Under the pieces are notes generated by a model, which did no database searches, was not told the origin of the DNA, and worked only from the letters and a program-made list of their open reading frames with translations. Position numbers and translations under genes: made by a program. Shown piece by piece: positions 1-64,000 of a stretch of DNA of 64,000 nt. The DNA is taken from positions 64,001-128,000 of the IMG/VR virus record IMGVR_UViG_3300031857_000028. The stretch is one strand, 5' to 3'. Source of the stretch: a virus. How positions within the stretch are numbered: the first letter of the stretch is position 1; every line of letters begins with the position of its first letter.

Positions 1-285
1 TCCATTGATATTTCCAGCACGTATCCACAATTCTACAGTTTTACTTGTTGTATTATTGAAACTAGATGAATTTGCAATTATTACTTGATCATCAATTCCG
101 TCAAATGCAATATTGCCAAGATTTGATGAATTAAAGGTAGAACCACTCACCAATGAAGCGGAAATCGTACTTCCTAATAAATCACGCCAAACAGTACCAC
201 TTCCTGGATATGACTTTCTACTTCCTGCATCAAACGTAAGTACCAATCCATCTTCTACAATATTCGGTCCACCACTGACAGCCAT
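1..285 (-). CDS. LamG/concanavalin A-like virion protein, truncated at the left window edge
   Basis: Not in the ORF track. ATG at 285 reads MAVSGGPNIVEDGLVLTFDAGSRKSYPGSGTVWRDL..., open to position 1. Paralogous to the C-terminal domain of 288-1943 (GPKIINDGLILALDAGNRKSYPSTGTTWNDL). Confidence 0.8.
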   Translation of the reverse strand, partial: MAVSGGPNIVEDGLVLTFDAGSRKSYPGSGTVWRDLLGSTISASLVSGSTFNSSNLGNIAFDGIDDQVIIANSSSFNNTTSKTVELWIRAGNING

Positions 286-287
286 AA

Positions 288-1943
288 TTATACTCCGAAA
301 CGACCACGGGTGGCATTAAAGTTTTGAAGAATTTCTGCGGCAGTCAATGCTCTATTATAAATTTGTACAAACCCAATATTTCCAGCATAAAATAAATCAT
401 TAATACGTCTGCCTATCTGTAGATTCGTTGTTTCAGCCGCATATACTTGGCCCGAATTTGATTGAGCGGCTTGGTTTAACTCACCATCAATATAAATTTG
501 AGCACCATTATTTGCCCCCACAGTCGTACTGGTTGTAAATTGTACCACTACTTGATGCCATTTATTATCATTAACCGTAGTATTTGATCTTCTAGTGAAC
601 GTGGTAAATCCAGCAGAATTCTTAGATGCACATCCAACAAATCCACTGTCAATTGATACCGTCCAACCACCCACGATATATCCCTTAGTTAAAAATAAAC
701 CCGACGTAGCTGATGTCTGTAACCATGTAACTATGGTAAATGTAGTATCTACGAAATTAAAATTTGCTTGGTTTGCCACATCTACATACTGGGTACTTCC
801 ATTGAAGGAAATACTTCCTCCATTTGCAGAACTGAACGTGGGTCCATTAGTTAATGTCCCCGTATTACTATTACCCGTTAAATCATTCCATGTCGTACCA
901 GTACTAGGATACGATTTTCTATTTCCCGCATCTAAGGCTAATATTAACCCGTCGTTTATAATTTTAGGACCATACTTTGCATTATATATTGTCTGGGTAG
1001 AGACGTTTGGTTGGGTTGGTCCAATACTCCACAAAGTTCCACGAGACTTTCCATCAAAGTCATCAGAAAATGCACCCGTGGCACTCGTACTTAAATTTGT
1101 CCCAAATCCTAATGCGGCTGTGTCCAGTGTAGATAGATGAAAATTTAAACTTGCGCTGTCTACAAATCTAAATGTTTGACTTGTTCTATTATTTACACCT
1201 GGAGCAGTTGCACTCGTTGTTGCGTTGTTTGTTGAAAATGTGGTATTGAATCCACTACCACTGAATCCAGGTCCGGTTCCAGTTGCCGCGATGCAATTTC
1301 TAACCACAGTGGGGTCTGCTGAAGACGGTCTAAATCCATTTCTAAGTCCTATTGTAAAAGCAAGACAATTATCATAATCAACGTTTGAATTATCGTGTTG
1401 AAACACCCCTTGATCAGATCGTCCATTTCCATCTATCATTATTCCTACACAATTCTGCAATCGAGGGCGTGGCGTACCACTCCCTTGAGCAAAAAATGCT
1501 CTACCGACATCTCCATTATTTCCGCTACGCATTATCGTATTTCTAATCAATACTCCGGTAAGACCACCGCTGCCCACAAAAATTGCATTATTATTTGCAT
1601 TGTTCGTTGTATGATGTACGTAAATACCGTCTACTTGTGTATAGGATTGTTGTATCGACAACATCGTTCCTGGACTACCGGATTGTAGTACATATTGCGA
1701 ACCATCTGTTTTTGGTGGTAGTGTTGCTTTTGCCGATGGATGTGCTCGTATAATAATATAATTATTGACACCAGTAGTCCATCCAGATATGGTTGTCAGT
1801 GTGGTATCCACAAATCCATAACATTCTGCAACAGCAATTTCATCTGCCGTCACTAAGTTTCTTTGTTGTGCAGCTTCCCATGCAGATAATGATGAATAAT
1901 CTCCGCCGGATGATTTAATCGTATGAACAACAGTCGTAGGCAT
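288..1943 (-). CDS. Virion protein with an N-terminal beta-helix-like region and a C-terminal LamG-like lectin domain
   Basis: 551 aa. The C-terminus has LamG hallmarks (DNKWHQVV, IYIDGEL, IYNRALTAAEILQNFNA). Confidence 0.75.
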   Translation of the reverse strand: MPTTVVHTIKSSGGDYSSLSAWEAAQQRNLVTADEIAVAECYGFVDTTLTTISGWTTGVNNYIIIRAHPSAKATLPPKTDGSQYVLQSGSPGTMLSIQQSYTQVDGIYVHHTTNNANNNAIFVGSGGLTGVLIRNTIMRSGNNGDVGRAFFAQGSGTPRPRLQNCVGIMIDGNGRSDQGVFQHDNSNVDYDNCLAFTIGLRNGFRPSSADPTVVRNCIAATGTGPGFSGSGFNTTFSTNNATTSATAPGVNNRTSQTFRFVDSASLNFHLSTLDTAALGFGTNLSTSATGAFSDDFDGKSRGTLWSIGPTQPNVSTQTIYNAKYGPKIINDGLILALDAGNRKSYPSTGTTWNDLTGNSNTGTLTNGPTFSSANGGSISFNGSTQYVDVANQANFNFVDTTFTIVTWLQTSATSGLFLTKGYIVGGWTVSIDSGFVGCASKNSAGFTTFTRRSNTTVNDNKWHQVVVQFTTSTTVGANNGAQIYIDGELNQAAQSNSGQVYAAETTNLQIGRRINDLFYAGNIGFVQIYNRALTAAEILQNFNATRGRFGV

Positions 1944-2341
1944 TAATTAATACTCAAGAATTCGTTCGTAATTTTATTTTTCACACATTCACACAATCTT
2001 TCTGAGGTTACTGTTAATACCCCCGTGGATAGTAATGTATTTTCTTCTTCCGTCAATAAACTAACATCAAGTTTCCAGATGCGCTGTAATAATACGATTG
2101 GTGTTTCCCCATCATATTCTACATATTGTGATGAGAGAACTTCTAATTGTTCAAATAAGACAAGGGGGACACTGACTATCCAAAATTTTGGATTTGACGC
2201 CGTGAAGGGATGTTCTTCTCTCCCCCATTCATGGACATCAGATTTAACAACAATAATATCCCCTTGTTTATAACAATCACGTTCATTGATAATTGGGTCA
2301 TCATGAACGTTATCTTGATTAAAAATTAATAACTGTGCCAT
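1943..2341 (-). CDS. Hypothetical protein in the fibre cluster
   Basis: 132-aa ORF tightly coupled to both neighbours. Confidence 0.6.
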   Translation of the reverse strand: MAQLLIFNQDNVHDDPIINERDCYKQGDIIVVKSDVHEWGREEHPFTASNPKFWIVSVPLVLFEQLEVLSSQYVEYDGETPIVLLQRIWKLDVSLLTEEENTLLSTGVLTVTSERLCECVKNKITNEFLSIN

Positions 2342-2342
2342 A

Positions 2343-5300
2343 CTACTCCACCGTAATTAAGTTCGGTACGTCCTTACGAGTTGCGTGAACGAGATAGAAA
2401 CAGTCAATTGCCGAACGTGACTTAATTGTTATCATATTGTTTTCTATTTTGTCCACGTATGCTTCTTGTGGGCCGCTAATTGGCGTTAATTGTACGGTAA
2501 TACTTGCTGCATCTACTAACCATTCCCATTCTTCTGGAAGTTGGATGAATGCCGTACCAGTAAACGTACTGGTTGTTCTGCCTCGTGCATACACCGCATG
2601 TTCTGGACCTTCCAACACACCGTAGATTAAACTCTTACCAGCCAATCGTTGGTGGTCGATTCTGAAACTCTTGGTTGTTGCTTGGAATGCTCCAAGAACT
2701 GTCGTTGAGCCAGTGACGAACAATCCTTGTGTCGTACTGCCGGAAATAATTAATGAACCACTGATTACCGCAGGAGTTGTTCTTCCGTCATATGGGAATG
2801 GTGTACTTGATGCTGCATTTAGTGCCCAACTTGCCGTTCCGAAGAAGCCTACTGCATTACTAATTGAACTGGTATATGATGAAGCTGATACATTTCCTTG
2901 CACATGCAATCTACTTCCGCGAGGTACTGCTCCACCTACGCCTACATCACCACTAGTACTAACAAAAAATACAATTTTACTTGCTATTGTTGGAGAATTG
3001 CTATAAAATTCAAAATCATTTACAACATTTGATGAACCAAAACTGATTGTATTTGTATTGGTAGATTGACCGATTAACCAGTTATTATTTGCTCTATATG
3101 CTGCACCGCCTTGCGGGATAGTGATTGATCCACTAACTTCCAATTTTTGGGTAGGAGTTAATGTTGATATACCAACATTGCCCGTACCAGCTATAAACAT
3201 CGGGGTATTACTTGGCGTAGATGCTGCTAGACTATTAAAATAGATATCACTTGTAACATTATCTGCACCAATTGAAATTGCATTTGTTACAGAAGACTTA
3301 CCTATTAACCACGTATCATTTATTCTGTATGCTGTCCCCAGTGGTATCGTTACCGACCCACTCACCGTCAACCGTTGTGTTGCTGACGTAGTACCTATAC
3401 CAATATTATTAGTACTCTGGAATATATTACTAGATGATTGCGCCGTAGCACTGGTCCACAATGGAATATAATTTGTAGTTCCGCCTGTTAGTCCACCTGC
3501 AGCAGAATTCAACGCATATGATGCCGTTGTTGCAAACGATGCAGTTGCAGGCGTAAAGGTAATAGAATTTGCTGCACTTGCAGACGTTGCAAATGAACTT
3601 GATACCGAATTACTTGCCCAACTTGATGTACCAAATAATGAACCCGTAAAGGAACTAGCCGATACGTTACCTTGAACGTGTAATAATGTTCCCGGAGTTA
3701 TTGTTCCAATACCAACGCCTGTCGTATTAGAGTAGATAGTTTGACCACTACTTCCCAGTTTAATAGCACCAACGGTACTATCTTGTTGTCCGTGAATACC
3801 TAATGTATTTGCTGTATTTACGTCATATAGTGCCGCATCATCGCCACCTTGAAAGAATTTTGCTCCATTAGTACTAATTGCTAATACTGTTCCATCGTAT
3901 GTGAGGGTGGATTCTGCATTTATTCCCCCCGCACCCGTTGATGTTATTACACGATTATCGGTTGCATTTGTGTACGAGGAAACGGCAGAAGCTGCTGCTT
4001 GTAAGTTGGTTCCCGCTGCTCCGGAGCCGGAAGTCATGTCTACGAAGAATCCACGAGCACTACCACCTTGTTCAAAAAATCGTAATTTATTTTGAAAAAT
4101 GTCAATCGTTACACCAGTTCCAGCTATTGTACTATTAGTTTGTGGTTTTGCTAATAGAATTTCTCCACCTTCGTCGCCGGAAGAGTTATTGGATATAAGA
4201 TTTGTGCCAGCAATTATGTTTCCAGAGGCACTGACTGTTTGATTCAGTATGTTGAGAAACGAAGCAGTTTGTGCAAATGATGCTGTCGTAGGTGTGAACG
4301 TGATAGACGTTGCTGCACTTGCTGACACCGAATTACTTGCCCAACTACTCGTACCAATAAGTGTGCCGGTGAATGAACCACTGAAACTTCCCGTATTAAT
4401 TTGTGTTGAACTTGATACCAATCCGTTCGGTAATATCGTTGGTGCAAATGATGCAGAAATAGCAAATGATGATGTTAAGTTATTAATAACGTTTGGTAAT
4501 ACGTTTATACTTCCGGTAACATTTAATGAACCGGATAATACGTGTTGGTTATTTGATTCCAAAATAAGTTTCGTATTTGCTTCTGCATCTTCGCCACCCA
4601 CGAAAAACATAATATGTTCATCGGGAGTGGTGTTACCAATATGTAACATACGACCAGTAGAATACAAATACGCATCATTTGGACCACCCACCGCATTTAG
4701 TACAGCATAATCACTACTATTAATTCCCATGTTAATGAAATTTGTAGTTTCTGTACCATTATTTGCCGTTGCTACGAAGTCAGCGGATGCTTGGTCTCCT
4801 GCACTCTGATTTGTTAAATTAACCTGACTGTAATTATTTACATTACTAACTGCCGTAATAAGATTGATTGATGACGTATTTAACGCACCAACGTACAATG
4901 ATTCTGGATCACCGGTTGTAATACTATTGGTATTGATACCCACAGTTCCACCGGCATCAACATACACACGTGCATTATTATCAGCATCACCCGGTCCAGA
5001 GAACAAAATAATACGTGAATCTGGTCCTAATGTACCTATTAATAAATCACTACCGGTTGAAAATAGATACGCATCAAGTGGACCACCGATTTGATCAAGA
5101 CGAGCATACGTACTTGAATTAATGCCCATTTCTATAAATCCACCAATATCATTCCCCGTATCGGCAGTTGCTTTATAGTTTGTGGACGCAGATACTCCAC
5201 TACTAATATTTCGAATATTTACTCTATAATCACTATCAATTGTACCGTGTGCATAGATAACATTTCTAACACCGGTTTCACCTGAGTGTACCGCCAATGT

Positions 5301-5684
5301 TTCCCCTTCTGGGGAATGTACGTGTGGTGTAGTATCATATCCAATAAAAATACCTTTTGGTAATTGATAGATTACACTTGACGTTAATTCGTTATTAGAA
5401 GAACCTGTCCATAATGGAATATAATTTGCGGTACCGCCAGTGATACGGGATGTTACTGAGGCCGACGTGACGTTATTTGCCCAACTACTGGTACCGATAA
5501 CGTTTCCAGTAAATGAACCGCTGAAACTGCCGGTATTAACCTGTGCCGACGATGACACAAATCCAGAAATAATTCCAGACAATAATACAGACCGAGTAAC
5601 TGCACCATCAAAGTTTTGTATAGATTCCGTTGGTATCGTATTTGCCCGTATTTGTTGTCCGGAAATTTTTGTAAAATCAGCCAT
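2343..5684 (-). CDS. Long tail-fibre-like protein with internal duplications and a C-terminal chaperone-like domain
   Basis: 1113 aa, S/T/G-rich. Contains GIGT...LHVQGNVSAS fibre repeats. The C-terminus TKSFRIDH...LEGPEHAVYARG...LPEEW...ITVQLTP is typical of phage fibre ends. Confidence 0.75.
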   Translation of the reverse strand: MADFTKISGQQIRANTIPTESIQNFDGAVTRSVLLSGIISGFVSSSAQVNTGSFSGSFTGNVIGTSSWANNVTSASVTSRITGGTANYIPLWTGSSNNELTSSVIYQLPKGIFIGYDTTPHVHSPEGETLAVHSGETGVRNVIYAHGTIDSDYRVNIRNISSGVSASTNYKATADTGNDIGGFIEMGINSSTYARLDQIGGPLDAYLFSTGSDLLIGTLGPDSRIILFSGPGDADNNARVYVDAGGTVGINTNSITTGDPESLYVGALNTSSINLITAVSNVNNYSQVNLTNQSAGDQASADFVATANNGTETTNFINMGINSSDYAVLNAVGGPNDAYLYSTGRMLHIGNTTPDEHIMFFVGGEDAEANTKLILESNNQHVLSGSLNVTGSINVLPNVINNLTSSFAISASFAPTILPNGLVSSSTQINTGSFSGSFTGTLIGTSSWASNSVSASAATSITFTPTTASFAQTASFLNILNQTVSASGNIIAGTNLISNNSSGDEGGEILLAKPQTNSTIAGTGVTIDIFQNKLRFFEQGGSARGFFVDMTSGSGAAGTNLQAAASAVSSYTNATDNRVITSTGAGGINAESTLTYDGTVLAISTNGAKFFQGGDDAALYDVNTANTLGIHGQQDSTVGAIKLGSSGQTIYSNTTGVGIGTITPGTLLHVQGNVSASSFTGSLFGTSSWASNSVSSSFATSASAANSITFTPATASFATTASYALNSAAGGLTGGTTNYIPLWTSATAQSSSNIFQSTNNIGIGTTSATQRLTVSGSVTIPLGTAYRINDTWLIGKSSVTNAISIGADNVTSDIYFNSLAASTPSNTPMFIAGTGNVGISTLTPTQKLEVSGSITIPQGGAAYRANNNWLIGQSTNTNTISFGSSNVVNDFEFYSNSPTIASKIVFFVSTSGDVGVGGAVPRGSRLHVQGNVSASSYTSSISNAVGFFGTASWALNAASSTPFPYDGRTTPAVISGSLIISGSTTQGLFVTGSTTVLGAFQATTKSFRIDHQRLAGKSLIYGVLEGPEHAVYARGRTTSTFTGTAFIQLPEEWEWLVDAASITVQLTPISGPQEAYVDKIENNMITIKSRSAIDCFYLVHATRKDVPNLITVE

Positions 5685-5880
5685 TCTGTTCTTCTGTTGT
5701 TAATGGTATTCCAAAAAATATTTTGGCATCGTCTTCGGTATCAAACCAGTACCATCCGTCTACTGGGTATGTATAAATATCTTTCTGACCACTTAATAGT
5801 TCAAAGGTAGGCCCATACACAAATGCTGGACCATGAAATAATTCATTATCTTGAAATTTATAAAAGCCTGATGTGTTCAT
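5677..5880 (-). CDS. Small hypothetical protein
   Basis: 67 aa, aromatic-rich (YTYPVDGWYWFD), overlaps the next gene by 8 nt. Confidence 0.6.
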   Translation of the reverse strand: MNTSGFYKFQDNELFHGPAFVYGPTFELLSGQKDIYTYPVDGWYWFDTEDDAKIFFGIPLTTEEQNG

Positions 5881-5883
5881 ATA

Positions 5884-8079
5884 TTACCCCGCAATTGTCC
5901 AGCCCTTTCCAGTTGCTATTGCTCTATCTCCTGCACTTAAACTTGCCGACCCGTAATTTCCAGTAATCGTAATTATTTGCGAACCTGCTGCAGTTCCTAG
6001 AAAAGTGAAAATTTCTCGTAAACTTCCCGATGATAATCTGCAGTTTGCATAACTAATTGCTCGTGTTGACCCACTCGCTAATGCACCACTGGCAAGTGAA
6101 TTACATCCACTAAATGCCAATGTGTTATTACTGGATGCAGAAAAAATTAACATCGGCACTTCTCGTAACGACACACAATCTTGAAATATACTATTAAATG
6201 CGCTACATCGTTGCGTATTTAACTGCGGAAGTGTTTGTAGTGATGTACAAGCTCTAAACATACTAGATGCGTCGAGAACGTTACTGGTGTTATACGGTGG
6301 AACAGTTATTAAATTGGCACATTCAAAAAACATATTACTACAATTTGTTGCAGAATTTAAACTCAACGACGGTGCCGTTTGAAACATTGCTCCTCTAAAC
6401 ATACTAAGGAAACTACTACCACTAACTGTATTCAATGTTGGAACAATTTTCAGTGACGAACAATTATTAAACATGCCACCAAAATCCGTTCCCCTTGATA
6501 CGTCCCACGACGGTGCTTTATATAAAGCAAAGCAATTTGAAAATGCAGAATTAAAATTAGAACCACTTGCTGTATTATACTCCGGTGCAACTAGTAATGA
6601 TTGACATCCATTAAACATATTGGAAAAATTTGTACCTCTACGTGTATCAATATTTGGAGCTTTGACTAGGCTATTACAACCACCAAACATACCTGAAAAA
6701 TTTGTACAATTTCTTGTGTCAAAATCGGGTACGGTTTTTAATCTACTGCACCCCGAAAAAGTTGAAGAAAATGCTGTTACATTTGCTGTGTTATATAGAG
6801 GAACTTTTTCTAAACTAGCACAGTTTTGAAACGTAGCAAGAAGACTTGTTGCACTAATTGTATTTACAAATGGCGCAATTCGTAAACTTGAACACCCATT
6901 AAACATTTGTGTGAAGTCGGTTACAAGTCTTGTATTTAACGAAGGTACTTCTATTAAGCGAGCACAATTTTGAAACATAGAAGACACGATTGTTGCTCTA
7001 GACAAATTTATGGGAGGAATGCGTTCAATTGCACTAGCCCCATTAAACATAGCTGTAAAATTTGTACCATTTTCTGTGTTTAATAATGGAATTTCTTTTA
7101 ATGAAATGCAACTAGCAAACATACTTGTAAAATTTGTACCGCTTGTTGTGTTTAACAATGGAATTGTTTGTAACGTATTACATCCATTAAACATGGAAGA
7201 AAAATCTGTTACTCTTGATGTATCCAGTAATGGAATAGTTTGTAGTGCTCTGCAACCATTAAACATATTGGTCATGTTAACTACATTCGATGTGTTATAT
7301 ATCGGAACGTTGATTAATGAACGACAGTTACGAAATACATTAGTAAATGCAAAAGATCCTGAACAATTTGTCGTATTTATGAATGGCGCAGATTGTAATG
7401 AAAAACAGTCCGAAAATCCAAAAGTAAATGTATTAAGTGGTTGAGACGAATTAAATGTTACAGATTGTAATTGATAAAACTCTCTAAACATAAATGATGC
7501 ATCGGTTACATTACTCGATGTTATATTAACTCGTTCAACCATTCCGTTCGATAGCACTTTTGTGAAAAACGTCTGTGATGTGGTGGATAAATTCAGTCGT
7601 GATGCGGATGGCATAGAAATATTCATATCTAACCAACCAGTATCATACACCACAGAAGACCCGGTTAGAAAGTTGTGTCGTTCTTGTAAACTTAATAACG
7701 TAAAAATCTGGCCACCTTGCGGGATTACGCTGACAACTACTTGTTTATATCCACGACTACTTGTTGTACTATTTGATATACTATTATAATCATAATAATG
7801 TTGCGCTCGTACACCCGATGACATACTTTCTATAATACCATCTCCCCAATCTATTATGTAACTTCCAGATACCGTAAGTGCTACATAATTATCGGTTCTG
7901 TCAGGTATTGCCATTAATCCAACAAAACGTTGTTCTGATGGTGATAATTCTGGTAAACTTAGCCAATCCGATGGACGGACCCATGATTGCGTTTCTGGTA
8001 TATCTGGTGATATTGGGTACACCCATTGTACCACATTTTTATTTGTGACCGTAGACGAATTTAGATTAATACTTGACAT
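5884..8079 (-). CDS. DUF285/BspA-like leucine-rich-repeat surface protein, putative adhesin
   Basis: 731 aa. About 20 tandem ~23-aa repeats of the form MFxGCxSLxxxPxxNTxxxTNFxx, preceded by a PKD-like IDWGDG motif. Confidence 0.8.
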   Translation of the reverse strand: MSSINLNSSTVTNKNVVQWVYPISPDIPETQSWVRPSDWLSLPELSPSEQRFVGLMAIPDRTDNYVALTVSGSYIIDWGDGIIESMSSGVRAQHYYDYNSISNSTTSSRGYKQVVVSVIPQGGQIFTLLSLQERHNFLTGSSVVYDTGWLDMNISMPSASRLNLSTTSQTFFTKVLSNGMVERVNITSSNVTDASFMFREFYQLQSVTFNSSQPLNTFTFGFSDCFSLQSAPFINTTNCSGSFAFTNVFRNCRSLINVPIYNTSNVVNMTNMFNGCRALQTIPLLDTSRVTDFSSMFNGCNTLQTIPLLNTTSGTNFTSMFASCISLKEIPLLNTENGTNFTAMFNGASAIERIPPINLSRATIVSSMFQNCARLIEVPSLNTRLVTDFTQMFNGCSSLRIAPFVNTISATSLLATFQNCASLEKVPLYNTANVTAFSSTFSGCSRLKTVPDFDTRNCTNFSGMFGGCNSLVKAPNIDTRRGTNFSNMFNGCQSLLVAPEYNTASGSNFNSAFSNCFALYKAPSWDVSRGTDFGGMFNNCSSLKIVPTLNTVSGSSFLSMFRGAMFQTAPSLSLNSATNCSNMFFECANLITVPPYNTSNVLDASSMFRACTSLQTLPQLNTQRCSAFNSIFQDCVSLREVPMLIFSASSNNTLAFSGCNSLASGALASGSTRAISYANCRLSSGSLREIFTFLGTAAGSQIITITGNYGSASLSAGDRAIATGKGWTIAG

Positions 8080-8082
8080 ATC

Positions 8083-8400
8083 TTATATTTCCGTACCAAA
8101 TAAATTAAAGGCAAGACCGTTGGACCCTGCAAACACTGAAACGACATCCGACCCACTAAGGGTCATGCCAATTGTCAATAATACCGTATCATTTCCATTA
8201 ACTGTCGTATCATACGATACATAATGTTTATTTGCAATACTCTCTGCTCCCGGACGCACGGCCATGCGAAATGTTGCAACACTACTTGAAACGTTACACA
8301 CGGCCAGTGTCGAAATTACTGCTTCTCGTGGAGCAGTATATAATGTTTGTAAAGATCCAGAGGTAGGATTCAATTGTCCTAATACTCTATATGTTGGCAT
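8083..8400 (-). CDS. Small virion structural protein
   Basis: 105 aa, beta-rich, within the fibre operon. Confidence 0.6.
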   Translation of the reverse strand: MPTYRVLGQLNPTSGSLQTLYTAPREAVISTLAVCNVSSSVATFRMAVRPGAESIANKHYVSYDTTVNGNDTVLLTIGMTLSGSDVVSVFAGSNGLAFNLFGTEI

Positions 8401-8404
8401 AGTA

Positions 8405-8938
8405 TTACAACCCCGCTAATAAAAATGGATGAAAAGATTCGCCACTTCCTTGAGTTCCGCCGGCGGCATTTAGTGCATAACTGGCGGTTACTGCATAACT
8501 TGCCGATGTAATGGTTCCCAGAAACGAACCGGTAAAAGTTCCAATGGCATTACTCGTTGCATTTAATAGTGCTCGGACAATAATGTTGGATTGTGATGGC
8601 GGTGCATAAGTAAATGATAACGTGGTACCGCTTAATGAATAATCTACAGTTTTTGTTTGTGTTAGACCGCCAACAACTACCGTCAATGAATCGATATTAT
8701 AGGTGTCAGACAACGTGTATTGTGTTGTAACACCATTTCCTTCAAAAATATCTTCGTCGATATTTACGGCAACGCCAGTTAATACAACCGGTGCCCAACT
8801 TGCAGATATTGCATTGTTTGCCCAACTACTCGTACCAAATAAAGAGCCAGTAATTCCTCTGGTTACGTTGAGAGAACCAGTAATTAATGTACTCCCAGAA
8901 ACTATTAGGCCTTTTCTTGCAACAAATTCATTTGCCAT
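8405..8938 (-). CDS. Short fibre/decoration protein with an MANEF-type N-terminus
   Basis: 177 aa. N-terminus MANEFVARKGL matches 9082-11175. Contains a GNGVTTQYTL...DYSLSGTTLSF domain. SD GAGAG. Confidence 0.7.
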   Translation of the reverse strand: MANEFVARKGLIVSGSTLITGSLNVTRGITGSLFGTSSWANNAISASWAPVVLTGVAVNIDEDIFEGNGVTTQYTLSDTYNIDSLTVVVGGLTQTKTVDYSLSGTTLSFTYAPPSQSNIIVRALLNATSNAIGTFTGSFLGTITSASYAVTASYALNAAGGTQGSGESFHPFLLAGL

Positions 8939-9070
8939 TACACACTCTCATATAAAAGGACACTTCCAAATATGTGAAAACCACACACTTGGAAGTGAGA
9001 AGATGTTGTATCGTAAATTATATTATTTTTGATACACCATCCTCTTCACTGTCCAAGGGGTGTGTTACTA
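8939..9070 (-). promoter_or_regulatory. Structured 5' leader with alternative hairpins (candidate attenuator or RNA switch)
   Basis: 16-bp hairpin 8961-8997 followed by UCCUUUU. An 11-bp hairpin (one mismatch) at 9002-9041. A competing long stem pairs 9031-9065 with 8983-9012. Confidence 0.55.
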
Positions 9071-9081
9071 CTATAAGTATC

Positions 9082-11175
9082 TTAAATCATACGCACAGAC
9101 GTTTTTACCGTCCATGTACTACTGTCACCTGAGAGTTTCAGTCGAACATTTGCATTTAAGATATCTACCGTAAATACTTCGTTTAATGTGTCACCAATAT
9201 CATTCGTAGAAGTGTCGGTAAATTCCACTGTAGATGTGCCTGCTTGCCACACAGCAAATACCGTTCCCGTTCGAAGATTTGTTCCACTCTTAAGTACATA
9301 ATCAAAATGTGCCGCATCATAACTGCTTGTTGCAAGAGATACGACGACAGAATTTAATGGACTTGGTATGGTTGCACTTCCAGAGGCATACAATATTCCT
9401 TGAATAATTGCGCCACCTTGCAGTGTTACTGTGTCGGCAGTAGTTGCTCCATACGGAGTAATGTTTTGTAAACCGTATGCATACGAACCACCAATATTGA
9501 GGTCTACGCCATTGAAATTAATGGGTTTAGTACTTACTGAGCCGTCAGTTACCGTGAAATTTGAACTCGTGAATGATGCAACACCACGTGCAGTCGTTGT
9601 TGCATTACTTCCACTGAGTATTACTGTTTGTCCACTGACCGTTGCTGCTATACCATTTCCGCCTGCAACTGTTAATCCCTGTGTCTTAAGATTAATTGAC
9701 CCCTGACCACCCTGTGAGCCTGTTACACTTAACGTACTAACAACGCCGGTAAGATTACTACCATCGCCACTGAATGCTGATGCACTTACTGAACCGGTAA
9801 CAGTTAGTCCGGCTTCAATATGTGTCAATCGTGATGGGAAATCTATGCGAATTGAACTTGAATCTGGTCTACTGTCTATATGGTCCGTTCCAGAAGCAAC
9901 TGGAACTCTACCTGCCGTCAATCCAACTTCATTACCTAATGTACTAGTGTTTACTGGTCCGGCAATAAACATAGCACTGTTGTACGGTGCACCGCTTATG
10001 TTTTCATAAATAAAATGATGATTTAAACTGTCCCAGTAAATAGATGCAGTTGCTACACTGGAGCCCGAGTCTCTAACCGACAATCCACCAAATCGTGTTA
10101 TATCATCAGTGTTTACTATAATTTTATTATCGCCAACCACATATTGTGAGGAAGTAACATACTGCGTACTCATTGTTGCGGCAGTTACTATTCCCGTTAC
10201 CGTTAATGAACCGGAAATGTTCACATCTTTGGCAATACCCACCCCACCTTGAACAATTAACGCACCATTATTGAAAGCTGTACTATTTGTGGTGTCACTG
10301 ATTGTCTGTACACCCGTGAAGGTATTTGAACCGGTGGTGGCAAGTGTGGCAATTCCCGTAGTGTTACGGACATCTACTTGCGTTGAACTACTAATAGTTC
10401 CGGCTGGAATTGATACCGTAATAGTTTGACCAGATGCATTTGTTGTAACACCGTTGGCGCCATTAATAGTTAATGTCTGCGTCTGTAGGTTTATCGTGCC
10501 AGTTCCAGTAGTTCCAGCAGTACTAAGTGTACTTGCAACTCCTGTTAATCCACTGCCATCGCCTTTAAACGAACCGGTAAACGAGCCAGTAAATGGTGTA
10601 GTGGTACTATTAAATTGGAGTGAACTACTAAAGACACCTTCTGTATTCAGTTCTTTCTTAACACCATCTAAAAAGTGTACCGATGAAGTGTCTAATGTAA
10701 GTGTACGTGTTGAGGTAATGTCACCACCGCCACTTAAACCAGAACCCGCTGTAATAGATACTGTGCTATGGTCAATATGTTGATTTGCTACATAATTTGT
10801 AGTAAGATTATGATCAATTTGTCCTGAAGAGGAAACTAATGATGGTTTATTGACTACATTTGCATATTCTACATATGAAGCCGTTGCCGAACTTCCAACC
10901 GTAATTGTTACTGGAAAGGTTGAGCCATCACCCTTCGTAAACGTAATAGTGCTACCAGCACCACTTGCAGTTACAACACTATTTGTAGCTAATGAGGCAG
11001 TGGTTGCATACGACGAACTAATAACACCGGTGACATTTTGACCATTGCCATAAAATGCCGTTGCTTTAATGTTTCCAGACGAAGTTACGTCTGTACTAAA
11101 TCTACTAGATCCAGTTATCTCTATCCCAGACGCAAGTACTTTTAGTCCGTTGCGTGCTATAAATTCATTTGCCAT
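9082..11175 (-). CDS. Tail fibre/decoration protein
   Basis: 697 aa, S/T/G-rich. Starts MANEFIARNGL. C-terminal domain shared with 11208-12152. SD GGAGA. Confidence 0.75.
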   Translation of the reverse strand: MANEFIARNGLKVLASGIEITGSSRFSTDVTSSGNIKATAFYGNGQNVTGVISSSYATTASLATNSVVTASGAGSTITFTKGDGSTFPVTITVGSSATASYVEYANVVNKPSLVSSSGQIDHNLTTNYVANQHIDHSTVSITAGSGLSGGGDITSTRTLTLDTSSVHFLDGVKKELNTEGVFSSSLQFNSTTTPFTGSFTGSFKGDGSGLTGVASTLSTAGTTGTGTINLQTQTLTINGANGVTTNASGQTITVSIPAGTISSSTQVDVRNTTGIATLATTGSNTFTGVQTISDTTNSTAFNNGALIVQGGVGIAKDVNISGSLTVTGIVTAATMSTQYVTSSQYVVGDNKIIVNTDDITRFGGLSVRDSGSSVATASIYWDSLNHHFIYENISGAPYNSAMFIAGPVNTSTLGNEVGLTAGRVPVASGTDHIDSRPDSSSIRIDFPSRLTHIEAGLTVTGSVSASAFSGDGSNLTGVVSTLSVTGSQGGQGSINLKTQGLTVAGGNGIAATVSGQTVILSGSNATTTARGVASFTSSNFTVTDGSVSTKPINFNGVDLNIGGSYAYGLQNITPYGATTADTVTLQGGAIIQGILYASGSATIPSPLNSVVVSLATSSYDAAHFDYVLKSGTNLRTGTVFAVWQAGTSTVEFTDTSTNDIGDTLNEVFTVDILNANVRLKLSGDSSTWTVKTSVRMI

Positions 11176-11199
11176 GCACTATCTCCAAAATAGTTTATA

Positions 11200-11207
11200 T
11201 ATAAATA
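11200..11207 (-). promoter_or_regulatory. Putative late promoter motif (sense strand TATTTATA)
   Basis: Recurrent intergenic octamer, about 25 nt upstream of the ATG at 11175. Confidence 0.6.
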
Positions 11208-12152
11208 TCAGGTTACATTGGAAAACATTTTAAATAAACATTGTATAGTCCATGCACCAGATCCTAATCCCGCACTATATGCTCTTAGTAATATATTATT
11301 TCCCACTCGTATGAAATTAAACGATAAATCACTTGTATCCCCCACACCAGTATTCGATACATCAGTGTATGATATACTACTTCCACTCCAAGTAGCATAT
11401 AATGCTCCGGCTCGCAATGCCCCAGTTCGTTGTGCCACATATTCAACTGATACACCACTGTGTTGAATTGAGGAGAACGGAGGATCTATGATTTCTGTTG
11501 CCGCAAATACACCAGATTTTACCGAAGATGATATTATTGTTGCAGTTGTCGGCGTATTTGTTAATACTGATAACTGTGATGTTTCGACTGTCCCTCGTAC
11601 TTTACTTGCAAATGATGCAGACTCAACAGTCCATCCTGCCGCCTGCGTGGAAGACGACACCAGTCCCGGTGGCTTATTTGTGAGAGTGTCCCACGAGCTA
11701 ACGGAACCACTAACATAAGATGCAGTTAACGCATAGGAAGCACTTACGGCATTCTGTGCATATGATGCAGATGCAATTAATGTGGGTTTATTCTGTATAT
11801 CCGTGTAGTTAACTTGCGTAGAACTGGATATAATTCCCACAGGAATATTTTGTAGTTGTGTATAATTTACTTGCGTCGAAGAGGAAATTAATCCTTCAGG
11901 TTTTCCTAATAACCCATCCCAAGAATTACTAGCACCAGATACGTAACTTGCCGTAACGGCAAAATCTGCAACTCTGTAGAATGAGTCAGCTTGTGTAGAA
12001 ACAATTGTACTCGGTAAATCTAAGTTTACCACATACGTGTCGCCTGCCGTTATAGATACTGCATATTGGTCAGGTGGTTGTAGATTTACACTTAAATTAT
12101 CTCCTGTGTCTATCACTACCAAAATATCACTAGTATCCAATGAACCTGACAT
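11208..12152 (-). CDS. Fibre/decoration protein
   Basis: 314 aa with PxGLISSSTQV repeats. C-terminal domain paralogous to that of 9082-11175. Confidence 0.7.
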   Translation of the reverse strand: MSGSLDTSDILVVIDTGDNLSVNLQPPDQYAVSITAGDTYVVNLDLPSTIVSTQADSFYRVADFAVTASYVSGASNSWDGLLGKPEGLISSSTQVNYTQLQNIPVGIISSSTQVNYTDIQNKPTLIASASYAQNAVSASYALTASYVSGSVSSWDTLTNKPPGLVSSSTQAAGWTVESASFASKVRGTVETSQLSVLTNTPTTATIISSSVKSGVFAATEIIDPPFSSIQHSGVSVEYVAQRTGALRAGALYATWSGSSISYTDVSNTGVGDTSDLSFNFIRVGNNILLRAYSAGLGSGAWTIQCLFKMFSNVT

Positions 12153-12155
12153 ATA

Positions 12156-12506
12156 TTATCTCGTTACCGCAGGTCTTACTATAATCATACCTTCTAATAT
12201 TCTCCGTGTAACGGATACCGGTGAAGTGGAAGTGGCGTATATGTCATACACATATTGCCGCTGTGTTAAGTTTATTGTGTCTGACGGTGTTAATTCTACA
12301 AAAACACTTCCAGAGGAATATGGTAGATTTTTTGAAAATGTAAATGTTGCTGCAACTTCTTCAGTAGTATAATTTTCACGTACCTGTCCGGCAAACGTGT
12401 AATTAGTAATATCAATTGGCGTGTTATTTTGATTTTGGTTTTTTAATCGAACGTGTATTTTAAACGTTTCACCTTGGCCAATTTCAAATTTTGTAGGTTC
12501 TGCCAT
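12156..12506 (-). CDS. Small virion adaptor protein (BppU/Ig-like)
   Basis: 116 aa. Pattern IGQGETF...PIDITNYTFAGQVR...YVYDI...ILEG..IVRPAVTR is common in phage structural modules. Confidence 0.6.
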   Translation of the reverse strand: MAEPTKFEIGQGETFKIHVRLKNQNQNNTPIDITNYTFAGQVRENYTTEEVAATFTFSKNLPYSSGSVFVELTPSDTINLTQRQYVYDIYATSTSPVSVTRRILEGMIIVRPAVTR

Positions 12507-12535
12507 ATTTATCTCTCAATATAAGGCCCGTCTTG

Positions 12536-12543
12536 TATAAATA
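12536..12543 (-). promoter_or_regulatory. Putative late promoter motif (sense strand TATTTATA)
   Basis: About 30 nt upstream of the ATG at 12506, just downstream of the tail-tube terminator. Confidence 0.6.
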
Positions 12544-12584
12544 TCAAATTTATAGGTAATATGATGATTTTATTAGGGTTATAA

Positions 12585-12621
12585 TATAAAACTCCCCCGT
12601 GACATTATACCACGGAGGAGT
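12585..12621 (-). terminator. Intrinsic terminator after the tail tube gene
   Basis: Minus strand ACTCCTCCGTG-9 nt-CACGGGGGAGT followed by TTTATA. Confidence 0.75.
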
Positions 12622-12643
12622 ATTATATGTTGATAACAAATAA

Positions 12644-13132
12644 TTAGAAATTGAGTACGCAGTAATCTGGTTGGACAGTGAGCGTGAAGGACATTACTTC
12701 GTCCGTACTCCAATCCAAATCACCGAAATTTACTTCAGTAATCTGTGCTCCTTTGATAATCCATTCTTCAACCTTGTCACCGACAGGTCCAAGGATATTT
12801 AATGTTAAATCCTTCTTATAGAATTCAAGATATCCATCACGACCCGTGACAGATTCGTGGTGAAGACGCACCCACTCCATAACTGCTTGAGCACCGGAAG
12901 GTACGATTGGATCATAAAGTTCTAACTGCATTGCACCCCATGTGGTTTTGCCTTTGACGTATCGTTGAACATTGATGTGGTCAATTGGCTTTGAATCTTG
13001 CTTTATTGAAGGACGTGCAACTTTTTTCACAATGTATGAAGGAATTCCATCCACATAAAGGATGAAACGATTCTTCATCTTTGGTTCAAATGCTGTGAAA
13101 AACAGCTCTTGTTCACTTACTAGGTTTGCCAT
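12644..13132 (-). CDS. gp19: Tail tube protein (T4 gp19-like)
   Basis: 162 aa. Motifs FEPKMKNRF, GKTTW, LYDPIVPSGAQAVMEW, YKKDL, FGDLDW. Directly follows the sheath gene. Confidence 0.85.
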   Translation of the reverse strand: MANLVSEQELFFTAFEPKMKNRFILYVDGIPSYIVKKVARPSIKQDSKPIDHINVQRYVKGKTTWGAMQLELYDPIVPSGAQAVMEWVRLHHESVTGRDGYLEFYKKDLTLNILGPVGDKVEEWIIKGAQITEVNFGDLDWSTDEVMSFTLTVQPDYCVLNF

Positions 13133-13158
13133 GTATAATCTCCGAAAGGATTCTTAAT

Positions 13159-13166
13159 TATAAATA
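13159..13166 (-). promoter_or_regulatory. Putative late promoter motif (sense strand TATTTATA)
   Basis: About 27 nt upstream of the tail tube ATG, directly after the sheath terminator. Confidence 0.6.
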
Positions 13167-13175
13167 TAAGATATT

Positions 13176-13210
13176 ATAAAAATGTGGGGGAGGGATTAAT
13201 CTCCCCCACA
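13176..13210 (-). terminator. Intrinsic terminator after the tail sheath gene
   Basis: Minus strand TGTGGGGGAG-loop-CTCCCCCACA-TTTTATA. Confidence 0.8.
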
Positions 13211-13218
13211 GATTCATA

Positions 13219-15864
13219 TTATGCAGTTGGGAATGTTGCACCAGTTGGGAGAACATTGAAATCAAGGATAATGAATTCAGCTGTTCTTGTTGGCTGGAGA
13301 TAGAGTTGTCCGTAGAGGATATTTCTATCAATGATATCCGGTGTATTGTTGGTTTCATCCATAATTACCCGGAATGCAAACAATCCACTGCGTTCTTGTA
13401 CACTTGCCAAATATGGATTGACAATATTTAAGAAACGATTTCGTGTGGCTTCAACGTTTTGTTCGAACACAAGGTAACGTGAAACACTGGCGATATATTT
13501 CTTAACTGCAATTAATAGACGGCGAACGTTTACACGGTCAAGTGCCGAAGCACGACGTTGAAGTGTCTTCTGACCCCACACACAGATACCTTGTCCAGGG
13601 AACTGTGCAATTGGGTTGACCTTTCCTTCATACAACGTGTCTCTACTTGTTTGTGGAAGTCGTACCTTCACACCCACTGCACTTGCAATACCACCACGGT
13701 TCAAACCTGCTGGTGCAAACCATTCTGCGGCAATATTGTCATTGTATGCGTAGATTTCTGGAAGAATAACTGAAGGTGGTACCCAAATCAACTTATTGGT
13801 ATTGGTATCAATTACTCTCAACCACGGATAATAAGTTGCTGCATAGTTACTATCAATTTCTCCTGCCTTAGCAGTTGCACTTGCAATTGTTGCGTTTAAT
13901 CCAGTAGTATCCATGATATAGAAGCAATCACCGCGGTCTTCGCAGAGACTTAGTGCAGTATCAGCTACATACGAGTGGAAGTCGTAGATAACGCCGGGCA
14001 ATATCAAGAGATTGAAATCCCATTGATCTTGATTACTCAATGCTTGTAATGCTTTCTTATAAGCCTTTGAGCCCGGTGATGCTGCATTTGCAAGATTAAA
14101 TCCTTGTGAATTGGTTGGAACGATGTCACCACCCATCTTAATATCACGTGCTGGATTTAATCCATCAAATCCGCCTTGGAATGGTACCGAGAACTTACGG
14201 TATGCCAAGCTATCGTTGTCCAATGAAATTGATGCAGAGAATTGTAATGAAGAGCCACTTGGTACTTCATACAATGTCTCCAATGTAAACGATGAATTTG
14301 GAACATCTACTGTATTTTCTGGGTCTGGGATTGCCCCGAGATACGATGGATTTGTTCCTTCGTTATCTGCAAAGTTCCACCCATAGTAGAAACGCTTATC
14401 AACCGATTCTGTTGTATATCCTTGCACACTTCCGTTTCTCCAACGTGATGTTACCAACGATGGACTCGTTAATTGTGTATTAAGAACCGTAACAGTCGAT
14501 TCCACTGACCCAAACCCAAACGGTAGTGCAGTTGCTGGAATTACTGCATCCGACATTTGTACATACACGTACTGTGAACGATTTGGGAAATCGCCTTGAT
14601 AGTAACGTTCTGCGGTATTTGGGTCATCGTATGGAGCGCTATCACCAATTACACGTGCAATAAATTGCGGACTATCTGGATCTAACGTGAGGTTATCATA
14701 CTGTTCTAAGACTTCAATACGTGCATCAGTATCATCATAACGACGAATTAACATGGAGAACGTTCCCCATGGATTATCTACGTCATCACTCTTCTTCATA
14801 TTTAAGAACGATGCCTTAATTTCCTTATTTGCAAAATTACCATCACTTAATGTGTGAAGTTTGAACAAATCAATCTTTGCACCAGCAATTGTCTGTGATT
14901 GAATCCATGGCGTGTGCGCATTTGCAAATCCAACGTCTGTGAAATTCAATGCTGCACTGGATGTTTCTGCGTACATCGTTACTGCTGCAGTTTGTCCTGC
15001 ACTTGTCAATTGGTAAGTTACTGTATTTAACGTTCCACTGTTACTTGAACTTACGATGAATACCACGTTCGTTGATGAAACGGCTGTATATTGAGGAAGT
15101 AAGAGTGTTCCGAAATTAATTCCAGAGCCACTGACAGTTGCTTGACTTAATTTTGTTGTGTCAATATTTGTTAATGATGCAACAGGAACTACATACTTGG
15201 TAAGACTTCCCGTAGACACTCCCGTAGGAACATCTCCAGTAGCTAATGATTGTGATGCTACAGTCAATCCTGAAACTGTTTGTCCACCCGCAGTTGCTTC
15301 TGTAACGGATTCTGGGAAGATTGCATATACAAATGAATTCTTCGTGGTTACTGGATTTGTGCCCAACAAATCGCCGAAATATGCTGTAGACGTTTCAAGG
15401 GTTGTTAGTCCACTTTGACTTACTGCCGTTCCGCCATCTGCCACGATATTAACAGAAAAACTACCACCAGTTCCCGACACTGCAATTGATTCAATTGTAT
15501 TGCCGATACTACTTGGGTGAACTACCGCAAACAATTTCTTGCCCGATGAACCCGATACATAAATTAAGCCGGGGACCGTTGTATCGTTATTGTATCCTTC
15601 CGTTCCTAATACACGAACAATAGTTGCTACGCCTGATTCACGTAAATAATTTTTTACTGTAAGCCCAGTATAGTGATTCGCGTCGGCTTCACCAAAAAGG
15701 GTAACATATTCCTGCTGACTTCTTACAATTGTTGGGATAAACGCTGGACCTTTGGGTGTCGGTCCAATAAATGCGCCCCCAATTTCACTAATACCCTGGG
15801 TTAAGAAACTTAAGTCTCTTTCCCGTGTGAAAACTCCAGGGGAAACAATTCTTTCATTTGCCAT
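13219..15864 (-). CDS. gp18: Contractile tail sheath protein (T4 gp18-like)
   Basis: 881 aa. SPGVFTRERD N-terminus. WFAPAGLNRG, VNPI, WGQKT, RVNVRRL and PTRTAEFI C-terminal motifs. Confidence 0.95.
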   Translation of the reverse strand: MANERIVSPGVFTRERDLSFLTQGISEIGGAFIGPTPKGPAFIPTIVRSQQEYVTLFGEADANHYTGLTVKNYLRESGVATIVRVLGTEGYNNDTTVPGLIYVSGSSGKKLFAVVHPSSIGNTIESIAVSGTGGSFSVNIVADGGTAVSQSGLTTLETSTAYFGDLLGTNPVTTKNSFVYAIFPESVTEATAGGQTVSGLTVASQSLATGDVPTGVSTGSLTKYVVPVASLTNIDTTKLSQATVSGSGINFGTLLLPQYTAVSSTNVVFIVSSSNSGTLNTVTYQLTSAGQTAAVTMYAETSSAALNFTDVGFANAHTPWIQSQTIAGAKIDLFKLHTLSDGNFANKEIKASFLNMKKSDDVDNPWGTFSMLIRRYDDTDARIEVLEQYDNLTLDPDSPQFIARVIGDSAPYDDPNTAERYYQGDFPNRSQYVYVQMSDAVIPATALPFGFGSVESTVTVLNTQLTSPSLVTSRWRNGSVQGYTTESVDKRFYYGWNFADNEGTNPSYLGAIPDPENTVDVPNSSFTLETLYEVPSGSSLQFSASISLDNDSLAYRKFSVPFQGGFDGLNPARDIKMGGDIVPTNSQGFNLANAASPGSKAYKKALQALSNQDQWDFNLLILPGVIYDFHSYVADTALSLCEDRGDCFYIMDTTGLNATIASATAKAGEIDSNYAATYYPWLRVIDTNTNKLIWVPPSVILPEIYAYNDNIAAEWFAPAGLNRGGIASAVGVKVRLPQTSRDTLYEGKVNPIAQFPGQGICVWGQKTLQRRASALDRVNVRRLLIAVKKYIASVSRYLVFEQNVEATRNRFLNIVNPYLASVQERSGLFAFRVIMDETNNTPDIIDRNILYGQLYLQPTRTAEFIILDFNVLPTGATFPTA

Positions 15865-15887
15865 ACGAATCCTCCTAATGGGTTATA

Positions 15888-16148
15888 TTATTCTGTTATT
15901 TCACCAGTTTCTATGTTTATTGTACCGGTTCCATAAGTTTGCTGCAGTTTTTCAAATAAAACCCTTTCTTTTTCTTGAAATTCTTCAAATGCCTTTTCCT
16001 GCGATTCCAATTGTTGATGTGCTTCGTCAATTTGACGTTCTAACATTTTTTTACTTAGGTGCAATTCACCAATGGATGTTAGGACGGTAAATAACGATTC
16101 TTTAAGATTTTGAATCTCTGCAAAATCTTCTTCAGCAATTTTTTTCAT
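15888..16148 (-). CDS. Small coiled-coil protein
   Basis: 86 aa, heptad pattern, SD GAGG, motif variant upstream. Confidence 0.65.
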   Translation of the reverse strand: MKKIAEEDFAEIQNLKESLFTVLTSIGELHLSKKMLERQIDEAHQQLESQEKAFEEFQEKERVLFEKLQQTYGTGTINIETGEITE

Positions 16149-16206
16149 ATAAACCTCTTTTTAAAGTAGTATACATATCATAAATATATAAAAAATATTC
16201 AAAACA

Positions 16207-17001
16207 TCACTTATTATTTGAGCTTACCAAAGATTCCGTGTCGAATACCACTTTTTTGGGTGAATATGCCAATCGACTTGTAAGTTGACGATTTCCGTTT
16301 TTATCCAACGCACTCTGAGGTAGTACATATGCCTTAACGTCTATAGTAAACTTACTACGGACCAATCTTGCCGCATTTGCAGGTAGATCAGTTATTTGTT
16401 CGAATTGATTAATCTTTGCTTTGAATTTAAAATTATTATCATTACCCCAGTATTCGTTACTTTCAAACGAAATATTTTCAACTACCTTATTCATTTGTTC
16501 CATAAATTCTGTCCAGATTAAACCTTCATAGGTTATATCGTAATAATCTGGAATTGATGTGACTTGATATCGTTCACTCGGTCGTACGCCATTTATTACG
16601 GCAAATCGGTCATACACGTTACGAGAATTCCAGCCCGTTTTAAACAAATATGTTTGATATTTGTTGGTTGGATTGTTTATGGCATTCTCCTTCATTCCCG
16701 TTCTACGAATCATCATAATTGGTAATTGAATCATTCCATTTGCATCACGTAATGCGCCATCAATTTGCGCACTTTTCCAACGCTCTGGATTACCATACAT
16801 TACTGGTACTTGAATTTGTTTTTTGTTCTGTGTTACAATTGGTTTTACTTTTGTTTGTAGGTATTTTATGATTGCCGTGTCAATTGTCTCCAAACCTATT
16901 GAAACAGGCGTACTATCTCCCTCATCAGATTTGGTATCATACCCTCTGTTTTGTCGTTGTGGGAGTATTATATTATTTCTATTAAAATTAGGAGCGGTCA
17001 T
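16207..17001 (-). CDS. Tail completion/sheath terminator protein (T4 gp15-like)
   Basis: 264 aa. VPVMYGNPERW, LPIM and PDYYDITYE motifs. Lies between neck and sheath genes. Confidence 0.65.
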   Translation of the reverse strand: MTAPNFNRNNIILPQRQNRGYDTKSDEGDSTPVSIGLETIDTAIIKYLQTKVKPIVTQNKKQIQVPVMYGNPERWKSAQIDGALRDANGMIQLPIMMIRRTGMKENAINNPTNKYQTYLFKTGWNSRNVYDRFAVINGVRPSERYQVTSIPDYYDITYEGLIWTEFMEQMNKVVENISFESNEYWGNDNNFKFKAKINQFEQITDLPANAARLVRSKFTIDVKAYVLPQSALDKNGNRQLTSRLAYSPKKVVFDTESLVSSNNK

Positions 17002-17459
17002 ATGTGTGTTTCCTCAATATTAAACTCGGTTTTGCGAGTCAAGTGACATTCACACAATACAGTTTGATTATATTCGGGTCTAGATGCAATCAATTGCGCT
17101 TCATTTACGTTATTTATACCATAAAAATTATTATTATATTTTATAACGTCACCCACTTCTGGGTACACATCAACGTCGGCTAACAATTTTTTTACAAATC
17201 TAAATTCTACATCGGCCTGTTTTATGTTGTATCCAAAACCATCTTCGGTTTCTGCCGTTTTTTTCGGATACTTGATTAATGCATTTAAACTAATTCCTTT
17301 GTACGTTGGTTTTTCCGATGACTCTCCGTAAATATTTACTTTAACGATGTCATTGATAATTTTGTATAAAATGACTTCAACGTCAATCAAGTCAACGATA
17401 ATTTCCCTATTTATATGTTGAAAAAAGTCAAAGTCTCTCGTAGAAACAAAAATTGGCAT
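16998..17459 (-). CDS. Neck/head-closure protein (gp14-like)
   Basis: 153 aa. NIYGES and YPEVGDVI motifs, plus synteny. Confidence 0.6.
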   Translation of the reverse strand: MPIFVSTRDFDFFQHINREIIVDLIDVEVILYKIINDIVKVNIYGESSEKPTYKGISLNALIKYPKKTAETEDGFGYNIKQADVEFRFVKKLLADVDVYPEVGDVIKYNNNFYGINNVNEAQLIASRPEYNQTVLCECHLTRKTEFNIEETHI

Positions 17460-17469
17460 AAACTATCTC

Positions 17470-18636
17470 TTATAAGATGTATATTGGAACAGGAACGTGT
17501 TGGAATATCTTATTCATTGACTCTACGCTTTCTAATTGCTTTTTCAACTGCATTTGATATCCCGTCTGTTCTAATGTTTCACGGATTTCATCGATTAACA
17601 ACTTTTTTTCTTGTTCGGCTTCACGGCGCAGAGTTTCTCCATCCAGACGAATTTGAGCTTCTGGGATTGGGATGTGTTCGTATTTTGACCGAATAAGTCC
17701 CAACAATTCTTTTGCTAATGCCAATGTGTAACGATAAATCCACAAACGTCCCATCTGATTAATGTTTCCATACTGAATATTATCATACGGGATATTTGAA
17801 AAGTCGGATACTACACTATTTTCTGAGCCCGACTGTAATACTCCTGCTCCAGACATTTTATCGTCCACCACCATATAATCAAACCAGACGATTGTATCTT
17901 TCGTAAAGATTGGCGAAAATCTAACGATATTGTTTGCTATACTAAAACTATACTGACTCTTACGAATCATATCGTTGATTTCAATTGCTTGAATACGAAG
18001 AAGGTCTTCGTATGCTGGCATCATTACGAAGGTTACCGGTGGTGAGTACCCATCAAATCCAAATTCACTCATAAGATTGGTTAACCCAAGACCCGTTGTT
18101 GCAAATGGGTCATAGTACCGAGCAATCGCAGGTGGCATATTATGATATATTTTTCTGATTTCAATTGTCTTTCCACTTTCACTTACATCTGCCCACAATG
18201 TTTTTAAATCATATGCCTGTTGATAGGCAGTTGCTTTAATATATCCTTTTTTCATAGAAACGTTTCCACCACTCTCAGCTTCTGTACCATAGTGTGCCGA
18301 CAATTTTACAAGTTGTGGAAGTGGACTACTTACAATATTACGTTGTGTTATATTTTGAGAGGTACTCATTCCTTGTACTGCCAGCATATATTCACGTGCA
18401 TTAAACTGATTCACTTGATTACTATATGTGGTAATGGCTTCTTCAAAACAAGCGTAAATTTGTTTATGTGTAAGTTCTACGTCAACCACAGGATATCCCA
18501 ATCTACGTGCCACAAATGTGGCCAATTGTGGTCCTTCCGTTTGGAATTCTACATCGTTATCATAAAATCCAAATGGTGTGAGATTATACGGATTTACTGG
18601 GTTTTCTTCAAAAACAATCGGTTCACGGTTTTGCAT
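17470..18636 (-). CDS. Neck/head-tail adaptor protein (gp13-like)
   Basis: 388 aa. RRLGYPVVDVEL and YTLALAKELLGLIRSKY...LDGETL motifs. Follows the capsid gene. Confidence 0.75.
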   Translation of the reverse strand: MQNREPIVFEENPVNPYNLTPFGFYDNDVEFQTEGPQLATFVARRLGYPVVDVELTHKQIYACFEEAITTYSNQVNQFNAREYMLAVQGMSTSQNITQRNIVSSPLPQLVKLSAHYGTEAESGGNVSMKKGYIKATAYQQAYDLKTLWADVSESGKTIEIRKIYHNMPPAIARYYDPFATTGLGLTNLMSEFGFDGYSPPVTFVMMPAYEDLLRIQAIEINDMIRKSQYSFSIANNIVRFSPIFTKDTIVWFDYMVVDDKMSGAGVLQSGSENSVVSDFSNIPYDNIQYGNINQMGRLWIYRYTLALAKELLGLIRSKYEHIPIPEAQIRLDGETLRREAEQEKKLLIDEIRETLEQTGYQMQLKKQLESVESMNKIFQHVPVPIYIL

Positions 18637-18659
18637 AAAAGCCCTCTATTAGAGACATA

Positions 18660-18667
18660 TATAAATA
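18660..18667 (-). promoter_or_regulatory. Putative late promoter motif (sense strand TATTTATA)
   Basis: About 24 nt upstream of the ATG at 18636, after the capsid terminator. Confidence 0.6.
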
Positions 18668-18683
18668 TCAAATTATTTACTAT

Positions 18684-18714
18684 AAAAATAAAAAGGGTGA
18701 CCCGAAGGTCACCC
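18684..18714 (-). terminator. Intrinsic terminator after the major capsid gene, with a cUUCGg tetraloop
   Basis: Minus strand GGGTGACC-TTCG-GGTCACCC-TTTTTATTTTT. Confidence 0.9.
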
Positions 18715-18745
18715 AATTTATTTTTTACGTTACGAAAAAATCGTA

Positions 18746-20356
18746 TTAGACGAGTGCAAGCTTGTCGATGTAGATCTTTGCGAAGAATTCCGGACGGACA
18801 ATCTTCTTGGCATAACGTGTCATCACGCCACGGCGTGGTGTGAAGTTTGCTGGGTCGTACACAAGTGGTGTCATGATTAATGGAATGTATGGGGCATAGA
18901 CTGCACCAGTTTCCAAGAACTGATTGCCACGGAAGCCCATGAGCATTACGTTTTCCGTCATGTATGGGTTCTTGTATACGGTGAAGCGGTTCTGGAATGA
19001 ACCAATCTTCGTGATACCGGCTGCAAATTCCATCTTGTCACCATCTGTTCCGGCTGCAAAGCCAGGGATGGTTTCAAGAATTGTTGCAACTGTTGGTGAA
19101 ACAACTGCAAAGTTTGCACCACCACGCATTGTAAGTTGGTGAATACGGTTTGACACCTTTTGCATCTTCTGACCAAGTGTTTGGTACCAGGTCATGTTTG
19201 TCCATGCTGTTCCCGTGAAGGATGAAGCTTGGAAGTTTGAACCGTTCCATACTGAACCAATTTCTGCTGACCAGAAATCAACCGTTGGTGCTGCGTTGAT
19301 TAACATGTCAAGGATTTCAAGGTCAATTTCCATTGCAACATAGTCTGACAACATACTTGTCAATTCTGCTTCTGCATCAACTGAGTGGTATGCGTTCAAG
19401 TCTTGTGCAAGTTCTGGTGACCATACTGCCTTCAACTTACGTGTCTTGGCAACGATGGTTTCACTCTTGAGTTCCAAATCAATTTCTGGAATGTTGAGGT
19501 CTGTACCGTCATCCAATCCCGTACCTGCTGCCGAACCACGAATTGGGTCACGATCTTCGAAGTCACCACGAGCTGTGTCAACCGGTTGCTTACTGAATTG
19601 TACACTCGTAAGTGTCTTGCCTGACGCCACTGCCGTGTTAACGACGAATGTGATGTTTGTTCCATCATACTTGGTGAATTCAGGTAATACTAATGATGCA
19701 AAATCAACTCCTGAACCACTTGGTACGAATGAACGAATTGCCAAGTAGTCTGGGTTTGCAAATGCAGTCTTTGCAACAACGAACTTGGAAAGACTTCCAG
19801 TTGCTACGAATGCATCATTATAGTTAACATCGGCAAATGATGCAGATGCTGCTGATACTGATACCGTATTTGACGTTGCATTGTTGATGGTATAACCAAA
19901 ACGACCTGCACCATACAAACCACCCGTGTTCGTGTTACCGAATCCGCCCCATGTTGAAGCAGCTGCAGTACCATAAAGTGATTCGTTTGCTACCTGTCCG
20001 TTACGTGTACTTCCGTACTTGAAGTCCATGTAGAAAACCAACCCTGCTGGGAGGTTCATTGGTTGTACTGAAACGAAGTTCTTTGCTGCAATTGAACCGA
20101 AGACCTTACGAACTAATGGAAGTGCTACACCGGCCCATTGTTCGCCGGTTGCACCGGCTTGGTTGGTCTTACTGTTTTCTTGGAGAAGTTGTGTTGCTTG
20201 GTTTTCAAGCATCACAGCCATACCCTGCTTTTCATATCCCTTCAAGCCTTCCAAAAGGCCTGAACGTTCCCACTTACCTGCCAATTTACGGGTTTGGTCA
20301 ATCACATGCTTGTGAGCTGTTCCCGCTTCGTTAATAAAATCTTGTACATCTGACAT
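18746..20356 (-). CDS. gp23: Major capsid protein (T4 gp23-like)
   Basis: 536 aa. VQPMNLPAGLVF, AKTRKLKAVWSPELAQDLNAYH, YAPYIPL and PRRGVMTRYA motifs. SD AGGAGA. Confidence 0.97.
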   Translation of the reverse strand: MSDVQDFINEAGTAHKHVIDQTRKLAGKWERSGLLEGLKGYEKQGMAVMLENQATQLLQENSKTNQAGATGEQWAGVALPLVRKVFGSIAAKNFVSVQPMNLPAGLVFYMDFKYGSTRNGQVANESLYGTAAASTWGGFGNTNTGGLYGAGRFGYTINNATSNTVSVSAASASFADVNYNDAFVATGSLSKFVVAKTAFANPDYLAIRSFVPSGSGVDFASLVLPEFTKYDGTNITFVVNTAVASGKTLTSVQFSKQPVDTARGDFEDRDPIRGSAAGTGLDDGTDLNIPEIDLELKSETIVAKTRKLKAVWSPELAQDLNAYHSVDAEAELTSMLSDYVAMEIDLEILDMLINAAPTVDFWSAEIGSVWNGSNFQASSFTGTAWTNMTWYQTLGQKMQKVSNRIHQLTMRGGANFAVVSPTVATILETIPGFAAGTDGDKMEFAAGITKIGSFQNRFTVYKNPYMTENVMLMGFRGNQFLETGAVYAPYIPLIMTPLVYDPANFTPRRGVMTRYAKKIVRPEFFAKIYIDKLALV

Positions 20357-20375
20357 AATTTATATCTCCTGTATA

Positions 20376-21536
20376 TTAGATAATTCCTGCGAGTTCTTGT
20401 AGACGACGAGCTACCGTGTTTTCAACGATAACTTCTTTCTTTGGTGCTGTACTTGGGGTTACTTTTGAAGCAAACCCTTCAGTAACAACTTTCTTACGTG
20501 ATGATGCAAATGTCTTAGCTGCAGTTGAAAGATTTTCAACAAGTGCCGCATAAACAAGTTTCACTTCACGAACATTTGTTGCACGGTCAAATGATTCAAC
20601 AATACGAATCTTTTGTTCGTTAGTTAGACCTTCCTTACGGAAAATCTTGTTTGTGAAGAGTAACTTTGAGTTTAATAAGTTAACTTCTTGTAGGCGTTCA
20701 CGTAGGGTATTAATGACCGAACGATGTTGTGCCAATTCTTTCTTGAGTTCCGCAAGTTTAGCAGCCATTTCGGTTGATTTGTTCATGTCTTTAGCATGTC
20801 CCATGCCAGCGGCATGTTGTTCTTCATCATCGGCTTCAAGTTCTGCAAGAATTTCTTCAAGATCAATCTCTTGTTCATCATCCGCCATTTCTTCGCCAGA
20901 TTCCTCTGTTGTAGGAGCCTTTCCGAATTTTGAAACGTCGGATTCTTTCTTTCCATAACCTTCAGTTTTTGCTGGTACCTTAGGTGCGGCCGGTGCTTCT
21001 TCTTCACCTTCTTCCTCACCCTCTTCCTCACCTTCTTCTTCACCTGCATGTTCGGCTTCTGCAAGACGAGCAATATCTTCTTCTAATTCTTTGATAACTT
21101 CGTCAAGGTCGAAATCACTTTCTGACCAGTCATCATACCAGTCAGTATGGCTATCATCGACGTTTTCACCTCCATCACCGATAGCTGAAGTGTCAAATGA
21201 ATCATCTGACGGTTCCTTGTTGTCACCCGTTCCAACCGTTGATGAATCTGCTGGGAAGTCACTACCACCCTTTGCTTCTGCATCCTGGAATGGGAGTTCC
21301 TTTGCGGCTTCATCAGTTGGTTCTTCTGCACCAAATGATTCCTTCTTGATATCATCCGTTTCTTCTTTTTCTTCGCCTTCCATTGCTTCCACACGAAGAC
21401 GGCGCGCAATCATTTCACGAATTTGTGGGGTAATTGCTTCTTCTAATACGAGCTTTGCATTTGCGACAGCCGTTTCACGAACTGCTTCTGCGTCTGCAAT
21501 GGCTTGTTTTAAAAGATTGTTGGTAATCTTTGCCAT
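20376..21536 (-). CDS. Prohead scaffold/core protein
   Basis: 386 aa, highly acidic with coiled coil, EEEG repeats, ends RLQELAGI. Immediately upstream of the capsid gene. Confidence 0.8.
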   Translation of the reverse strand: MAKITNNLLKQAIADAEAVRETAVANAKLVLEEAITPQIREMIARRLRVEAMEGEEKEETDDIKKESFGAEEPTDEAAKELPFQDAEAKGGSDFPADSSTVGTGDNKEPSDDSFDTSAIGDGGENVDDSHTDWYDDWSESDFDLDEVIKELEEDIARLAEAEHAGEEEGEEEGEEEGEEEAPAAPKVPAKTEGYGKKESDVSKFGKAPTTEESGEEMADDEQEIDLEEILAELEADDEEQHAAGMGHAKDMNKSTEMAAKLAELKKELAQHRSVINTLRERLQEVNLLNSKLLFTNKIFRKEGLTNEQKIRIVESFDRATNVREVKLVYAALVENLSTAAKTFASSRKKVVTEGFASKVTPSTAPKKEVIVENTVARRLQELAGII

Positions 21537-21660
21537 ATTGTAATACTCCTGTAAGGAATGAAACAGATATTCTCATCTGTTATTTTGGATATAAAAATTC
21601 CCACCAATATTGAACATTAGTGTTTCACTATAATAAATATATTACTAATTCTCAAAAATA

Positions 21661-21876
21661 TCAATTATCGTAATGTTTTTGTCGTGCGGCTCTACGTTCT
21701 TCACGTTTTCTACGACGAAGTGCCTCTTGACTCTTAAATTTTTTCTTTTTTGATGGTTTTAAGAAATGTTCTCTGTTTTTTAACTCCTGCATAATTTCAG
21801 ATTTCTTAACCATCTTGGTGAATTGTTTTAATGCTTTATTCAATTCATCCTTGCCATCGTTAACTTTAATAAACAT
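21661..21876 (-). CDS. rpsU: Phage-encoded ribosomal protein bS21
   Basis: 71 aa, basic. ALKQFTKMVKKSEIMQELKNREHFLKPSKKKK matches the bS21 signature ALxxFK...RxxFxKPS. Confidence 0.9.
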   Translation of the reverse strand: MFIKVNDGKDELNKALKQFTKMVKKSEIMQELKNREHFLKPSKKKKFKSQEALRRRKREERRAARQKHYDN

Positions 21877-22575
21877 TTAATTGCCTTCCTTTGGTTTTGG
21901 TAATAAACGACCGTTTTGAACAGTGTGTGTGACAGTTCCATTCTTTCCATATCGACCAAATTTATAATCCTCTAGCCCCATCTGTTTTGCTTGAATTGCA
22001 ATCTGTGAGTCTGTGTTGTTGTCTGCGGGATTATTATCTGGTGACGTTGGAGTTGTATCTTTTTCTTCAGGATGTTCTTTTGCCTGATGAACAAGTAATT
22101 TTACTTCTGGGTATTTTTTACGAAGTCCTTCTACTGCTGCTACATTTTTAGGTGAGTCATCAACAAATGCAACGCGAGTAAATCCAGATTGTATATGTTT
22201 TTCTATATAATTTGCTTTTCTCTGCGGGTCAGAACTTCCTATAGCGGCAATACTCACACCGGAAGTAATTCCCATCATTTGTAAGAATTGTGCAACGGGC
22301 TTAGTATGGCCACGGGCAGTTAATATAGCAATTTTGTCAACTCGTTTATCTGCTATTGCTCTTTTTAAGAGCTGTACAAATCTACGAATTGGTCTTGGAT
22401 TTTTTAATTTCTCAAATTCAGAAAAATCAAACTTATCGCCTGGTTCTGGTGTGTAGACAGCATAATCAGGCGGGTCCATTTCCACAACCTCACCTGACGC
22501 TTTTGTGATGATAATCTTTGCATCCGTCTGTGCTAATGTGTCATCAAAGTCACTAACAAATAAAGTTTTAGACAT
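21877..22575 (-). CDS. HAD-superfamily phosphatase with a C-terminal small module
   Basis: 232 aa. Motif I DFDDT, motif II LTARG, motif III K, motif IV FVDDSPKN. Confidence 0.8.
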   Translation of the reverse strand: MSKTLFVSDFDDTLAQTDAKIIITKASGEVVEMDPPDYAVYTPEPGDKFDFSEFEKLKNPRPIRRFVQLLKRAIADKRVDKIAILTARGHTKPVAQFLQMMGITSGVSIAAIGSSDPQRKANYIEKHIQSGFTRVAFVDDSPKNVAAVEGLRKKYPEVKLLVHQAKEHPEEKDTTPTSPDNNPADNNTDSQIAIQAKQMGLEDYKFGRYGKNGTVTHTVQNGRLLPKPKEGN

Positions 22576-22578
22576 ATG

Positions 22579-22971
22579 TTAATGCGTTAGTATTTTATAA
22601 GAAAATGCCACCATTTCATTCAAAGTATGTTGAAAAAAAACACGTTGGTTATCTTCATTTAACTTATTCACTACCGTCATAATCATGTGTGCAGTAAATA
22701 TGTCAATTAATTGACCTTTTACATAATTTGGTGTGTTGGTGTTTATAATTTCATTCAATGTCATTTTTACATACATTGGATTATTAAAAATCTCATGTAG
22801 TTTTTTTACATTGACCGTTGCACCAGTGGCATATTTTTTTGCGTCTTGTGGGGAAATGGTATTTGCAATCTTTTTAATTTTGGAGTTTACTTTATCAGGA
22901 GAAATTTTTCCCATTTGATATGCATAAACTATTTTAAATAATTGCTGTTGTTTTTTACTAACCGATGGCAT
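22579..22971 (-). CDS. Hypothetical head-module protein (DUF3008-like N-terminus)
   Basis: 130 aa, MPSVSKKQQQLF...AKKYA. Confidence 0.55.
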   Translation of the reverse strand: MPSVSKKQQQLFKIVYAYQMGKISPDKVNSKIKKIANTISPQDAKKYATGATVNVKKLHEIFNNPMYVKMTLNEIINTNTPNYVKGQLIDIFTAHMIMTVVNKLNEDNQRVFFQHTLNEMVAFSYKILTH

Positions 22972-22976
22972 GATTC

Positions 22977-23228
22977 TTATACTTTAGATACTTTACCGGG
23001 AACCGGTATAGGTGCGCATGTACCAAATCCTTGTTCATTAATATCCACGCATAATAATCCAGGGCAACATCCCGACGTTTCTGTACAGGTGTCACCTAAT
23101 TTGGCACACGTTGGTGTCGGAATTGGATCTGGATTTGGTGTGATGTCTTCTGTTTTAGATTTTTTTGTATTGTTGACTATAATCCAACCAATAGTTGCCA
23201 TTGCAACTACCGCAAGTAATAATAGCAT
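22977..23228 (-). CDS. Small membrane-anchored protein with a 6-Cys knottin-like domain
   Basis: 83 aa. N-terminal hydrophobic helix, Pro-rich linker, C-x6-C-x5-CC-x4-C-x10-C. SD AAGGAGA. Confidence 0.7.
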   Translation of the reverse strand: MLLLLAVVAMATIGWIIVNNTKKSKTEDITPNPDPIPTPTCAKLGDTCTETSGCCPGLLCVDINEQGFGTCAPIPVPGKVSKV

Positions 23229-23239
23229 AATAATCTCCT

Positions 23240-23824
23240 TTATTTTACTTCGCTTAAGAAATCATGAACCAACTTATCAATTGTGTCATACGGTGTTATA
23301 ATATTACTGCTTACATTTTCATTGATGAATGCACCAAACGTTGATGGATTGGAAACAATGTCAAAACAAATCAAAGAAAAATCCTCTTGTACTTCTACCG
23401 TATTTTCTCCCATTTGACGAACCGACCCCATTCCACGGGATGATACCCCGAGACGAATATTATTCTTGATTAGTTCACGAACAATATTTCCTGTTGGAGT
23501 GGTGAGAATTTCAATATCTCCACGAACATCATCACCGTCAGGCCACAACCCAACGACATTACAACATACATTTTTAAGATTTACAACCGGTGATTCTGGA
23601 TGATCTAATTCACCAAGTGCTCTTCGTTGACTAACGAAATTTTGCTTGTATACTGCTGCTTCTCGCATGAGAATTTCTTTCGGATACACTCGACCGTTTT
23701 GATTTTTGGCGTTTGCACGTTGTAATACGACATTGCGAAGAATGAATGGTTTGTTACCGTCAATGGATTCCATTAACATATTTCTGTCGTAATGCAGTTC
23801 GGTATATTCACAGAGTAATGCCAT
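23240..23824 (-). CDS. gp21: Prohead protease (T4 gp21-like)
   Basis: NQNGRVYP, ALGELDHP, GVSSRGMGS and FDIVSNPS motifs. Likely start ATG 23824 (MALLCE). Confidence 0.95.
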   Translation of the reverse strand: MALLCEYTELHYDRNMLMESIDGNKPFILRNVVLQRANAKNQNGRVYPKEILMREAAVYKQNFVSQRRALGELDHPESPVVNLKNVCCNVVGLWPDGDDVRGDIEILTTPTGNIVRELIKNNIRLGVSSRGMGSVRQMGENTVEVQEDFSLICFDIVSNPSTFGAFINENVSSNIITPYDTIDKLVHDFLSEVK

Positions 23825-23825
23825 A

Positions 23826-24395
23826 TTATTTACTACCATCTCTAAAGGTATACAGTTTAGTTTTTGGGCTATAATCTAATCCACGATTAAAGTCAATTGA
23901 AACCGATCGAGTTGCCTCTGGATTCTCTGGGTCTAGACTGTAGGACGCTACTTTAAATGCTTTTTCTGGAACGCCCGTGAGCTGTTTCAGTTGGTCACCA
24001 GTGAGTCCACCACCTTGCTTCATAGCACTTTGTACCGCAGATGATTTTAATGCAGTAGTTAGTTTCTGTCGAACTGCCAAACCAACTTTATCTTTCATAT
24101 CTGCTGGGTCGGATAACTTTGCTGGTCCACCTTGATCGATTCCACGATTAAGTGGCATGGTAGCTGGATTTCGATTTTTTGGTTGTGTTCGTTTGAACTG
24201 TGTGTCAACTGTTTGTAATCGGCCGTCCACGGTTTTTGCCACATATTCACCGTTTGCGTTTGCCCAACGACCAAAACCAATACTGTGAAGCCCTTGTTGT
24301 TTTGCTTGCTGTGCGGCGGCATTCATTTTTCCAGGCAAATAATCACCAATTTTTTCGTCAACCATCTCTTGAATTAACTCTTTAAAAATTATCAT
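23826..24395 (-). CDS. Putative internal head protein
   Basis: 189 aa. N-terminus MIIFKELIQE. Shares an AKQxGL..FGR module with the HAD protein. Confidence 0.6.
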   Translation of the reverse strand: MIIFKELIQEMVDEKIGDYLPGKMNAAAQQAKQQGLHSIGFGRWANANGEYVAKTVDGRLQTVDTQFKRTQPKNRNPATMPLNRGIDQGGPAKLSDPADMKDKVGLAVRQKLTTALKSSAVQSAMKQGGGLTGDQLKQLTGVPEKAFKVASYSLDPENPEATRSVSIDFNRGLDYSPKTKLYTFRDGSK

Positions 24396-24397
24396 AG

Positions 24398-24904
24398 TTA
24401 TCCTCGTAATTCACGCAGTCTACGTGCAATTTCAATCAATCGGCCTTCCAATTTTGTCATTTGATTTTGTGTACGTTTCCATAAACTTTCGTTACTAATA
24501 CCATACTCATTCTTCAAACGACTGTTGTAATTTAAAACTTTCTCAACCATCTTTAACTGCTTATTAATTTCAGAAATGGCTTTTCCAATTTTTTGATGAG
24601 GAAGTGCTGTCTGGTCATTTCTATATTGATAATAATTTTCAGTCAGTTGATTTAATTCTGTTCTTAGGACATGCGCATGTTCTTTAAGATTATCAACTTT
24701 TTTAGAATCTTCATTTCCACGGTGTGTTAACGTATAGCCAATCTGCTTTGCCATAGCTTTTACACGACTAGCATTCATTTGACCAGAACCAGAAAATGCT
24801 TTAGGTGATAAATACCCAGCAACATTAGCTGTAGTTGAGATTTCATCTAGTCTGTCTTCGATATGCTTACGGATAAGTTCTCTCAATCGTTCTTCATTCA
24901 TCAT
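24398..24904 (-). CDS. Putative prohead core protein
   Basis: 168 aa. LRELIRKHIE...LDEISTTANVAGY, coiled-coil C-terminus. Between portal and protease. Confidence 0.6.
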   Translation of the reverse strand: MMNEERLRELIRKHIEDRLDEISTTANVAGYLSPKAFSGSGQMNASRVKAMAKQIGYTLTHRGNEDSKKVDNLKEHAHVLRTELNQLTENYYQYRNDQTALPHQKIGKAISEINKQLKMVEKVLNYNSRLKNEYGISNESLWKRTQNQMTKLEGRLIEIARRLRELRG

Positions 24905-24907
24905 AAA

Positions 24908-25786
24908 TTAACTCAACGAATCCAATTCGTGTGAAATTTCATATGCAATTAATAATGCAGTAATATAATTATCTTTTATTGTTGACTTATGTTGTATGTG
25001 TTGCAACTGTGATATTACTTCATTAATTTTAATCTTAGTAACGTCATTTTTAATTTTATGAGAATTCCTCTGTATCTGCCGTGTCAATGCTTTAGCTTCT
25101 TCTGCAACATAATTTTTAAACTTCTCAAGGTCCGTCCCGTTATTAATGTATTCACGTAATAAAGTTTTTTGTTTGTCACTGAAGTTACTATACTTTTCAT
25201 TGAATCGTTCTAATAAAAATTTATATGACAAGTATCTAATTTCTTCCGGCTGCTTCTTCAAAACTTCGGAGTATGTACTTTCTTTAATTATTTTTTCTTC
25301 TTTAAGTTCACCCTTTAGGTGCTCTACAACAACAAACCGTGCAGAAACCATTTCATCAATCTGCATAAACATTGAGGAATCTGTTTCTGAACGGTTGGTT
25401 GTTTCGAACAATTTATAGACCGATGCATACACTTTGTACGACGGGACTCTACCTGCCATAAATTGTTTCAAGTCACACTGTTGTTTTATTTCTTTAATAA
25501 GTAAGAATTTTTGTGCATTTAATAATTTTTCATTGAGCGTTTTACGTCTCTGCAAAATTATATTGAGCATATCCAAAGCTTTATTTTCAGACAACTTGGT
25601 CGTATTGAAAAACGTACGATATAGTTGTAATTCTTTTCCTAGTTCGGATTTAGAATGAAAATGTTCTCTCATAAGCTTTACCGCAAAACTATCGGACTTT
25701 CCATCCAATACGTCTGCAGCTACTTTTCTTACAAGTAGTTCGAACAAAATGCCGGTGTTACGTAATTTATTGTGTTTGATGTTCAT
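24908..25786 (-). CDS. Hypothetical head-assembly protein
   Basis: 292-aa helical protein directly after the portal gene (KHNKLRNTGILFELL). Confidence 0.6.
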   Translation of the reverse strand: MNIKHNKLRNTGILFELLVRKVAADVLDGKSDSFAVKLMREHFHSKSELGKELQLYRTFFNTTKLSENKALDMLNIILQRRKTLNEKLLNAQKFLLIKEIKQQCDLKQFMAGRVPSYKVYASVYKLFETTNRSETDSSMFMQIDEMVSARFVVVEHLKGELKEEKIIKESTYSEVLKKQPEEIRYLSYKFLLERFNEKYSNFSDKQKTLLREYINNGTDLEKFKNYVAEEAKALTRQIQRNSHKIKNDVTKIKINEVISQLQHIQHKSTIKDNYITALLIAYEISHELDSLS

Positions 25787-25847
25787 ATGTTATCCGTATT
25801 AGACGAGTAAACAACCACCATATATAAGTAAATATCTAGAAACATTA

Positions 25848-27725
25848 TTAACCTTCTGTTTTTTCATCAGTTAGCGAACTTTCACTTATAATTTGTCTGT
25901 ATTTGCTAGCTCCTTTTCGTTGCAAACTATTCAAGAACGTTTTTGTTTCTGTAGACAGTGTTCTTTTTACTGCTTTCTTATTTTCCTTGTGCCCAAACGG
26001 ATCACGACCAAGTGGGTGTCTGTCAGTACCAAACTTCAATCCTTCATAAGGCCGTCCGCCTTTATTTTTGGCCAAAGCTTCTTCAAGTTCAGGATTTTCT
26101 TCATCTTCATTGATGTCTTCTAAACTAGCAAGAATCTGGTCTACATCATCAATTTGTTGTTCTTCAGGAACTTCCTCCCCTTCAGGTGGCTGTTCTGCCG
26201 GAACCCCACCCTCAGGCGGCGCTGCTCCGTCCATCGGAGGTTGCTGTTGTTGCATCGGGTCCGGTGGTTGTAGTGCAGTTTGTTGCTCCTGCTGACGTTT
26301 TAAGTCTTCCATAATCTTTTCACGCTCTTTTGCAATTTCTTCGTCAGACATTTCTAAAATATTATTATATACCCAATCTTGAGAAAATAATACGGTTTGT
26401 CCGCCGGTCATTTGCTGAGCAAGTGCAAACTTTTCTTTCCAGATATTAATTTTTTCTTGTTCGTATAACGTGGAAGGATTTGTTAGTGAAAGTTCAAAGT
26501 TGATAAGATTTTCATCCGTAAACCCCTGTACATACAAATGAATAATTGCAATCTTCGTTAATTCCGAAATCATAATACGTTGAATGCGTTCAATCGTGCG
26601 TGCAAATCGAACGTCTTGTGCAGCCAACGTTGCCTTTCCATTTACATCTTCATCATATCCTATGAAAGATTTCGGTACTTTAAATGCCGCAAGAAGTTTC
26701 TTACGAAGATATTCAATGTCTTCAATAGCATTAAATTGTAATCCTTGCATGGTTTCAATATCCGTACCACTATCCTTCCCACGCACTGGGAGATAAAAGT
26801 CTTCTGTAATATTCTGCATATTATACCGAAGATTATAATCACCCGTTTTTTGATCAACCAATGGAACTTTTTTCATTCGGTCGATAATTCGTTGCATGTA
26901 CGTTTCTACTTCGGCGGGTGGAATATTTCCAATGTCAATTCTAAACTTACGTTTATCTGGTGCTCGCATAATACGATGAATTAACATTGCATCTTCCATT
27001 AACTGCAATTGTTTCCAAACACGGCGGCCGTTTTCAATCATTGCTTTGCCATACGGTAAGAAGTTGGTATCGGCCAGCAATCGAAAATGTGCAATTTCGT
27101 AATTATCGAACTCTGTTTTACCTAATGCCAAAAAGTCGTTCTGAATACTAAATCGTACAGAAAATGGGTTTCCAGGTTCTTCACCTTCCACACGGATGGT
27201 TTCATATACGGAAAGCGGTATGGCATTGACAATGCCATACTCATCGTGAATATCTAAATATAAAAAGAAATCTCCGTATTTTGCCATGTTACGAATCCAC
27301 GGCCAGAGATTAAATTCCACATTTAAAATATCATAAAACAAATTATGTAAAATTTCTTGAATACGAGTATCGTCGGTTTTAATAGTTAAAATACGATTAA
27401 ATTCGTCCTTAACCGTAGATTCATCTGCATAAATATCTAATATAGAAGAAACAATAGGGTCATTGTCCATCATATCATAATCACGGAATAGTTGCAGTCT
27501 TGCACCTTGAAATGCTGCAGCAGCCTCGTAACGGCCGTGGTGTGACCCGTATCCACCCGTCCCTGACTGATAAACCCGGTGGTATCGGTCAACCCCTCGA
27601 CGGTTTACGAATGACTGAATTTGGTCCGTGTCTGCAATTCTTAGTTTTTTGCCACCGACATTTCGTACAATTGTGTTAGTAGAAAAAAGTTTTTTTAATC
27701 TACTAAAAATACTCGTATCTGCCAT
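25848..27725 (-). CDS. gp20: Portal protein (T4 gp20-like)
   Basis: 625 aa. MEDAMLIHRIMRAPDKR, IDIGNIP, EDFYLPVRG and DVRFARTIERIQ motifs. Confidence 0.95.
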   Translation of the reverse strand: MADTSIFSRLKKLFSTNTIVRNVGGKKLRIADTDQIQSFVNRRGVDRYHRVYQSGTGGYGSHHGRYEAAAAFQGARLQLFRDYDMMDNDPIVSSILDIYADESTVKDEFNRILTIKTDDTRIQEILHNLFYDILNVEFNLWPWIRNMAKYGDFFLYLDIHDEYGIVNAIPLSVYETIRVEGEEPGNPFSVRFSIQNDFLALGKTEFDNYEIAHFRLLADTNFLPYGKAMIENGRRVWKQLQLMEDAMLIHRIMRAPDKRKFRIDIGNIPPAEVETYMQRIIDRMKKVPLVDQKTGDYNLRYNMQNITEDFYLPVRGKDSGTDIETMQGLQFNAIEDIEYLRKKLLAAFKVPKSFIGYDEDVNGKATLAAQDVRFARTIERIQRIMISELTKIAIIHLYVQGFTDENLINFELSLTNPSTLYEQEKINIWKEKFALAQQMTGGQTVLFSQDWVYNNILEMSDEEIAKEREKIMEDLKRQQEQQTALQPPDPMQQQQPPMDGAAPPEGGVPAEQPPEGEEVPEEQQIDDVDQILASLEDINEDEENPELEEALAKNKGGRPYEGLKFGTDRHPLGRDPFGHKENKKAVKRTLSTETKTFLNSLQRKGASKYRQIISESSLTDEKTEG

Positions 27726-27735
27726 ATAACCTCAC

Positions 27736-28071
27736 TTAGTATGTTAATACTTCATCTAATGCTTTAACTACTGTAGTGCAATCTATTTTTTTATTTTCAC
27801 ATACGCTGACCACTTCTTCTTTTAGTTCATTTACTTTTGTCTTGAATGCAGTGACCAAAAGTTTCCATTCAACTAAAGCAGTTTCCGTTCTAATGTACGG
27901 AATTGTGTTTAATTGAGAAGCCATCATGTGCATCTCTGTGCACAATTCCATCAACTTTTTACTTTGTTCACCGGTTAATTCTGGATAGAGTTTTTCCATA
28001 ATGGTTTGAATTTTCATCAAATTGATGCGGTTTTCTGCATTCTCTACCAATAAATCTGTTAAACGAATCAT
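27736..28071 (-). CDS. Putative internal head protein
   Basis: 111 aa, N-terminus MIRLTDLLVE. Confidence 0.6.
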   Translation of the reverse strand: MIRLTDLLVENAENRINLMKIQTIMEKLYPELTGEQSKKLMELCTEMHMMASQLNTIPYIRTETALVEWKLLVTAFKTKVNELKEEVVSVCENKKIDCTTVVKALDEVLTY

Positions 28072-28481
28072 TGATCTTTCTCCTTATTGAGATGCTTCCG
28101 CATCTTTTTGACATCTTTGGGTTTTGGTGCTCCATTAATATAACCGCCGGGAAGACTTAATCCAATTCCTCCCGTGGGGGCCCCATCTTCTTTGGTGACT
28201 TTTTTAGATTCCACATACTGCTTTAATTTTGTATAATAATCTGGAACTTCCCGAAGATGTGCAGCAGCAATCATTGCAGTTTTTACTAAACTTCCGTCCG
28301 TGACATCTTGGTGTTCTAATTCCGTATTCATGCCCAAAACAAATTGGTTGAAGTCAAAATCATATCCCATATAATCATAGATACGTTTTGCTTCTTCCTT
28401 ACTAATATAAGTATCTCCGCTGACATACGGAGTGTCTTTTTTCGTGTCGGTTTCGGTCAATAAATCACGGAGACGTATCAC
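28068..28481 (-). CDS. Putative internal head protein (DUF5661-like)
   Basis: GTG start gives MIRLRDLLTE. Contains GMNTELEH...IAAAHLREVPDYYTKL. Confidence 0.65.
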   Translation of the reverse strand: MIRLRDLLTETDTKKDTPYVSGDTYISKEEAKRIYDYMGYDFDFNQFVLGMNTELEHQDVTDGSLVKTAMIAAAHLREVPDYYTKLKQYVESKKVTKEDGAPTGGIGLSLPGGYINGAPKPKDVKKMRKHLNKEKDQ

Positions 28482-28894
28482 CACTTACGGCAACTCCAAT
28501 ACCGTGCTTTAGTTCTTGGGCCAGGATTTGCACAGTTGTGACGTGCTCTAAATGACTTACGGCGACCAGGAATATTCTTCTTGATACGCATCTTTTTGTC
28601 ACCGAAGTTTACTTTCTTGATATTACCAGTTTTTGGGTCTTTAACATATACTTTGAATTTTCCAACATCGCCGCGCATTGGTTTTCCAAGGGGAACTTTG
28701 CGACCTTGATATTCTGCTTCTTCCAACATATCCTTACGTTCTAAGATATATTTAGCTAAACATGCTGGACAAAACTCACCATCATAAATGTCATTTTCGT
28801 TGATAGGAACGCAGTTGGGAACCATCTTACCACCTTTATCCTTCATACCAACTTGTCTATATCCTTCCCAACAAGCTTCAGTAATATTATCCAT
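28478..28894 (-). CDS. Putative internal head protein with basic modules
   Basis: Likely start 28894 (MDNITEACW). Modules CWEGYRQVGMK..VPNCVP and EAEYQGRKV..RKSFRARHNC..ARYWSC are typical of T4-like head regions. Confidence 0.65.
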   Translation of the reverse strand: MDNITEACWEGYRQVGMKDKGGKMVPNCVPINENDIYDGEFCPACLAKYILERKDMLEEAEYQGRKVPLGKPMRGDVGKFKVYVKDPKTGNIKKVNFGDKKMRIKKNIPGRRKSFRARHNCANPGPRTKARYWSCRKW

Positions 28895-28895
28895 A

Positions 28896-29222
28896 TTAAT
28901 TATCCTTTTTGAACGTTGACACCATCGTAGGTTTACCACCAGGATTTCCTGCTTTACGTTTCCGAGTAACTGCTGACCGTTTTTCACCTTTACTCATTGC
29001 TGCTGCAGAACGGGCAGGACGACATTTTGGATATTTAGCAGAGCCACCTTTTCGTTCTTTTTTTCCAGCAGATGCCCCACATGGTGGATGCTTTCCACTT
29101 TTATCTTTTCGTGAAATATCCACCCATTTTTGACGAAGCCATTTTCCCAAATTACCTTTGGTCTTATACTTTTCGTCTAGTTCATCAACGACTTCTTCCA
29201 AAATATCCGAAAGACTTATCAT
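28896..29222 (-). CDS. Basic putative internal head protein
   Basis: 108 aa. Starts MISLSDILEE. Contains LGKWLRQKWVDI...YPKCRP. Confidence 0.65.
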   Translation of the reverse strand: MISLSDILEEVVDELDEKYKTKGNLGKWLRQKWVDISRKDKSGKHPPCGASAGKKERKGGSAKYPKCRPARSAAAMSKGEKRSAVTRKRKAGNPGGKPTMVSTFKKDN

Positions 29223-29554
29223 TTTTTACCCTTCTTCCATCCACCGCCCATACTCTTATATTTCTTTGCAGCCCACAAATTTGCATAAGCAGAAGGATAC
29301 ACATCAAATTTTGCACGTGCGGCTGCTTTTGCTTTTGCCCACTTGTCGGGACTCGTGGGTGTATTTTTTTCAAGTAAAGCAGAAAATTCTTCTAACTTTT
29401 TCTTTTTATGTGGGTCATTATTATACGTTGAATATGTGTCAAAGTCAGGTTGCGGCGCAGAAAACGTATCCCCCGTGTATTCGTTGGTAGTTTCTTCACA
29501 CCCGCATCCTTCATCACATCGACAAATATTTTCGTAAAAATCAATGTATTTCAT
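29219..29554 (-). CDS. Putative internal head protein
   Basis: 111 aa, KFDVYPSAYANLWAAKKYKSMGGGW module. Confidence 0.6.
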   Translation of the reverse strand: MKYIDFYENICRCDEGCGCEETTNEYTGDTFSAPQPDFDTYSTYNNDPHKKKKLEEFSALLEKNTPTSPDKWAKAKAAARAKFDVYPSAYANLWAAKKYKSMGGGWKKGKK

Positions 29555-29555
29555 A

Positions 29556-29918
29556 TTACTTTAAAAATTTTAATTTATAAATAGTTGAACTAATTAAACC
29601 AGAAATTTCATCCACGGTGTTGTTGAGTTCTCCGTCTTGAGGTAATTGTGTGCGAATTTCATCAACAAACTTCTGCAATCCTGCAAAATATTTTAACACC
29701 GAATCATCTTCAAAAATCTGATTCGACATAACATATCCGCGAATAATTCCATATCGACCTTGGGCCATTTCTGCGTAGGAATCAATTAAATCAACAATCT
29801 CATCATAATATTCATTCAATGCTTTATGTGCGGCAAATGACGGTGTTTGTAAATGAAACACATGTGCTTGCGTTCTACTGGACATCAATGTTCCTAAAAA
29901 CTTTGCAATCGGTTCCAT
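29556..29918 (-). CDS. Ferritin/Dps-like four-helix protein (DUF5856-like)
   Basis: 120 aa. HVFHLQTPSFAAHKALNEYYD...DSYAE...YKLKFL. Confidence 0.7.
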   Translation of the reverse strand: MEPIAKFLGTLMSSRTQAHVFHLQTPSFAAHKALNEYYDEIVDLIDSYAEMAQGRYGIIRGYVMSNQIFEDDSVLKYFAGLQKFVDEIRTQLPQDGELNNTVDEISGLISSTIYKLKFLK

Positions 29919-29919
29919 G

Positions 29920-30588
29920 TTACTTGTCCTTTTTATGTGATTTATATCCCTTGGACTTCATGTAATAAGCAAGCGCCCACGGATTGTCAATTTTCTTATA
30001 TTTCTTCATTGCTTTGACGGTACCTTCCCATCCTTCAGGAGCAACTTCATCCATACAATCTGCACCTTCACAAATACTTTCATGAGCTAGGTGTGGATCT
30101 TTGTGTGGATCTTTGTGGTCTTTGGATGGGTTTAAATGCGTACCTTCTGGCATCATACCATCGGTGGCATCTGCAGGTGTTCCTTCCCCATCACCCAATG
30201 AACCTGGTTTATTCTTCTCATAATTCATGTTGTTATATACTGCATTCATGTATTCCGCTGCCTTGGTGATTTTTGACTGAACCCATCCCTCTAGTTCTTC
30301 ATCGTCACCCAACATGTTATAAATTTCTTTTGAATGCTTATTAATTGCCATCAAATCTGCTTTTGCCATCTGACCTTCGTGGTCATCAACAACGTCTGGA
30401 TTGTCTGGATTTTCTTCGTTCAAATTTTCTTTCTTAGTCCGTAGTTTTGCTAAATCTTCGCCTTCAATTTTCCCATCTTTATCAACGTCTAATTTTTTTT
30501 GATTGCCGGTAAGGTCTTCTTCGATAGTACGTGAACCAACCGGGGCTCCGATTCCACGTAGGTCTACTAATCCCATCATTCTAATCAT
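29920..30588 (-). CDS. Modular putative internal head protein
   Basis: 222 aa. Modules LDVDKDGKIEGEDL (EF-hand-like), DHEGQMAK..LEGWVQSKITKA and APEGWEGTVKAMK..NPWALA. Confidence 0.65.
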   Translation of the reverse strand: MIRMMGLVDLRGIGAPVGSRTIEEDLTGNQKKLDVDKDGKIEGEDLAKLRTKKENLNEENPDNPDVVDDHEGQMAKADLMAINKHSKEIYNMLGDDEELEGWVQSKITKAAEYMNAVYNNMNYEKNKPGSLGDGEGTPADATDGMMPEGTHLNPSKDHKDPHKDPHLAHESICEGADCMDEVAPEGWEGTVKAMKKYKKIDNPWALAYYMKSKGYKSHKKDK

Positions 30589-30636
30589 TGTTGTACTCCC
30601 GTTGGTTTAAGCTTTTTAACTATTCTATGTAATATT

Positions 30637-30963
30637 TTATTCATCATCAGATGAACCGTCTTTCTTTTTAAATCCGCCGCCGAGTGCTATACTAGACGCT
30701 GAGGCCCACAGGTAATCTTCCCATTCGTCACCGTAGTTTTTCTTAAATCGTGCCACCGTTTTAGAATTACCTTTCATCTTTTTACCAATCTCGTCTCTCT
30801 TTGCAATCTGTGCAGGTGACATCCGACGACGATTTTTACGCGTTTCTTTAGTGTACGGAGGAACAGTTTTTTCATCCAACGATTCATCGCGCATGAATCG
30901 AATTTCATTTATTATTTTATAAATTTCTTCTTTAATAATTTCTTCCAGTTCACTACGTTTCAT
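30637..30963 (-). CDS. Putative internal head protein
   Basis: 108 aa, MKRSELEEIIKEEI N-terminus, SD GGAGA. Confidence 0.65.
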   Translation of the reverse strand: MKRSELEEIIKEEIYKIINEIRFMRDESLDEKTVPPYTKETRKNRRRMSPAQIAKRDEIGKKMKGNSKTVARFKKNYGDEWEDYLWASASSIALGGGFKKKDGSSDDE

Positions 30964-30999
30964 AAAAAGTCTCCGCGGAGAATATAAAGTACATCACTA

Positions 31000-31007
31000 T
31001 ATAAATA
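31000..31007 (-). promoter_or_regulatory. Putative late promoter motif (sense strand TATTTATA)
   Basis: About 37 nt upstream of the ATG at 30963. Confidence 0.55.
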
Positions 31008-31032
31008 TAACTAAATTTATATTAAAACGTTT

Positions 31033-32613
31033 CTATCCTATAAGCCAACGAATATCTTCGCTCTGATTGTTACCAATTTTCATTTCATATGGATTATGAT
31101 CAAGACCACCTTGCTTGATTGCAAGAGGAATACTATTGTATGACGTTTTATCTAATGCCATTTTTGTTAATTCGATTCCTTCCTGTCGTAGACGAAGTGC
31201 TGTATCACGGACCCATAATCCAATACACAGTGCCAATACCAAGTCGTCATTATATCCTTGCAATGCCTCTGGACGACCGTTCTTCCAAATAAACGTTTCT
31301 AATTCTGCCATCATACGACCAGACCGAATCGTAAACGAATTATCTAACATATACTCTTTGAGTCGTGCAATGATGAGTGGACGAGTGCGTTGGGAAATCA
31401 TAAAGCCTGGAACCATGTTTCGTTCATCCCGATAATGTCTATTTGTTATTTGATGTTCGACATCAACGTATTGTAAATCTCTTGACATATAAAAGAGATT
31501 TCGATATCCACGGTCAATAATTTGTTGAATGCAATTCCATCCGATAGAACTGTTATCGGGAATTAATAGTGCATCGTTGTATTCGGTGGCAATAGACACT
31601 AACATATTACCAAATTGTTTTGTCTCCACCTTACCTTTATATTCTGCAACTTGCATAGATTTTTCTACATCAATGACATGGAAGGTAGAATAATCTTCAC
31701 CATCGCCTCGGGCAACGTCAGCACAAACAACATAAGATTTACCTGCTACAGGGTATTCCCATACCCACAAATTTCCATCAAATCCTTGCTTAGAAATAGG
31801 TTCTTGTACATACGTCTTTTTATAAAATTCAATAATATCTGGTGGGACCACGGTATTACCAGAAAAGATAAATGAGGCATCGTGTTCCTGTGATGCTTGC
31901 ATTTCACCCATGAGTTCTGTCTGACGGTCACGCCAAGCTTGATCACGTTCTGGGTGTACTCGCCAGTCTAAGAGAATGGGATTGAATCCGTTTTCCTTAT
32001 TCTCCGCTTGTTGCCACATTTTGTGGAAGAAATTACCAATACCATTTGGCGTAGAGAGAAGAATTGCTTGACCGCCTGTAGATAACGTACTTGATGCGGC
32101 TGTCCAAATAATGTCTGCATCATCAATGAATGCTGCTTCGTCAAGAATTAACAATGACAATGCTTCAGAACGTCCTGCATCCTTACTACTTGCCACGGCT
32201 TTAATCTGTGACCCGTTTGAAAATTGTAACGAGAGTTTATTATCTGTTATACATTGTCCACGCAACCATACGGGAAGATTTTGATGCATGAATCTTACTT
32301 TTGTGACCAAGTTCTTTGCTGTTTCTTGTTTAGTTGCAATAACAAGAATATTCTTATCTCGGTGAAACAACAATAACCACAGAGAATATCCTGCCACTAA
32401 CGTAGAAATACCAATCTGACGCCCCTTCAGTACAATATTATAATCATGTTGTTGAAAATCTTTTAAAGAATTTTTTTGATAATGATATAAATCAAACAAC
32501 ACCCGACCTCGTACCGGGTGTTGTATGAACGAATATTTTGATAGAAAATATTCTGGACTTATTGCACATTTTTTATATTCCTGCTTAATTAACTCCTTTA
32601 ACTCCTGTCCCAT
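31033..32613 (-). CDS. gp17: Terminase large subunit (T4 gp17-like)
   Basis: LKGRQIGIST (Walker A), LLILDEAAF (Walker B), STPNG, DVARGDGEDYS and NDDLVLA motifs. Likely start ATG 32613 with SD AGGAGA. Confidence 0.95.
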   Translation of the reverse strand: MGQELKELIKQEYKKCAISPEYFLSKYSFIQHPVRGRVLFDLYHYQKNSLKDFQQHDYNIVLKGRQIGISTLVAGYSLWLLLFHRDKNILVIATKQETAKNLVTKVRFMHQNLPVWLRGQCITDNKLSLQFSNGSQIKAVASSKDAGRSEALSLLILDEAAFIDDADIIWTAASSTLSTGGQAILLSTPNGIGNFFHKMWQQAENKENGFNPILLDWRVHPERDQAWRDRQTELMGEMQASQEHDASFIFSGNTVVPPDIIEFYKKTYVQEPISKQGFDGNLWVWEYPVAGKSYVVCADVARGDGEDYSTFHVIDVEKSMQVAEYKGKVETKQFGNMLVSIATEYNDALLIPDNSSIGWNCIQQIIDRGYRNLFYMSRDLQYVDVEHQITNRHYRDERNMVPGFMISQRTRPLIIARLKEYMLDNSFTIRSGRMMAELETFIWKNGRPEALQGYNDDLVLALCIGLWVRDTALRLRQEGIELTKMALDKTSYNSIPLAIKQGGLDHNPYEMKIGNNQSEDIRWLIG

Positions 32614-32614
32614 C

Positions 32615-33277
32615 TTATCTCCTTGCCAATTTATCCCCAACAATCACACCTGCGGTGAATGCAACAATTCCAGCAGTTTTCTTACTAATCCATTGGCGGG
32701 GTGGTTTTGGCATATTAATTAAGTTATTAACTACGTTTTGTAAACTATCACCGCGTTGAGTTGTTAATGCTATTGCACTATCCAATTTTGTAATTTTAAA
32801 TTGTTGTGCTGTAATTATTTCACGCTGAGTCGTAATAGTACATTCCGCAGTTTCTAATTGGTCTTTTAAGTTGTAAATAATACCTTCTTGTATTTGAACG
32901 ACCTGTGCGGTATCCATTGCACTTTCTAGACTATCTTCCAGTACGCTAAGTTCTCCCCGTAGTCGTTCACGACTTTGGTTTCCAAGTTCTACTTTTAACG
33001 ACAATTTTGTGATAGTAGCATCTTTTTGCTTCGATTCATTTGACAATCTTACCACTTCGGTTTTTGCAGAATCGGCAAATTGTTTTGTTTTTTCGGCCTG
33101 TTCTTGTAACATCGAAAATTCTGCTCTAAATTTATTTAATTTAGAATCACTCTCACATTGTCCCATACTAAATGCAAAGATTGTTAGCACCACAGCCACC
33201 ACTATTTGAGATAGTTGTGACAACTTGACAAATTCTTTCAATAGTTTACGAGTTGCTTCAATTATTTTTTCCGTCAT
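32615..33277 (-). CDS. Membrane-anchored coiled-coil protein (spanin-like candidate)
   Basis: 220 aa. N-terminal hydrophobic segment ending in GQC, long coiled coil, C-terminal hydrophobic segment. Confidence 0.45.
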   Translation of the reverse strand: MTEKIIEATRKLLKEFVKLSQLSQIVVAVVLTIFAFSMGQCESDSKLNKFRAEFSMLQEQAEKTKQFADSAKTEVVRLSNESKQKDATITKLSLKVELGNQSRERLRGELSVLEDSLESAMDTAQVVQIQEGIIYNLKDQLETAECTITTQREIITAQQFKITKLDSAIALTTQRGDSLQNVVNNLINMPKPPRQWISKKTAGIVAFTAGVIVGDKLARR

Positions 33278-33848
33278 TCATTTGCGCCTCACATTCTAAA
33301 AGATGAGCAGTTAATTCTTGAATATCCTTTTTAAGATCTTCTTTTATCTTATCAATGTCCACATTCCATTGCTCTATCATTAGGATTCGTTCTTCATCGG
33401 CATGAACAAATGACGGAGAAGTTACCGTATCATGATAATGCTGTAATTCTTTAATATGGTCACGTAATGATGCTACATAATTTTTTTGTAATTTACTCTT
33501 TTCATATTCATCCCACTTTCCTTGCAGACGAATTTCTGTTTCTTCTTTAATGACGCAATCCATACATTTACCTTGCATCATCCAAAATTTGGTATCAAGG
33601 CGATGTCCCATAGCTTTATCACATTGAGGACAGAACCATGGCGTTTTTGCCAAATCTAGTTTGGTAACATTTTGTTTTACACCATTTTTAACCGTCCACT
33701 TTTTCCCATCCAAATCTTCCCATACATCGCCTTCATTACGAGTTTCACTTAATCCTGGACGCCACCCGACTACAATACGTTCGTCGGTCTTTTTCATTAC
33801 TTCATTAATTTTTCGTCGCACATTATTAATTGCTTCATGGTCTGCCAT
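33258..33848 (-). CDS. Hypothetical Zn-binding protein
   Basis: 196 aa. EGDVWE..GKKWT, CPQC...CMDC. SD GAGG. Confidence 0.65.
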   Translation of the reverse strand: MADHEAINNVRRKINEVMKKTDERIVVGWRPGLSETRNEGDVWEDLDGKKWTVKNGVKQNVTKLDLAKTPWFCPQCDKAMGHRLDTKFWMMQGKCMDCVIKEETEIRLQGKWDEYEKSKLQKNYVASLRDHIKELQHYHDTVTSPSFVHADEERILMIEQWNVDIDKIKEDLKKDIQELTAHLLECEAQMNDGKNN

Positions 33849-33857
33849 AATAACCTC

Positions 33858-36800
33858 TTAGTCTTGTCTGTTTTTTGGTATACCTGCTCTATTTGATAAT
33901 CCACGCATTCTTTGACGAATAACAGCCATTGCTGCTCTGTGTGCAGGATGTTCTTTGTTATAATCCATTGCCGTGTCAATTTTAATTTCGTTACCCGTTT
34001 CTGGATTTGTAATACGCATTTTTAATAACGATTTAAATAATGTATTTGCGTTTACTTTTTTCTTTGACGCACTTCCATCTTTTTTAGCAGGATATACGGA
34101 GATAGGTGCATCGAATGGTGCTGCTCTCCCGAGTACTTTTACCGGCATCGTATGTCCCAGTGATGCTAATACCGATAATCGTGTATTTCCACCCAACAAA
34201 TAATAGCCACTTACATGTTTAATAACAACTGGCATGGAAATTGGTTTCTTTGCTTTAATATCTGTTAACAATCCCGTAACATCCTTCTTATTACCAATCA
34301 TTTGTTTTAGAATTTGCGTTTTATTTTTCCCACTTAAAATATCACCAACGTCACTGTTTTCTAATGCTTTTAATTCGTTTATATCTAACACTTCGGCAGG
34401 TGCCTTTTTAATCATATCAATTAATTCATATGAAGAATCTGCTAGATTTGGAAATGCTTTTAACGTTCGTTCGTTCTTGAAATACTCGTCAATTTCATGT
34501 TCCAATTCTTCTTCTGTATGTTCTTTCACATATATATAGACTTTTAAATTCTCAGAACTAGATTTACTTTCCATCAACATTGTCTCATTCTGTTGCATTG
34601 CAGCTTGCACCAATGCTTCTGCTGCTTTTCTAGCCGAATGTTCTTTTGGATACGTTAATGCTGTAGCAACTAAAATTTTTCTACCAGTGTCGGGGTTTTC
34701 AACTCGTTGTCGCAATACCGACTTGGCACGTTTTACTGCTTTTTCATCTGGTTTTTTCTTACCACGTTTTGTTGGTTCACCGTGCTGAGCAGTTAGTTTT
34801 CTGGCTTCTTCCGATTCCGTTGTTGTTTTTACAATCTTATCAAAGATTTTTTGGTCGAACTTTCCATACACTTTTGTGAAAATTTCTTGTTTTGCACGGT
34901 CAGTAATTTGTGGGTCACCCATTACGGCACGAAGTTGTGTTCCACTGATATTTTTTCCGTCAATTGACAATTGCATTTCTGGTGCAACAATAAAATATCC
35001 TTGGTCTTTAAATCCTTTACGTTCTTCTTCCGGTACATCATCAAAATTTCTAAAGTATTTACCGCCACTTAAACGTTCCGAGTCCTTTTGACTGACTGCG
35101 GTTACATACGTAGTATCTTCAGGTACTTTTTCTAGAATTTCCACAGGTGCATATGGATTTTTAACTTGAACAATCATCTCTTCCGGAATATCAAACATTC
35201 GGGTCATGATTTCTTGTCTGTCCCTGAACTCAAATGGTGATTTAATAGCATCCGTCTTACCGCTAGAAGCTATATATACATTCTCTTTCCCAAATTTCTC
35301 CACCAATCCTTCATAAATACTATAATGACCGGCATGGAACGGTTGGAATCGACCCGTAAAGATTGCAATAGTTCGTTTTGGTGGAGTTTCTGCTGAGGGT
35401 TCCGTTGGTTCTGCTGCCGTAGGTTCTGTTTCCGTGGTACCCGGTGGATTGTATGTTTGTTCGTATTCTTGTTTTGCAACACGATAATATCCATCACCAT
35501 CTTTCACTAAATAATCACCTGGCTTCATCACCATTGATTGACCCCACGGAGCCGTAAATGTAATGTCTTCAGTTCCCGTATATGCCGCTACTTGTCGAGG
35601 AGATTGTTCAGGTATTTTTGTTCCGTTTGGTCCATCAGCATACAATTTATCAAATTTACCTGCCTTGACCACATATTGCTCGCCGGACGGTCCAGACATA
35701 ATAATGTCGCCTACTTCTGCCACATTTTCAGTTTCTTTACCATCAGCTGTCACCGTAACAACTTTCAATCCGTCAACGGTATTTTTTGCAAACGACATCG
35801 GTTTCATACCTTCTAAGTCTGAGGCATCTCCTATGTCATTGCCTTGTGCATATTGTTTTGCTTGTTTTGTGGTTGGTTTAAATTCTAATTTAGACGCCAC
35901 ATCTTTTATATCAGTTAGTTCAGGTGTTTTTGGTTCTTCCGATTCTTTTGGAGCCATTCCAAACTTAAATGTTCCCGTAATTTGATTTATAGGAGCAAAT
36001 TGTCCGGTAAACTTATAGGGTTTCCCGTTATAAATAAATACCACACCTTCCGATGGGACGATGTTATCAATTCCCATACCCTCCAGACGTTCTAATTCCC
36101 TCTGTAGCTTAGCAATCTTATCTGGTTGGTCACTATCTCTGATTGCTTTAATGGCTTCCAGCACGTCCCGTTTGAGCTGGGCACTGGCCTCTGGATTATT
36201 CGATGATAAGAAGTTGGTAACTCTCCGCAATGAGTCAGTTCCGACTTGTAAGAAAGTAGTTTCTATCGGCTTAATCATTGCCTTTTGTTTTTGTGCTAAT
36301 TCATTTTTCTCAAACTCTCTAAACCACTTCTTGGTTTCGTCGTTCTCAATATCTTTCACCCCAAATTTTTTACTACCGTCTGTCCAACGATCTACTAACC
36401 CATTAAATTCCTTCTCGGATAGTTCGATTCCCTTAGATTGCATTTGTTGAGTAAGTTCACGTTCCCACCAAGCACGACGATAATCTGCTAGGGTAGCTTT
36501 GTCATCTAATTCAAATTCTTGAGCAACTCTATCTAACCGACCAGAATAGTCTTCAGCTTTCTGTTGATACGTCTCTGTTTCGGCATCACTGAATACAATA
36601 GTTTTTGGACCGCTAATACCAAATGTTTTTTGTTGTTCTGCTCCAACCGCAGTAACTGCATCAGCAAATTCCTTTCCATCGGTTGTTGACCGACCAATTT
36701 CATTTCCGTCTTCATCATATTCGATAGTTCCATGCATGACCAAGACACTTTTCCCATACGGAATGACATTTTGTGTATCTGGGAGGATAACTTCCAAACT

Positions 36801-38054
36801 CATGAACTTAGAACCACTTCCAAACATTTGCTGAATTTGTTCAGGGGTCATTCTTTCTACTGCTGCCTGCAAATCTTCTGCGGCACCAGTAAATGCCTTT
36901 TCAATTCCGCCACGCCCAGAAAACATTTGACGAATACCTGCCACATCTAATGCATTCTTTCCACGATTTTTTACATGACTTTTGTTACGTGCAAATACAA
37001 TTTGCCCATCACGCACGGTAAATGCAATATTTTGCCCATCTAACTTTTCGGTGACAGGTGCTTCTTGGTCTAATCCACCTAACAATCCACGATTAATCAT
37101 TTCTTTCATGTCAGCAAAGGAAAGATCTTCGTCTTCAAACGGGTGTGCTAAATGTCCTGCAGCACCTCCTTCCACGATTAATCCTTCGGAAAGGAAGATG
37201 TTCTTATTCATCTTTGCATAATTACGCATCAATACTCCTGCAAGTGCATTTGCCTCATTTTCAATTGGCGAACCCGTTGCAGTATCTACTGATGGGGTTG
37301 TTAGTTGCCCGTTTTGCATTTGTTTGACATGTACCAATTCATGTGCAAGCGTACGTAAAATGTCTGCTAATAAACGATTTTTTACGACTACTGCAACCTT
37401 ATTTAGTTTTGGATTATAATGACCCAAACTCATCATGTCTTTCGTAGGTTCAATAATTACAAATGTTGGTCTGTCAGTAATTTCCAACTGTTTCATTGCA
37501 TACAGAACAAATGTAGCAATACTTTTCTTGATGGCATCTTGCTTCGACGGTGTACGACGTTTTACCGCCGATGGTTTCTTTGGTGTAGACTTTTTAGTTG
37601 ATTTTTTTGGTGTAGACGCAGTAGTTTTCTTTTCGGGTTTTTTTGACGGTGTAGATTTCTTGGTCGATGGTTCCGGCGGACTTCCGTCTTTTTTATCTCG
37701 ACCATGATCTTTTTTTGCTAAACGCCAACCGTTGCCAGGACCATCTGGATGATGAACGTCATGGTTTTTCATTTTAGCTTTTCCGTGTTTTTTTACTGCT
37801 TTTGCACGATCACGATTCCGTTGGACTCTATCATCTTGCGTATCACGTAAATATTTTCTAACTTTTTCTGGATGTCTTTTATAATATCTACGCACACGTT
37901 CCGTACTGGACTTTTCCTCTTCTATTGGGTCCAAGTCTGCAAAACGTTTTGTAAGTACCTCCTTATCTTCCGGCGGTGGTACTTTCTTAAAGGCTCCAGT
38001 GAACCCACTTAATGCGTAATCGGGTGAATCGTACGGATTGTTTTCTTCTTTCAT
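33858..38054 (-). CDS. Multidomain protein: HNH-like, HExxH metalloprotease, ligase-like nucleotidyltransferase, PGDYG-like, HxGH cytidylyltransferase-like and ParB-like domains
   Basis: 1398 aa. Motifs in order: DVHH, AHELVH..ENEANA, EKLDG..EGVVF..YKF, PWG..PGDY, GRFQPFHAGH..ISGT, PVVI..LLGGNTR. Confidence 0.75.
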   Translation of the reverse strand: MKEENNPYDSPDYALSGFTGAFKKVPPPEDKEVLTKRFADLDPIEEEKSSTERVRRYYKRHPEKVRKYLRDTQDDRVQRNRDRAKAVKKHGKAKMKNHDVHHPDGPGNGWRLAKKDHGRDKKDGSPPEPSTKKSTPSKKPEKKTTASTPKKSTKKSTPKKPSAVKRRTPSKQDAIKKSIATFVLYAMKQLEITDRPTFVIIEPTKDMMSLGHYNPKLNKVAVVVKNRLLADILRTLAHELVHVKQMQNGQLTTPSVDTATGSPIENEANALAGVLMRNYAKMNKNIFLSEGLIVEGGAAGHLAHPFEDEDLSFADMKEMINRGLLGGLDQEAPVTEKLDGQNIAFTVRDGQIVFARNKSHVKNRGKNALDVAGIRQMFSGRGGIEKAFTGAAEDLQAAVERMTPEQIQQMFGSGSKFMSLEVILPDTQNVIPYGKSVLVMHGTIEYDEDGNEIGRSTTDGKEFADAVTAVGAEQQKTFGISGPKTIVFSDAETETYQQKAEDYSGRLDRVAQEFELDDKATLADYRRAWWERELTQQMQSKGIELSEKEFNGLVDRWTDGSKKFGVKDIENDETKKWFREFEKNELAQKQKAMIKPIETTFLQVGTDSLRRVTNFLSSNNPEASAQLKRDVLEAIKAIRDSDQPDKIAKLQRELERLEGMGIDNIVPSEGVVFIYNGKPYKFTGQFAPINQITGTFKFGMAPKESEEPKTPELTDIKDVASKLEFKPTTKQAKQYAQGNDIGDASDLEGMKPMSFAKNTVDGLKVVTVTADGKETENVAEVGDIIMSGPSGEQYVVKAGKFDKLYADGPNGTKIPEQSPRQVAAYTGTEDITFTAPWGQSMVMKPGDYLVKDGDGYYRVAKQEYEQTYNPPGTTETEPTAAEPTEPSAETPPKRTIAIFTGRFQPFHAGHYSIYEGLVEKFGKENVYIASSGKTDAIKSPFEFRDRQEIMTRMFDIPEEMIVQVKNPYAPVEILEKVPEDTTYVTAVSQKDSERLSGGKYFRNFDDVPEEERKGFKDQGYFIVAPEMQLSIDGKNISGTQLRAVMGDPQITDRAKQEIFTKVYGKFDQKIFDKIVKTTTESEEARKLTAQHGEPTKRGKKKPDEKAVKRAKSVLRQRVENPDTGRKILVATALTYPKEHSARKAAEALVQAAMQQNETMLMESKSSSENLKVYIYVKEHTEEELEHEIDEYFKNERTLKAFPNLADSSYELIDMIKKAPAEVLDINELKALENSDVGDILSGKNKTQILKQMIGNKKDVTGLLTDIKAKKPISMPVVIKHVSGYYLLGGNTRLSVLASLGHTMPVKVLGRAAPFDAPISVYPAKKDGSASKKKVNANTLFKSLLKMRITNPETGNEIKIDTAMDYNKEHPAHRAAMAVIRQRMRGLSNRAGIPKNRQD

Positions 38055-38086
38055 AAAGTAGTATTTGGTAAATATTATAAACTTCT

Positions 38087-38094
38087 TATAAATA
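38087..38094 (-). promoter_or_regulatory. Putative late promoter motif (sense strand TATTTATA), overlapping a small hairpin
   Basis: About 33 nt upstream of the ATG at 38054. A TAGAGT-AGAA-ACTCTA hairpin overlaps it. Confidence 0.55.
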
Positions 38095-38115
38095 GAGTTT
38101 CTACTCTAAAAAACA

Positions 38116-38334
38116 TTACCATGAGCCTCTTGGCCACACTTGTCCGACCGTTGGAACAACCATTCCGCTCACTGATTGTGTAGGAAGTTGTGTAATTGCA
38201 CGAGGCTCACTTCCAGAGTATCCTATTATTGTAGGATATGTTAACATATACGTAATATGCGAATTCAGATTTATTTGCATTTCTTGTACAGAAGCTGTTA
38301 CAATTCCTGTGTCTAAAAAAGAACCGGTTGACAT
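38116..38334 (-). CDS. Small hypothetical virion protein
   Basis: 72 aa, last gene of the fibre cluster. Confidence 0.55.
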   Translation of the reverse strand: MSTGSFLDTGIVTASVQEMQINLNSHITYMLTYPTIIGYSGSEPRAITQLPTQSVSGMVVPTVGQVWPRGSW

Positions 38335-38335
38335 A

Positions 38336-39277
38336 TTATTCGCTTCTCATAATTAACCGATTATTCGTCGTAAAACTTCTATCGGCTACTATAGAACTAT
38401 CACTAAATTCAATATTTGATGAAACAAAATAGGTACTTGATGTGTTATACACATTAATAGTATATGTTGCGTTGGTGACAAAGTCGGACGATTTTACCAA
38501 TCCCATCATACGCAACAGATTATGTGGTCCATACTGTACCATCGGTATAAACAATCCTACTGAAAGAAACTGCGCATTTCTTGATGTTGCCAAACTACTG
38601 TGTACATAATTTTGAAATGTTTCTGGAACCGGTACTTGACTTGCACTGAGTGGCGTGTACATCAAATATGATTGTCTGTATTCTGGTGCATTTGCATTAT
38701 GTGTTCCTACAATTACTCCCTCGTTTGTAACATTTCCATACACATCCTTCGTTCGTTCTACAAATCCAAATGCTGCAGCACCCGGCAAATTATCTGCAAT
38801 AAGTATACCCATATCGCCACCGGAAATAATACACACTCGGTGGTCGTACAATGCACCTGAGTTGGGTGCGCCGCCGGTTGTTATTACCATCGACGTTGCT
38901 CCCGTGTTACCAATTCCCAACGACCGATTACTGCCCCCGACACTTCCACTACCATCGTGGTCAAAACCAACGGTAACTGCTACACTATATCGGGTCGTGG
39001 ATACGGCAATATTCCCATAATCCAATCGAATATATACAGGATACCCATTATTGTGCAGTACATCATTCATACTAAATACTTGATATCCCGTCGATCTCGT
39101 ACTTGCTGGCGGCGGTGTTGCTGAACTTGTGTTAATACCCCCGACTGCATTGGTGTTTATCCACCCTGCAGCCGACAAGCTATCTCCTATAACCTTCACA
39201 AAACTAGTAAACGATTCTGATGTTGCCGTTGCAGGCGATGCCGCATGTAATAATGAGGATGTAACAATAACTGTCAT
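38336..39277 (-). CDS. Virion protein, paralog of 39277-40146
   Basis: Shares VFxxND..P..IR..Y and ER...G..T..G motifs with its neighbour. Confidence 0.65.
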   Translation of the reverse strand: MTVIVTSSLLHAASPATATSESFTSFVKVIGDSLSAAGWINTNAVGGINTSSATPPPASTRSTGYQVFSMNDVLHNNGYPVYIRLDYGNIAVSTTRYSVAVTVGFDHDGSGSVGGSNRSLGIGNTGATSMVITTGGAPNSGALYDHRVCIISGGDMGILIADNLPGAAAFGFVERTKDVYGNVTNEGVIVGTHNANAPEYRQSYLMYTPLSASQVPVPETFQNYVHSSLATSRNAQFLSVGLFIPMVQYGPHNLLRMMGLVKSSDFVTNATYTINVYNTSSTYFVSSNIEFSDSSIVADRSFTTNNRLIMRSE

Positions 39278-40146
39278 CAAGTACTCCGTAGTAAAAAGAC
39301 GTTGTTTGTGTACATATTTGGAGAATTTGTTCCAAAATTTATGTAATCTCGTTGGGTTCCGTACACGGTATATGGTACAGTTTGTAATATTGCGTTTACG
39401 TCGGCAGTAAATGCAACTAATATATTTGGGGTCGGGTTCAGTGGTCGGCCTGCAAACGGGTAGATTAGACCAGCCACAAATCGTCCGTCATACAACGATG
39501 GCCTACGTGATGATTTAGAGTTTGGTATAAATCCGCTTTCTCTTGATGCCGGTGCATTTCCGTATATGGCAGTTTGCGAATATAAAATTTTTGTGGCAAC
39601 TACATTTCCTTCTGTACCAAGCATATGAAATCCACTGCCTGTTGGTTGACCATTCGTACCATACAGTCGTTCAAAAACAAAAAATTGACCGGTTGCCATT
39701 TGTGGAAAATAGGCAACCGTCATAAAAGATCCATCTCCACAACCATGTATAGTACTACCGGAAACTGGTGTTGTGGTGTATGCGGCAACATTTGATATTT
39801 CTGTCAACGTATCAATTCCTGTGAACGATCCAGAACTATTATGTGCTGTACCCATTTGACAATATAGTTGTACACCATTGATTTGGCCGCCACTAAAATA
39901 TCGCACTCTAATAAATAATGGATTCGTACTTTGCCACGAATCATTGAACGCAAATACGTCATACGTATACTGTTGATTTGCTGTACCAAATGGAGTTAGT
40001 GTATTTAAATTATCTAATGAACCCGATTGCACCGTTCTCGTAAATCCGCATGTAGTAAATGCTTCACGCACACTTGATACCGTTTCTACTAACGATGCGG
40101 CAACCTGCATATTCGGATTTAATATTGATTTATAGTATGATGCCAT
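39277..40146 (-). CDS. Virion protein, paralog of 38336-39277
   Basis: 289 aa, SD AAGGAG. Confidence 0.65.
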   Translation of the reverse strand: MASYYKSILNPNMQVAASLVETVSSVREAFTTCGFTRTVQSGSLDNLNTLTPFGTANQQYTYDVFAFNDSWQSTNPLFIRVRYFSGGQINGVQLYCQMGTAHNSSGSFTGIDTLTEISNVAAYTTTPVSGSTIHGCGDGSFMTVAYFPQMATGQFFVFERLYGTNGQPTGSGFHMLGTEGNVVATKILYSQTAIYGNAPASRESGFIPNSKSSRRPSLYDGRFVAGLIYPFAGRPLNPTPNILVAFTADVNAILQTVPYTVYGTQRDYINFGTNSPNMYTNNVFLLRST

Positions 40147-40158
40147 TACATGACTCCT

Positions 40159-42984
40159 TTATTCTAACACAATTCGATTGAATGACATGGAAATGTCAGT
40201 GGTAGTTCCAGACAGATTGGTTACTGTATAATATATAGTTGATACCGTCACTGGATCCATGTTTGCCCCGTTTGCTATAGGGGACAATGTATAATTATAT
40301 AACGCCGGAGAACCGCTTAGAATCAAATCGGTTATGATTCCAGAATTATTTGCAGGGTCAGTTCCGATTGGTCGAGTTAAATCACTGTTTACGTATGATT
40401 GAGAACCATATAATCTAAGGCGCACGTCGGTATTTACTTGGGTAGAAAGTAACATAAACGTTTTTCCAAGAGAAATACTTCCGGTGTAATTTTGATTTGG
40501 TGATATACTTGCAACATTTGCCGAAACCGTCCCTCTACTCAAACTAGTTTGTGACTGATTACTATTTAATGCATATGAAGCCGTTGTTGCAAAACTTGCA
40601 GAAGGAACGTTTGTAGATGACCCAATTCGCACCATTCCAATACTTGCACTTGCATTTATAGGAACGTTGTCACCGTCATTTTCACTAACACCTAGTTGAA
40701 CAAAACTACCCGACGTTAGATATACCACTGCGCCCGCATGTGTACCCGGGTCGTTGTGTTCAAAATATGCAACAGTAGAACTATACCCAACCGTTTCGGT
40801 CCCATCTACTACAATCGATATTCTTCTACCTAAGCCAGTGTTGGCGTTCCAGTGACAATACCCCGATATTGTATACCACCCGTCTGCCCCATTTGGTACT
40901 ATTAATTTTGTTGGGTCACTTATATCCCAGAAATTCAAATCATCTCTACGTTCCGTAGTAAACGGAATGTAGTTCAAATTGTTATCTGTTAATGTTAAAC
41001 TTGCCGACCTATATACATTCACACCGACAGTACTTCCAGTTAGATTAACCGTAATTCCAGATAACGATGTTAGTGCATAACTTGATGTTATTGCTGTGTT
41101 TGCAAATGACGCACTTGTTGCAAAACTTGCACTAATAGAACTCGACGCCCAACTTGCACTAACACTACTTCCTCCCCCAGTCCCGCCATTTAATGCAAAT
41201 GATGCCGTTACTGCATATGACGCACTTTGAACAGACCCTAATAATACACTAGCAGTTGCTGCATATGACGCACTTTCGATTGAACCCAGTAATAGACTAG
41301 CCGTGGCAGCAGAAGTTGCTGTACTTGCTGTTGCACTATTTCGTGCCCAACTACTCGTTCCTAAAAATCCAACTTGATTTACTAAAGAACTGGTAAATGC
41401 ATTTGCTAATACGTGACCCGTTCTGGTAATTCGTGCCAATAAGTTACCACCTTGTAATTGAACGGGACGTATACCAAGATTACTTCTAAATTCAAAATCA
41501 GTTCCGGCAAATTCTGAACCAATAACAAATTGGTTATTTGAAACATCCCCAGTAACCCCGAACCAGCTGGTAAATCTATTTGTTCTTGCTAAACCAAACA
41601 CTACACTGGTTTTTGCCGAAGTACCTGTAGTAAAGTGGTATGCCACTTGATTGGAATCATTACTTGGGTCAAAGTTTTCATTAACACTAAACCCATTACT
41701 TGATTGCGGATAAAATATTTGACTACCCAATACTAATGTATTTGGGCTGGATATGGCCAGTGAACCGCTGACTACGCTTAATCCAGAAGTTCTTAACGAT
41801 CCGGTAATTTCTGTGTCACCGATAACTCGTAGTTCTACCGGTAAACTACTAGACAATGTTAACGAACCCGTAATTGTCTGATTTCCAATGAATATATTTG
41901 AACCGGTGGTTGCAAACGAACCCGTGTTAATTGGTGCACCACCTCCACCACCATTCAAAGCAAACGATGCCGTTAATGCAGTTGTTGCATAACTTGCGCT
42001 GATTGAACTGGATGCCCAACTAGATGAAATTGCATTAGATTGTGTAGAACCATTCCCATCTGAACCAACCCCAACTTCTCGACCGAGGTCTGCAAATGGT
42101 GTGGAAGAATGTCTGAAAAAATCAAATACTGCTTTACAGCCAACTGAAGTATTTATCGTTGATGCACAGATACCAACGCGGTTTGGGAGTTGAGTACTAA
42201 ACCATGATGAAGCAGGTTCACTAAATAATATATCATATTCAACACCATCAAACGAACGTGCAAAGTATAATGTAGTTCCATCAAAATCAATTCTATGAAA
42301 TACTGTCGGTGAAAATGCACCACCTTCATATGAAATTGAATTGAAACTTGTAAAACTATTATATCTTAAAACTTGTGTATTTAATAGTCGAATATCATTA
42401 CTCGGTCCACAAAAAATTCTGAAGACTGTAACTTTTCCGCTAACCGTATCTCTCAAGTATATTGCAGAATTATGATATGTATTTTTCCCTAAAAGTTCCA
42501 TTCTAGTAAGTACTGTAAAACCTCCAGTAGGTAAAACTTTTTCTATGGCAGTAGGGTTGTCCCCCGAACCAGTCAGTGGAGTTATGATACACCGTCCGTT
42601 CAATACTGTAACTGTTCCACTGCCAGTTGCCAAAGTCCATCCCGATGGAATTCCACTACCACTGACGGTAAACTCATCATTTAAGACCGACGGATTTGTC
42701 GGTGGAGCAAATGGGTCATATTTCGTATAAATTGCTTGACCACCTCCACCGCCACCGCCATTCAACGCATACGAGGCAGTTAATGCGTATGAAGAAGAAT
42801 TTGCTGTGTCCGCAATAGAGGCAGTTGGATTTGGCTTGTAATTCAGTAATACCAATTCACCATTATGTTTTTTAGAGAATAGCCGGCCATCGTAAGAATT
42901 AAATGCTAATTCTCCGACTGCCAAATATTGTGGATCTGGTGTGGAACCTGATGTTGGGTTACTTTTTACAATAATTCCTGCCAT
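40159..42984 (-). CDS. Tail-fibre-like multidomain protein
   Basis: 941 aa. GELAFNSYDGRLF N-terminal fibre motif, ASYALTASYAL repeats, lectin-like and C1q-like segments. Confidence 0.7.
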   Translation of the reverse strand: MAGIIVKSNPTSGSTPDPQYLAVGELAFNSYDGRLFSKKHNGELVLLNYKPNPTASIADTANSSSYALTASYALNGGGGGGGQAIYTKYDPFAPPTNPSVLNDEFTVSGSGIPSGWTLATGSGTVTVLNGRCIITPLTGSGDNPTAIEKVLPTGGFTVLTRMELLGKNTYHNSAIYLRDTVSGKVTVFRIFCGPSNDIRLLNTQVLRYNSFTSFNSISYEGGAFSPTVFHRIDFDGTTLYFARSFDGVEYDILFSEPASSWFSTQLPNRVGICASTINTSVGCKAVFDFFRHSSTPFADLGREVGVGSDGNGSTQSNAISSSWASSSISASYATTALTASFALNGGGGGAPINTGSFATTGSNIFIGNQTITGSLTLSSSLPVELRVIGDTEITGSLRTSGLSVVSGSLAISSPNTLVLGSQIFYPQSSNGFSVNENFDPSNDSNQVAYHFTTGTSAKTSVVFGLARTNRFTSWFGVTGDVSNNQFVIGSEFAGTDFEFRSNLGIRPVQLQGGNLLARITRTGHVLANAFTSSLVNQVGFLGTSSWARNSATASTATSAATASLLLGSIESASYAATASVLLGSVQSASYAVTASFALNGGTGGGSSVSASWASSSISASFATSASFANTAITSSYALTSLSGITVNLTGSTVGVNVYRSASLTLTDNNLNYIPFTTERRDDLNFWDISDPTKLIVPNGADGWYTISGYCHWNANTGLGRRISIVVDGTETVGYSSTVAYFEHNDPGTHAGAVVYLTSGSFVQLGVSENDGDNVPINASASIGMVRIGSSTNVPSASFATTASYALNSNQSQTSLSRGTVSANVASISPNQNYTGSISLGKTFMLLSTQVNTDVRLRLYGSQSYVNSDLTRPIGTDPANNSGIITDLILSGSPALYNYTLSPIANGANMDPVTVSTIYYTVTNLSGTTTDISMSFNRIVLE

Positions 42985-42995
42985 AGTGTTATTCT

Positions 42996-43421
42996 CTAAT
43001 CAATAATGTATGCATATGCAAATGGTCTACTTGTGACGTTTGATATAATTATATTTAAAAATACTGAAGACACGTTTACGTTTGACCCGGTATTCGTGTA
43101 TAGGATATTATCAAACACCGATGATACGTTTACGTTTGACCCCGTGGTTGTGTATAGAATATTATCAAACACTGAGGAGACATTTACTACGGAACCAGTG
43201 TTCGTATATAAAATATTATCAAATACAGAGGACACTCTTGTTAAAGAACTACTTTCAGCTACCCCGACTATTAGTGTTATTAGGTCTTGGGTAATTCTAA
43301 CGTCAGAACTACCGGATCCTATTAGTACGGTAGTTAAATCTTGGGTAATTCTAACGTCAGAACTACCGGATCCTATTAATGTAGTGGTTAAGTCTTGGGT
43401 AACTCGTAAATCAGTGGACAT
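42996..43421 (-). CDS. Small protein built from 18-aa tandem repeats of two types
   Basis: Three copies of DVRITQDLTTxLIGSGSS followed by four of VSSVFDNILYTxTGSNVN. DNA period 54 bp. Confidence 0.7.
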   Translation of the reverse strand: MSTDLRVTQDLTTTLIGSGSSDVRITQDLTTVLIGSGSSDVRITQDLITLIVGVAESSSLTRVSSVFDNILYTNTGSVVNVSSVFDNILYTTTGSNVNVSSVFDNILYTNTGSNVNVSSVFLNIIISNVTSRPFAYAYIID

Positions 43422-44506
43422 TATGAATCTCTTTTAAAACCCACCTCCAATGAATTAAACTCTGCAGGTCTGAATTTGTTTCCTGTGTTAGGATTTATCT
43501 CCCATCCAGTGAATTGATCGGTATATGTTATAGATGCAGAAATAGCATTACTTCCGGTATAATCGGTACTATTAATACGTAATAAATGTTCGACTCCCAT
43601 TAAATCCGGTCCATCCGCTCTAACAATTGATTTTTTTAACACTGCTTCAATTGATGATGATATTGGTATTGTACTAAATACCGATGCGGTGTTTGCAGGT
43701 CGTAGTGTAAATGTTTCTCTGAGGGGGAAGATTCCGGAAGCTGATGCAATTAGGTAACTCGTGTCTCCATCGTTTGGACGTTCGTTAATTGCATTTGCAT
43801 CAGTCGTTGCCCCGGAAGAAGTCATTTGAGTATAAAATCCAGATGCGGATGGAACATAACTTGCCATAAAAAAATTACCATTTCCAATTGACGTATTAAA
43901 TGACACTCCCGAGGTATTTAATATTAGTAAATCGTCTATAAGTATGATTCGATCAGGATTAATTCTATTGTCTATTCTAAACACATTGACTGCTGGAAAT
44001 ACATTACTTGCATTCACGTTTAAACCACTTGCAGAAAATAATAACTGTCCATTATTTTTTATTTGTACACTTCCACTACCAAGACTAGCGCTACTAATTA
44101 CCGAACGTATTTCAAGAAAATTCCATGAATTGAATCGAACTGTTGCAGTTGACGAGAATATTGTACCAATAGAATTATATATAGTAGTAGTACTGGGAGT
44201 AGGAGCTATACCAAATAATAACGTCCCCATATTACGGAATTCAATTAAGGCAGTCGAGACATTTGTCACCGGGTATACCGCCACATAACAAATAATTTCT
44301 CTATGACTGTTTTGAAAAGAGAAATCCGATGTGTAGGGACTAATATTATTTCCTATCATAAATATTGAACCGGACGGTCTACCCGTTATACCCGATTGAT
44401 TTCTAGTTAAGGTAGAAGTATTACTACCACCCATACCATATTTTGTTCTAAACACAGTTGAATTTAATTCATATTCATCAAATGGTTCGTAGAGTAATAA
44501 CGTCAT
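43421..44506 (-). CDS. Lectin-like virion protein, paralog of 44526-45521
   Basis: Likely start ATG 44506 (MTLLLYEPFD). Shares NxWxxxE, SGSV and NPNTG motifs with its neighbour. Confidence 0.65.
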   Translation of the reverse strand: MTLLLYEPFDEYELNSTVFRTKYGMGGSNTSTLTRNQSGITGRPSGSIFMIGNNISPYTSDFSFQNSHREIICYVAVYPVTNVSTALIEFRNMGTLLFGIAPTPSTTTIYNSIGTIFSSTATVRFNSWNFLEIRSVISSASLGSGSVQIKNNGQLLFSASGLNVNASNVFPAVNVFRIDNRINPDRIILIDDLLILNTSGVSFNTSIGNGNFFMASYVPSASGFYTQMTSSGATTDANAINERPNDGDTSYLIASASGIFPLRETFTLRPANTASVFSTIPISSSIEAVLKKSIVRADGPDLMGVEHLLRINSTDYTGSNAISASITYTDQFTGWEINPNTGNKFRPAEFNSLEVGFKRDS

Positions 44507-44525
44507 AATACTATTCCAATAAAAA

Positions 44526-45521
44526 TTATAAAATTGTAAAACCAATTTGTGTATTATTTACATCAGACAACGAAGACCATGGTGTCCCCGTATTTGGATT
44601 TGTTTCGAATATTCCTGCATGATATCGATAACTGTCCAATATTGATTCGCTTGGGGAGTATGCAAACGTACTGCCACTTTTAATTGCTATCTGCATAGCG
44701 CGTGAACCTGGTTCCGTCTTTCGTGCAAGTGCTTTAACTCCTAACCCATATATTTGTGTAACTGACCCGGTATATTCCACCGTTTTGTATAGGTCCATAC
44801 TATTTGGAAGCGATGCCGATACAAACGTGACATCGTTATCGGGGGAGTTTCCATCATCTACCATTAATGCATTTGAGCTAGACAGCGGTGTGAAATTTAT
44901 CGTATCACCTGATGCGGTTGGTGTCGTTGAAAATATTCGTATATCGCCTAAAAATCCGTTGGTTGCAGGATTACTTCCTTGTGTGTTTGTTATGTACCAA
45001 TCCGTTATATATGTAAAGTCGCTCTGTTGATCAACTCTCACTTCATCAGCATATGCCAATACACCATTTCGCGTATCTAGTCCAGATGCACTAATTACCG
45101 TTTGTGCATTAAGTCTTACGTGCACACTTCCGGAAATATCATCTATAACTGCGCCAAATTCATAATAATACCAATTGTTAGACACATAATTTGGTATGGT
45201 GTATGTTGCTAATGTAGTACTGCCACCTCTACGCACCGTAATTAGTCCATTGCTTGATACGAGGTCAACGTGAGTTGTACCATTCTGTCTAATAAGTAGT
45301 AGAAAAGTTCCTCCAGTTTGGCGAACTGCCATGCCACAGTATATTGGATTTGAACCCGTTACACCTGCAAGTAGGTACGAATTATACATATTTGCCCCAG
45401 ACGTATTAGATGGCCATCTAGAATAGATGGCACCCACGCCTTGCACATTGTAAGTTAGTTTAAAATTTGATGCTATATTGGAAGTAGTCAAACCAAAAAA
45501 ATTTTGTTCGTATATTATCAT
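44526..45521 (-). CDS. Lectin-like virion protein, paralog of 43421-44506
   Basis: 331 aa. NNWYYYEF..GSVHVRLN and FETNPNTGTPW motifs. Confidence 0.65.
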   Translation of the reverse strand: MIIYEQNFFGLTTSNIASNFKLTYNVQGVGAIYSRWPSNTSGANMYNSYLLAGVTGSNPIYCGMAVRQTGGTFLLLIRQNGTTHVDLVSSNGLITVRRGGSTTLATYTIPNYVSNNWYYYEFGAVIDDISGSVHVRLNAQTVISASGLDTRNGVLAYADEVRVDQQSDFTYITDWYITNTQGSNPATNGFLGDIRIFSTTPTASGDTINFTPLSSSNALMVDDGNSPDNDVTFVSASLPNSMDLYKTVEYTGSVTQIYGLGVKALARKTEPGSRAMQIAIKSGSTFAYSPSESILDSYRYHAGIFETNPNTGTPWSSLSDVNNTQIGFTIL

Positions 45522-48037
45522 AATCGTAGAAGTTCTAAAGTTAAATTCACACGTTGTATAGTACTACTTGCCGACACATAAAATTTTAATGTATCATTTT
45601 TATTTATAGAGGCAGTCCATCCTGCTAATGACGATGATGTATTTTTCACACTTGCAGATATAAATGGTTTTTCTGATGCTACAATACTATTGGATGCCGT
45701 TGGTGGATATGTTGCATATGTACTTTTCCAAATATCAACTGTAATACTTCCCGACCTATCTGCAAGTAACGCCCATGATTGTATACTACCACTAAATGGA
45801 ATTAATATTTCTGCTTTTTCTCCGGTGGTTATTGCGGAGCCACCACCATCTATAATTATTCCAACCGTAGACGTTCTCATATTATTGGATAAATCTACTG
45901 TATAATTATTATTTGCCCCGCCATCGCTTGCAGAAAATCTACTTGATAACGATAAAACTCTTTCATTGGTGAGATTACTACTTTGCGAAAGGACTAAATA
46001 TTGCGATGACAAAGCAAATGCAGCACCATCAATATCGGCCAACGATGCAGAGCCGGTGATATAGGTACCACCTTCAGTAAATGCAAATGAGCCCGTTATA
46101 TTAAGACTGCCGGTAATAACAGCACTTCCAGTAAACGGAAATCCAGCCCCACTTCCACCATTTAATGCATACGATGCAGTAAATGCATAACTTGATGAAG
46201 CAACCGAACTACTATCAAACGGTGTGGTTTTTGAACCAACGAAATAGGTTGGAGTGGATAACGTCGATATACCAATAGAATTATTGTTAATATCTAAATA
46301 ATCTGCCTTGAACGTCAAAACTTTATTTCGATAATTTAAGTTTTGAAGTAGTGTATCCACTTCATCGGGACTAAAGAAGTCTTCAGTTGCAGTTTTTACG
46401 GAAATATTTGAAATACTCCACCAGCCCCCATACACTACGAATCGTATACCTACTATACTTGCATCTTTAATGTTTGGTATAAAATTAAACTGGGTATTTT
46501 CAAAATTTTGTTTTTTGAACGTTGCATTTGGTGTTAATGTTCCAATTAACTGTCCACGAGCATCGGGTGTAAGTATTCTAGAACCACTCGTTTCTTGAGT
46601 GATTAAATACACTTCCATAGAATAATCAGACTGTGCTAACTCCGTTGAGCCCGAGTACTTATTGGCAATTGCATCAAACGTTAATGTATATTCACTGTTC
46701 GGAAATAATCTAAGACTATTTGTAGACCTGTTACCAATAAAGTATGACACATTATTTACATACGAACTACCAACAATCTGCGGAGTTACATTTATTGCGT
46801 CCAGTAAGTCTACTTGCGAAGACGTAATTTTCGTAGTTATTAATGAAGATGAATTATAGTATGTTGGTAAGGTTGGTTCTATTTGATTTTTTTGCAATGA
46901 CATTGTGGCAGTATACCAATAGTCATCAACAAGTAAATTTCTATTAAATATACCGGTTGGTAAAACTGTACTGGAACTATCTACTGCAAATAATTCTGCC
47001 ACATCCGTGGTGATATCGCCTAATACAACATATTCACCAGGTTCTGCGGCAGGTTTATACGAAATTCTAATTTTATGAATTTCACCGGACAATGTACTTA
47101 GATTTACAATACGAATTTTTGCGTAAGATACATCATAAATCGTATTAGCTACCTCTAACCTATCGTACTCCAACGACAACGAGCCGCTTACCGTTACATT
47201 ACCAAGTTTATCAAGATTCGTAGTGTAAAGTGTACTACTACTAAAAAATCCATTCAGTATTAAGGTATTGTTATCGGTATATAATAGAGAACCATTACTT
47301 TCTGCAAGTTTACTATTGAAAATTTTCGTTATAGGTAACGATACATTTAAATTTTGAGAAACTCCGGGTGCTGAGTAGGACAGTGACCCAGTAATTCTAC
47401 CGTTTAAAAATTCCGACGAAAATTTTGATGCAGTGGTAGGACCAGTTATTTCTAATAGATACCCGTTTGGAAACACATTTAGATATGTGGGGTCAAATTT
47501 AATATCCAACGGTTCTTGTAATCGTTGTATAAACGCAGAATAACTGGGTTCTAGGTAGAATTTTTCCTCTACGACTAGTTGCGGTGGTTTTGCAAATCGA
47601 ATAGGAGTTTTGTTTTCAATTCGTGGTGAAATGATTACATCGGTAGTCCATCTCACATTAAATTTGTCACGCCACTCTGGTGGTATCGGTGTTCCGTTTT
47701 TGTAAAACTCTGCACATCCCAGTATTACGACCTTACCCGGTCCAATAGGCGTATCACTATATACTTCAATTTGTACCAATCTAGAGTTACCTTCAATAAA
47801 ATTCGACACCGGTGCACTATACACCGATGTCCCATCTTTATTCAAGATTTCTACTAATATTTTTGAGTTAGGTTTTAATATTCCAGCACCGGCAATAAGA
47901 AACGCGTTTCGACCACCGTAAAAATAACCGTCAAATTGGCTAATTTTAAAGTAGTCGGAACGTGTACCTTGGTCTTCAATTAATACATCGTATTTATGAA
48001 GATTTAAAGCTAATGTGGACTTTCTGGTTCTTGGCAT
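45518..48037 (-). CDS. Large virion/baseplate-associated protein
   Basis: 839 aa. C-terminal IIDGGGSAITTG..SGSITVDIWK fibre-type domain. Confidence 0.65.
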   Translation of the reverse strand: MPRTRKSTLALNLHKYDVLIEDQGTRSDYFKISQFDGYFYGGRNAFLIAGAGILKPNSKILVEILNKDGTSVYSAPVSNFIEGNSRLVQIEVYSDTPIGPGKVVILGCAEFYKNGTPIPPEWRDKFNVRWTTDVIISPRIENKTPIRFAKPPQLVVEEKFYLEPSYSAFIQRLQEPLDIKFDPTYLNVFPNGYLLEITGPTTASKFSSEFLNGRITGSLSYSAPGVSQNLNVSLPITKIFNSKLAESNGSLLYTDNNTLILNGFFSSSTLYTTNLDKLGNVTVSGSLSLEYDRLEVANTIYDVSYAKIRIVNLSTLSGEIHKIRISYKPAAEPGEYVVLGDITTDVAELFAVDSSSTVLPTGIFNRNLLVDDYWYTATMSLQKNQIEPTLPTYYNSSSLITTKITSSQVDLLDAINVTPQIVGSSYVNNVSYFIGNRSTNSLRLFPNSEYTLTFDAIANKYSGSTELAQSDYSMEVYLITQETSGSRILTPDARGQLIGTLTPNATFKKQNFENTQFNFIPNIKDASIVGIRFVVYGGWWSISNISVKTATEDFFSPDEVDTLLQNLNYRNKVLTFKADYLDINNNSIGISTLSTPTYFVGSKTTPFDSSSVASSSYAFTASYALNGGSGAGFPFTGSAVITGSLNITGSFAFTEGGTYITGSASLADIDGAAFALSSQYLVLSQSSNLTNERVLSLSSRFSASDGGANNNYTVDLSNNMRTSTVGIIIDGGGSAITTGEKAEILIPFSGSIQSWALLADRSGSITVDIWKSTYATYPPTASNSIVASEKPFISASVKNTSSSLAGWTASINKNDTLKFYVSASSTIQRVNLTLELLRL

Positions 48038-48049
48038 TCAGTATCCCAT

Positions 48050-51000
48050 TTATATAGATACACTGGAATATCCATCCTCTTTTTTAATTTCTATGAGGTT
48101 GTCTACCATGTCTCTTGCTGTATCTAAGTGACTTACTATAAGTATAGTGTCGAAATGAGATTTAAGTAAATTAAACAATATTTGCATAGAATGAAGATGG
48201 TCGGCATCAAGTACCCCAAATCCTTCGTCAATAATAAACATGTTGGACTTCGGAAGATTGCTTGCGTTCAGTAGAGCAACTCGGATTGCTAAACTAGTGA
48301 TAAATCGTTCCATACCTGAACTGTTTTCAAGTGGCCATATCCGATCGTTATCATATGATAATTTTCCGTTAATGTTCTTTCCATCCACCTCAAGTGACAC
48401 CGAAAAGTCAACAATCTGAGATAGGATATTATTGATTTCTGCTTCAATATTTGGTATTGCTTTACTCATCAAATCATATGGCACCCCGTCACGACCAACT
48501 GCCAGCATATAATGATTATATGCTTCATACGTAATTTCCAGTTCTTCAGCCTCTTTCAATTTATTTTTTAACTCAGTCTTCTTAGCATTAAGTACAGATA
48601 GGTCACCGTGTAATAAACGAAGTTCTCTGTCTATATTGGCAATATTTTGTTTGGTATCTGCAATATTACGATGTATTACTTGTAGTTCTTTCTCGACCGT
48701 CTGATTGTGTAGAATATTTTCTTCATTCGTCTTGTATACCGAAATTTCATCATGAATCTTACCCAACGAAATTTCCACCTTTTCCAAGGTATTTTTTGCG
48801 GTAACTAATACGTTTTTAGATTTTTCCACTTCTTGACCAAGTTCCACTAATTCCTTTTTGAGAACAAGTGCTTCTTCGTAAGAATCTTTATTCCACGCAT
48901 GTTCCGAACATTCCGTAGCAATAGTTCGAATTGCATCTTCCTCAATAATTCGTTCAGCATACAAGTTATCTAACTCTTCGTTGGTCAACTTAACGTCTTC
49001 AATAACAGAACGATTATTTTCTACACAGACATCACAGTTTGGATTATACTTATATGCTTCCAATTTTGTCTTAAACAATGTCTTTTCTTGAATCTTAGTA
49101 TTCAATACACGAATACTATTATTTTTCTTCTTAGACAACTCATTTAACTCATTCCACTTGTCAAATGATACTTGTAAGGCAACCATATCATAATCATTGA
49201 AATGTGTGGTGGCTTCCTTCAAATCGGTTTCACTGGAAATTAATGCGTATTCCGCAATAGCAACATCTTCCTGAGCAGTCTTTAATTTCTTTTCAGTAGT
49301 TACTAATCTATTTTGTAAGTCAGTCCAATTACCCGAAGTCTCTGGAACCGGTCGCTTGGTTGCATATTTCTCCTTATACTGGGTTTCTATATCTGATAAT
49401 GTCTGTACAAACGTTTCCTTCCCCGATTCAAATTCATCAATTCTATCGGTGACTTTTACAAGATTTTGATGCACGTCCGCCAGTTGGTCTGTTACATCAG
49501 ACTTCTTAAACCGTTTGAGAATGCCCGTGATTTCTTTTGCTTCATCATGTGCAGCATCAAATAATTTATCAAAGATATTCAATCCCATAAACTGAATGAG
49601 TAGGTCTTTCCGTTCAGAATGTGACTTGTCAATAAAGAGCGCATTACTATTCTGACTACTCAACGCAGTCATGACAAAATCTTCATAGGTTCCGACATAT
49701 GAACGAATATTAGCATTCGTATCACGACGGTCTTCTCCGTTTAAATTCTGCTGACTTCCATCGGGTAATATCTTCCAGAACGAGGCATCTACCTTTACAT
49801 CGCCATTTTTCTTACGAGTTCCGACGCGTTTAATACCAAACGTTTCATGATTAATTTCAAAGGCAAGTTCACAGGTAAATGAATCTTTACGATTGTTTAG
49901 AATATGGTCACCCTTAAATGCTCTCGGGGTCTTGTCGTATAAACAAAACATGAGTGCATCCATAATAGAACTCTTTCCAGAGGCATTTGCAGCAAAAATT
50001 CCATACAATCCTTTCATGTCAGAGAAATTAATTTCATTATCTTCCCCGTATGAAAACATGTTAGAAAACTTAAAGAGTAGTGGGCGCCAATGAATATTTC
50101 GGGATTGGTCATCATGAACAATTTTGGAATTCAAATCTTTATTAATTTGTTCTATTGCTTTCAATACAGTATCATCCAACGTACTATATTTCTGTGCCAA
50201 CCAATCATTGATTAACGTATTCTGTAACGAAACGTTTGTTAAATCTAATATATCATGTGACTGAATTGTACTTGTGTTCACGTTTGACGGCTTTCTATTC
50301 TTATTGACCGACATTTCGATGATGTTGTACTTATTACGAAGTGTTGTAATGAGTTTCTTAACTTCCGTAGTATCCATATCTCCCGTGAACAATCTCACTC
50401 TAGCATTCTTAGGCATGTTCGATGGGTATGTAATACGTGAGTTATATACTTCAAGTGTTACATATCCATAATCGTTTTCTAATGGGACAAACTCAAATGA
50501 CCGTGCCGCAACATTCCACAAACACCACCCGTGTGGGTCCAGTGTTTCGCCGTGGTTCTGTTGAATAAGTGAACCAGGATACACGATAATTGGATTACGT
50601 TCTTTAAGAACCTGCGACGGCTTGTGAATATCTCCAAGTAATACCATATCAAATCCATCAAATGTAGAAATATTTACATGACGGTTTGTAATCGTAAAGT
50701 TTGCATCAGTCACAGCACCATGAACTGGTCCGTGATATAATGCAATTTTATGTGGAGTGTTTAGTTCTGTTGCAACTGGCCACGTATCATGCTCGTCAAA
50801 AATAGACATGACAGCAAACTGTGTATCGGCCACTGTTACAATTGCAGAATCCTTAACATAATATAACTGTGGGTGCTGGAGATTATTCACTAGTGGAGTC
50901 AATGCATCCATACGATTAGTATTTGCTAAATTACAGTCATGATTACCGGCAATCAAAATCGTTGGAGCAATATCTGCAATATTTTTCAAGAAACGAGAGG

Positions 51001-51214
51001 TAATTTCAACCATTTCTGGACTCATGTCCGTCTTTGCATGAACGATGTCGCCGGCTAATACGATGACGAAATCTTCTAGTTGCTTCGAACGAATGTCACT
51101 ATACAGTCGTTCGAATGCAAGTTCGTATTCCTCGTGACGACGAAACAATCGAATATGAATATCTGCTAGATGTACAATATGTCGTAATTTTGTAAATGGA
51201 ACATTTATTTTCAT
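48050..51214 (-). CDS. Fused Mre11/SbcD nuclease and Rad50/SbcC ATPase (gp47-gp46 fusion)
   Basis: 1054 aa. DIH, GDIVH, GNHD and GDIH phosphoesterase motifs. Walker A ANASGKSS, CDVC zinc hook, SSGME signature, IIDEGFGVLD Walker B, SH. Confidence 0.92.
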   Translation of the reverse strand: MKINVPFTKLRHIVHLADIHIRLFRRHEEYELAFERLYSDIRSKQLEDFVIVLAGDIVHAKTDMSPEMVEITSRFLKNIADIAPTILIAGNHDCNLANTNRMDALTPLVNNLQHPQLYYVKDSAIVTVADTQFAVMSIFDEHDTWPVATELNTPHKIALYHGPVHGAVTDANFTITNRHVNISTFDGFDMVLLGDIHKPSQVLKERNPIIVYPGSLIQQNHGETLDPHGWCLWNVAARSFEFVPLENDYGYVTLEVYNSRITYPSNMPKNARVRLFTGDMDTTEVKKLITTLRNKYNIIEMSVNKNRKPSNVNTSTIQSHDILDLTNVSLQNTLINDWLAQKYSTLDDTVLKAIEQINKDLNSKIVHDDQSRNIHWRPLLFKFSNMFSYGEDNEINFSDMKGLYGIFAANASGKSSIMDALMFCLYDKTPRAFKGDHILNNRKDSFTCELAFEINHETFGIKRVGTRKKNGDVKVDASFWKILPDGSQQNLNGEDRRDTNANIRSYVGTYEDFVMTALSSQNSNALFIDKSHSERKDLLIQFMGLNIFDKLFDAAHDEAKEITGILKRFKKSDVTDQLADVHQNLVKVTDRIDEFESGKETFVQTLSDIETQYKEKYATKRPVPETSGNWTDLQNRLVTTEKKLKTAQEDVAIAEYALISSETDLKEATTHFNDYDMVALQVSFDKWNELNELSKKKNNSIRVLNTKIQEKTLFKTKLEAYKYNPNCDVCVENNRSVIEDVKLTNEELDNLYAERIIEEDAIRTIATECSEHAWNKDSYEEALVLKKELVELGQEVEKSKNVLVTAKNTLEKVEISLGKIHDEISVYKTNEENILHNQTVEKELQVIHRNIADTKQNIANIDRELRLLHGDLSVLNAKKTELKNKLKEAEELEITYEAYNHYMLAVGRDGVPYDLMSKAIPNIEAEINNILSQIVDFSVSLEVDGKNINGKLSYDNDRIWPLENSSGMERFITSLAIRVALLNASNLPKSNMFIIDEGFGVLDADHLHSMQILFNLLKSHFDTILIVSHLDTARDMVDNLIEIKKEDGYSSVSI

Positions 51215-52113
51215 TTAAATAACCCGTGCGTAATAAATTCTTTAAAATTTGTTTGCTTGGCATAAGAAATTTCTTCCCACGCTTGTTCAAATCCCATATC
51301 ACTTGCATCTTTACCTTGTGTAAAAACTACACGAACATTTATATTATGTGTCAATAATCGTCGTTCTAACTTTAACGCATCGGTTCGTGCATCTTCGTCA
51401 AGAAAAATAATAACATCTTTAACATGATGTTCAATCAAGGCCTTTTCTAATACCTTTGGTATATTTTTGCCAAGTAATGGAATCACATTTCTACGCAATG
51501 TGATTGCGTCAAACATCCCTTCGCATAAAATTATTGGTTCATTCCAATCCACCATATTTTCAAAACATATAATGTTTTTACTCACAGGTGGATTTTTATA
51601 TTTCATTCCTTCGTCGTAGAAGAGTCGGGCGGTGAAGTAATTGAGCTGATGGTTCCTATCATATGAAGGAAGTATAATTCGATTAGCATACGGGCCTTCT
51701 GTGCAAAATCCGATACGGTATCGTAGAATGTCATTTGCGGTAATTCCTCGTTGTTTTAAGTAACTAATTGCGTGGTAATATGAATAATTTTTTTCTACTT
51801 TCCACAGTGGTTTGTATTCATATGGCAGCTGTAATGTTGTTTCTACTGTGGTAGTTTTGTACTTCTGAATCTCTACTTCACCTAGTTCTTCTTTAAATTT
51901 TTGTAGTAACGCTTTGGCAACATTTAGTTTTTTTAATAACCAAATAATATGTCCACCTTTACTACCGCACACCCAGCATTTCCATTTGTTGGTTAAAATA
52001 TTAATTGATAATTTCTTTTTTGGATGTGAACAAAAAGGACAAGTAAATAAATACTCGTCCTTTTGTTGAATATAACTACCTAATAGTTCTTGGAGAAGTG
52101 TAAGTATCATCAT
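51211..52113 (-). CDS. DNA primase (DnaG-like, Zn finger plus TOPRIM)
   Basis: 300 aa. CPFC..CWVC, YLKQRGI, KYKNP, CEGMFDA and FLDED motifs. Confidence 0.9.
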   Translation of the reverse strand: MMILTLLQELLGSYIQQKDEYLFTCPFCSHPKKKLSINILTNKWKCWVCGSKGGHIIWLLKKLNVAKALLQKFKEELGEVEIQKYKTTTVETTLQLPYEYKPLWKVEKNYSYYHAISYLKQRGITANDILRYRIGFCTEGPYANRIILPSYDRNHQLNYFTARLFYDEGMKYKNPPVSKNIICFENMVDWNEPIILCEGMFDAITLRRNVIPLLGKNIPKVLEKALIEHHVKDVIIFLDEDARTDALKLERRLLTHNINVRVVFTQGKDASDMGFEQAWEEISYAKQTNFKEFITHGLFK

Positions 52114-52134
52114 ACTTACAAGTTAACAACAACA

Positions 52135-52494
52135 TTAATTTTTGTCAAGTTGTTGGAGACGGTTTATCAACTCAAAAAAATGTTCTGCATCCATTGCCAC
52201 ATACATCTTGGTACGGTTTCTTTTAAAGAATAGTACGGGTGCTGTCCCTTCTTTAGTATTTTTTTCTGCCTGTTCCAACGATGCCCAAATATTCAATTTT
52301 TCTTGATTTTTACATTCGGGGGAATACGGGAACACTTTCCGTGCTGCAGGGCTTAGTTTGATATCCGTCCCCGAGTCTCCCATCAGCGTAGAAACTACGT
52401 CATCTGGTTCTAATTGCGGAAAGTGTTCCAGTATTAAATCACGGAGAGCGTTTTGTAAACGCTTTCCTTTATTTTTTGCGGAGCGAGTTTTCAT
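52135..52494 (-). CDS. Holliday-junction resolvase-like PD-(D/E)xK nuclease
   Basis: 119 aa. SAKNKGKRLQ, MGDSGTDI and ECKNQE motifs. Confidence 0.75.
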   Translation of the reverse strand: MKTRSAKNKGKRLQNALRDLILEHFPQLEPDDVVSTLMGDSGTDIKLSPAARKVFPYSPECKNQEKLNIWASLEQAEKNTKEGTAPVLFFKRNRTKMYVAMDAEHFFELINRLQQLDKN

Positions 52495-52514
52495 ATAACC
52501 TCTTTATAAATTAA

Positions 52515-53018
52515 TTAACCCTGTGAACCACGTACACTCGTACTCGTTGCACTGGACACAACTCTAGTGTTTGCCCATACGTTCAATCCTGGGTCGGACT
52601 TTCCACCTGCAAATTGTTTTCCTTTTAATGGCGCATATTTGTGTAATTTAGAACCGTCAGGTGTCCATCTACCTGCAGTATCTTTAAATTCGGTAAAGCG
52701 TGTATTTCCAAAATACCCGGCTGACAGTTTTGCTGGACCCTTGCCTTCAAATGCAATCTTTAATGCATCGGCTTTCCATCTACTAAGTGGATATGTGCTA
52801 TTATTAGTAGCTGCAGGAGTTACATTTTTTCCTTCTTTGTTTTCAACAAATTCACCTTGCCATACGTCATTCGTTCCTTCGTATAATGGATTCCACGGAC
52901 CACGACCCGTTCCATCAAAAAAGTTTACACCCTTTCTTCCATCAGATGTTCCCAAGGCTTTTGCTTCACTAATTGTAGCCGAGGTAGACTTGTCATATAA
53001 TTCTTTTAAAGTTGCCAT
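52515..53018 (-). CDS. Hypothetical protein
   Basis: Likely start ATG 53018 (MATLKELY) with SD GGAGA. Confidence 0.6.
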   Translation of the reverse strand: MATLKELYDKSTSATISEAKALGTSDGRKGVNFFDGTGRGPWNPLYEGTNDVWQGEFVENKEGKNVTPAATNNSTYPLSRWKADALKIAFEGKGPAKLSAGYFGNTRFTEFKDTAGRWTPDGSKLHKYAPLKGKQFAGGKSDPGLNVWANTRVVSSATSTSVRGSQG

Positions 53019-53035
53019 ACTATTCTCCAAAAATA

Positions 53036-53968
53036 TTAGGTATCAAACCTAATAATAAATATCTGGTTAATGTCAAAAGTGCGTTGTATTGGATTGGCTA
53101 ATTTTGCAACTGCCACCAATTCATATTTATCATTGTACAATCCAATTGTTGTTACATACGGTTTTATTATTTTTGAAGCCATTAGATTGTATAAACTGTA
53201 TCCATTACTACCACTAGTTGGATTAATATTATTTTGCGTTAATGATGCAGTTAATTCTCCATTTATTTCATATACATTTTTCATAGATGGATTGAATACC
53301 GATATATTATAGTCAGTCGGTTTTAATGTCACGACGGTTTCATGTCGATGATATTTAACATCACTCTCATAGTCTAGGTATAGAATAGAACTGCTTATTA
53401 ATTTTAATCCATTCAAACCAATTTCAGTAGTTATAGAACCCGTATCATGTTTGACTACTGCAATACCGTTTGAATAAAAGATATTACCCACATACGAACC
53501 TGTTCCAGATTGGCTTACGTACAAATTACCAAACGAATCATCCGACACGGCCTTTCCTATTTCATCTATAGTTAAAGAAAAGCTTCCAGGCTTAATTCTA
53601 TCACCATAAAATGATTGTCCCACACTAATAACGAATACATCATCTGGAAGTCCACTAATACTTGATGACGTAATCGTTCCATGTGTATAAAAATATCCTC
53701 GGTCATAAAAAAGATGTTTTATAGATTTATGTAAAGAATATTCTAAAAACCCAGTGTCAGGATTTTGAGTTCCCTGCACTACCTTATCTGATGCATCAAA
53801 TTCTGCATTTAAGTTTGCGCGATTTACAATAACTGCTCCTTGTAAAAACTCAGGAGAAGTTATTTCCATACCATATGAGGAGGATACCAACTGCCATGAC
53901 ATAGGAGTTGAACTATATACTTCTTGAACAAAATAATCTTTTTTATTTATTGTACCAAACATTTTCAT
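53036..53968 (-). CDS. Baseplate/tail structural protein, paralog of 54055-55227
   Basis: 310 aa. GDRIKPGSF and PYVTTIGLYNDKYELVAVAKL motifs. Confidence 0.65.
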   Translation of the reverse strand: MKMFGTINKKDYFVQEVYSSTPMSWQLVSSSYGMEITSPEFLQGAVIVNRANLNAEFDASDKVVQGTQNPDTGFLEYSLHKSIKHLFYDRGYFYTHGTITSSSISGLPDDVFVISVGQSFYGDRIKPGSFSLTIDEIGKAVSDDSFGNLYVSQSGTGSYVGNIFYSNGIAVVKHDTGSITTEIGLNGLKLISSSILYLDYESDVKYHRHETVVTLKPTDYNISVFNPSMKNVYEINGELTASLTQNNINPTSGSNGYSLYNLMASKIIKPYVTTIGLYNDKYELVAVAKLANPIQRTFDINQIFIIRFDT

Positions 53969-53984
53969 AATTTATTTCTCAACG

Positions 53985-54035
53985 AATAACTGACCATTCC
54001 CTATATACCTAGTATATAAGTAATGGTCAGTTATT
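53985..54035. repeat. Long inverted repeat containing a promoter-like motif
   Basis: AATAACTGACCATT / AATGGTCAGTTATT perfect 14-bp arms plus an inner TATATAC/GTATATA stem. Confidence 0.8.
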
Positions 54036-54054
54036 TTCTGTGTCTTGTTATTGA

Positions 54055-55227
54055 TTAAAAATCAAGACGTACACGAAGTAGAACTTCTTCATCGAAGCTC
54101 TTTGGAACTGGTTTACTTAATTTTGCAACCGCCAATAATTCGTTTTGATTATTATACAATCCTACCGTCGTGATGTATACTTTAGGATTATTCTTAAAAT
54201 CCGCATACAACAATGAACCGTTGTCAGGATTGTAGAATGTCGGATTATTTGAATAGTTATACGATTTATTTCTTAATCGCACGAAATAGTGCGTCGATGA
54301 AATAGTTTCTGCAGAACGCGCTTTGAACGCTTTTCCTGTCTTAGTTGCTAAATTTAATGAAATAAATAGTCCAGCGTGATTAAACGCAGATTTTTCCACC
54401 CCGTAGGTTATACCAGCGGAATGTGTAGTTGGTGCCATCGGACGAGTACTAGTAATTTTATTTGCCGAGAAAATTGAACTACTGTAGTATGGCGTGGATA
54501 GTGCCACCGTGTTTGGTCCAGTAGTCGTACCCGAAGTGTTATTGAAAAATCCTACATCTGGACAAATTGCTGTTGGATTAAGGACGATGATTCCCAAATC
54601 AGGATATACTATACCATAACCAGAACCACTGTATGCAGTGGAGGAGGTTACCGAACCAGCCGAACCATCTAATGCACCAGAAATAATTGCATATGCACGA
54701 CCTGCTTTTGTCGTGGATGTTAATGTCGAACTGAGACGTGCTTCGCCACTGTTATCAATATACGTACGAATTCCGTTTGCACCCGACAACGGAAGTTCCC
54801 AGTTACCCGGATCTAACTGCTCACGCATACGTGCTCGTTGAATATTAATTACATAAATATGGTCAGACTCAACACCATTAAATGTAAACTTTGTATCGCT
54901 TGGGTCTAATAATAAATTTCTATATTGACTATAAATTGCCTTAGAAGATAACGTGGAAGTTTGATTTTCGGCCAATCCAGGTGAACCGCCACCGTTAATG
55001 TGTCCGTATGCAATGGAAAATTGTACTTCTGCATTTGCAGCCGATTCACTTGGACTCAAATTATACACATCAAAATAATATTCTTTACTGAATGGAATTT
55101 GATTTTGCGTGTCAATGTATAGTTCCGATGTTAACGACCCCGTATCACTGGACCACAACCCAGTTGTCACCACCGTTGGATATGCCCGTACGATATCGTC
55201 TGTTGAGAGTGCTGTATAGATACTCAT
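54055..55227 (-). CDS. Baseplate/tail structural protein
   Basis: 390 aa. EQLDPGNW, YNYSNNPTF and VYITTVGLYNNQNELLAVAKLSKP motifs. Confidence 0.7.
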   Translation of the reverse strand: MSIYTALSTDDIVRAYPTVVTTGLWSSDTGSLTSELYIDTQNQIPFSKEYYFDVYNLSPSESAANAEVQFSIAYGHINGGGSPGLAENQTSTLSSKAIYSQYRNLLLDPSDTKFTFNGVESDHIYVINIQRARMREQLDPGNWELPLSGANGIRTYIDNSGEARLSSTLTSTTKAGRAYAIISGALDGSAGSVTSSTAYSGSGYGIVYPDLGIIVLNPTAICPDVGFFNNTSGTTTGPNTVALSTPYYSSSIFSANKITSTRPMAPTTHSAGITYGVEKSAFNHAGLFISLNLATKTGKAFKARSAETISSTHYFVRLRNKSYNYSNNPTFYNPDNGSLLYADFKNNPKVYITTVGLYNNQNELLAVAKLSKPVPKSFDEEVLLRVRLDF

Positions 55228-55239
55228 ATGTATTTCCTA

Positions 55240-55881
55240 TTAGGTAGTAGTTGCTGGATTAATTATAACTGGGATGGTTATAGTTGCCCCGGTTTGATTT
55301 CCTATAATTACCAACTGCGTTTCAGTTCTACGAGTTACGTCACGGGGTCTAATTGTAAAATCTAATCCTCGTACAACAACTGCATTGGTCATTGGAATAT
55401 CACCAAAGAATACTGGTACGGTACTCGTTCCTGGTACTGGCGTACTACTTATCGTGGCTGCTTCAGCATCATATAATATTGCCGTGTATCCAAACGATGG
55501 GCCGTTTAATGTACCTTCGCTAGTGGTGGGGGTTATAGGGAACGAAGGATTACTTGTATTACTGTACGTAAGCGTAATTGCAGACGTTCCAACTTGTATC
55601 GTTGGAATTGAATTTGTTCCTCTATTTAATGTCACCAATTTATATCGTAGATTTTGCGTTTCATCTGGCGATGCTTCAACAATTGGCATTCGTTCAATTG
55701 CACTACCATAATATGCTGTTCCAAGCGGATGTGCCGTGTCATATAATCCATAATCTATTTCATCATCCGCAACCGCAAACTGCGTAACATCGAAAGCAGA
55801 CCGGCCCATTGCCAACAACTCTCTACCTTTTTTTGTTAAAATAGCATCCACGGTAATTTCATTTCCCGTTAAATATCCCAT
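55240..55881 (-). CDS. Baseplate/tail structural protein
   Basis: 213 aa. ITVDAILTKKGRELLA..TQFAVADDEIDY. SD GGAG. Confidence 0.7.
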   Translation of the reverse strand: MGYLTGNEITVDAILTKKGRELLAMGRSAFDVTQFAVADDEIDYGLYDTAHPLGTAYYGSAIERMPIVEASPDETQNLRYKLVTLNRGTNSIPTIQVGTSAITLTYSNTSNPSFPITPTTSEGTLNGPSFGYTAILYDAEAATISSTPVPGTSTVPVFFGDIPMTNAVVVRGLDFTIRPRDVTRRTETQLVIIGNQTGATITIPVIINPATTT

Positions 55882-55911
55882 ATGTGTAAACTCCGATTAT
55901 GAAAGGTCTAA

Positions 55912-55919
55912 TATAAATA
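55912..55919 (-). promoter_or_regulatory. Putative late promoter motif (sense strand TATTTATA)
   Basis: About 31 nt upstream of the ATG at 55881. Confidence 0.6.
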
Positions 55920-55933
55920 TATAGTCATAAAAA

Positions 55934-58900
55934 TTAAGTAACATTTAGTTGTCCTCCACCGCCAGTAATTATTTCTTCGTTCGTTTGAGTTGGGGCCACA
56001 ATTAAATCAGTTCCTTCACTCAAGAATACTTGGATGGGAGAAAGTCCATCAATTGTAGTATCAATAGTATTTTTACATCCCAAATAATTTCGTCGTTTGA
56101 TAGAGGTTGAATTATCTCTAAAATATCTATAATGCTTTCTCAAATAACCAAATGGTACGCGCCGTTGAATTTGTATTGCAAAATAATACATTGACAAGAC
56201 AAATCCTATCTTCTCCGCAGGGGTTAAGTTATTTATAGTATAATATAATTTACCTTCCAACAACGAACTGTCGGATACCAATGTCACAATAGGATTTATT
56301 ATTTGTGCAGTATTTTCTTCATCTATAGAAAGGTCTACGAGTACACCGTCGTCAATATTAGGTGCCTGTGTTACGGGACGGTATATGTCTGTATCTCTAG
56401 CCTCCGGAGTTCTATACAATCGTACTCGGATACCGGCAGTATTTGCTTGAATTGCCAACAATGCGGCAATATTTTGTAATATGATTTGGCCGGTCATAAA
56501 AGAATTTCCAGATATATTTTGTATAATATAATTATCCACGAATCTATTCGGAAAATCAATTGCAGACTCTAGTTCAACGCTAGTTAATTTATAGTTGGTC
56601 AATACCGGGTCTGGTACCGTAAATGTGTCAAATACCACACGACGAGGTTGATAATCAAATTCCGGCGTAAACCGCACCACTTCCCAATTATCTTTATCTA
56701 ACGAAGGGGGTAGATAGGATGGCACGCTACCCGAATAGAATCGTGTACCATCGACTGGGGCTGTATATGATGGTCGAGTTTTGAACGCATAATATTTTTT
56801 ATTACCGGCACGGGCATCTAAAATAACTTGTAAATTTAAACTACTAGTTTCACTTACTTTGACTTCTTGTACAACAACATCGTTTAAATTGTATGATGTA
56901 CCAAATGACCACGTTGTAATTCCTTCAAATTGTTGTGTAGAATAATTCCACTGTTGATTTAACGGACGAATATATGCAACACGTTTTTTAATTACTGGAA
57001 ATTTATACACTCCTTCTGGATGATTGAAGAATGTGTATACTCCCAAGTCTCTGAAGTCCGCAATTGGTGGTATATCATATAATGCCGGTAAATATATACT
57101 TCTCGTCCCACCGTTACGGTCTTTTTCGATTTCCAATCCTAATAATTTTCTCGGATAGATTCTATCAAATGGTTCAGCGCCCACGGACCCATAATTATTA
57201 TCATTGTATGGAATCTTATTCATGTCATAGAAACGTGATTCGATGGTACCATTAATAGGAGTATAATTACTTACTAGTACATTTTCATCGATAGTAAGTA
57301 TTGCACCCTTTATGTCTTGCATATCTGCAAGTATCACATTTTCCGTTACGTCCACCGAAGATGTCAGTAATGATGTTGTGGCTGTGATAACTGGTGTACT
57401 TTCCATTTCTGCTTGTAGCAACGTATATTTTGCCGTAGTTTCCGGTTCGGGTGCAACTAAACCAGAAACGGTATACGTTGCACTATAATCAGGTCTACTA
57501 CCAGTCAACGAACCAACCGCTTGTAAGGTTTTTCTAGAGTTATTTCCGTAAACTCGTGTCTCACGTACTACGGGTACTCTAGTTTGTTCTAGTATTGATT
57601 GTTCAATTACTATTCCTTTTAAGGTTGCTGCGCGTGACGGAATAAAATAATCAACTACCTGATCTAGTACCGAAGATACTTCCGATAGTATTCGGATATA
57701 TTGATTTACATCTACATCCACATAGTAATATCTATTATAGTAATTTTTTAGTCGTTCTAGTGAACGTTCGAAATTTTTATACGTTGTTGTTGGTACACCT
57801 AATGCAGTATTTATATTTTCTATACCAAAATTACGTATAATATTCTGATTTACAATTTCTGTTGGGCAGTTTGCTAGAACTACTCTGTTCTTACCTCTAC
57901 TAACTTTTTTATTTTTTTGATTTAGTAAACTCTTCGAACGATAGAGCCGTTTGACTCCATTTACATCCGTTACATTACTAGGATACTCCAATAATTTTAT
58001 TTTATTAGATATATATGATGTCGTTCCAACCGTGGGCACTAGCTGTCGAATAACTCTATTAAATCGTGCAATACTTCCCGTTGATATGTTTGACGCAGAT
58101 ACATGTAATAATTGATTAATTGGTACAGAAGTCTCATTTAATAACAATGAACTTGATACGAGTAGATCGGTATCAATCTTATTAAATGACAGTTGTACCA
58201 GTAGGTTTTCAACTGCCGACGTATATGTATCTCCTGCATTTGAACCTGGATCAAAGGCAGTATTTAATATCATTTCATCAGAAACAGAATCATTCCATAG
58301 TCTGAACTCATCGATAGTACCTACGAATGAAGAATTCCCGTACAGTGTACCTATACCACCGAGATATATCGTCTGTGTATTTTGCCAAGCCGAATTGAAT
58401 GTGACAGATTCAGTTGTATATGAATCGAATAATATATCATCGCCTTCAGTTTTTATCAAACGTAAACTTGTTTCATCGACAGTACTACGTAATGCAATAT
58501 TGAATAATTCATTATCAAATATTTCTTCGTAATTAGTAATTATTGAAGAACTCCCAGACGTATTACGTAATTCAAGTCTACCAATTTTTGGTATAGATGG
58601 ATGAGGTACGGCTAATAACTCCCATCCATTATTACTATTGATGATAGTTGTAATTTTATTGGTATCCAATGCCAAATTCAGTTGTAATGTTTCTGGATTG
58701 TTCAGCATTGGAATTTGTATATACGGCATCATTGATGACGTTGTACTTGAACTCACTGCAGTTGATGCACTAAAATACAATCCCGTCGAATTTTCGTCAA
58801 AAATATAAAATGAGCCTGAACTTGCTATACCAGTTTCTCGTACAGTTACTAATGAATTTTTAAAGCCTAATGTTTTTATTAAAGTTAATAGCGATGTTCT

Positions 58901-60622
58901 GGAGCCCTTGGATTTTACGAAGAACGGTAAGTTATGTAACAATCGCTTGTACACTTCTGCCGTAATGTCACGACGAGGTTCTTCCTCTAAAGTTCCAAGA
59001 ATATTATCGGCAAGATTATATATTGAATTAACCGTTGGCATAGTAAATCCAACTGCTTCTGCAATTTCATTGATTAAATCTTTCGATAATCCTTGATTTG
59101 GGTCCAGACCACGGTCGTATATGTATGGGAAATGATCAACGTATGGTTTTAATGTATCAAAGAAATGTCCTATCATGGTCACAAAAGTGATATAAGGAGA
59201 ATTTTCCTCATGTTCACGTACGTGCGTTGGAATAGTATTAATTAAATTATTTTCATTAAATTCATCGTATCGTTGTGCAATTTCAAGTTGTGTACTAAAC
59301 CACTCCTCTACTTCAGGACTATACACTGGTGCAATCACATTTCCTATTTTTGGCCAATATGACGAAGAATTAAATTCCGTTCCAGTATCTGCATACCACG
59401 CAGATGCTGTATATGGCAGTGTAGACCCCGATGTGAAGTATAAGTGTTGTTCATATCTATCAAATGAACGAATGATGTTTTCTTTTTCCAGCGCATATTG
59501 CGCACTCTTATCTTGAATAAAAATTGCTGCAGCAGAAGATGTTTGCATTGAATATACAGATGACGATAGAAACTGTTGTCTGTTATATTCGATGTTTTCT
59601 ATAAGTTTTAATTTTTCTCTAAATGCCTGCAAACGCATTGTTGCAGAGCCATAAAAAACAAACTTATTATAGTCTGTAAAATCTAGATTTAGTTCTGCGG
59701 AGTCAAAGTCGTATGAGTACCACTTTCTGAATATTTCGTCCTCAAACGTTTTATTCTTATATAGGTCGTCTGCACCTACAGAACCCGTTTGCAGTGATAA
59801 TAATTTTAATGTAACATTGTTTAAACTCTTACCGAGACTAAAGTCTGTTGCTACTCCTAAATTTTTTGGTCTTAAGTATGGTGTTGTATCTATCTGTGGA
59901 GGGAATCGTACTCTAATTTTATCAATTACTGTTTTTGCAACTTCTCTACTCAAAAACACAGGTGTCTGTGTCTGTATTTCGTCGGGAATTGGTTGCAATA
60001 ATTTTAATTGAATAGTATTTACGGTATTTAAATCTCGTTGACCATATCGCTGTGCAACCACTACTGTCTGTTTATCGTCACCGTAGTTTAATAATGTCTT
60101 AAGTTCACGCTCCTCATCTATATAATTTCTAATTGCAGCGTTTAAGAAATCAAATGATGCACTTATCAGTGGCTGAGAAATGTTCACATCAATTAAATCT
60201 ACTTTTAATTGAAACTGGTACTGAACATTTGCCGTTTGCCGTGCCGTTACTTCAGGATTAACCCTTATTTTAATAGGATATGTTAGATTGACCTTAATTT
60301 TGCTTCTTAATACTGCAGTTGTTGTGACCGTGTTATTATATGTGTTTGTACTTGACGTATTTTGATTGGGTGGTATACTGGCACTTTGCGATTGTGGAGT
60401 TCGATCGGGTGGTAATGCACGTAGGTAGACACCGGCAGGTGCTGCTTCACCACCGGTTAATACACCTGTTCTATAATTGTTTGCTAGTTGAGGATATCGC
60501 TGTTCGTCCACCCACACCCATCCACCCAACGTGGTACGTATTCTAACGTAATTTGGAGGAATCTCGTTAGCAGTTTCTAAAGAAAGTGCTTCTGCTTCCG
60601 TGAGAGGTATTATATTACTCAT
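55934..60622 (-). CDS. Large baseplate-wedge-like protein with a LamG-like insert
   Basis: 1562 aa. FVFYGSA, MIGHFFD and KRLLHNLPFFVKSKGS motifs. FVGTIDEFRLW is LamG-like. Confidence 0.65.
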   Translation of the reverse strand: MSNIIPLTEAEALSLETANEIPPNYVRIRTTLGGWVWVDEQRYPQLANNYRTGVLTGGEAAPAGVYLRALPPDRTPQSQSASIPPNQNTSSTNTYNNTVTTTAVLRSKIKVNLTYPIKIRVNPEVTARQTANVQYQFQLKVDLIDVNISQPLISASFDFLNAAIRNYIDEERELKTLLNYGDDKQTVVVAQRYGQRDLNTVNTIQLKLLQPIPDEIQTQTPVFLSREVAKTVIDKIRVRFPPQIDTTPYLRPKNLGVATDFSLGKSLNNVTLKLLSLQTGSVGADDLYKNKTFEDEIFRKWYSYDFDSAELNLDFTDYNKFVFYGSATMRLQAFREKLKLIENIEYNRQQFLSSSVYSMQTSSAAAIFIQDKSAQYALEKENIIRSFDRYEQHLYFTSGSTLPYTASAWYADTGTEFNSSSYWPKIGNVIAPVYSPEVEEWFSTQLEIAQRYDEFNENNLINTIPTHVREHEENSPYITFVTMIGHFFDTLKPYVDHFPYIYDRGLDPNQGLSKDLINEIAEAVGFTMPTVNSIYNLADNILGTLEEEPRRDITAEVYKRLLHNLPFFVKSKGSRTSLLTLIKTLGFKNSLVTVRETGIASSGSFYIFDENSTGLYFSASTAVSSSTTSSMMPYIQIPMLNNPETLQLNLALDTNKITTIINSNNGWELLAVPHPSIPKIGRLELRNTSGSSSIITNYEEIFDNELFNIALRSTVDETSLRLIKTEGDDILFDSYTTESVTFNSAWQNTQTIYLGGIGTLYGNSSFVGTIDEFRLWNDSVSDEMILNTAFDPGSNAGDTYTSAVENLLVQLSFNKIDTDLLVSSSLLLNETSVPINQLLHVSASNISTGSIARFNRVIRQLVPTVGTTSYISNKIKLLEYPSNVTDVNGVKRLYRSKSLLNQKNKKVSRGKNRVVLANCPTEIVNQNIIRNFGIENINTALGVPTTTYKNFERSLERLKNYYNRYYYVDVDVNQYIRILSEVSSVLDQVVDYFIPSRAATLKGIVIEQSILEQTRVPVVRETRVYGNNSRKTLQAVGSLTGSRPDYSATYTVSGLVAPEPETTAKYTLLQAEMESTPVITATTSLLTSSVDVTENVILADMQDIKGAILTIDENVLVSNYTPINGTIESRFYDMNKIPYNDNNYGSVGAEPFDRIYPRKLLGLEIEKDRNGGTRSIYLPALYDIPPIADFRDLGVYTFFNHPEGVYKFPVIKKRVAYIRPLNQQWNYSTQQFEGITTWSFGTSYNLNDVVVQEVKVSETSSLNLQVILDARAGNKKYYAFKTRPSYTAPVDGTRFYSGSVPSYLPPSLDKDNWEVVRFTPEFDYQPRRVVFDTFTVPDPVLTNYKLTSVELESAIDFPNRFVDNYIIQNISGNSFMTGQIILQNIAALLAIQANTAGIRVRLYRTPEARDTDIYRPVTQAPNIDDGVLVDLSIDEENTAQIINPIVTLVSDSSLLEGKLYYTINNLTPAEKIGFVLSMYYFAIQIQRRVPFGYLRKHYRYFRDNSTSIKRRNYLGCKNTIDTTIDGLSPIQVFLSEGTDLIVAPTQTNEEIITGGGGQLNVT

Positions 60623-60623
60623 A

Positions 60624-61133
60624 TTATTCTATCCTCAACGAATTTGGAAGTACACGGCGATTATACGGTTGAATAGTAACATTTCTTCTGGCAATATCCG
60701 TATTAGTTATATTTGTTACTGCTACATTTATAGAAGTAAGTTGATTGTCTAACTGAGCCAAATCTAATACAAAATTATTTACCATAATATCAATATTTAG
60801 TATTTCTGACGGTTTAAACGTCTTTGTAATTTTCGTCGTATTATTTGCTGCATCTTCGAATACCGCATCGGTTGAAGTCTTTAAAATAAACCAATCTTTG
60901 GAATACGTAATTACCGCTTCCAAATCAACATTTGCAGTAATATTACGTATATTAAGTGTAGCAACATATGAATTGTCCGTTCCCAACGCATATTCTATAA
61001 TAGTTGGATTAGTATTTGGCGCCAAATCATACGTAAACATATCTCCAACAGTCGTTATTTCTGCAATTTCTGGAAATGGTGTATAATTTTCCAAGTATGG
61101 TACTTGGCCCGTTGTGAAATTTTTTAGAGGCAT
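60624..61133 (-). CDS. Hypothetical structural protein
   Basis: 169 aa, beta-rich. Confidence 0.55.
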   Translation of the reverse strand: MPLKNFTTGQVPYLENYTPFPEIAEITTVGDMFTYDLAPNTNPTIIEYALGTDNSYVATLNIRNITANVDLEAVITYSKDWFILKTSTDAVFEDAANNTTKITKTFKPSEILNIDIMVNNFVLDLAQLDNQLTSINVAVTNITNTDIARRNVTIQPYNRRVLPNSLRIE

Positions 61134-61136
61134 ATA

Positions 61137-62114
61137 TTAAAGTTCCGTTATATCTACATTTAATTTAATTCTTGAATCCCCGTCACCTAATTTATCATAT
61201 AGTTCCGACCGTATACCTACGGTAAATGTTGTTGAACCTCTAGGTGTCAACGTAAGTGTACTAGGTGTTATAACAATTTCCGGATTGGTTTGGAACGTTG
61301 TGAGAAAAGTACTCGCGTACGAAGGATTAAATGCCCTAATAACTTGAGGGGGTGGATACCTGTTGGTGCCTCTATTGTATATAAAATTTAATGCAATATT
61401 TAAATCCGGTTCAAAACTTACTATAGTAGTTGGTTCCCAACAAATACCACCTTCAACCCCTAAATAGTTAGCAGACCTATAATCTGTAGGTATTGGTGCT
61501 GTACTAAGTGTACCATCTATACAACGTCTCCATGGTACCACAGTTGGCGTTGGTGTTGGTGGTACTTGCGGTGTTGACGTTGGTGTTATTATGACAGCCG
61601 TGGGCGTTGGCGTTGGCCTTGGACCCGTCACTGTTGGCGTTGGTGTTGGGCCTGGTGTTGGACTTGGTGTAGGCGTTGGTGACGGACCCGGTGTTGGTGT
61701 AGGCGTTGGTGACGGGCCCGGTGTTGGTGTGGGCGTTGGTGTTGGTGTTGGGCCTGGTGTTGGACTTGGTGTTGGTGTGGGTGGTACTGGTGTTGGCGTG
61801 GGGAGAATCACTGGAACGCATCTATAAATTGGTGTAAAATTTATCCCCGTCCCCATTCCAACACCAATTCCAACTACTCCTCCCGTTTGAGTTACCCCTT
61901 GGAACACACATACAGACCCAGGTGGGCAATTTTGTGCCGCAACATCACAATCACTGGTTTGAACTGGTGCAGTCGTTGGCGTCGGTGTTGGTCTTGATGA
62001 CCCTCCACCAGACGAAGCCTCTCTACACTGCCCGCTAACGCAAATTAGCGCCGTGTCAAACAAGGTATTTGAATTGCAATCTGAGTCTGTTCTACAACTG
62101 TCACCAATAGCCAT
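61137..62114 (-). CDS. Protein with Cys-rich modules, a long Pro-Thr linker and an Ig-like C-terminus
   Basis: 325 aa. N-terminal Cys motifs and about 90 aa of PT repeats. Confidence 0.7.
61540..61805 (-). repeat. Pro-Thr coding tandem repeat
   Basis: Degenerate 6-bp units plus ~30-bp units encoding [10 protein letters not shown]. Confidence 0.85.
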
Positions 62115-62137
62115 GTATATATTCCATTTAAATAATA

Positions 62138-62995
62138 TTAACTAACTTGTATTCGTCTGTCTGCACTATTCGAAAACGTATTAATTTTTTCATTAACTAC
62201 TTTTTCTATAATATTTCTATATTCATCTTCTTGTATACGTTCGTCACCTTTAATAATTATTTCTTCTACCACATATTGATATAAATTCATAACAAATTCA
62301 TTTAAATCATTTTCAAACTCACTGAGTATACCCAATCGGTCAATTTTACCTATTGTTTGTTCGTATGTCTGGTCAACCACTTCTATGCGTTCTATGATGT
62401 TACGTGCAGTTACCCCTTCAGTGGAGTCGTTTAATTGAACACCCGATTTAAATATCTTTTCTGCAACTCCTGCTGCATCAATTTTATTGAATGCCTTTTC
62501 AACAAACTCTTTTGCTAAAACATTATTACTTCGTATTGCTGGAGCGTCAATTGAATTGTTAAATGATAATTGTACTTCTGTTCTAGAATCTGATATTACA
62601 TCTATATTTAAAATTTTGTTTTCATATGTACCAATTTCATCGGCAAAAAAGTTGATTGCAACTCTGTAATCACCTGATACTAGAATAATGTTTTTATCTA
62701 TAAACAATTTAGTAAAGTCAATTCGTAAGTAATTTTTATACGTATTATCCGCATACTTCACAGTATGCACTTTTAATACGTCATCCGATAGTTTGACAGT
62801 AATACTTAGTACTAACACATTTGTTATAAGAGAGTAGAAATGTAATTCTACGTTATCATTATTGTCATACCCAAAACTGGCAGGTATTTCTTCGAATAGA
62901 ATTAATTCACTTGGATTATTTACTACTCTAGACGCTAAAAATCGTATATCTGTCTTGGTGGTAATATCACTTCGAAAATTAGTTTGATTTGGCAT
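62138..62995 (-). CDS. Hypothetical baseplate-region protein
   Basis: 285 aa, ISDSRTEV motif. Confidence 0.6.
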
Positions 62996-62998
62996 ATA

Positions 62999-63415
62999 TT
63001 AACCAATCTCCACGGTGTCATCACCGCTAATAAAAACTAGTGTTAATTCAGTAAAATCTCTATCTATGTTAGCCATTACTTCTCTATTATATCGTTCAAA
63101 ATAAATAGGAACATAATATCCTTGTGATGCAGTTGGCTGCGTTTCAATATTTGGACTGACTATAATGGTTGACCCGTCATAATCCAACGGAGTTACAATT
63201 TTAAACGGATGGGTATAGGAAATTTCAGGTTGTAATTCTGCCAGTGATTGTGTAGTCGGTATTACACTAGGATTTATAACCCGTGTATCTACGGTAAATA
63301 TGTCACCTTCTTGAGAAAAATTTTGAGTTGTTACTGTAATGATGTCATCATTATTTTTTGGTAATGTCACCAAAAATTTTTGTAGGAATGAATCTAAAAA
63401 ATTACTCATCGGCAT
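62999..63415 (-). CDS. Hypothetical protein
   Basis: 138 aa, ends IDRDFTEL. Confidence 0.55.
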   Translation of the reverse strand: MPMSNFLDSFLQKFLVTLPKNNDDIITVTTQNFSQEGDIFTVDTRVINPSVIPTTQSLAELQPEISYTHPFKIVTPLDYDGSTIIVSPNIETQPTASQGYYVPIYFERYNREVMANIDRDFTELTLVFISGDDTVEIG

Positions 63416-64000
63416 CTACCTTGAATGTATATTTAAATTCTGGGAAGAACACTAAACTACCGGATTTAATTTTTATATCCACGGTGTAATATCGATTTAT
63501 TTCCAATGCGGATGTATCCAGTACGAAATATGAACCCGACACATCACAACTAATTGCAGAATATTGATCAAAATCATACAACACTGTACCAGAGACATCA
63601 TCGGTTATTCTGAAATATGATTGCGACGGTAAATAATATGTATTACGATATCGTTGTACGGAGTCGTATTTTTTATCTGGATATAAATCTCTGGTAACCA
63701 AATACACCTTATCTATCTCGCCACGGGTGTATGCCTCTTTGATGTTGCGTGGTATTATCGACACGTTACTGTTACGTATTGGTTTCAAACTTCCCGTTTG
63801 GAATTGCTGGTCCGACCACACAATTTCTAGCTTAGGTGCAAAGATGGTGTGAGTATTTCCAGAAAATACTTTAATATTTCCTTTATTGTTCTGATCTAGT
63901 TCATCCCCCGTGGGGTATTTTATTAGTAATCCATTCCACAACGATGTACTACCAGATACAACGGGCGCAATGATACTTGTAACATCAATCTTAATATCTT
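63402..64000 (-). CDS. Structural protein with a DNRLRE-like domain, 5' end outside the window
   Basis: The frame stays open to the window edge (DIKIDVTSII..NGLLIK..FSGNTHTIFAPKLEIVW). Confidence 0.65.
   Translation of the reverse strand, partial: DIKIDVTSIIAPVVSGSTSLWNGLLIKYPTGDELDQNNKGNIKVFSGNTHTIFAPKLEIVWSDQQFQTGSLKPIRNSNVSIIPRNIKEAYTRGEIDKVYLVTRDLYPDKKYDSVQRYRNTYYLPSQSYFRITDDVSGTVLYDFDQYSAISCDVSGSYFVLDTSALEINRYYTVDIKIKSGSLVFFPEFKYTFKVDADE

Follow-up and report, generated by a model that had tools for sequence, protein, structure and literature searches.

Tail sheath and major capsid protein genes

The window analysed here, a stretch of 64,000 nucleotides corresponding to positions 64,001–128,000 of the virus record IMGVR_UViG_3300031857_000028 (145.7 kb in full), originates from an uncultured T4-like phage. 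The phage belongs to a clade known from metagenomes, the nearest cultured relatives of which are Flavobacterium phage immuto and Microcystis phage Mel-JY01. Two structural genes located on the minus strand are considered, namely, the gene of a gp18-like tail sheath protein of 881 aa (P0001; 13219..15864) and the gene of a gp23-like major capsid protein of 536 aa (P0002; 18746..20356).

The sheath protein contains the conserved contractile-sheath core with subtilisin-like and C-terminal sheath domains. Pfam matches to Phage_sheath_1 (PF04984, 3.5e-13, 50.2 bits) and Phage_sheath_1C (PF17482, 1.7e-09, 38.1 bits), both above the cut-offs, were found, as well as a match to phrog_23 (3.5e-73). The C-terminal core matches T4 gp18 in the PDB (1e-39), and the best Foldseek matches of the sheath model are the T4 and KP1 sheath structures. 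The capsid protein matches the Pfam family Gp23 (PF07068; 249 bits at a cut-off of 24.4, E 1e-73) and has the HK97-type A-domain fold. Whole-model structure searches with both proteins returned the expected capsid and sheath folds only; capsid matches were filled by the A domain, and these searches are uninformative on the fold of the inserted domain itself.

The domain common to the capsid and sheath proteins

T4 gp23 aligns only to aa 72–127 and 279–517 of the capsid protein; therefore, aa 128–278 represent the I-domain slot, inside which lies the segment designated here as the M-domain (aa 158–263; 19568..19885, minus strand). The gap in the alignment agrees with the initial annotation, where this part of the capsid protein was assigned to the insertion region of gp23. 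In the AlphaFold monomer model, pLDDT is 71–90 for aa 161–260, 52–66 for aa 111–160 and below 50 for aa 263–289, which is suggestive of a compact unit between less confident stretches. All 121 related capsid proteins have the M-domain, its residues D203 and R208 being invariant, and immuto and Mel-JY01 have a divergent version at the same site of their capsid proteins. Capsid proteins paired with the analysed sheaths contain the segment in 10 of 10 cases, whether the sheath copy is present or not. Since it occurs in all 121 relatives and in more distant capsid proteins, the M-domain is native to the capsid protein.

The sheath copy, designated as the S-domain, occupies aa 193–291 of the sheath protein (14992..15288, minus strand). 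It represents a clean indel of ~96 aa relative to 108 related sheaths without the domain and is found in 12 of the 121 closest sheaths, including that of the window; it is a lineage-specific insertion. Sheaths of Mel-JY01 and immuto have no similarity to their own capsid proteins. Across the insert, pLDDT of the sheath model is 79–90.

The core of the similarity lies between sheath aa 216–284 (15013..15219, minus strand) and capsid aa 184–254 (19595..19807, minus strand), where BLASTP detects 26 identities in 71 positions (37%, E 9e-11). Both peptides of the ~70-aa match reported in the initial annotation were found here, and the match withstood shuffle statistics: the Smith–Waterman score is 129 versus a mean of 29.0 (sd 5.5) for composition-matched shuffles (z 18), none of 3000 being as high. 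Profile comparison of the 12 sheath inserts with the 121 capsid proteins (hhalign; 99.3%, E 7.7e-21, 99 columns) extended the alignment to sheath aa 193–291 and capsid aa 158–263; as this span coincides with the indel relative to domain-less sheaths, the whole indel is capsid-derived.

Secondary structure predicted for the two copies from the AlphaFold models is in identical register with an offset of 32, the order of elements being strand, short helix, strand, helix, strand, helix, strand, short helix, two-residue strand, strand, strand. Capsid-type and sheath-type copies are 25–51% identical and have their own signatures; residues T186, S188, K191, V194, D203, S213-G214-S215, T228, F237 and V239 (capsid numbering) are common to both. 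The two segments are genuinely homologous, although the proteins that contain them are unrelated elsewhere. Two copies only were found in the window and in the whole record.

When 1.84 billion representative proteins were searched with a profile, 24 matched at E ≤ 0.001; 20 of these are capsid fragments, most of them continuing into the RGDFE capsid motif, and no clear third carrier was detected among these proteins. No match in 50,697 phage records was obtained by megablast with the 7-kb region or by tblastn with the domain, so that, at this sensitivity, deposited named phages lack the domain. Searches against Pfam at E up to 10 gave no match for the sheath segment and only a chance-level one for the capsid segment (crAss_MUZ_C, E 0.09); a PDB sequence profile search and the ESM Atlas assigned the domain to no family.

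Distribution and evolution of the sheath copy

Sheaths with the S-domain occur in at least seven scattered places of the core tree and form 12 protein clusters originating from JGI, ENA and Logan assemblies. The sheaths P0019 and P0054 are 92–100% identical outside aa 121–200 and the indel. The capsid proteins of L012 and L014 are nearly identical (pS 0.04), and the sheath domain is present in L012 only. Because near-identical sheaths occur without it, the S-domain is probably dispensable for sheath assembly and contraction. Divergence of the S-domain correlates weakly to moderately with that of the rest of the gene (Spearman 0.25–0.49), and purely vertical descent of the sheath copy was therefore rejected. 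Concerted evolution of the two copies, or gene conversion, was also rejected, as copies from the same phage are 33.7% identical and copies from different phages 35.0%.

In the S-domain, pN is 0.17–0.39 and pS 0.56–0.75, with pN well below pS in all 28 pairs, although dN/dS values are rough since synonymous sites are near saturation. The nonsynonymous rate is about twice that of the rest of the sheath gene. No frameshifts or partial deletions were found in the 12 independent clusters from different samples. Both copies are under purifying selection.

The 8-bp direct repeat reported at the borders of the insert is indeed present: GTTTGTCC is located at 14990..14997 (plus strand), encoding Gly-Gln-Thr on the coding strand at the 3′ border, and again at 15278..15285 (plus strand) at the 5′ border, 288 bp (96 codons) away. 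Its reading as a general insertion scar was not retained. Among five sheath genes aligned as DNA, the repeat occurs in the window gene only, being absent from L016 and L010, which carry the domain as well, and the same 500 bp contain two other exact 8-mer repeats, as may arise by chance. In P0003, a close relative of the window sheath, Gly-Gln-Thr is repeated at the protein level. Up to the indel, flanks of the window lineage are closer to domain-less sheaths (83–90%) than to domain-bearing ones (53–73%). The repeat could be a lineage-specific microhomology. A mobile insertion with target-site duplication, or an intein, was rejected, given the non-conserved flanking repeat and an insert without family matches.

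Origin and possible role of the sheath copy

In the tree of the domain (~75 columns), rooted with outgroup capsid proteins, the 12 sheath copies form one clade, which points to a single capsid-to-sheath duplication; this clade adjoins capsid copies from within the phage clade, with weak support of the node (0.23). The initial annotation allowed copying in either direction. With the segment universal in capsid proteins and present in 12 of 121 sheaths, the direction can now be given, on comparative grounds, as capsid to sheath.

The following scheme, taken as a whole, has a probability of about 85%. A single duplication placed a copy of capsid aa 158–263 in a loop of the variable middle part of the sheath (aa 193–291), within one clade of uncultured T4-like phages from metagenomes. 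The copy has kept fold-core residues and the predicted secondary structure and has lost surface residues invariant in the capsid protein. It now exists as an optional cassette of ~96 aa in about one-tenth of the closest sheath genes; purifying selection keeps it intact, and it moves or disappears through recombination among relatives that circulate together. In most lineages, the pattern fits repeated loss as well as gain by recombination. By comparison with T4 gp18, to which the sheath is homologous, and from the indel pattern, the S-domain is most likely an accessory surface domain on the outer face of the tail. In that position it may brace adjacent sheath subunits, in the way that neighbouring capsid subunits are braced by the I domain in T4, or may bind weakly to cell-surface or environmental material.

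It is rather unlikely that the sheath copy is instead a functionless passenger, tolerated in a permissive loop, drifting and repeatedly deleted. Such a passenger would fit with the lack of the copy in ~90% of close relatives, the near-identical sheaths that work without it and the twofold nonsynonymous rate, but hardly with pN well below pS in every pair, the reading frames intact in all clusters, the many positions conserved specifically among sheath copies and the confidently predicted fold.

Less likely still is the proposal of the initial annotation that both copies provide the same docking or modification site, so that one decoration protein or modifying enzyme coats head and tail. The conserved core common to both copies (e.g., D203, S213-G214-S215, F237) and a Hoc-like candidate of 378 aa with about four Big_2 Ig-like repeats, encoded elsewhere in the genome on the minus strand at positions 2391–3527 of the record, are in its favour. 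However, most of the common residues look like fold-core or glycine/serine turn positions, while R208, F210, E226 and K229, invariant or nearly so in the 121 capsid proteins, give way to other residues in the sheath copies. Within a phage, the two copies do not co-vary, being no more alike than copies from different phages, and the nearly identical capsid proteins of L012 and L014 occur with and without a sheath copy; the proposal is therefore not upheld. A search for a Soc-like decoration protein gave no match in this genome, nor in control genomes. An equally low probability is assigned to the sheath module still recognising the partner of the capsid copy, whether the Hoc-like Ig protein, a host or environmental glycan, or another I domain. 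If it did, head and tail of some strains would have one surface-binding specificity, switched by recombination.

Transfer from sheath to capsid, or independent acquisition by both genes from a third source, is very improbable: the weakly supported rooting of the small domain tree leaves room for it, but every capsid protein of the clade has the segment and those of the outgroup have a recognisable form of it, only 12 of 121 sheaths have the domain and outgroup sheaths lack it, and the protein search returned no third carrier. Although Ser, Thr, Gly and Val are abundant in both segments, chance, composition or an assembly artefact is a practically negligible explanation in view of the z value, the profile–profile E value and the recovery of 12 clusters from three assembly sources.

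Accordingly, capsid-to-sheath duplication remains the preferred origin of the S-domain. What is new is that a phage reuses its own capsid domain in its sheath, within the known domain shuffling of phage structural proteins; no earlier report of a capsid domain within a sheath was found in the literature searched, and this absence holds for that literature only. Accessory surface domains of phage structural proteins are known, but the origin of such a domain can hardly ever be traced; in this case, it came from the capsid protein of the phage itself, and both the direction and the single origin are evident from the data. Near-isogenic pairs that differ naturally in the domain, P0019/P0054 and L012/L014, offer a ready-made test of the effect of an extra sheath domain and of whether an I domain of the capsid can fold and function away from the capsid lattice. 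In this clade, the presumably outer part of the sheath is a mosaic of exchangeable cassettes, which bears on diversification of virion surfaces in natural phage populations. The understanding of how tails or capsids work is unchanged by this finding.

Comparison with known systems

The I domain of T4-type capsid proteins is compact, has long flexible linkers and rests on an adjacent subunit within the capsomer. No copy of the T4 I domain is known outside gp23 and gp24. The M-domain is located in the same gp23-family slot as the I domain of T4 gp23 and gp24 (PDB 5VF3, 7VS5, 1YUE; PMC9546572), which in T4 braces neighbouring capsid subunits (PMC9546572). In both cases, the slot lies between the N-terminal strand region and the P domain with the spine helix, in an E-loop-equivalent position. 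The M-domain may be compact as well, having in the monomer model a low-confidence linker-like stretch after it and a stretch of moderate confidence before it, and it is the most variable part of the capsid protein. It has no detectable sequence similarity to the T4 domain, and the slot is ~60 aa longer here.

Extra domains of sheath proteins are outward-facing and dispensable, and most of those reviewed are Ig-like beta-sandwiches, the source of which was not identified (PMC9230969). The S-domain is similar to them in its location in a non-core part, dispensability for the contractile core and variability between relatives. It differs in that its source is the phage's own capsid protein and in that its predicted structure mixes strands with short helices.

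Promiscuous Ig-like domains (Big_2, I-set, FN3) also occur on phage structural proteins (PMC9230969; Hoc, PMC10385173). The common features are the presence of one small surface domain on different virion proteins, horizontal exchange and a non-essential character. The domain described here, however, has no Pfam Ig-like match, is confined to one phage clade and, in contrast to a free module added to protein ends, is an integral part of the donor protein.

Genomic Setting and Nearest Phages

The minus-strand T4-type late operon of the window region contains genes for the gp23-like major capsid protein (536 aa, 18746–20356; Pfam Gp23, 1e-73), the gp13-like neck protein (17470–18636), with three small ORFs next after it, the tail sheath (881 aa, 13219–15864; Phage_sheath_1 and Phage_sheath_1C) and the tail tube (12644–13132). 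Directly upstream of the sheath gene lies an 86-aa ORF (15888–16148, minus strand), which has no PHROG match and was found at the same place and with the same length in 10 of 10 relatives. The gene of ribosomal protein bS21 (71 aa, 21661–21876, minus strand; PF01165), two genes upstream of the one for the capsid protein, is conserved in the phage clade and also occurs in the related loci L007–L015, all of the relatives fetched. In one relative, the capsid and gp13-like genes are separated by a 533-aa ORF on the opposite strand (L010:3491–5092, minus strand), for which no Pfam hit is recorded and which is absent from the window.

The parent IMG/VR virus record comprises 145.7 kb, with a completeness estimate of 76%. 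Comparison with named phages at the DNA level gave no match for the window region. The nearest named phages by protein are Flavobacterium phage immuto, whose capsid is 53% identical, Microcystis phage Mel-JY01, at 48% for the capsid and 46% for the sheath, and an uncultured phage of 484 kb; Rhodothermus phage RM378 is more distant. Outside the window, the record encodes a protein of 378 aa (G000:C1:2391–3527, minus strand; L020:703–1839), adjoined by an exonuclease gene, that contains roughly four Ig-like repeats of the Big_2 type. It matches phrog_215 at 7e-33, annotated as ‘structural protein with Ig domain’, and is a candidate Hoc-like decoration protein of the capsid.

Homology of the Capsid and Sheath Domains

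The two similar peptides reported in the initial annotation, one in the capsid protein and one in the sheath, were both found in place. Sheath residues 216–284 and capsid residues 184–254 are 37% identical with one 2-residue gap (BLASTP, E 9e-11), and their Smith–Waterman score of 129 is far above that of 3000 shuffles of the capsid segment (29.0 ± 5.5, maximum 62; z 18). Comparison of an alignment of 12 sheath inserts with 121 capsid proteins in hhalign matched sheath 193–291 to capsid 158–263 (probability 99.3%, E 7.7e-21, 99 columns); the proposed homology thus stands, but the domain comprises about 99 aa instead of ~70 aa. Neither the window nor the remainder of the genome record contains a further copy.

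The AlphaFold model of the sheath is confident over aa 91–570, with pLDDT block means of 79–90 in the insert. The DSSP secondary-structure strings of the capsid and sheath models, which were built from separate alignments, match element for element when set in register by the sequence alignment, not by 3D superposition, with an offset of 32 and then of 30 past the 2-residue gap: strands at capsid 190–195, 211–215, 234–239 and 248–256 correspond to sheath 222–227, 243–247, 266–271 and 278–286, helices at capsid 204–209 and 219–222 to sheath 236–241 and 251–254, and a short helix at capsid 196–198 to sheath 228–230. Given 37% identity, different folds of the two copies are very unlikely.

Origin of the Sheath Insert

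The capsid protein is the owner of the domain. It was found in all 121 capsid homologues, with D203 and R208 invariant, and in 10 of 10 capsid proteins fetched with their cognate sheaths, irrespective of the state of the sheath; a divergent version occupies the same place in the capsid proteins of immuto and Mel-JY01 and, less clearly, of LR756508. When 1.84 billion representative proteins were searched with a profile built from the two window copies, 24 matched at E <= 0.001. All but four of them were capsid fragments, mostly identifiable by the RGDFE motif after the domain; the other four were repeat-containing or of low complexity, or matched weakly.

T4 gp23 can be aligned with the window capsid protein at aa 72–127 and 279–517 only, which leaves residues 128–278 in the position of the T4 insertion (I) domain. 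The T4 I domain, attached through long linkers, makes the surface protrusions; by resting on the next subunit within its capsomer, with ~650 square angstroms buried, it interlocks the capsomer (PMC9546572). The capsid AlphaFold model is mediocre overall (mean pLDDT 61); residues 161–260 form a confident unit (block means 71–90), with values of 52–66 before it (111–160) and below 50 after it (263–289). By position and architecture, the copied piece appears to be the I domain's globular portion, minus the linkers. This domain (19568–19885, aa 158–263) is the fastest-evolving part of the capsid protein, its core (aa 184–254) being 51–75% identical among relatives versus 84–95% for conserved parts, and is still under purifying selection.

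The 120 closest sheath homologues (best local alignments 63–96% identical) fall into two length classes, differing by one clean ~96-aa indel between the conserved motifs FPEAV...A and VT..AETSS. The insert is present in 11 homologues and the window protein (~880 aa) and absent from the other 109, nearly all of 772–806 aa, as expected of a lineage-specific insertion. No similarity to their own capsid proteins was detected in the Mel-JY01 and immuto sheaths. In the domain-only tree, the 12 sheath copies form one clade, which, after rooting on outgroup capsid proteins, is placed beside the in-clade capsid copies with weak node support. Distribution and tree point to a single capsid-to-sheath duplication within the phage clade, favouring this direction over the reverse, both of which the initial annotation had allowed.

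The 8-bp repeat noted at the insert borders is present: GTTTGTCC occurs twice, 288 bp apart, one copy at each border of the indel, encoding Gly-Gln-Thr, and a deletion running from one copy to the other would take out 96 codons exactly. The repeat is not a conserved mark left by the original insertion: the sequence at both borders is unrelated in the domain-bearing loci L016 and L010, and two other exact 8-mer repeats lie within the same 500 bp. It is at most a lineage-specific microhomology.

Patchy Distribution of the Insert among Sheaths

Domain-bearing sheaths occur at no fewer than seven separate places (>=7) on the core sheath tree (770 columns). The sheaths P0019, with the domain, and P0054, without it, are 92–100% identical throughout, save aa 121–200 (~65%) and the indel. 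Capsid genes of the related loci L012 and L014 are almost identical (pN 0.001, pS 0.04), and their sheaths share C-terminal 320 aa at 100% identity, while the insert is present in L012 only and two other short stretches differ sharply (42–48%). In the window lineage, the flanks, as far as the indel, most resemble domain-less sheaths (83–90%, versus 53–73% for other domain-bearing ones). The correlation of identity in the insert with that of the remaining gene is only weak to moderate (Spearman 0.25–0.49). The outer sheath thus forms a mosaic of cassettes open to exchange, among them the capsid-derived domain; both recombinational gain and precise loss fit its patchiness.

Two further short hypervariable cassettes in the middle region of the sheath correspond to aa 121–160 (about nt 15385–15504) and aa 441–480 (about nt 14425–14544) of the window protein. 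At these two places, the related sheaths P0009 and P0011 are only 42–48% identical, against 100% over the C-terminal 320 aa. Genes of homing-endonuclease type (GIY-YIG, NUMOD3, DUF559) are variably placed among the capsid, neck, sheath and tube genes of relatives (L011:4555–5181; L013:52–723; L014:10411–11187 and 11794–12558; L015:5710–6408; L016:251–877), and none was found in the corresponding stretch of the window; such enzymes may offer one route to local gene conversion.

Selection and Possible Function

The patchy distribution shows that the domain is dispensable for a working tail. Extra sheath domains point outward, away from the tube; contraction does not need them, and a part in adhesion or in bracing the tail is proposed for them (PMC9230969). 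The sheath copy would be an exposed accessory domain on the tail. Given these proposed uses and the native position of the T4 I domain on a neighbouring subunit, two roles were considered, lateral bracing of the sheath lattice and weak binding to cell-surface or environmental material, which seem about equally likely.

A neutral passenger is less likely in view of the selection signal: in 28 of 28 pairs of sheath copies, pN (0.17–0.39) is well below pS (0.56–0.75), and dN/dS is ~0.12–0.43, about double the ratio elsewhere in the gene, a rough estimate with synonymous sites near saturation. The capsid copy shows the same pattern. By these measures, the sheath domain is clearly maintained, not decaying.

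Least likely is a decoration site shared by head and tail, as initially proposed. Positions conserved in both copy types (T186, S188, K191, V194, D203, S213-G214-S215, T228, F237 and V239) seem to belong to the fold core and to turns. In the sheath copies, which have their own conserved set, residues shared by >=90% of the 121 capsid proteins are replaced (R208, conserved in 100% of the capsid proteins; E226, in 98%; F210, in 93%; K229, in 90%). Copies within one phage resemble each other no more (33.7% identity) than those of different phages (35.0%); both observations speak against a docking surface common to head and tail.

Phage virion proteins are already known to shuffle domains, and sheaths to accrete them; no earlier report of a capsid domain inside a sheath was found in the literature searched. 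New here are the identified donor, an event that can be polarised, and natural pairs with and without the domain. Unlike a free Ig-like module, the donor domain is integral to the fold of the capsid protein itself.
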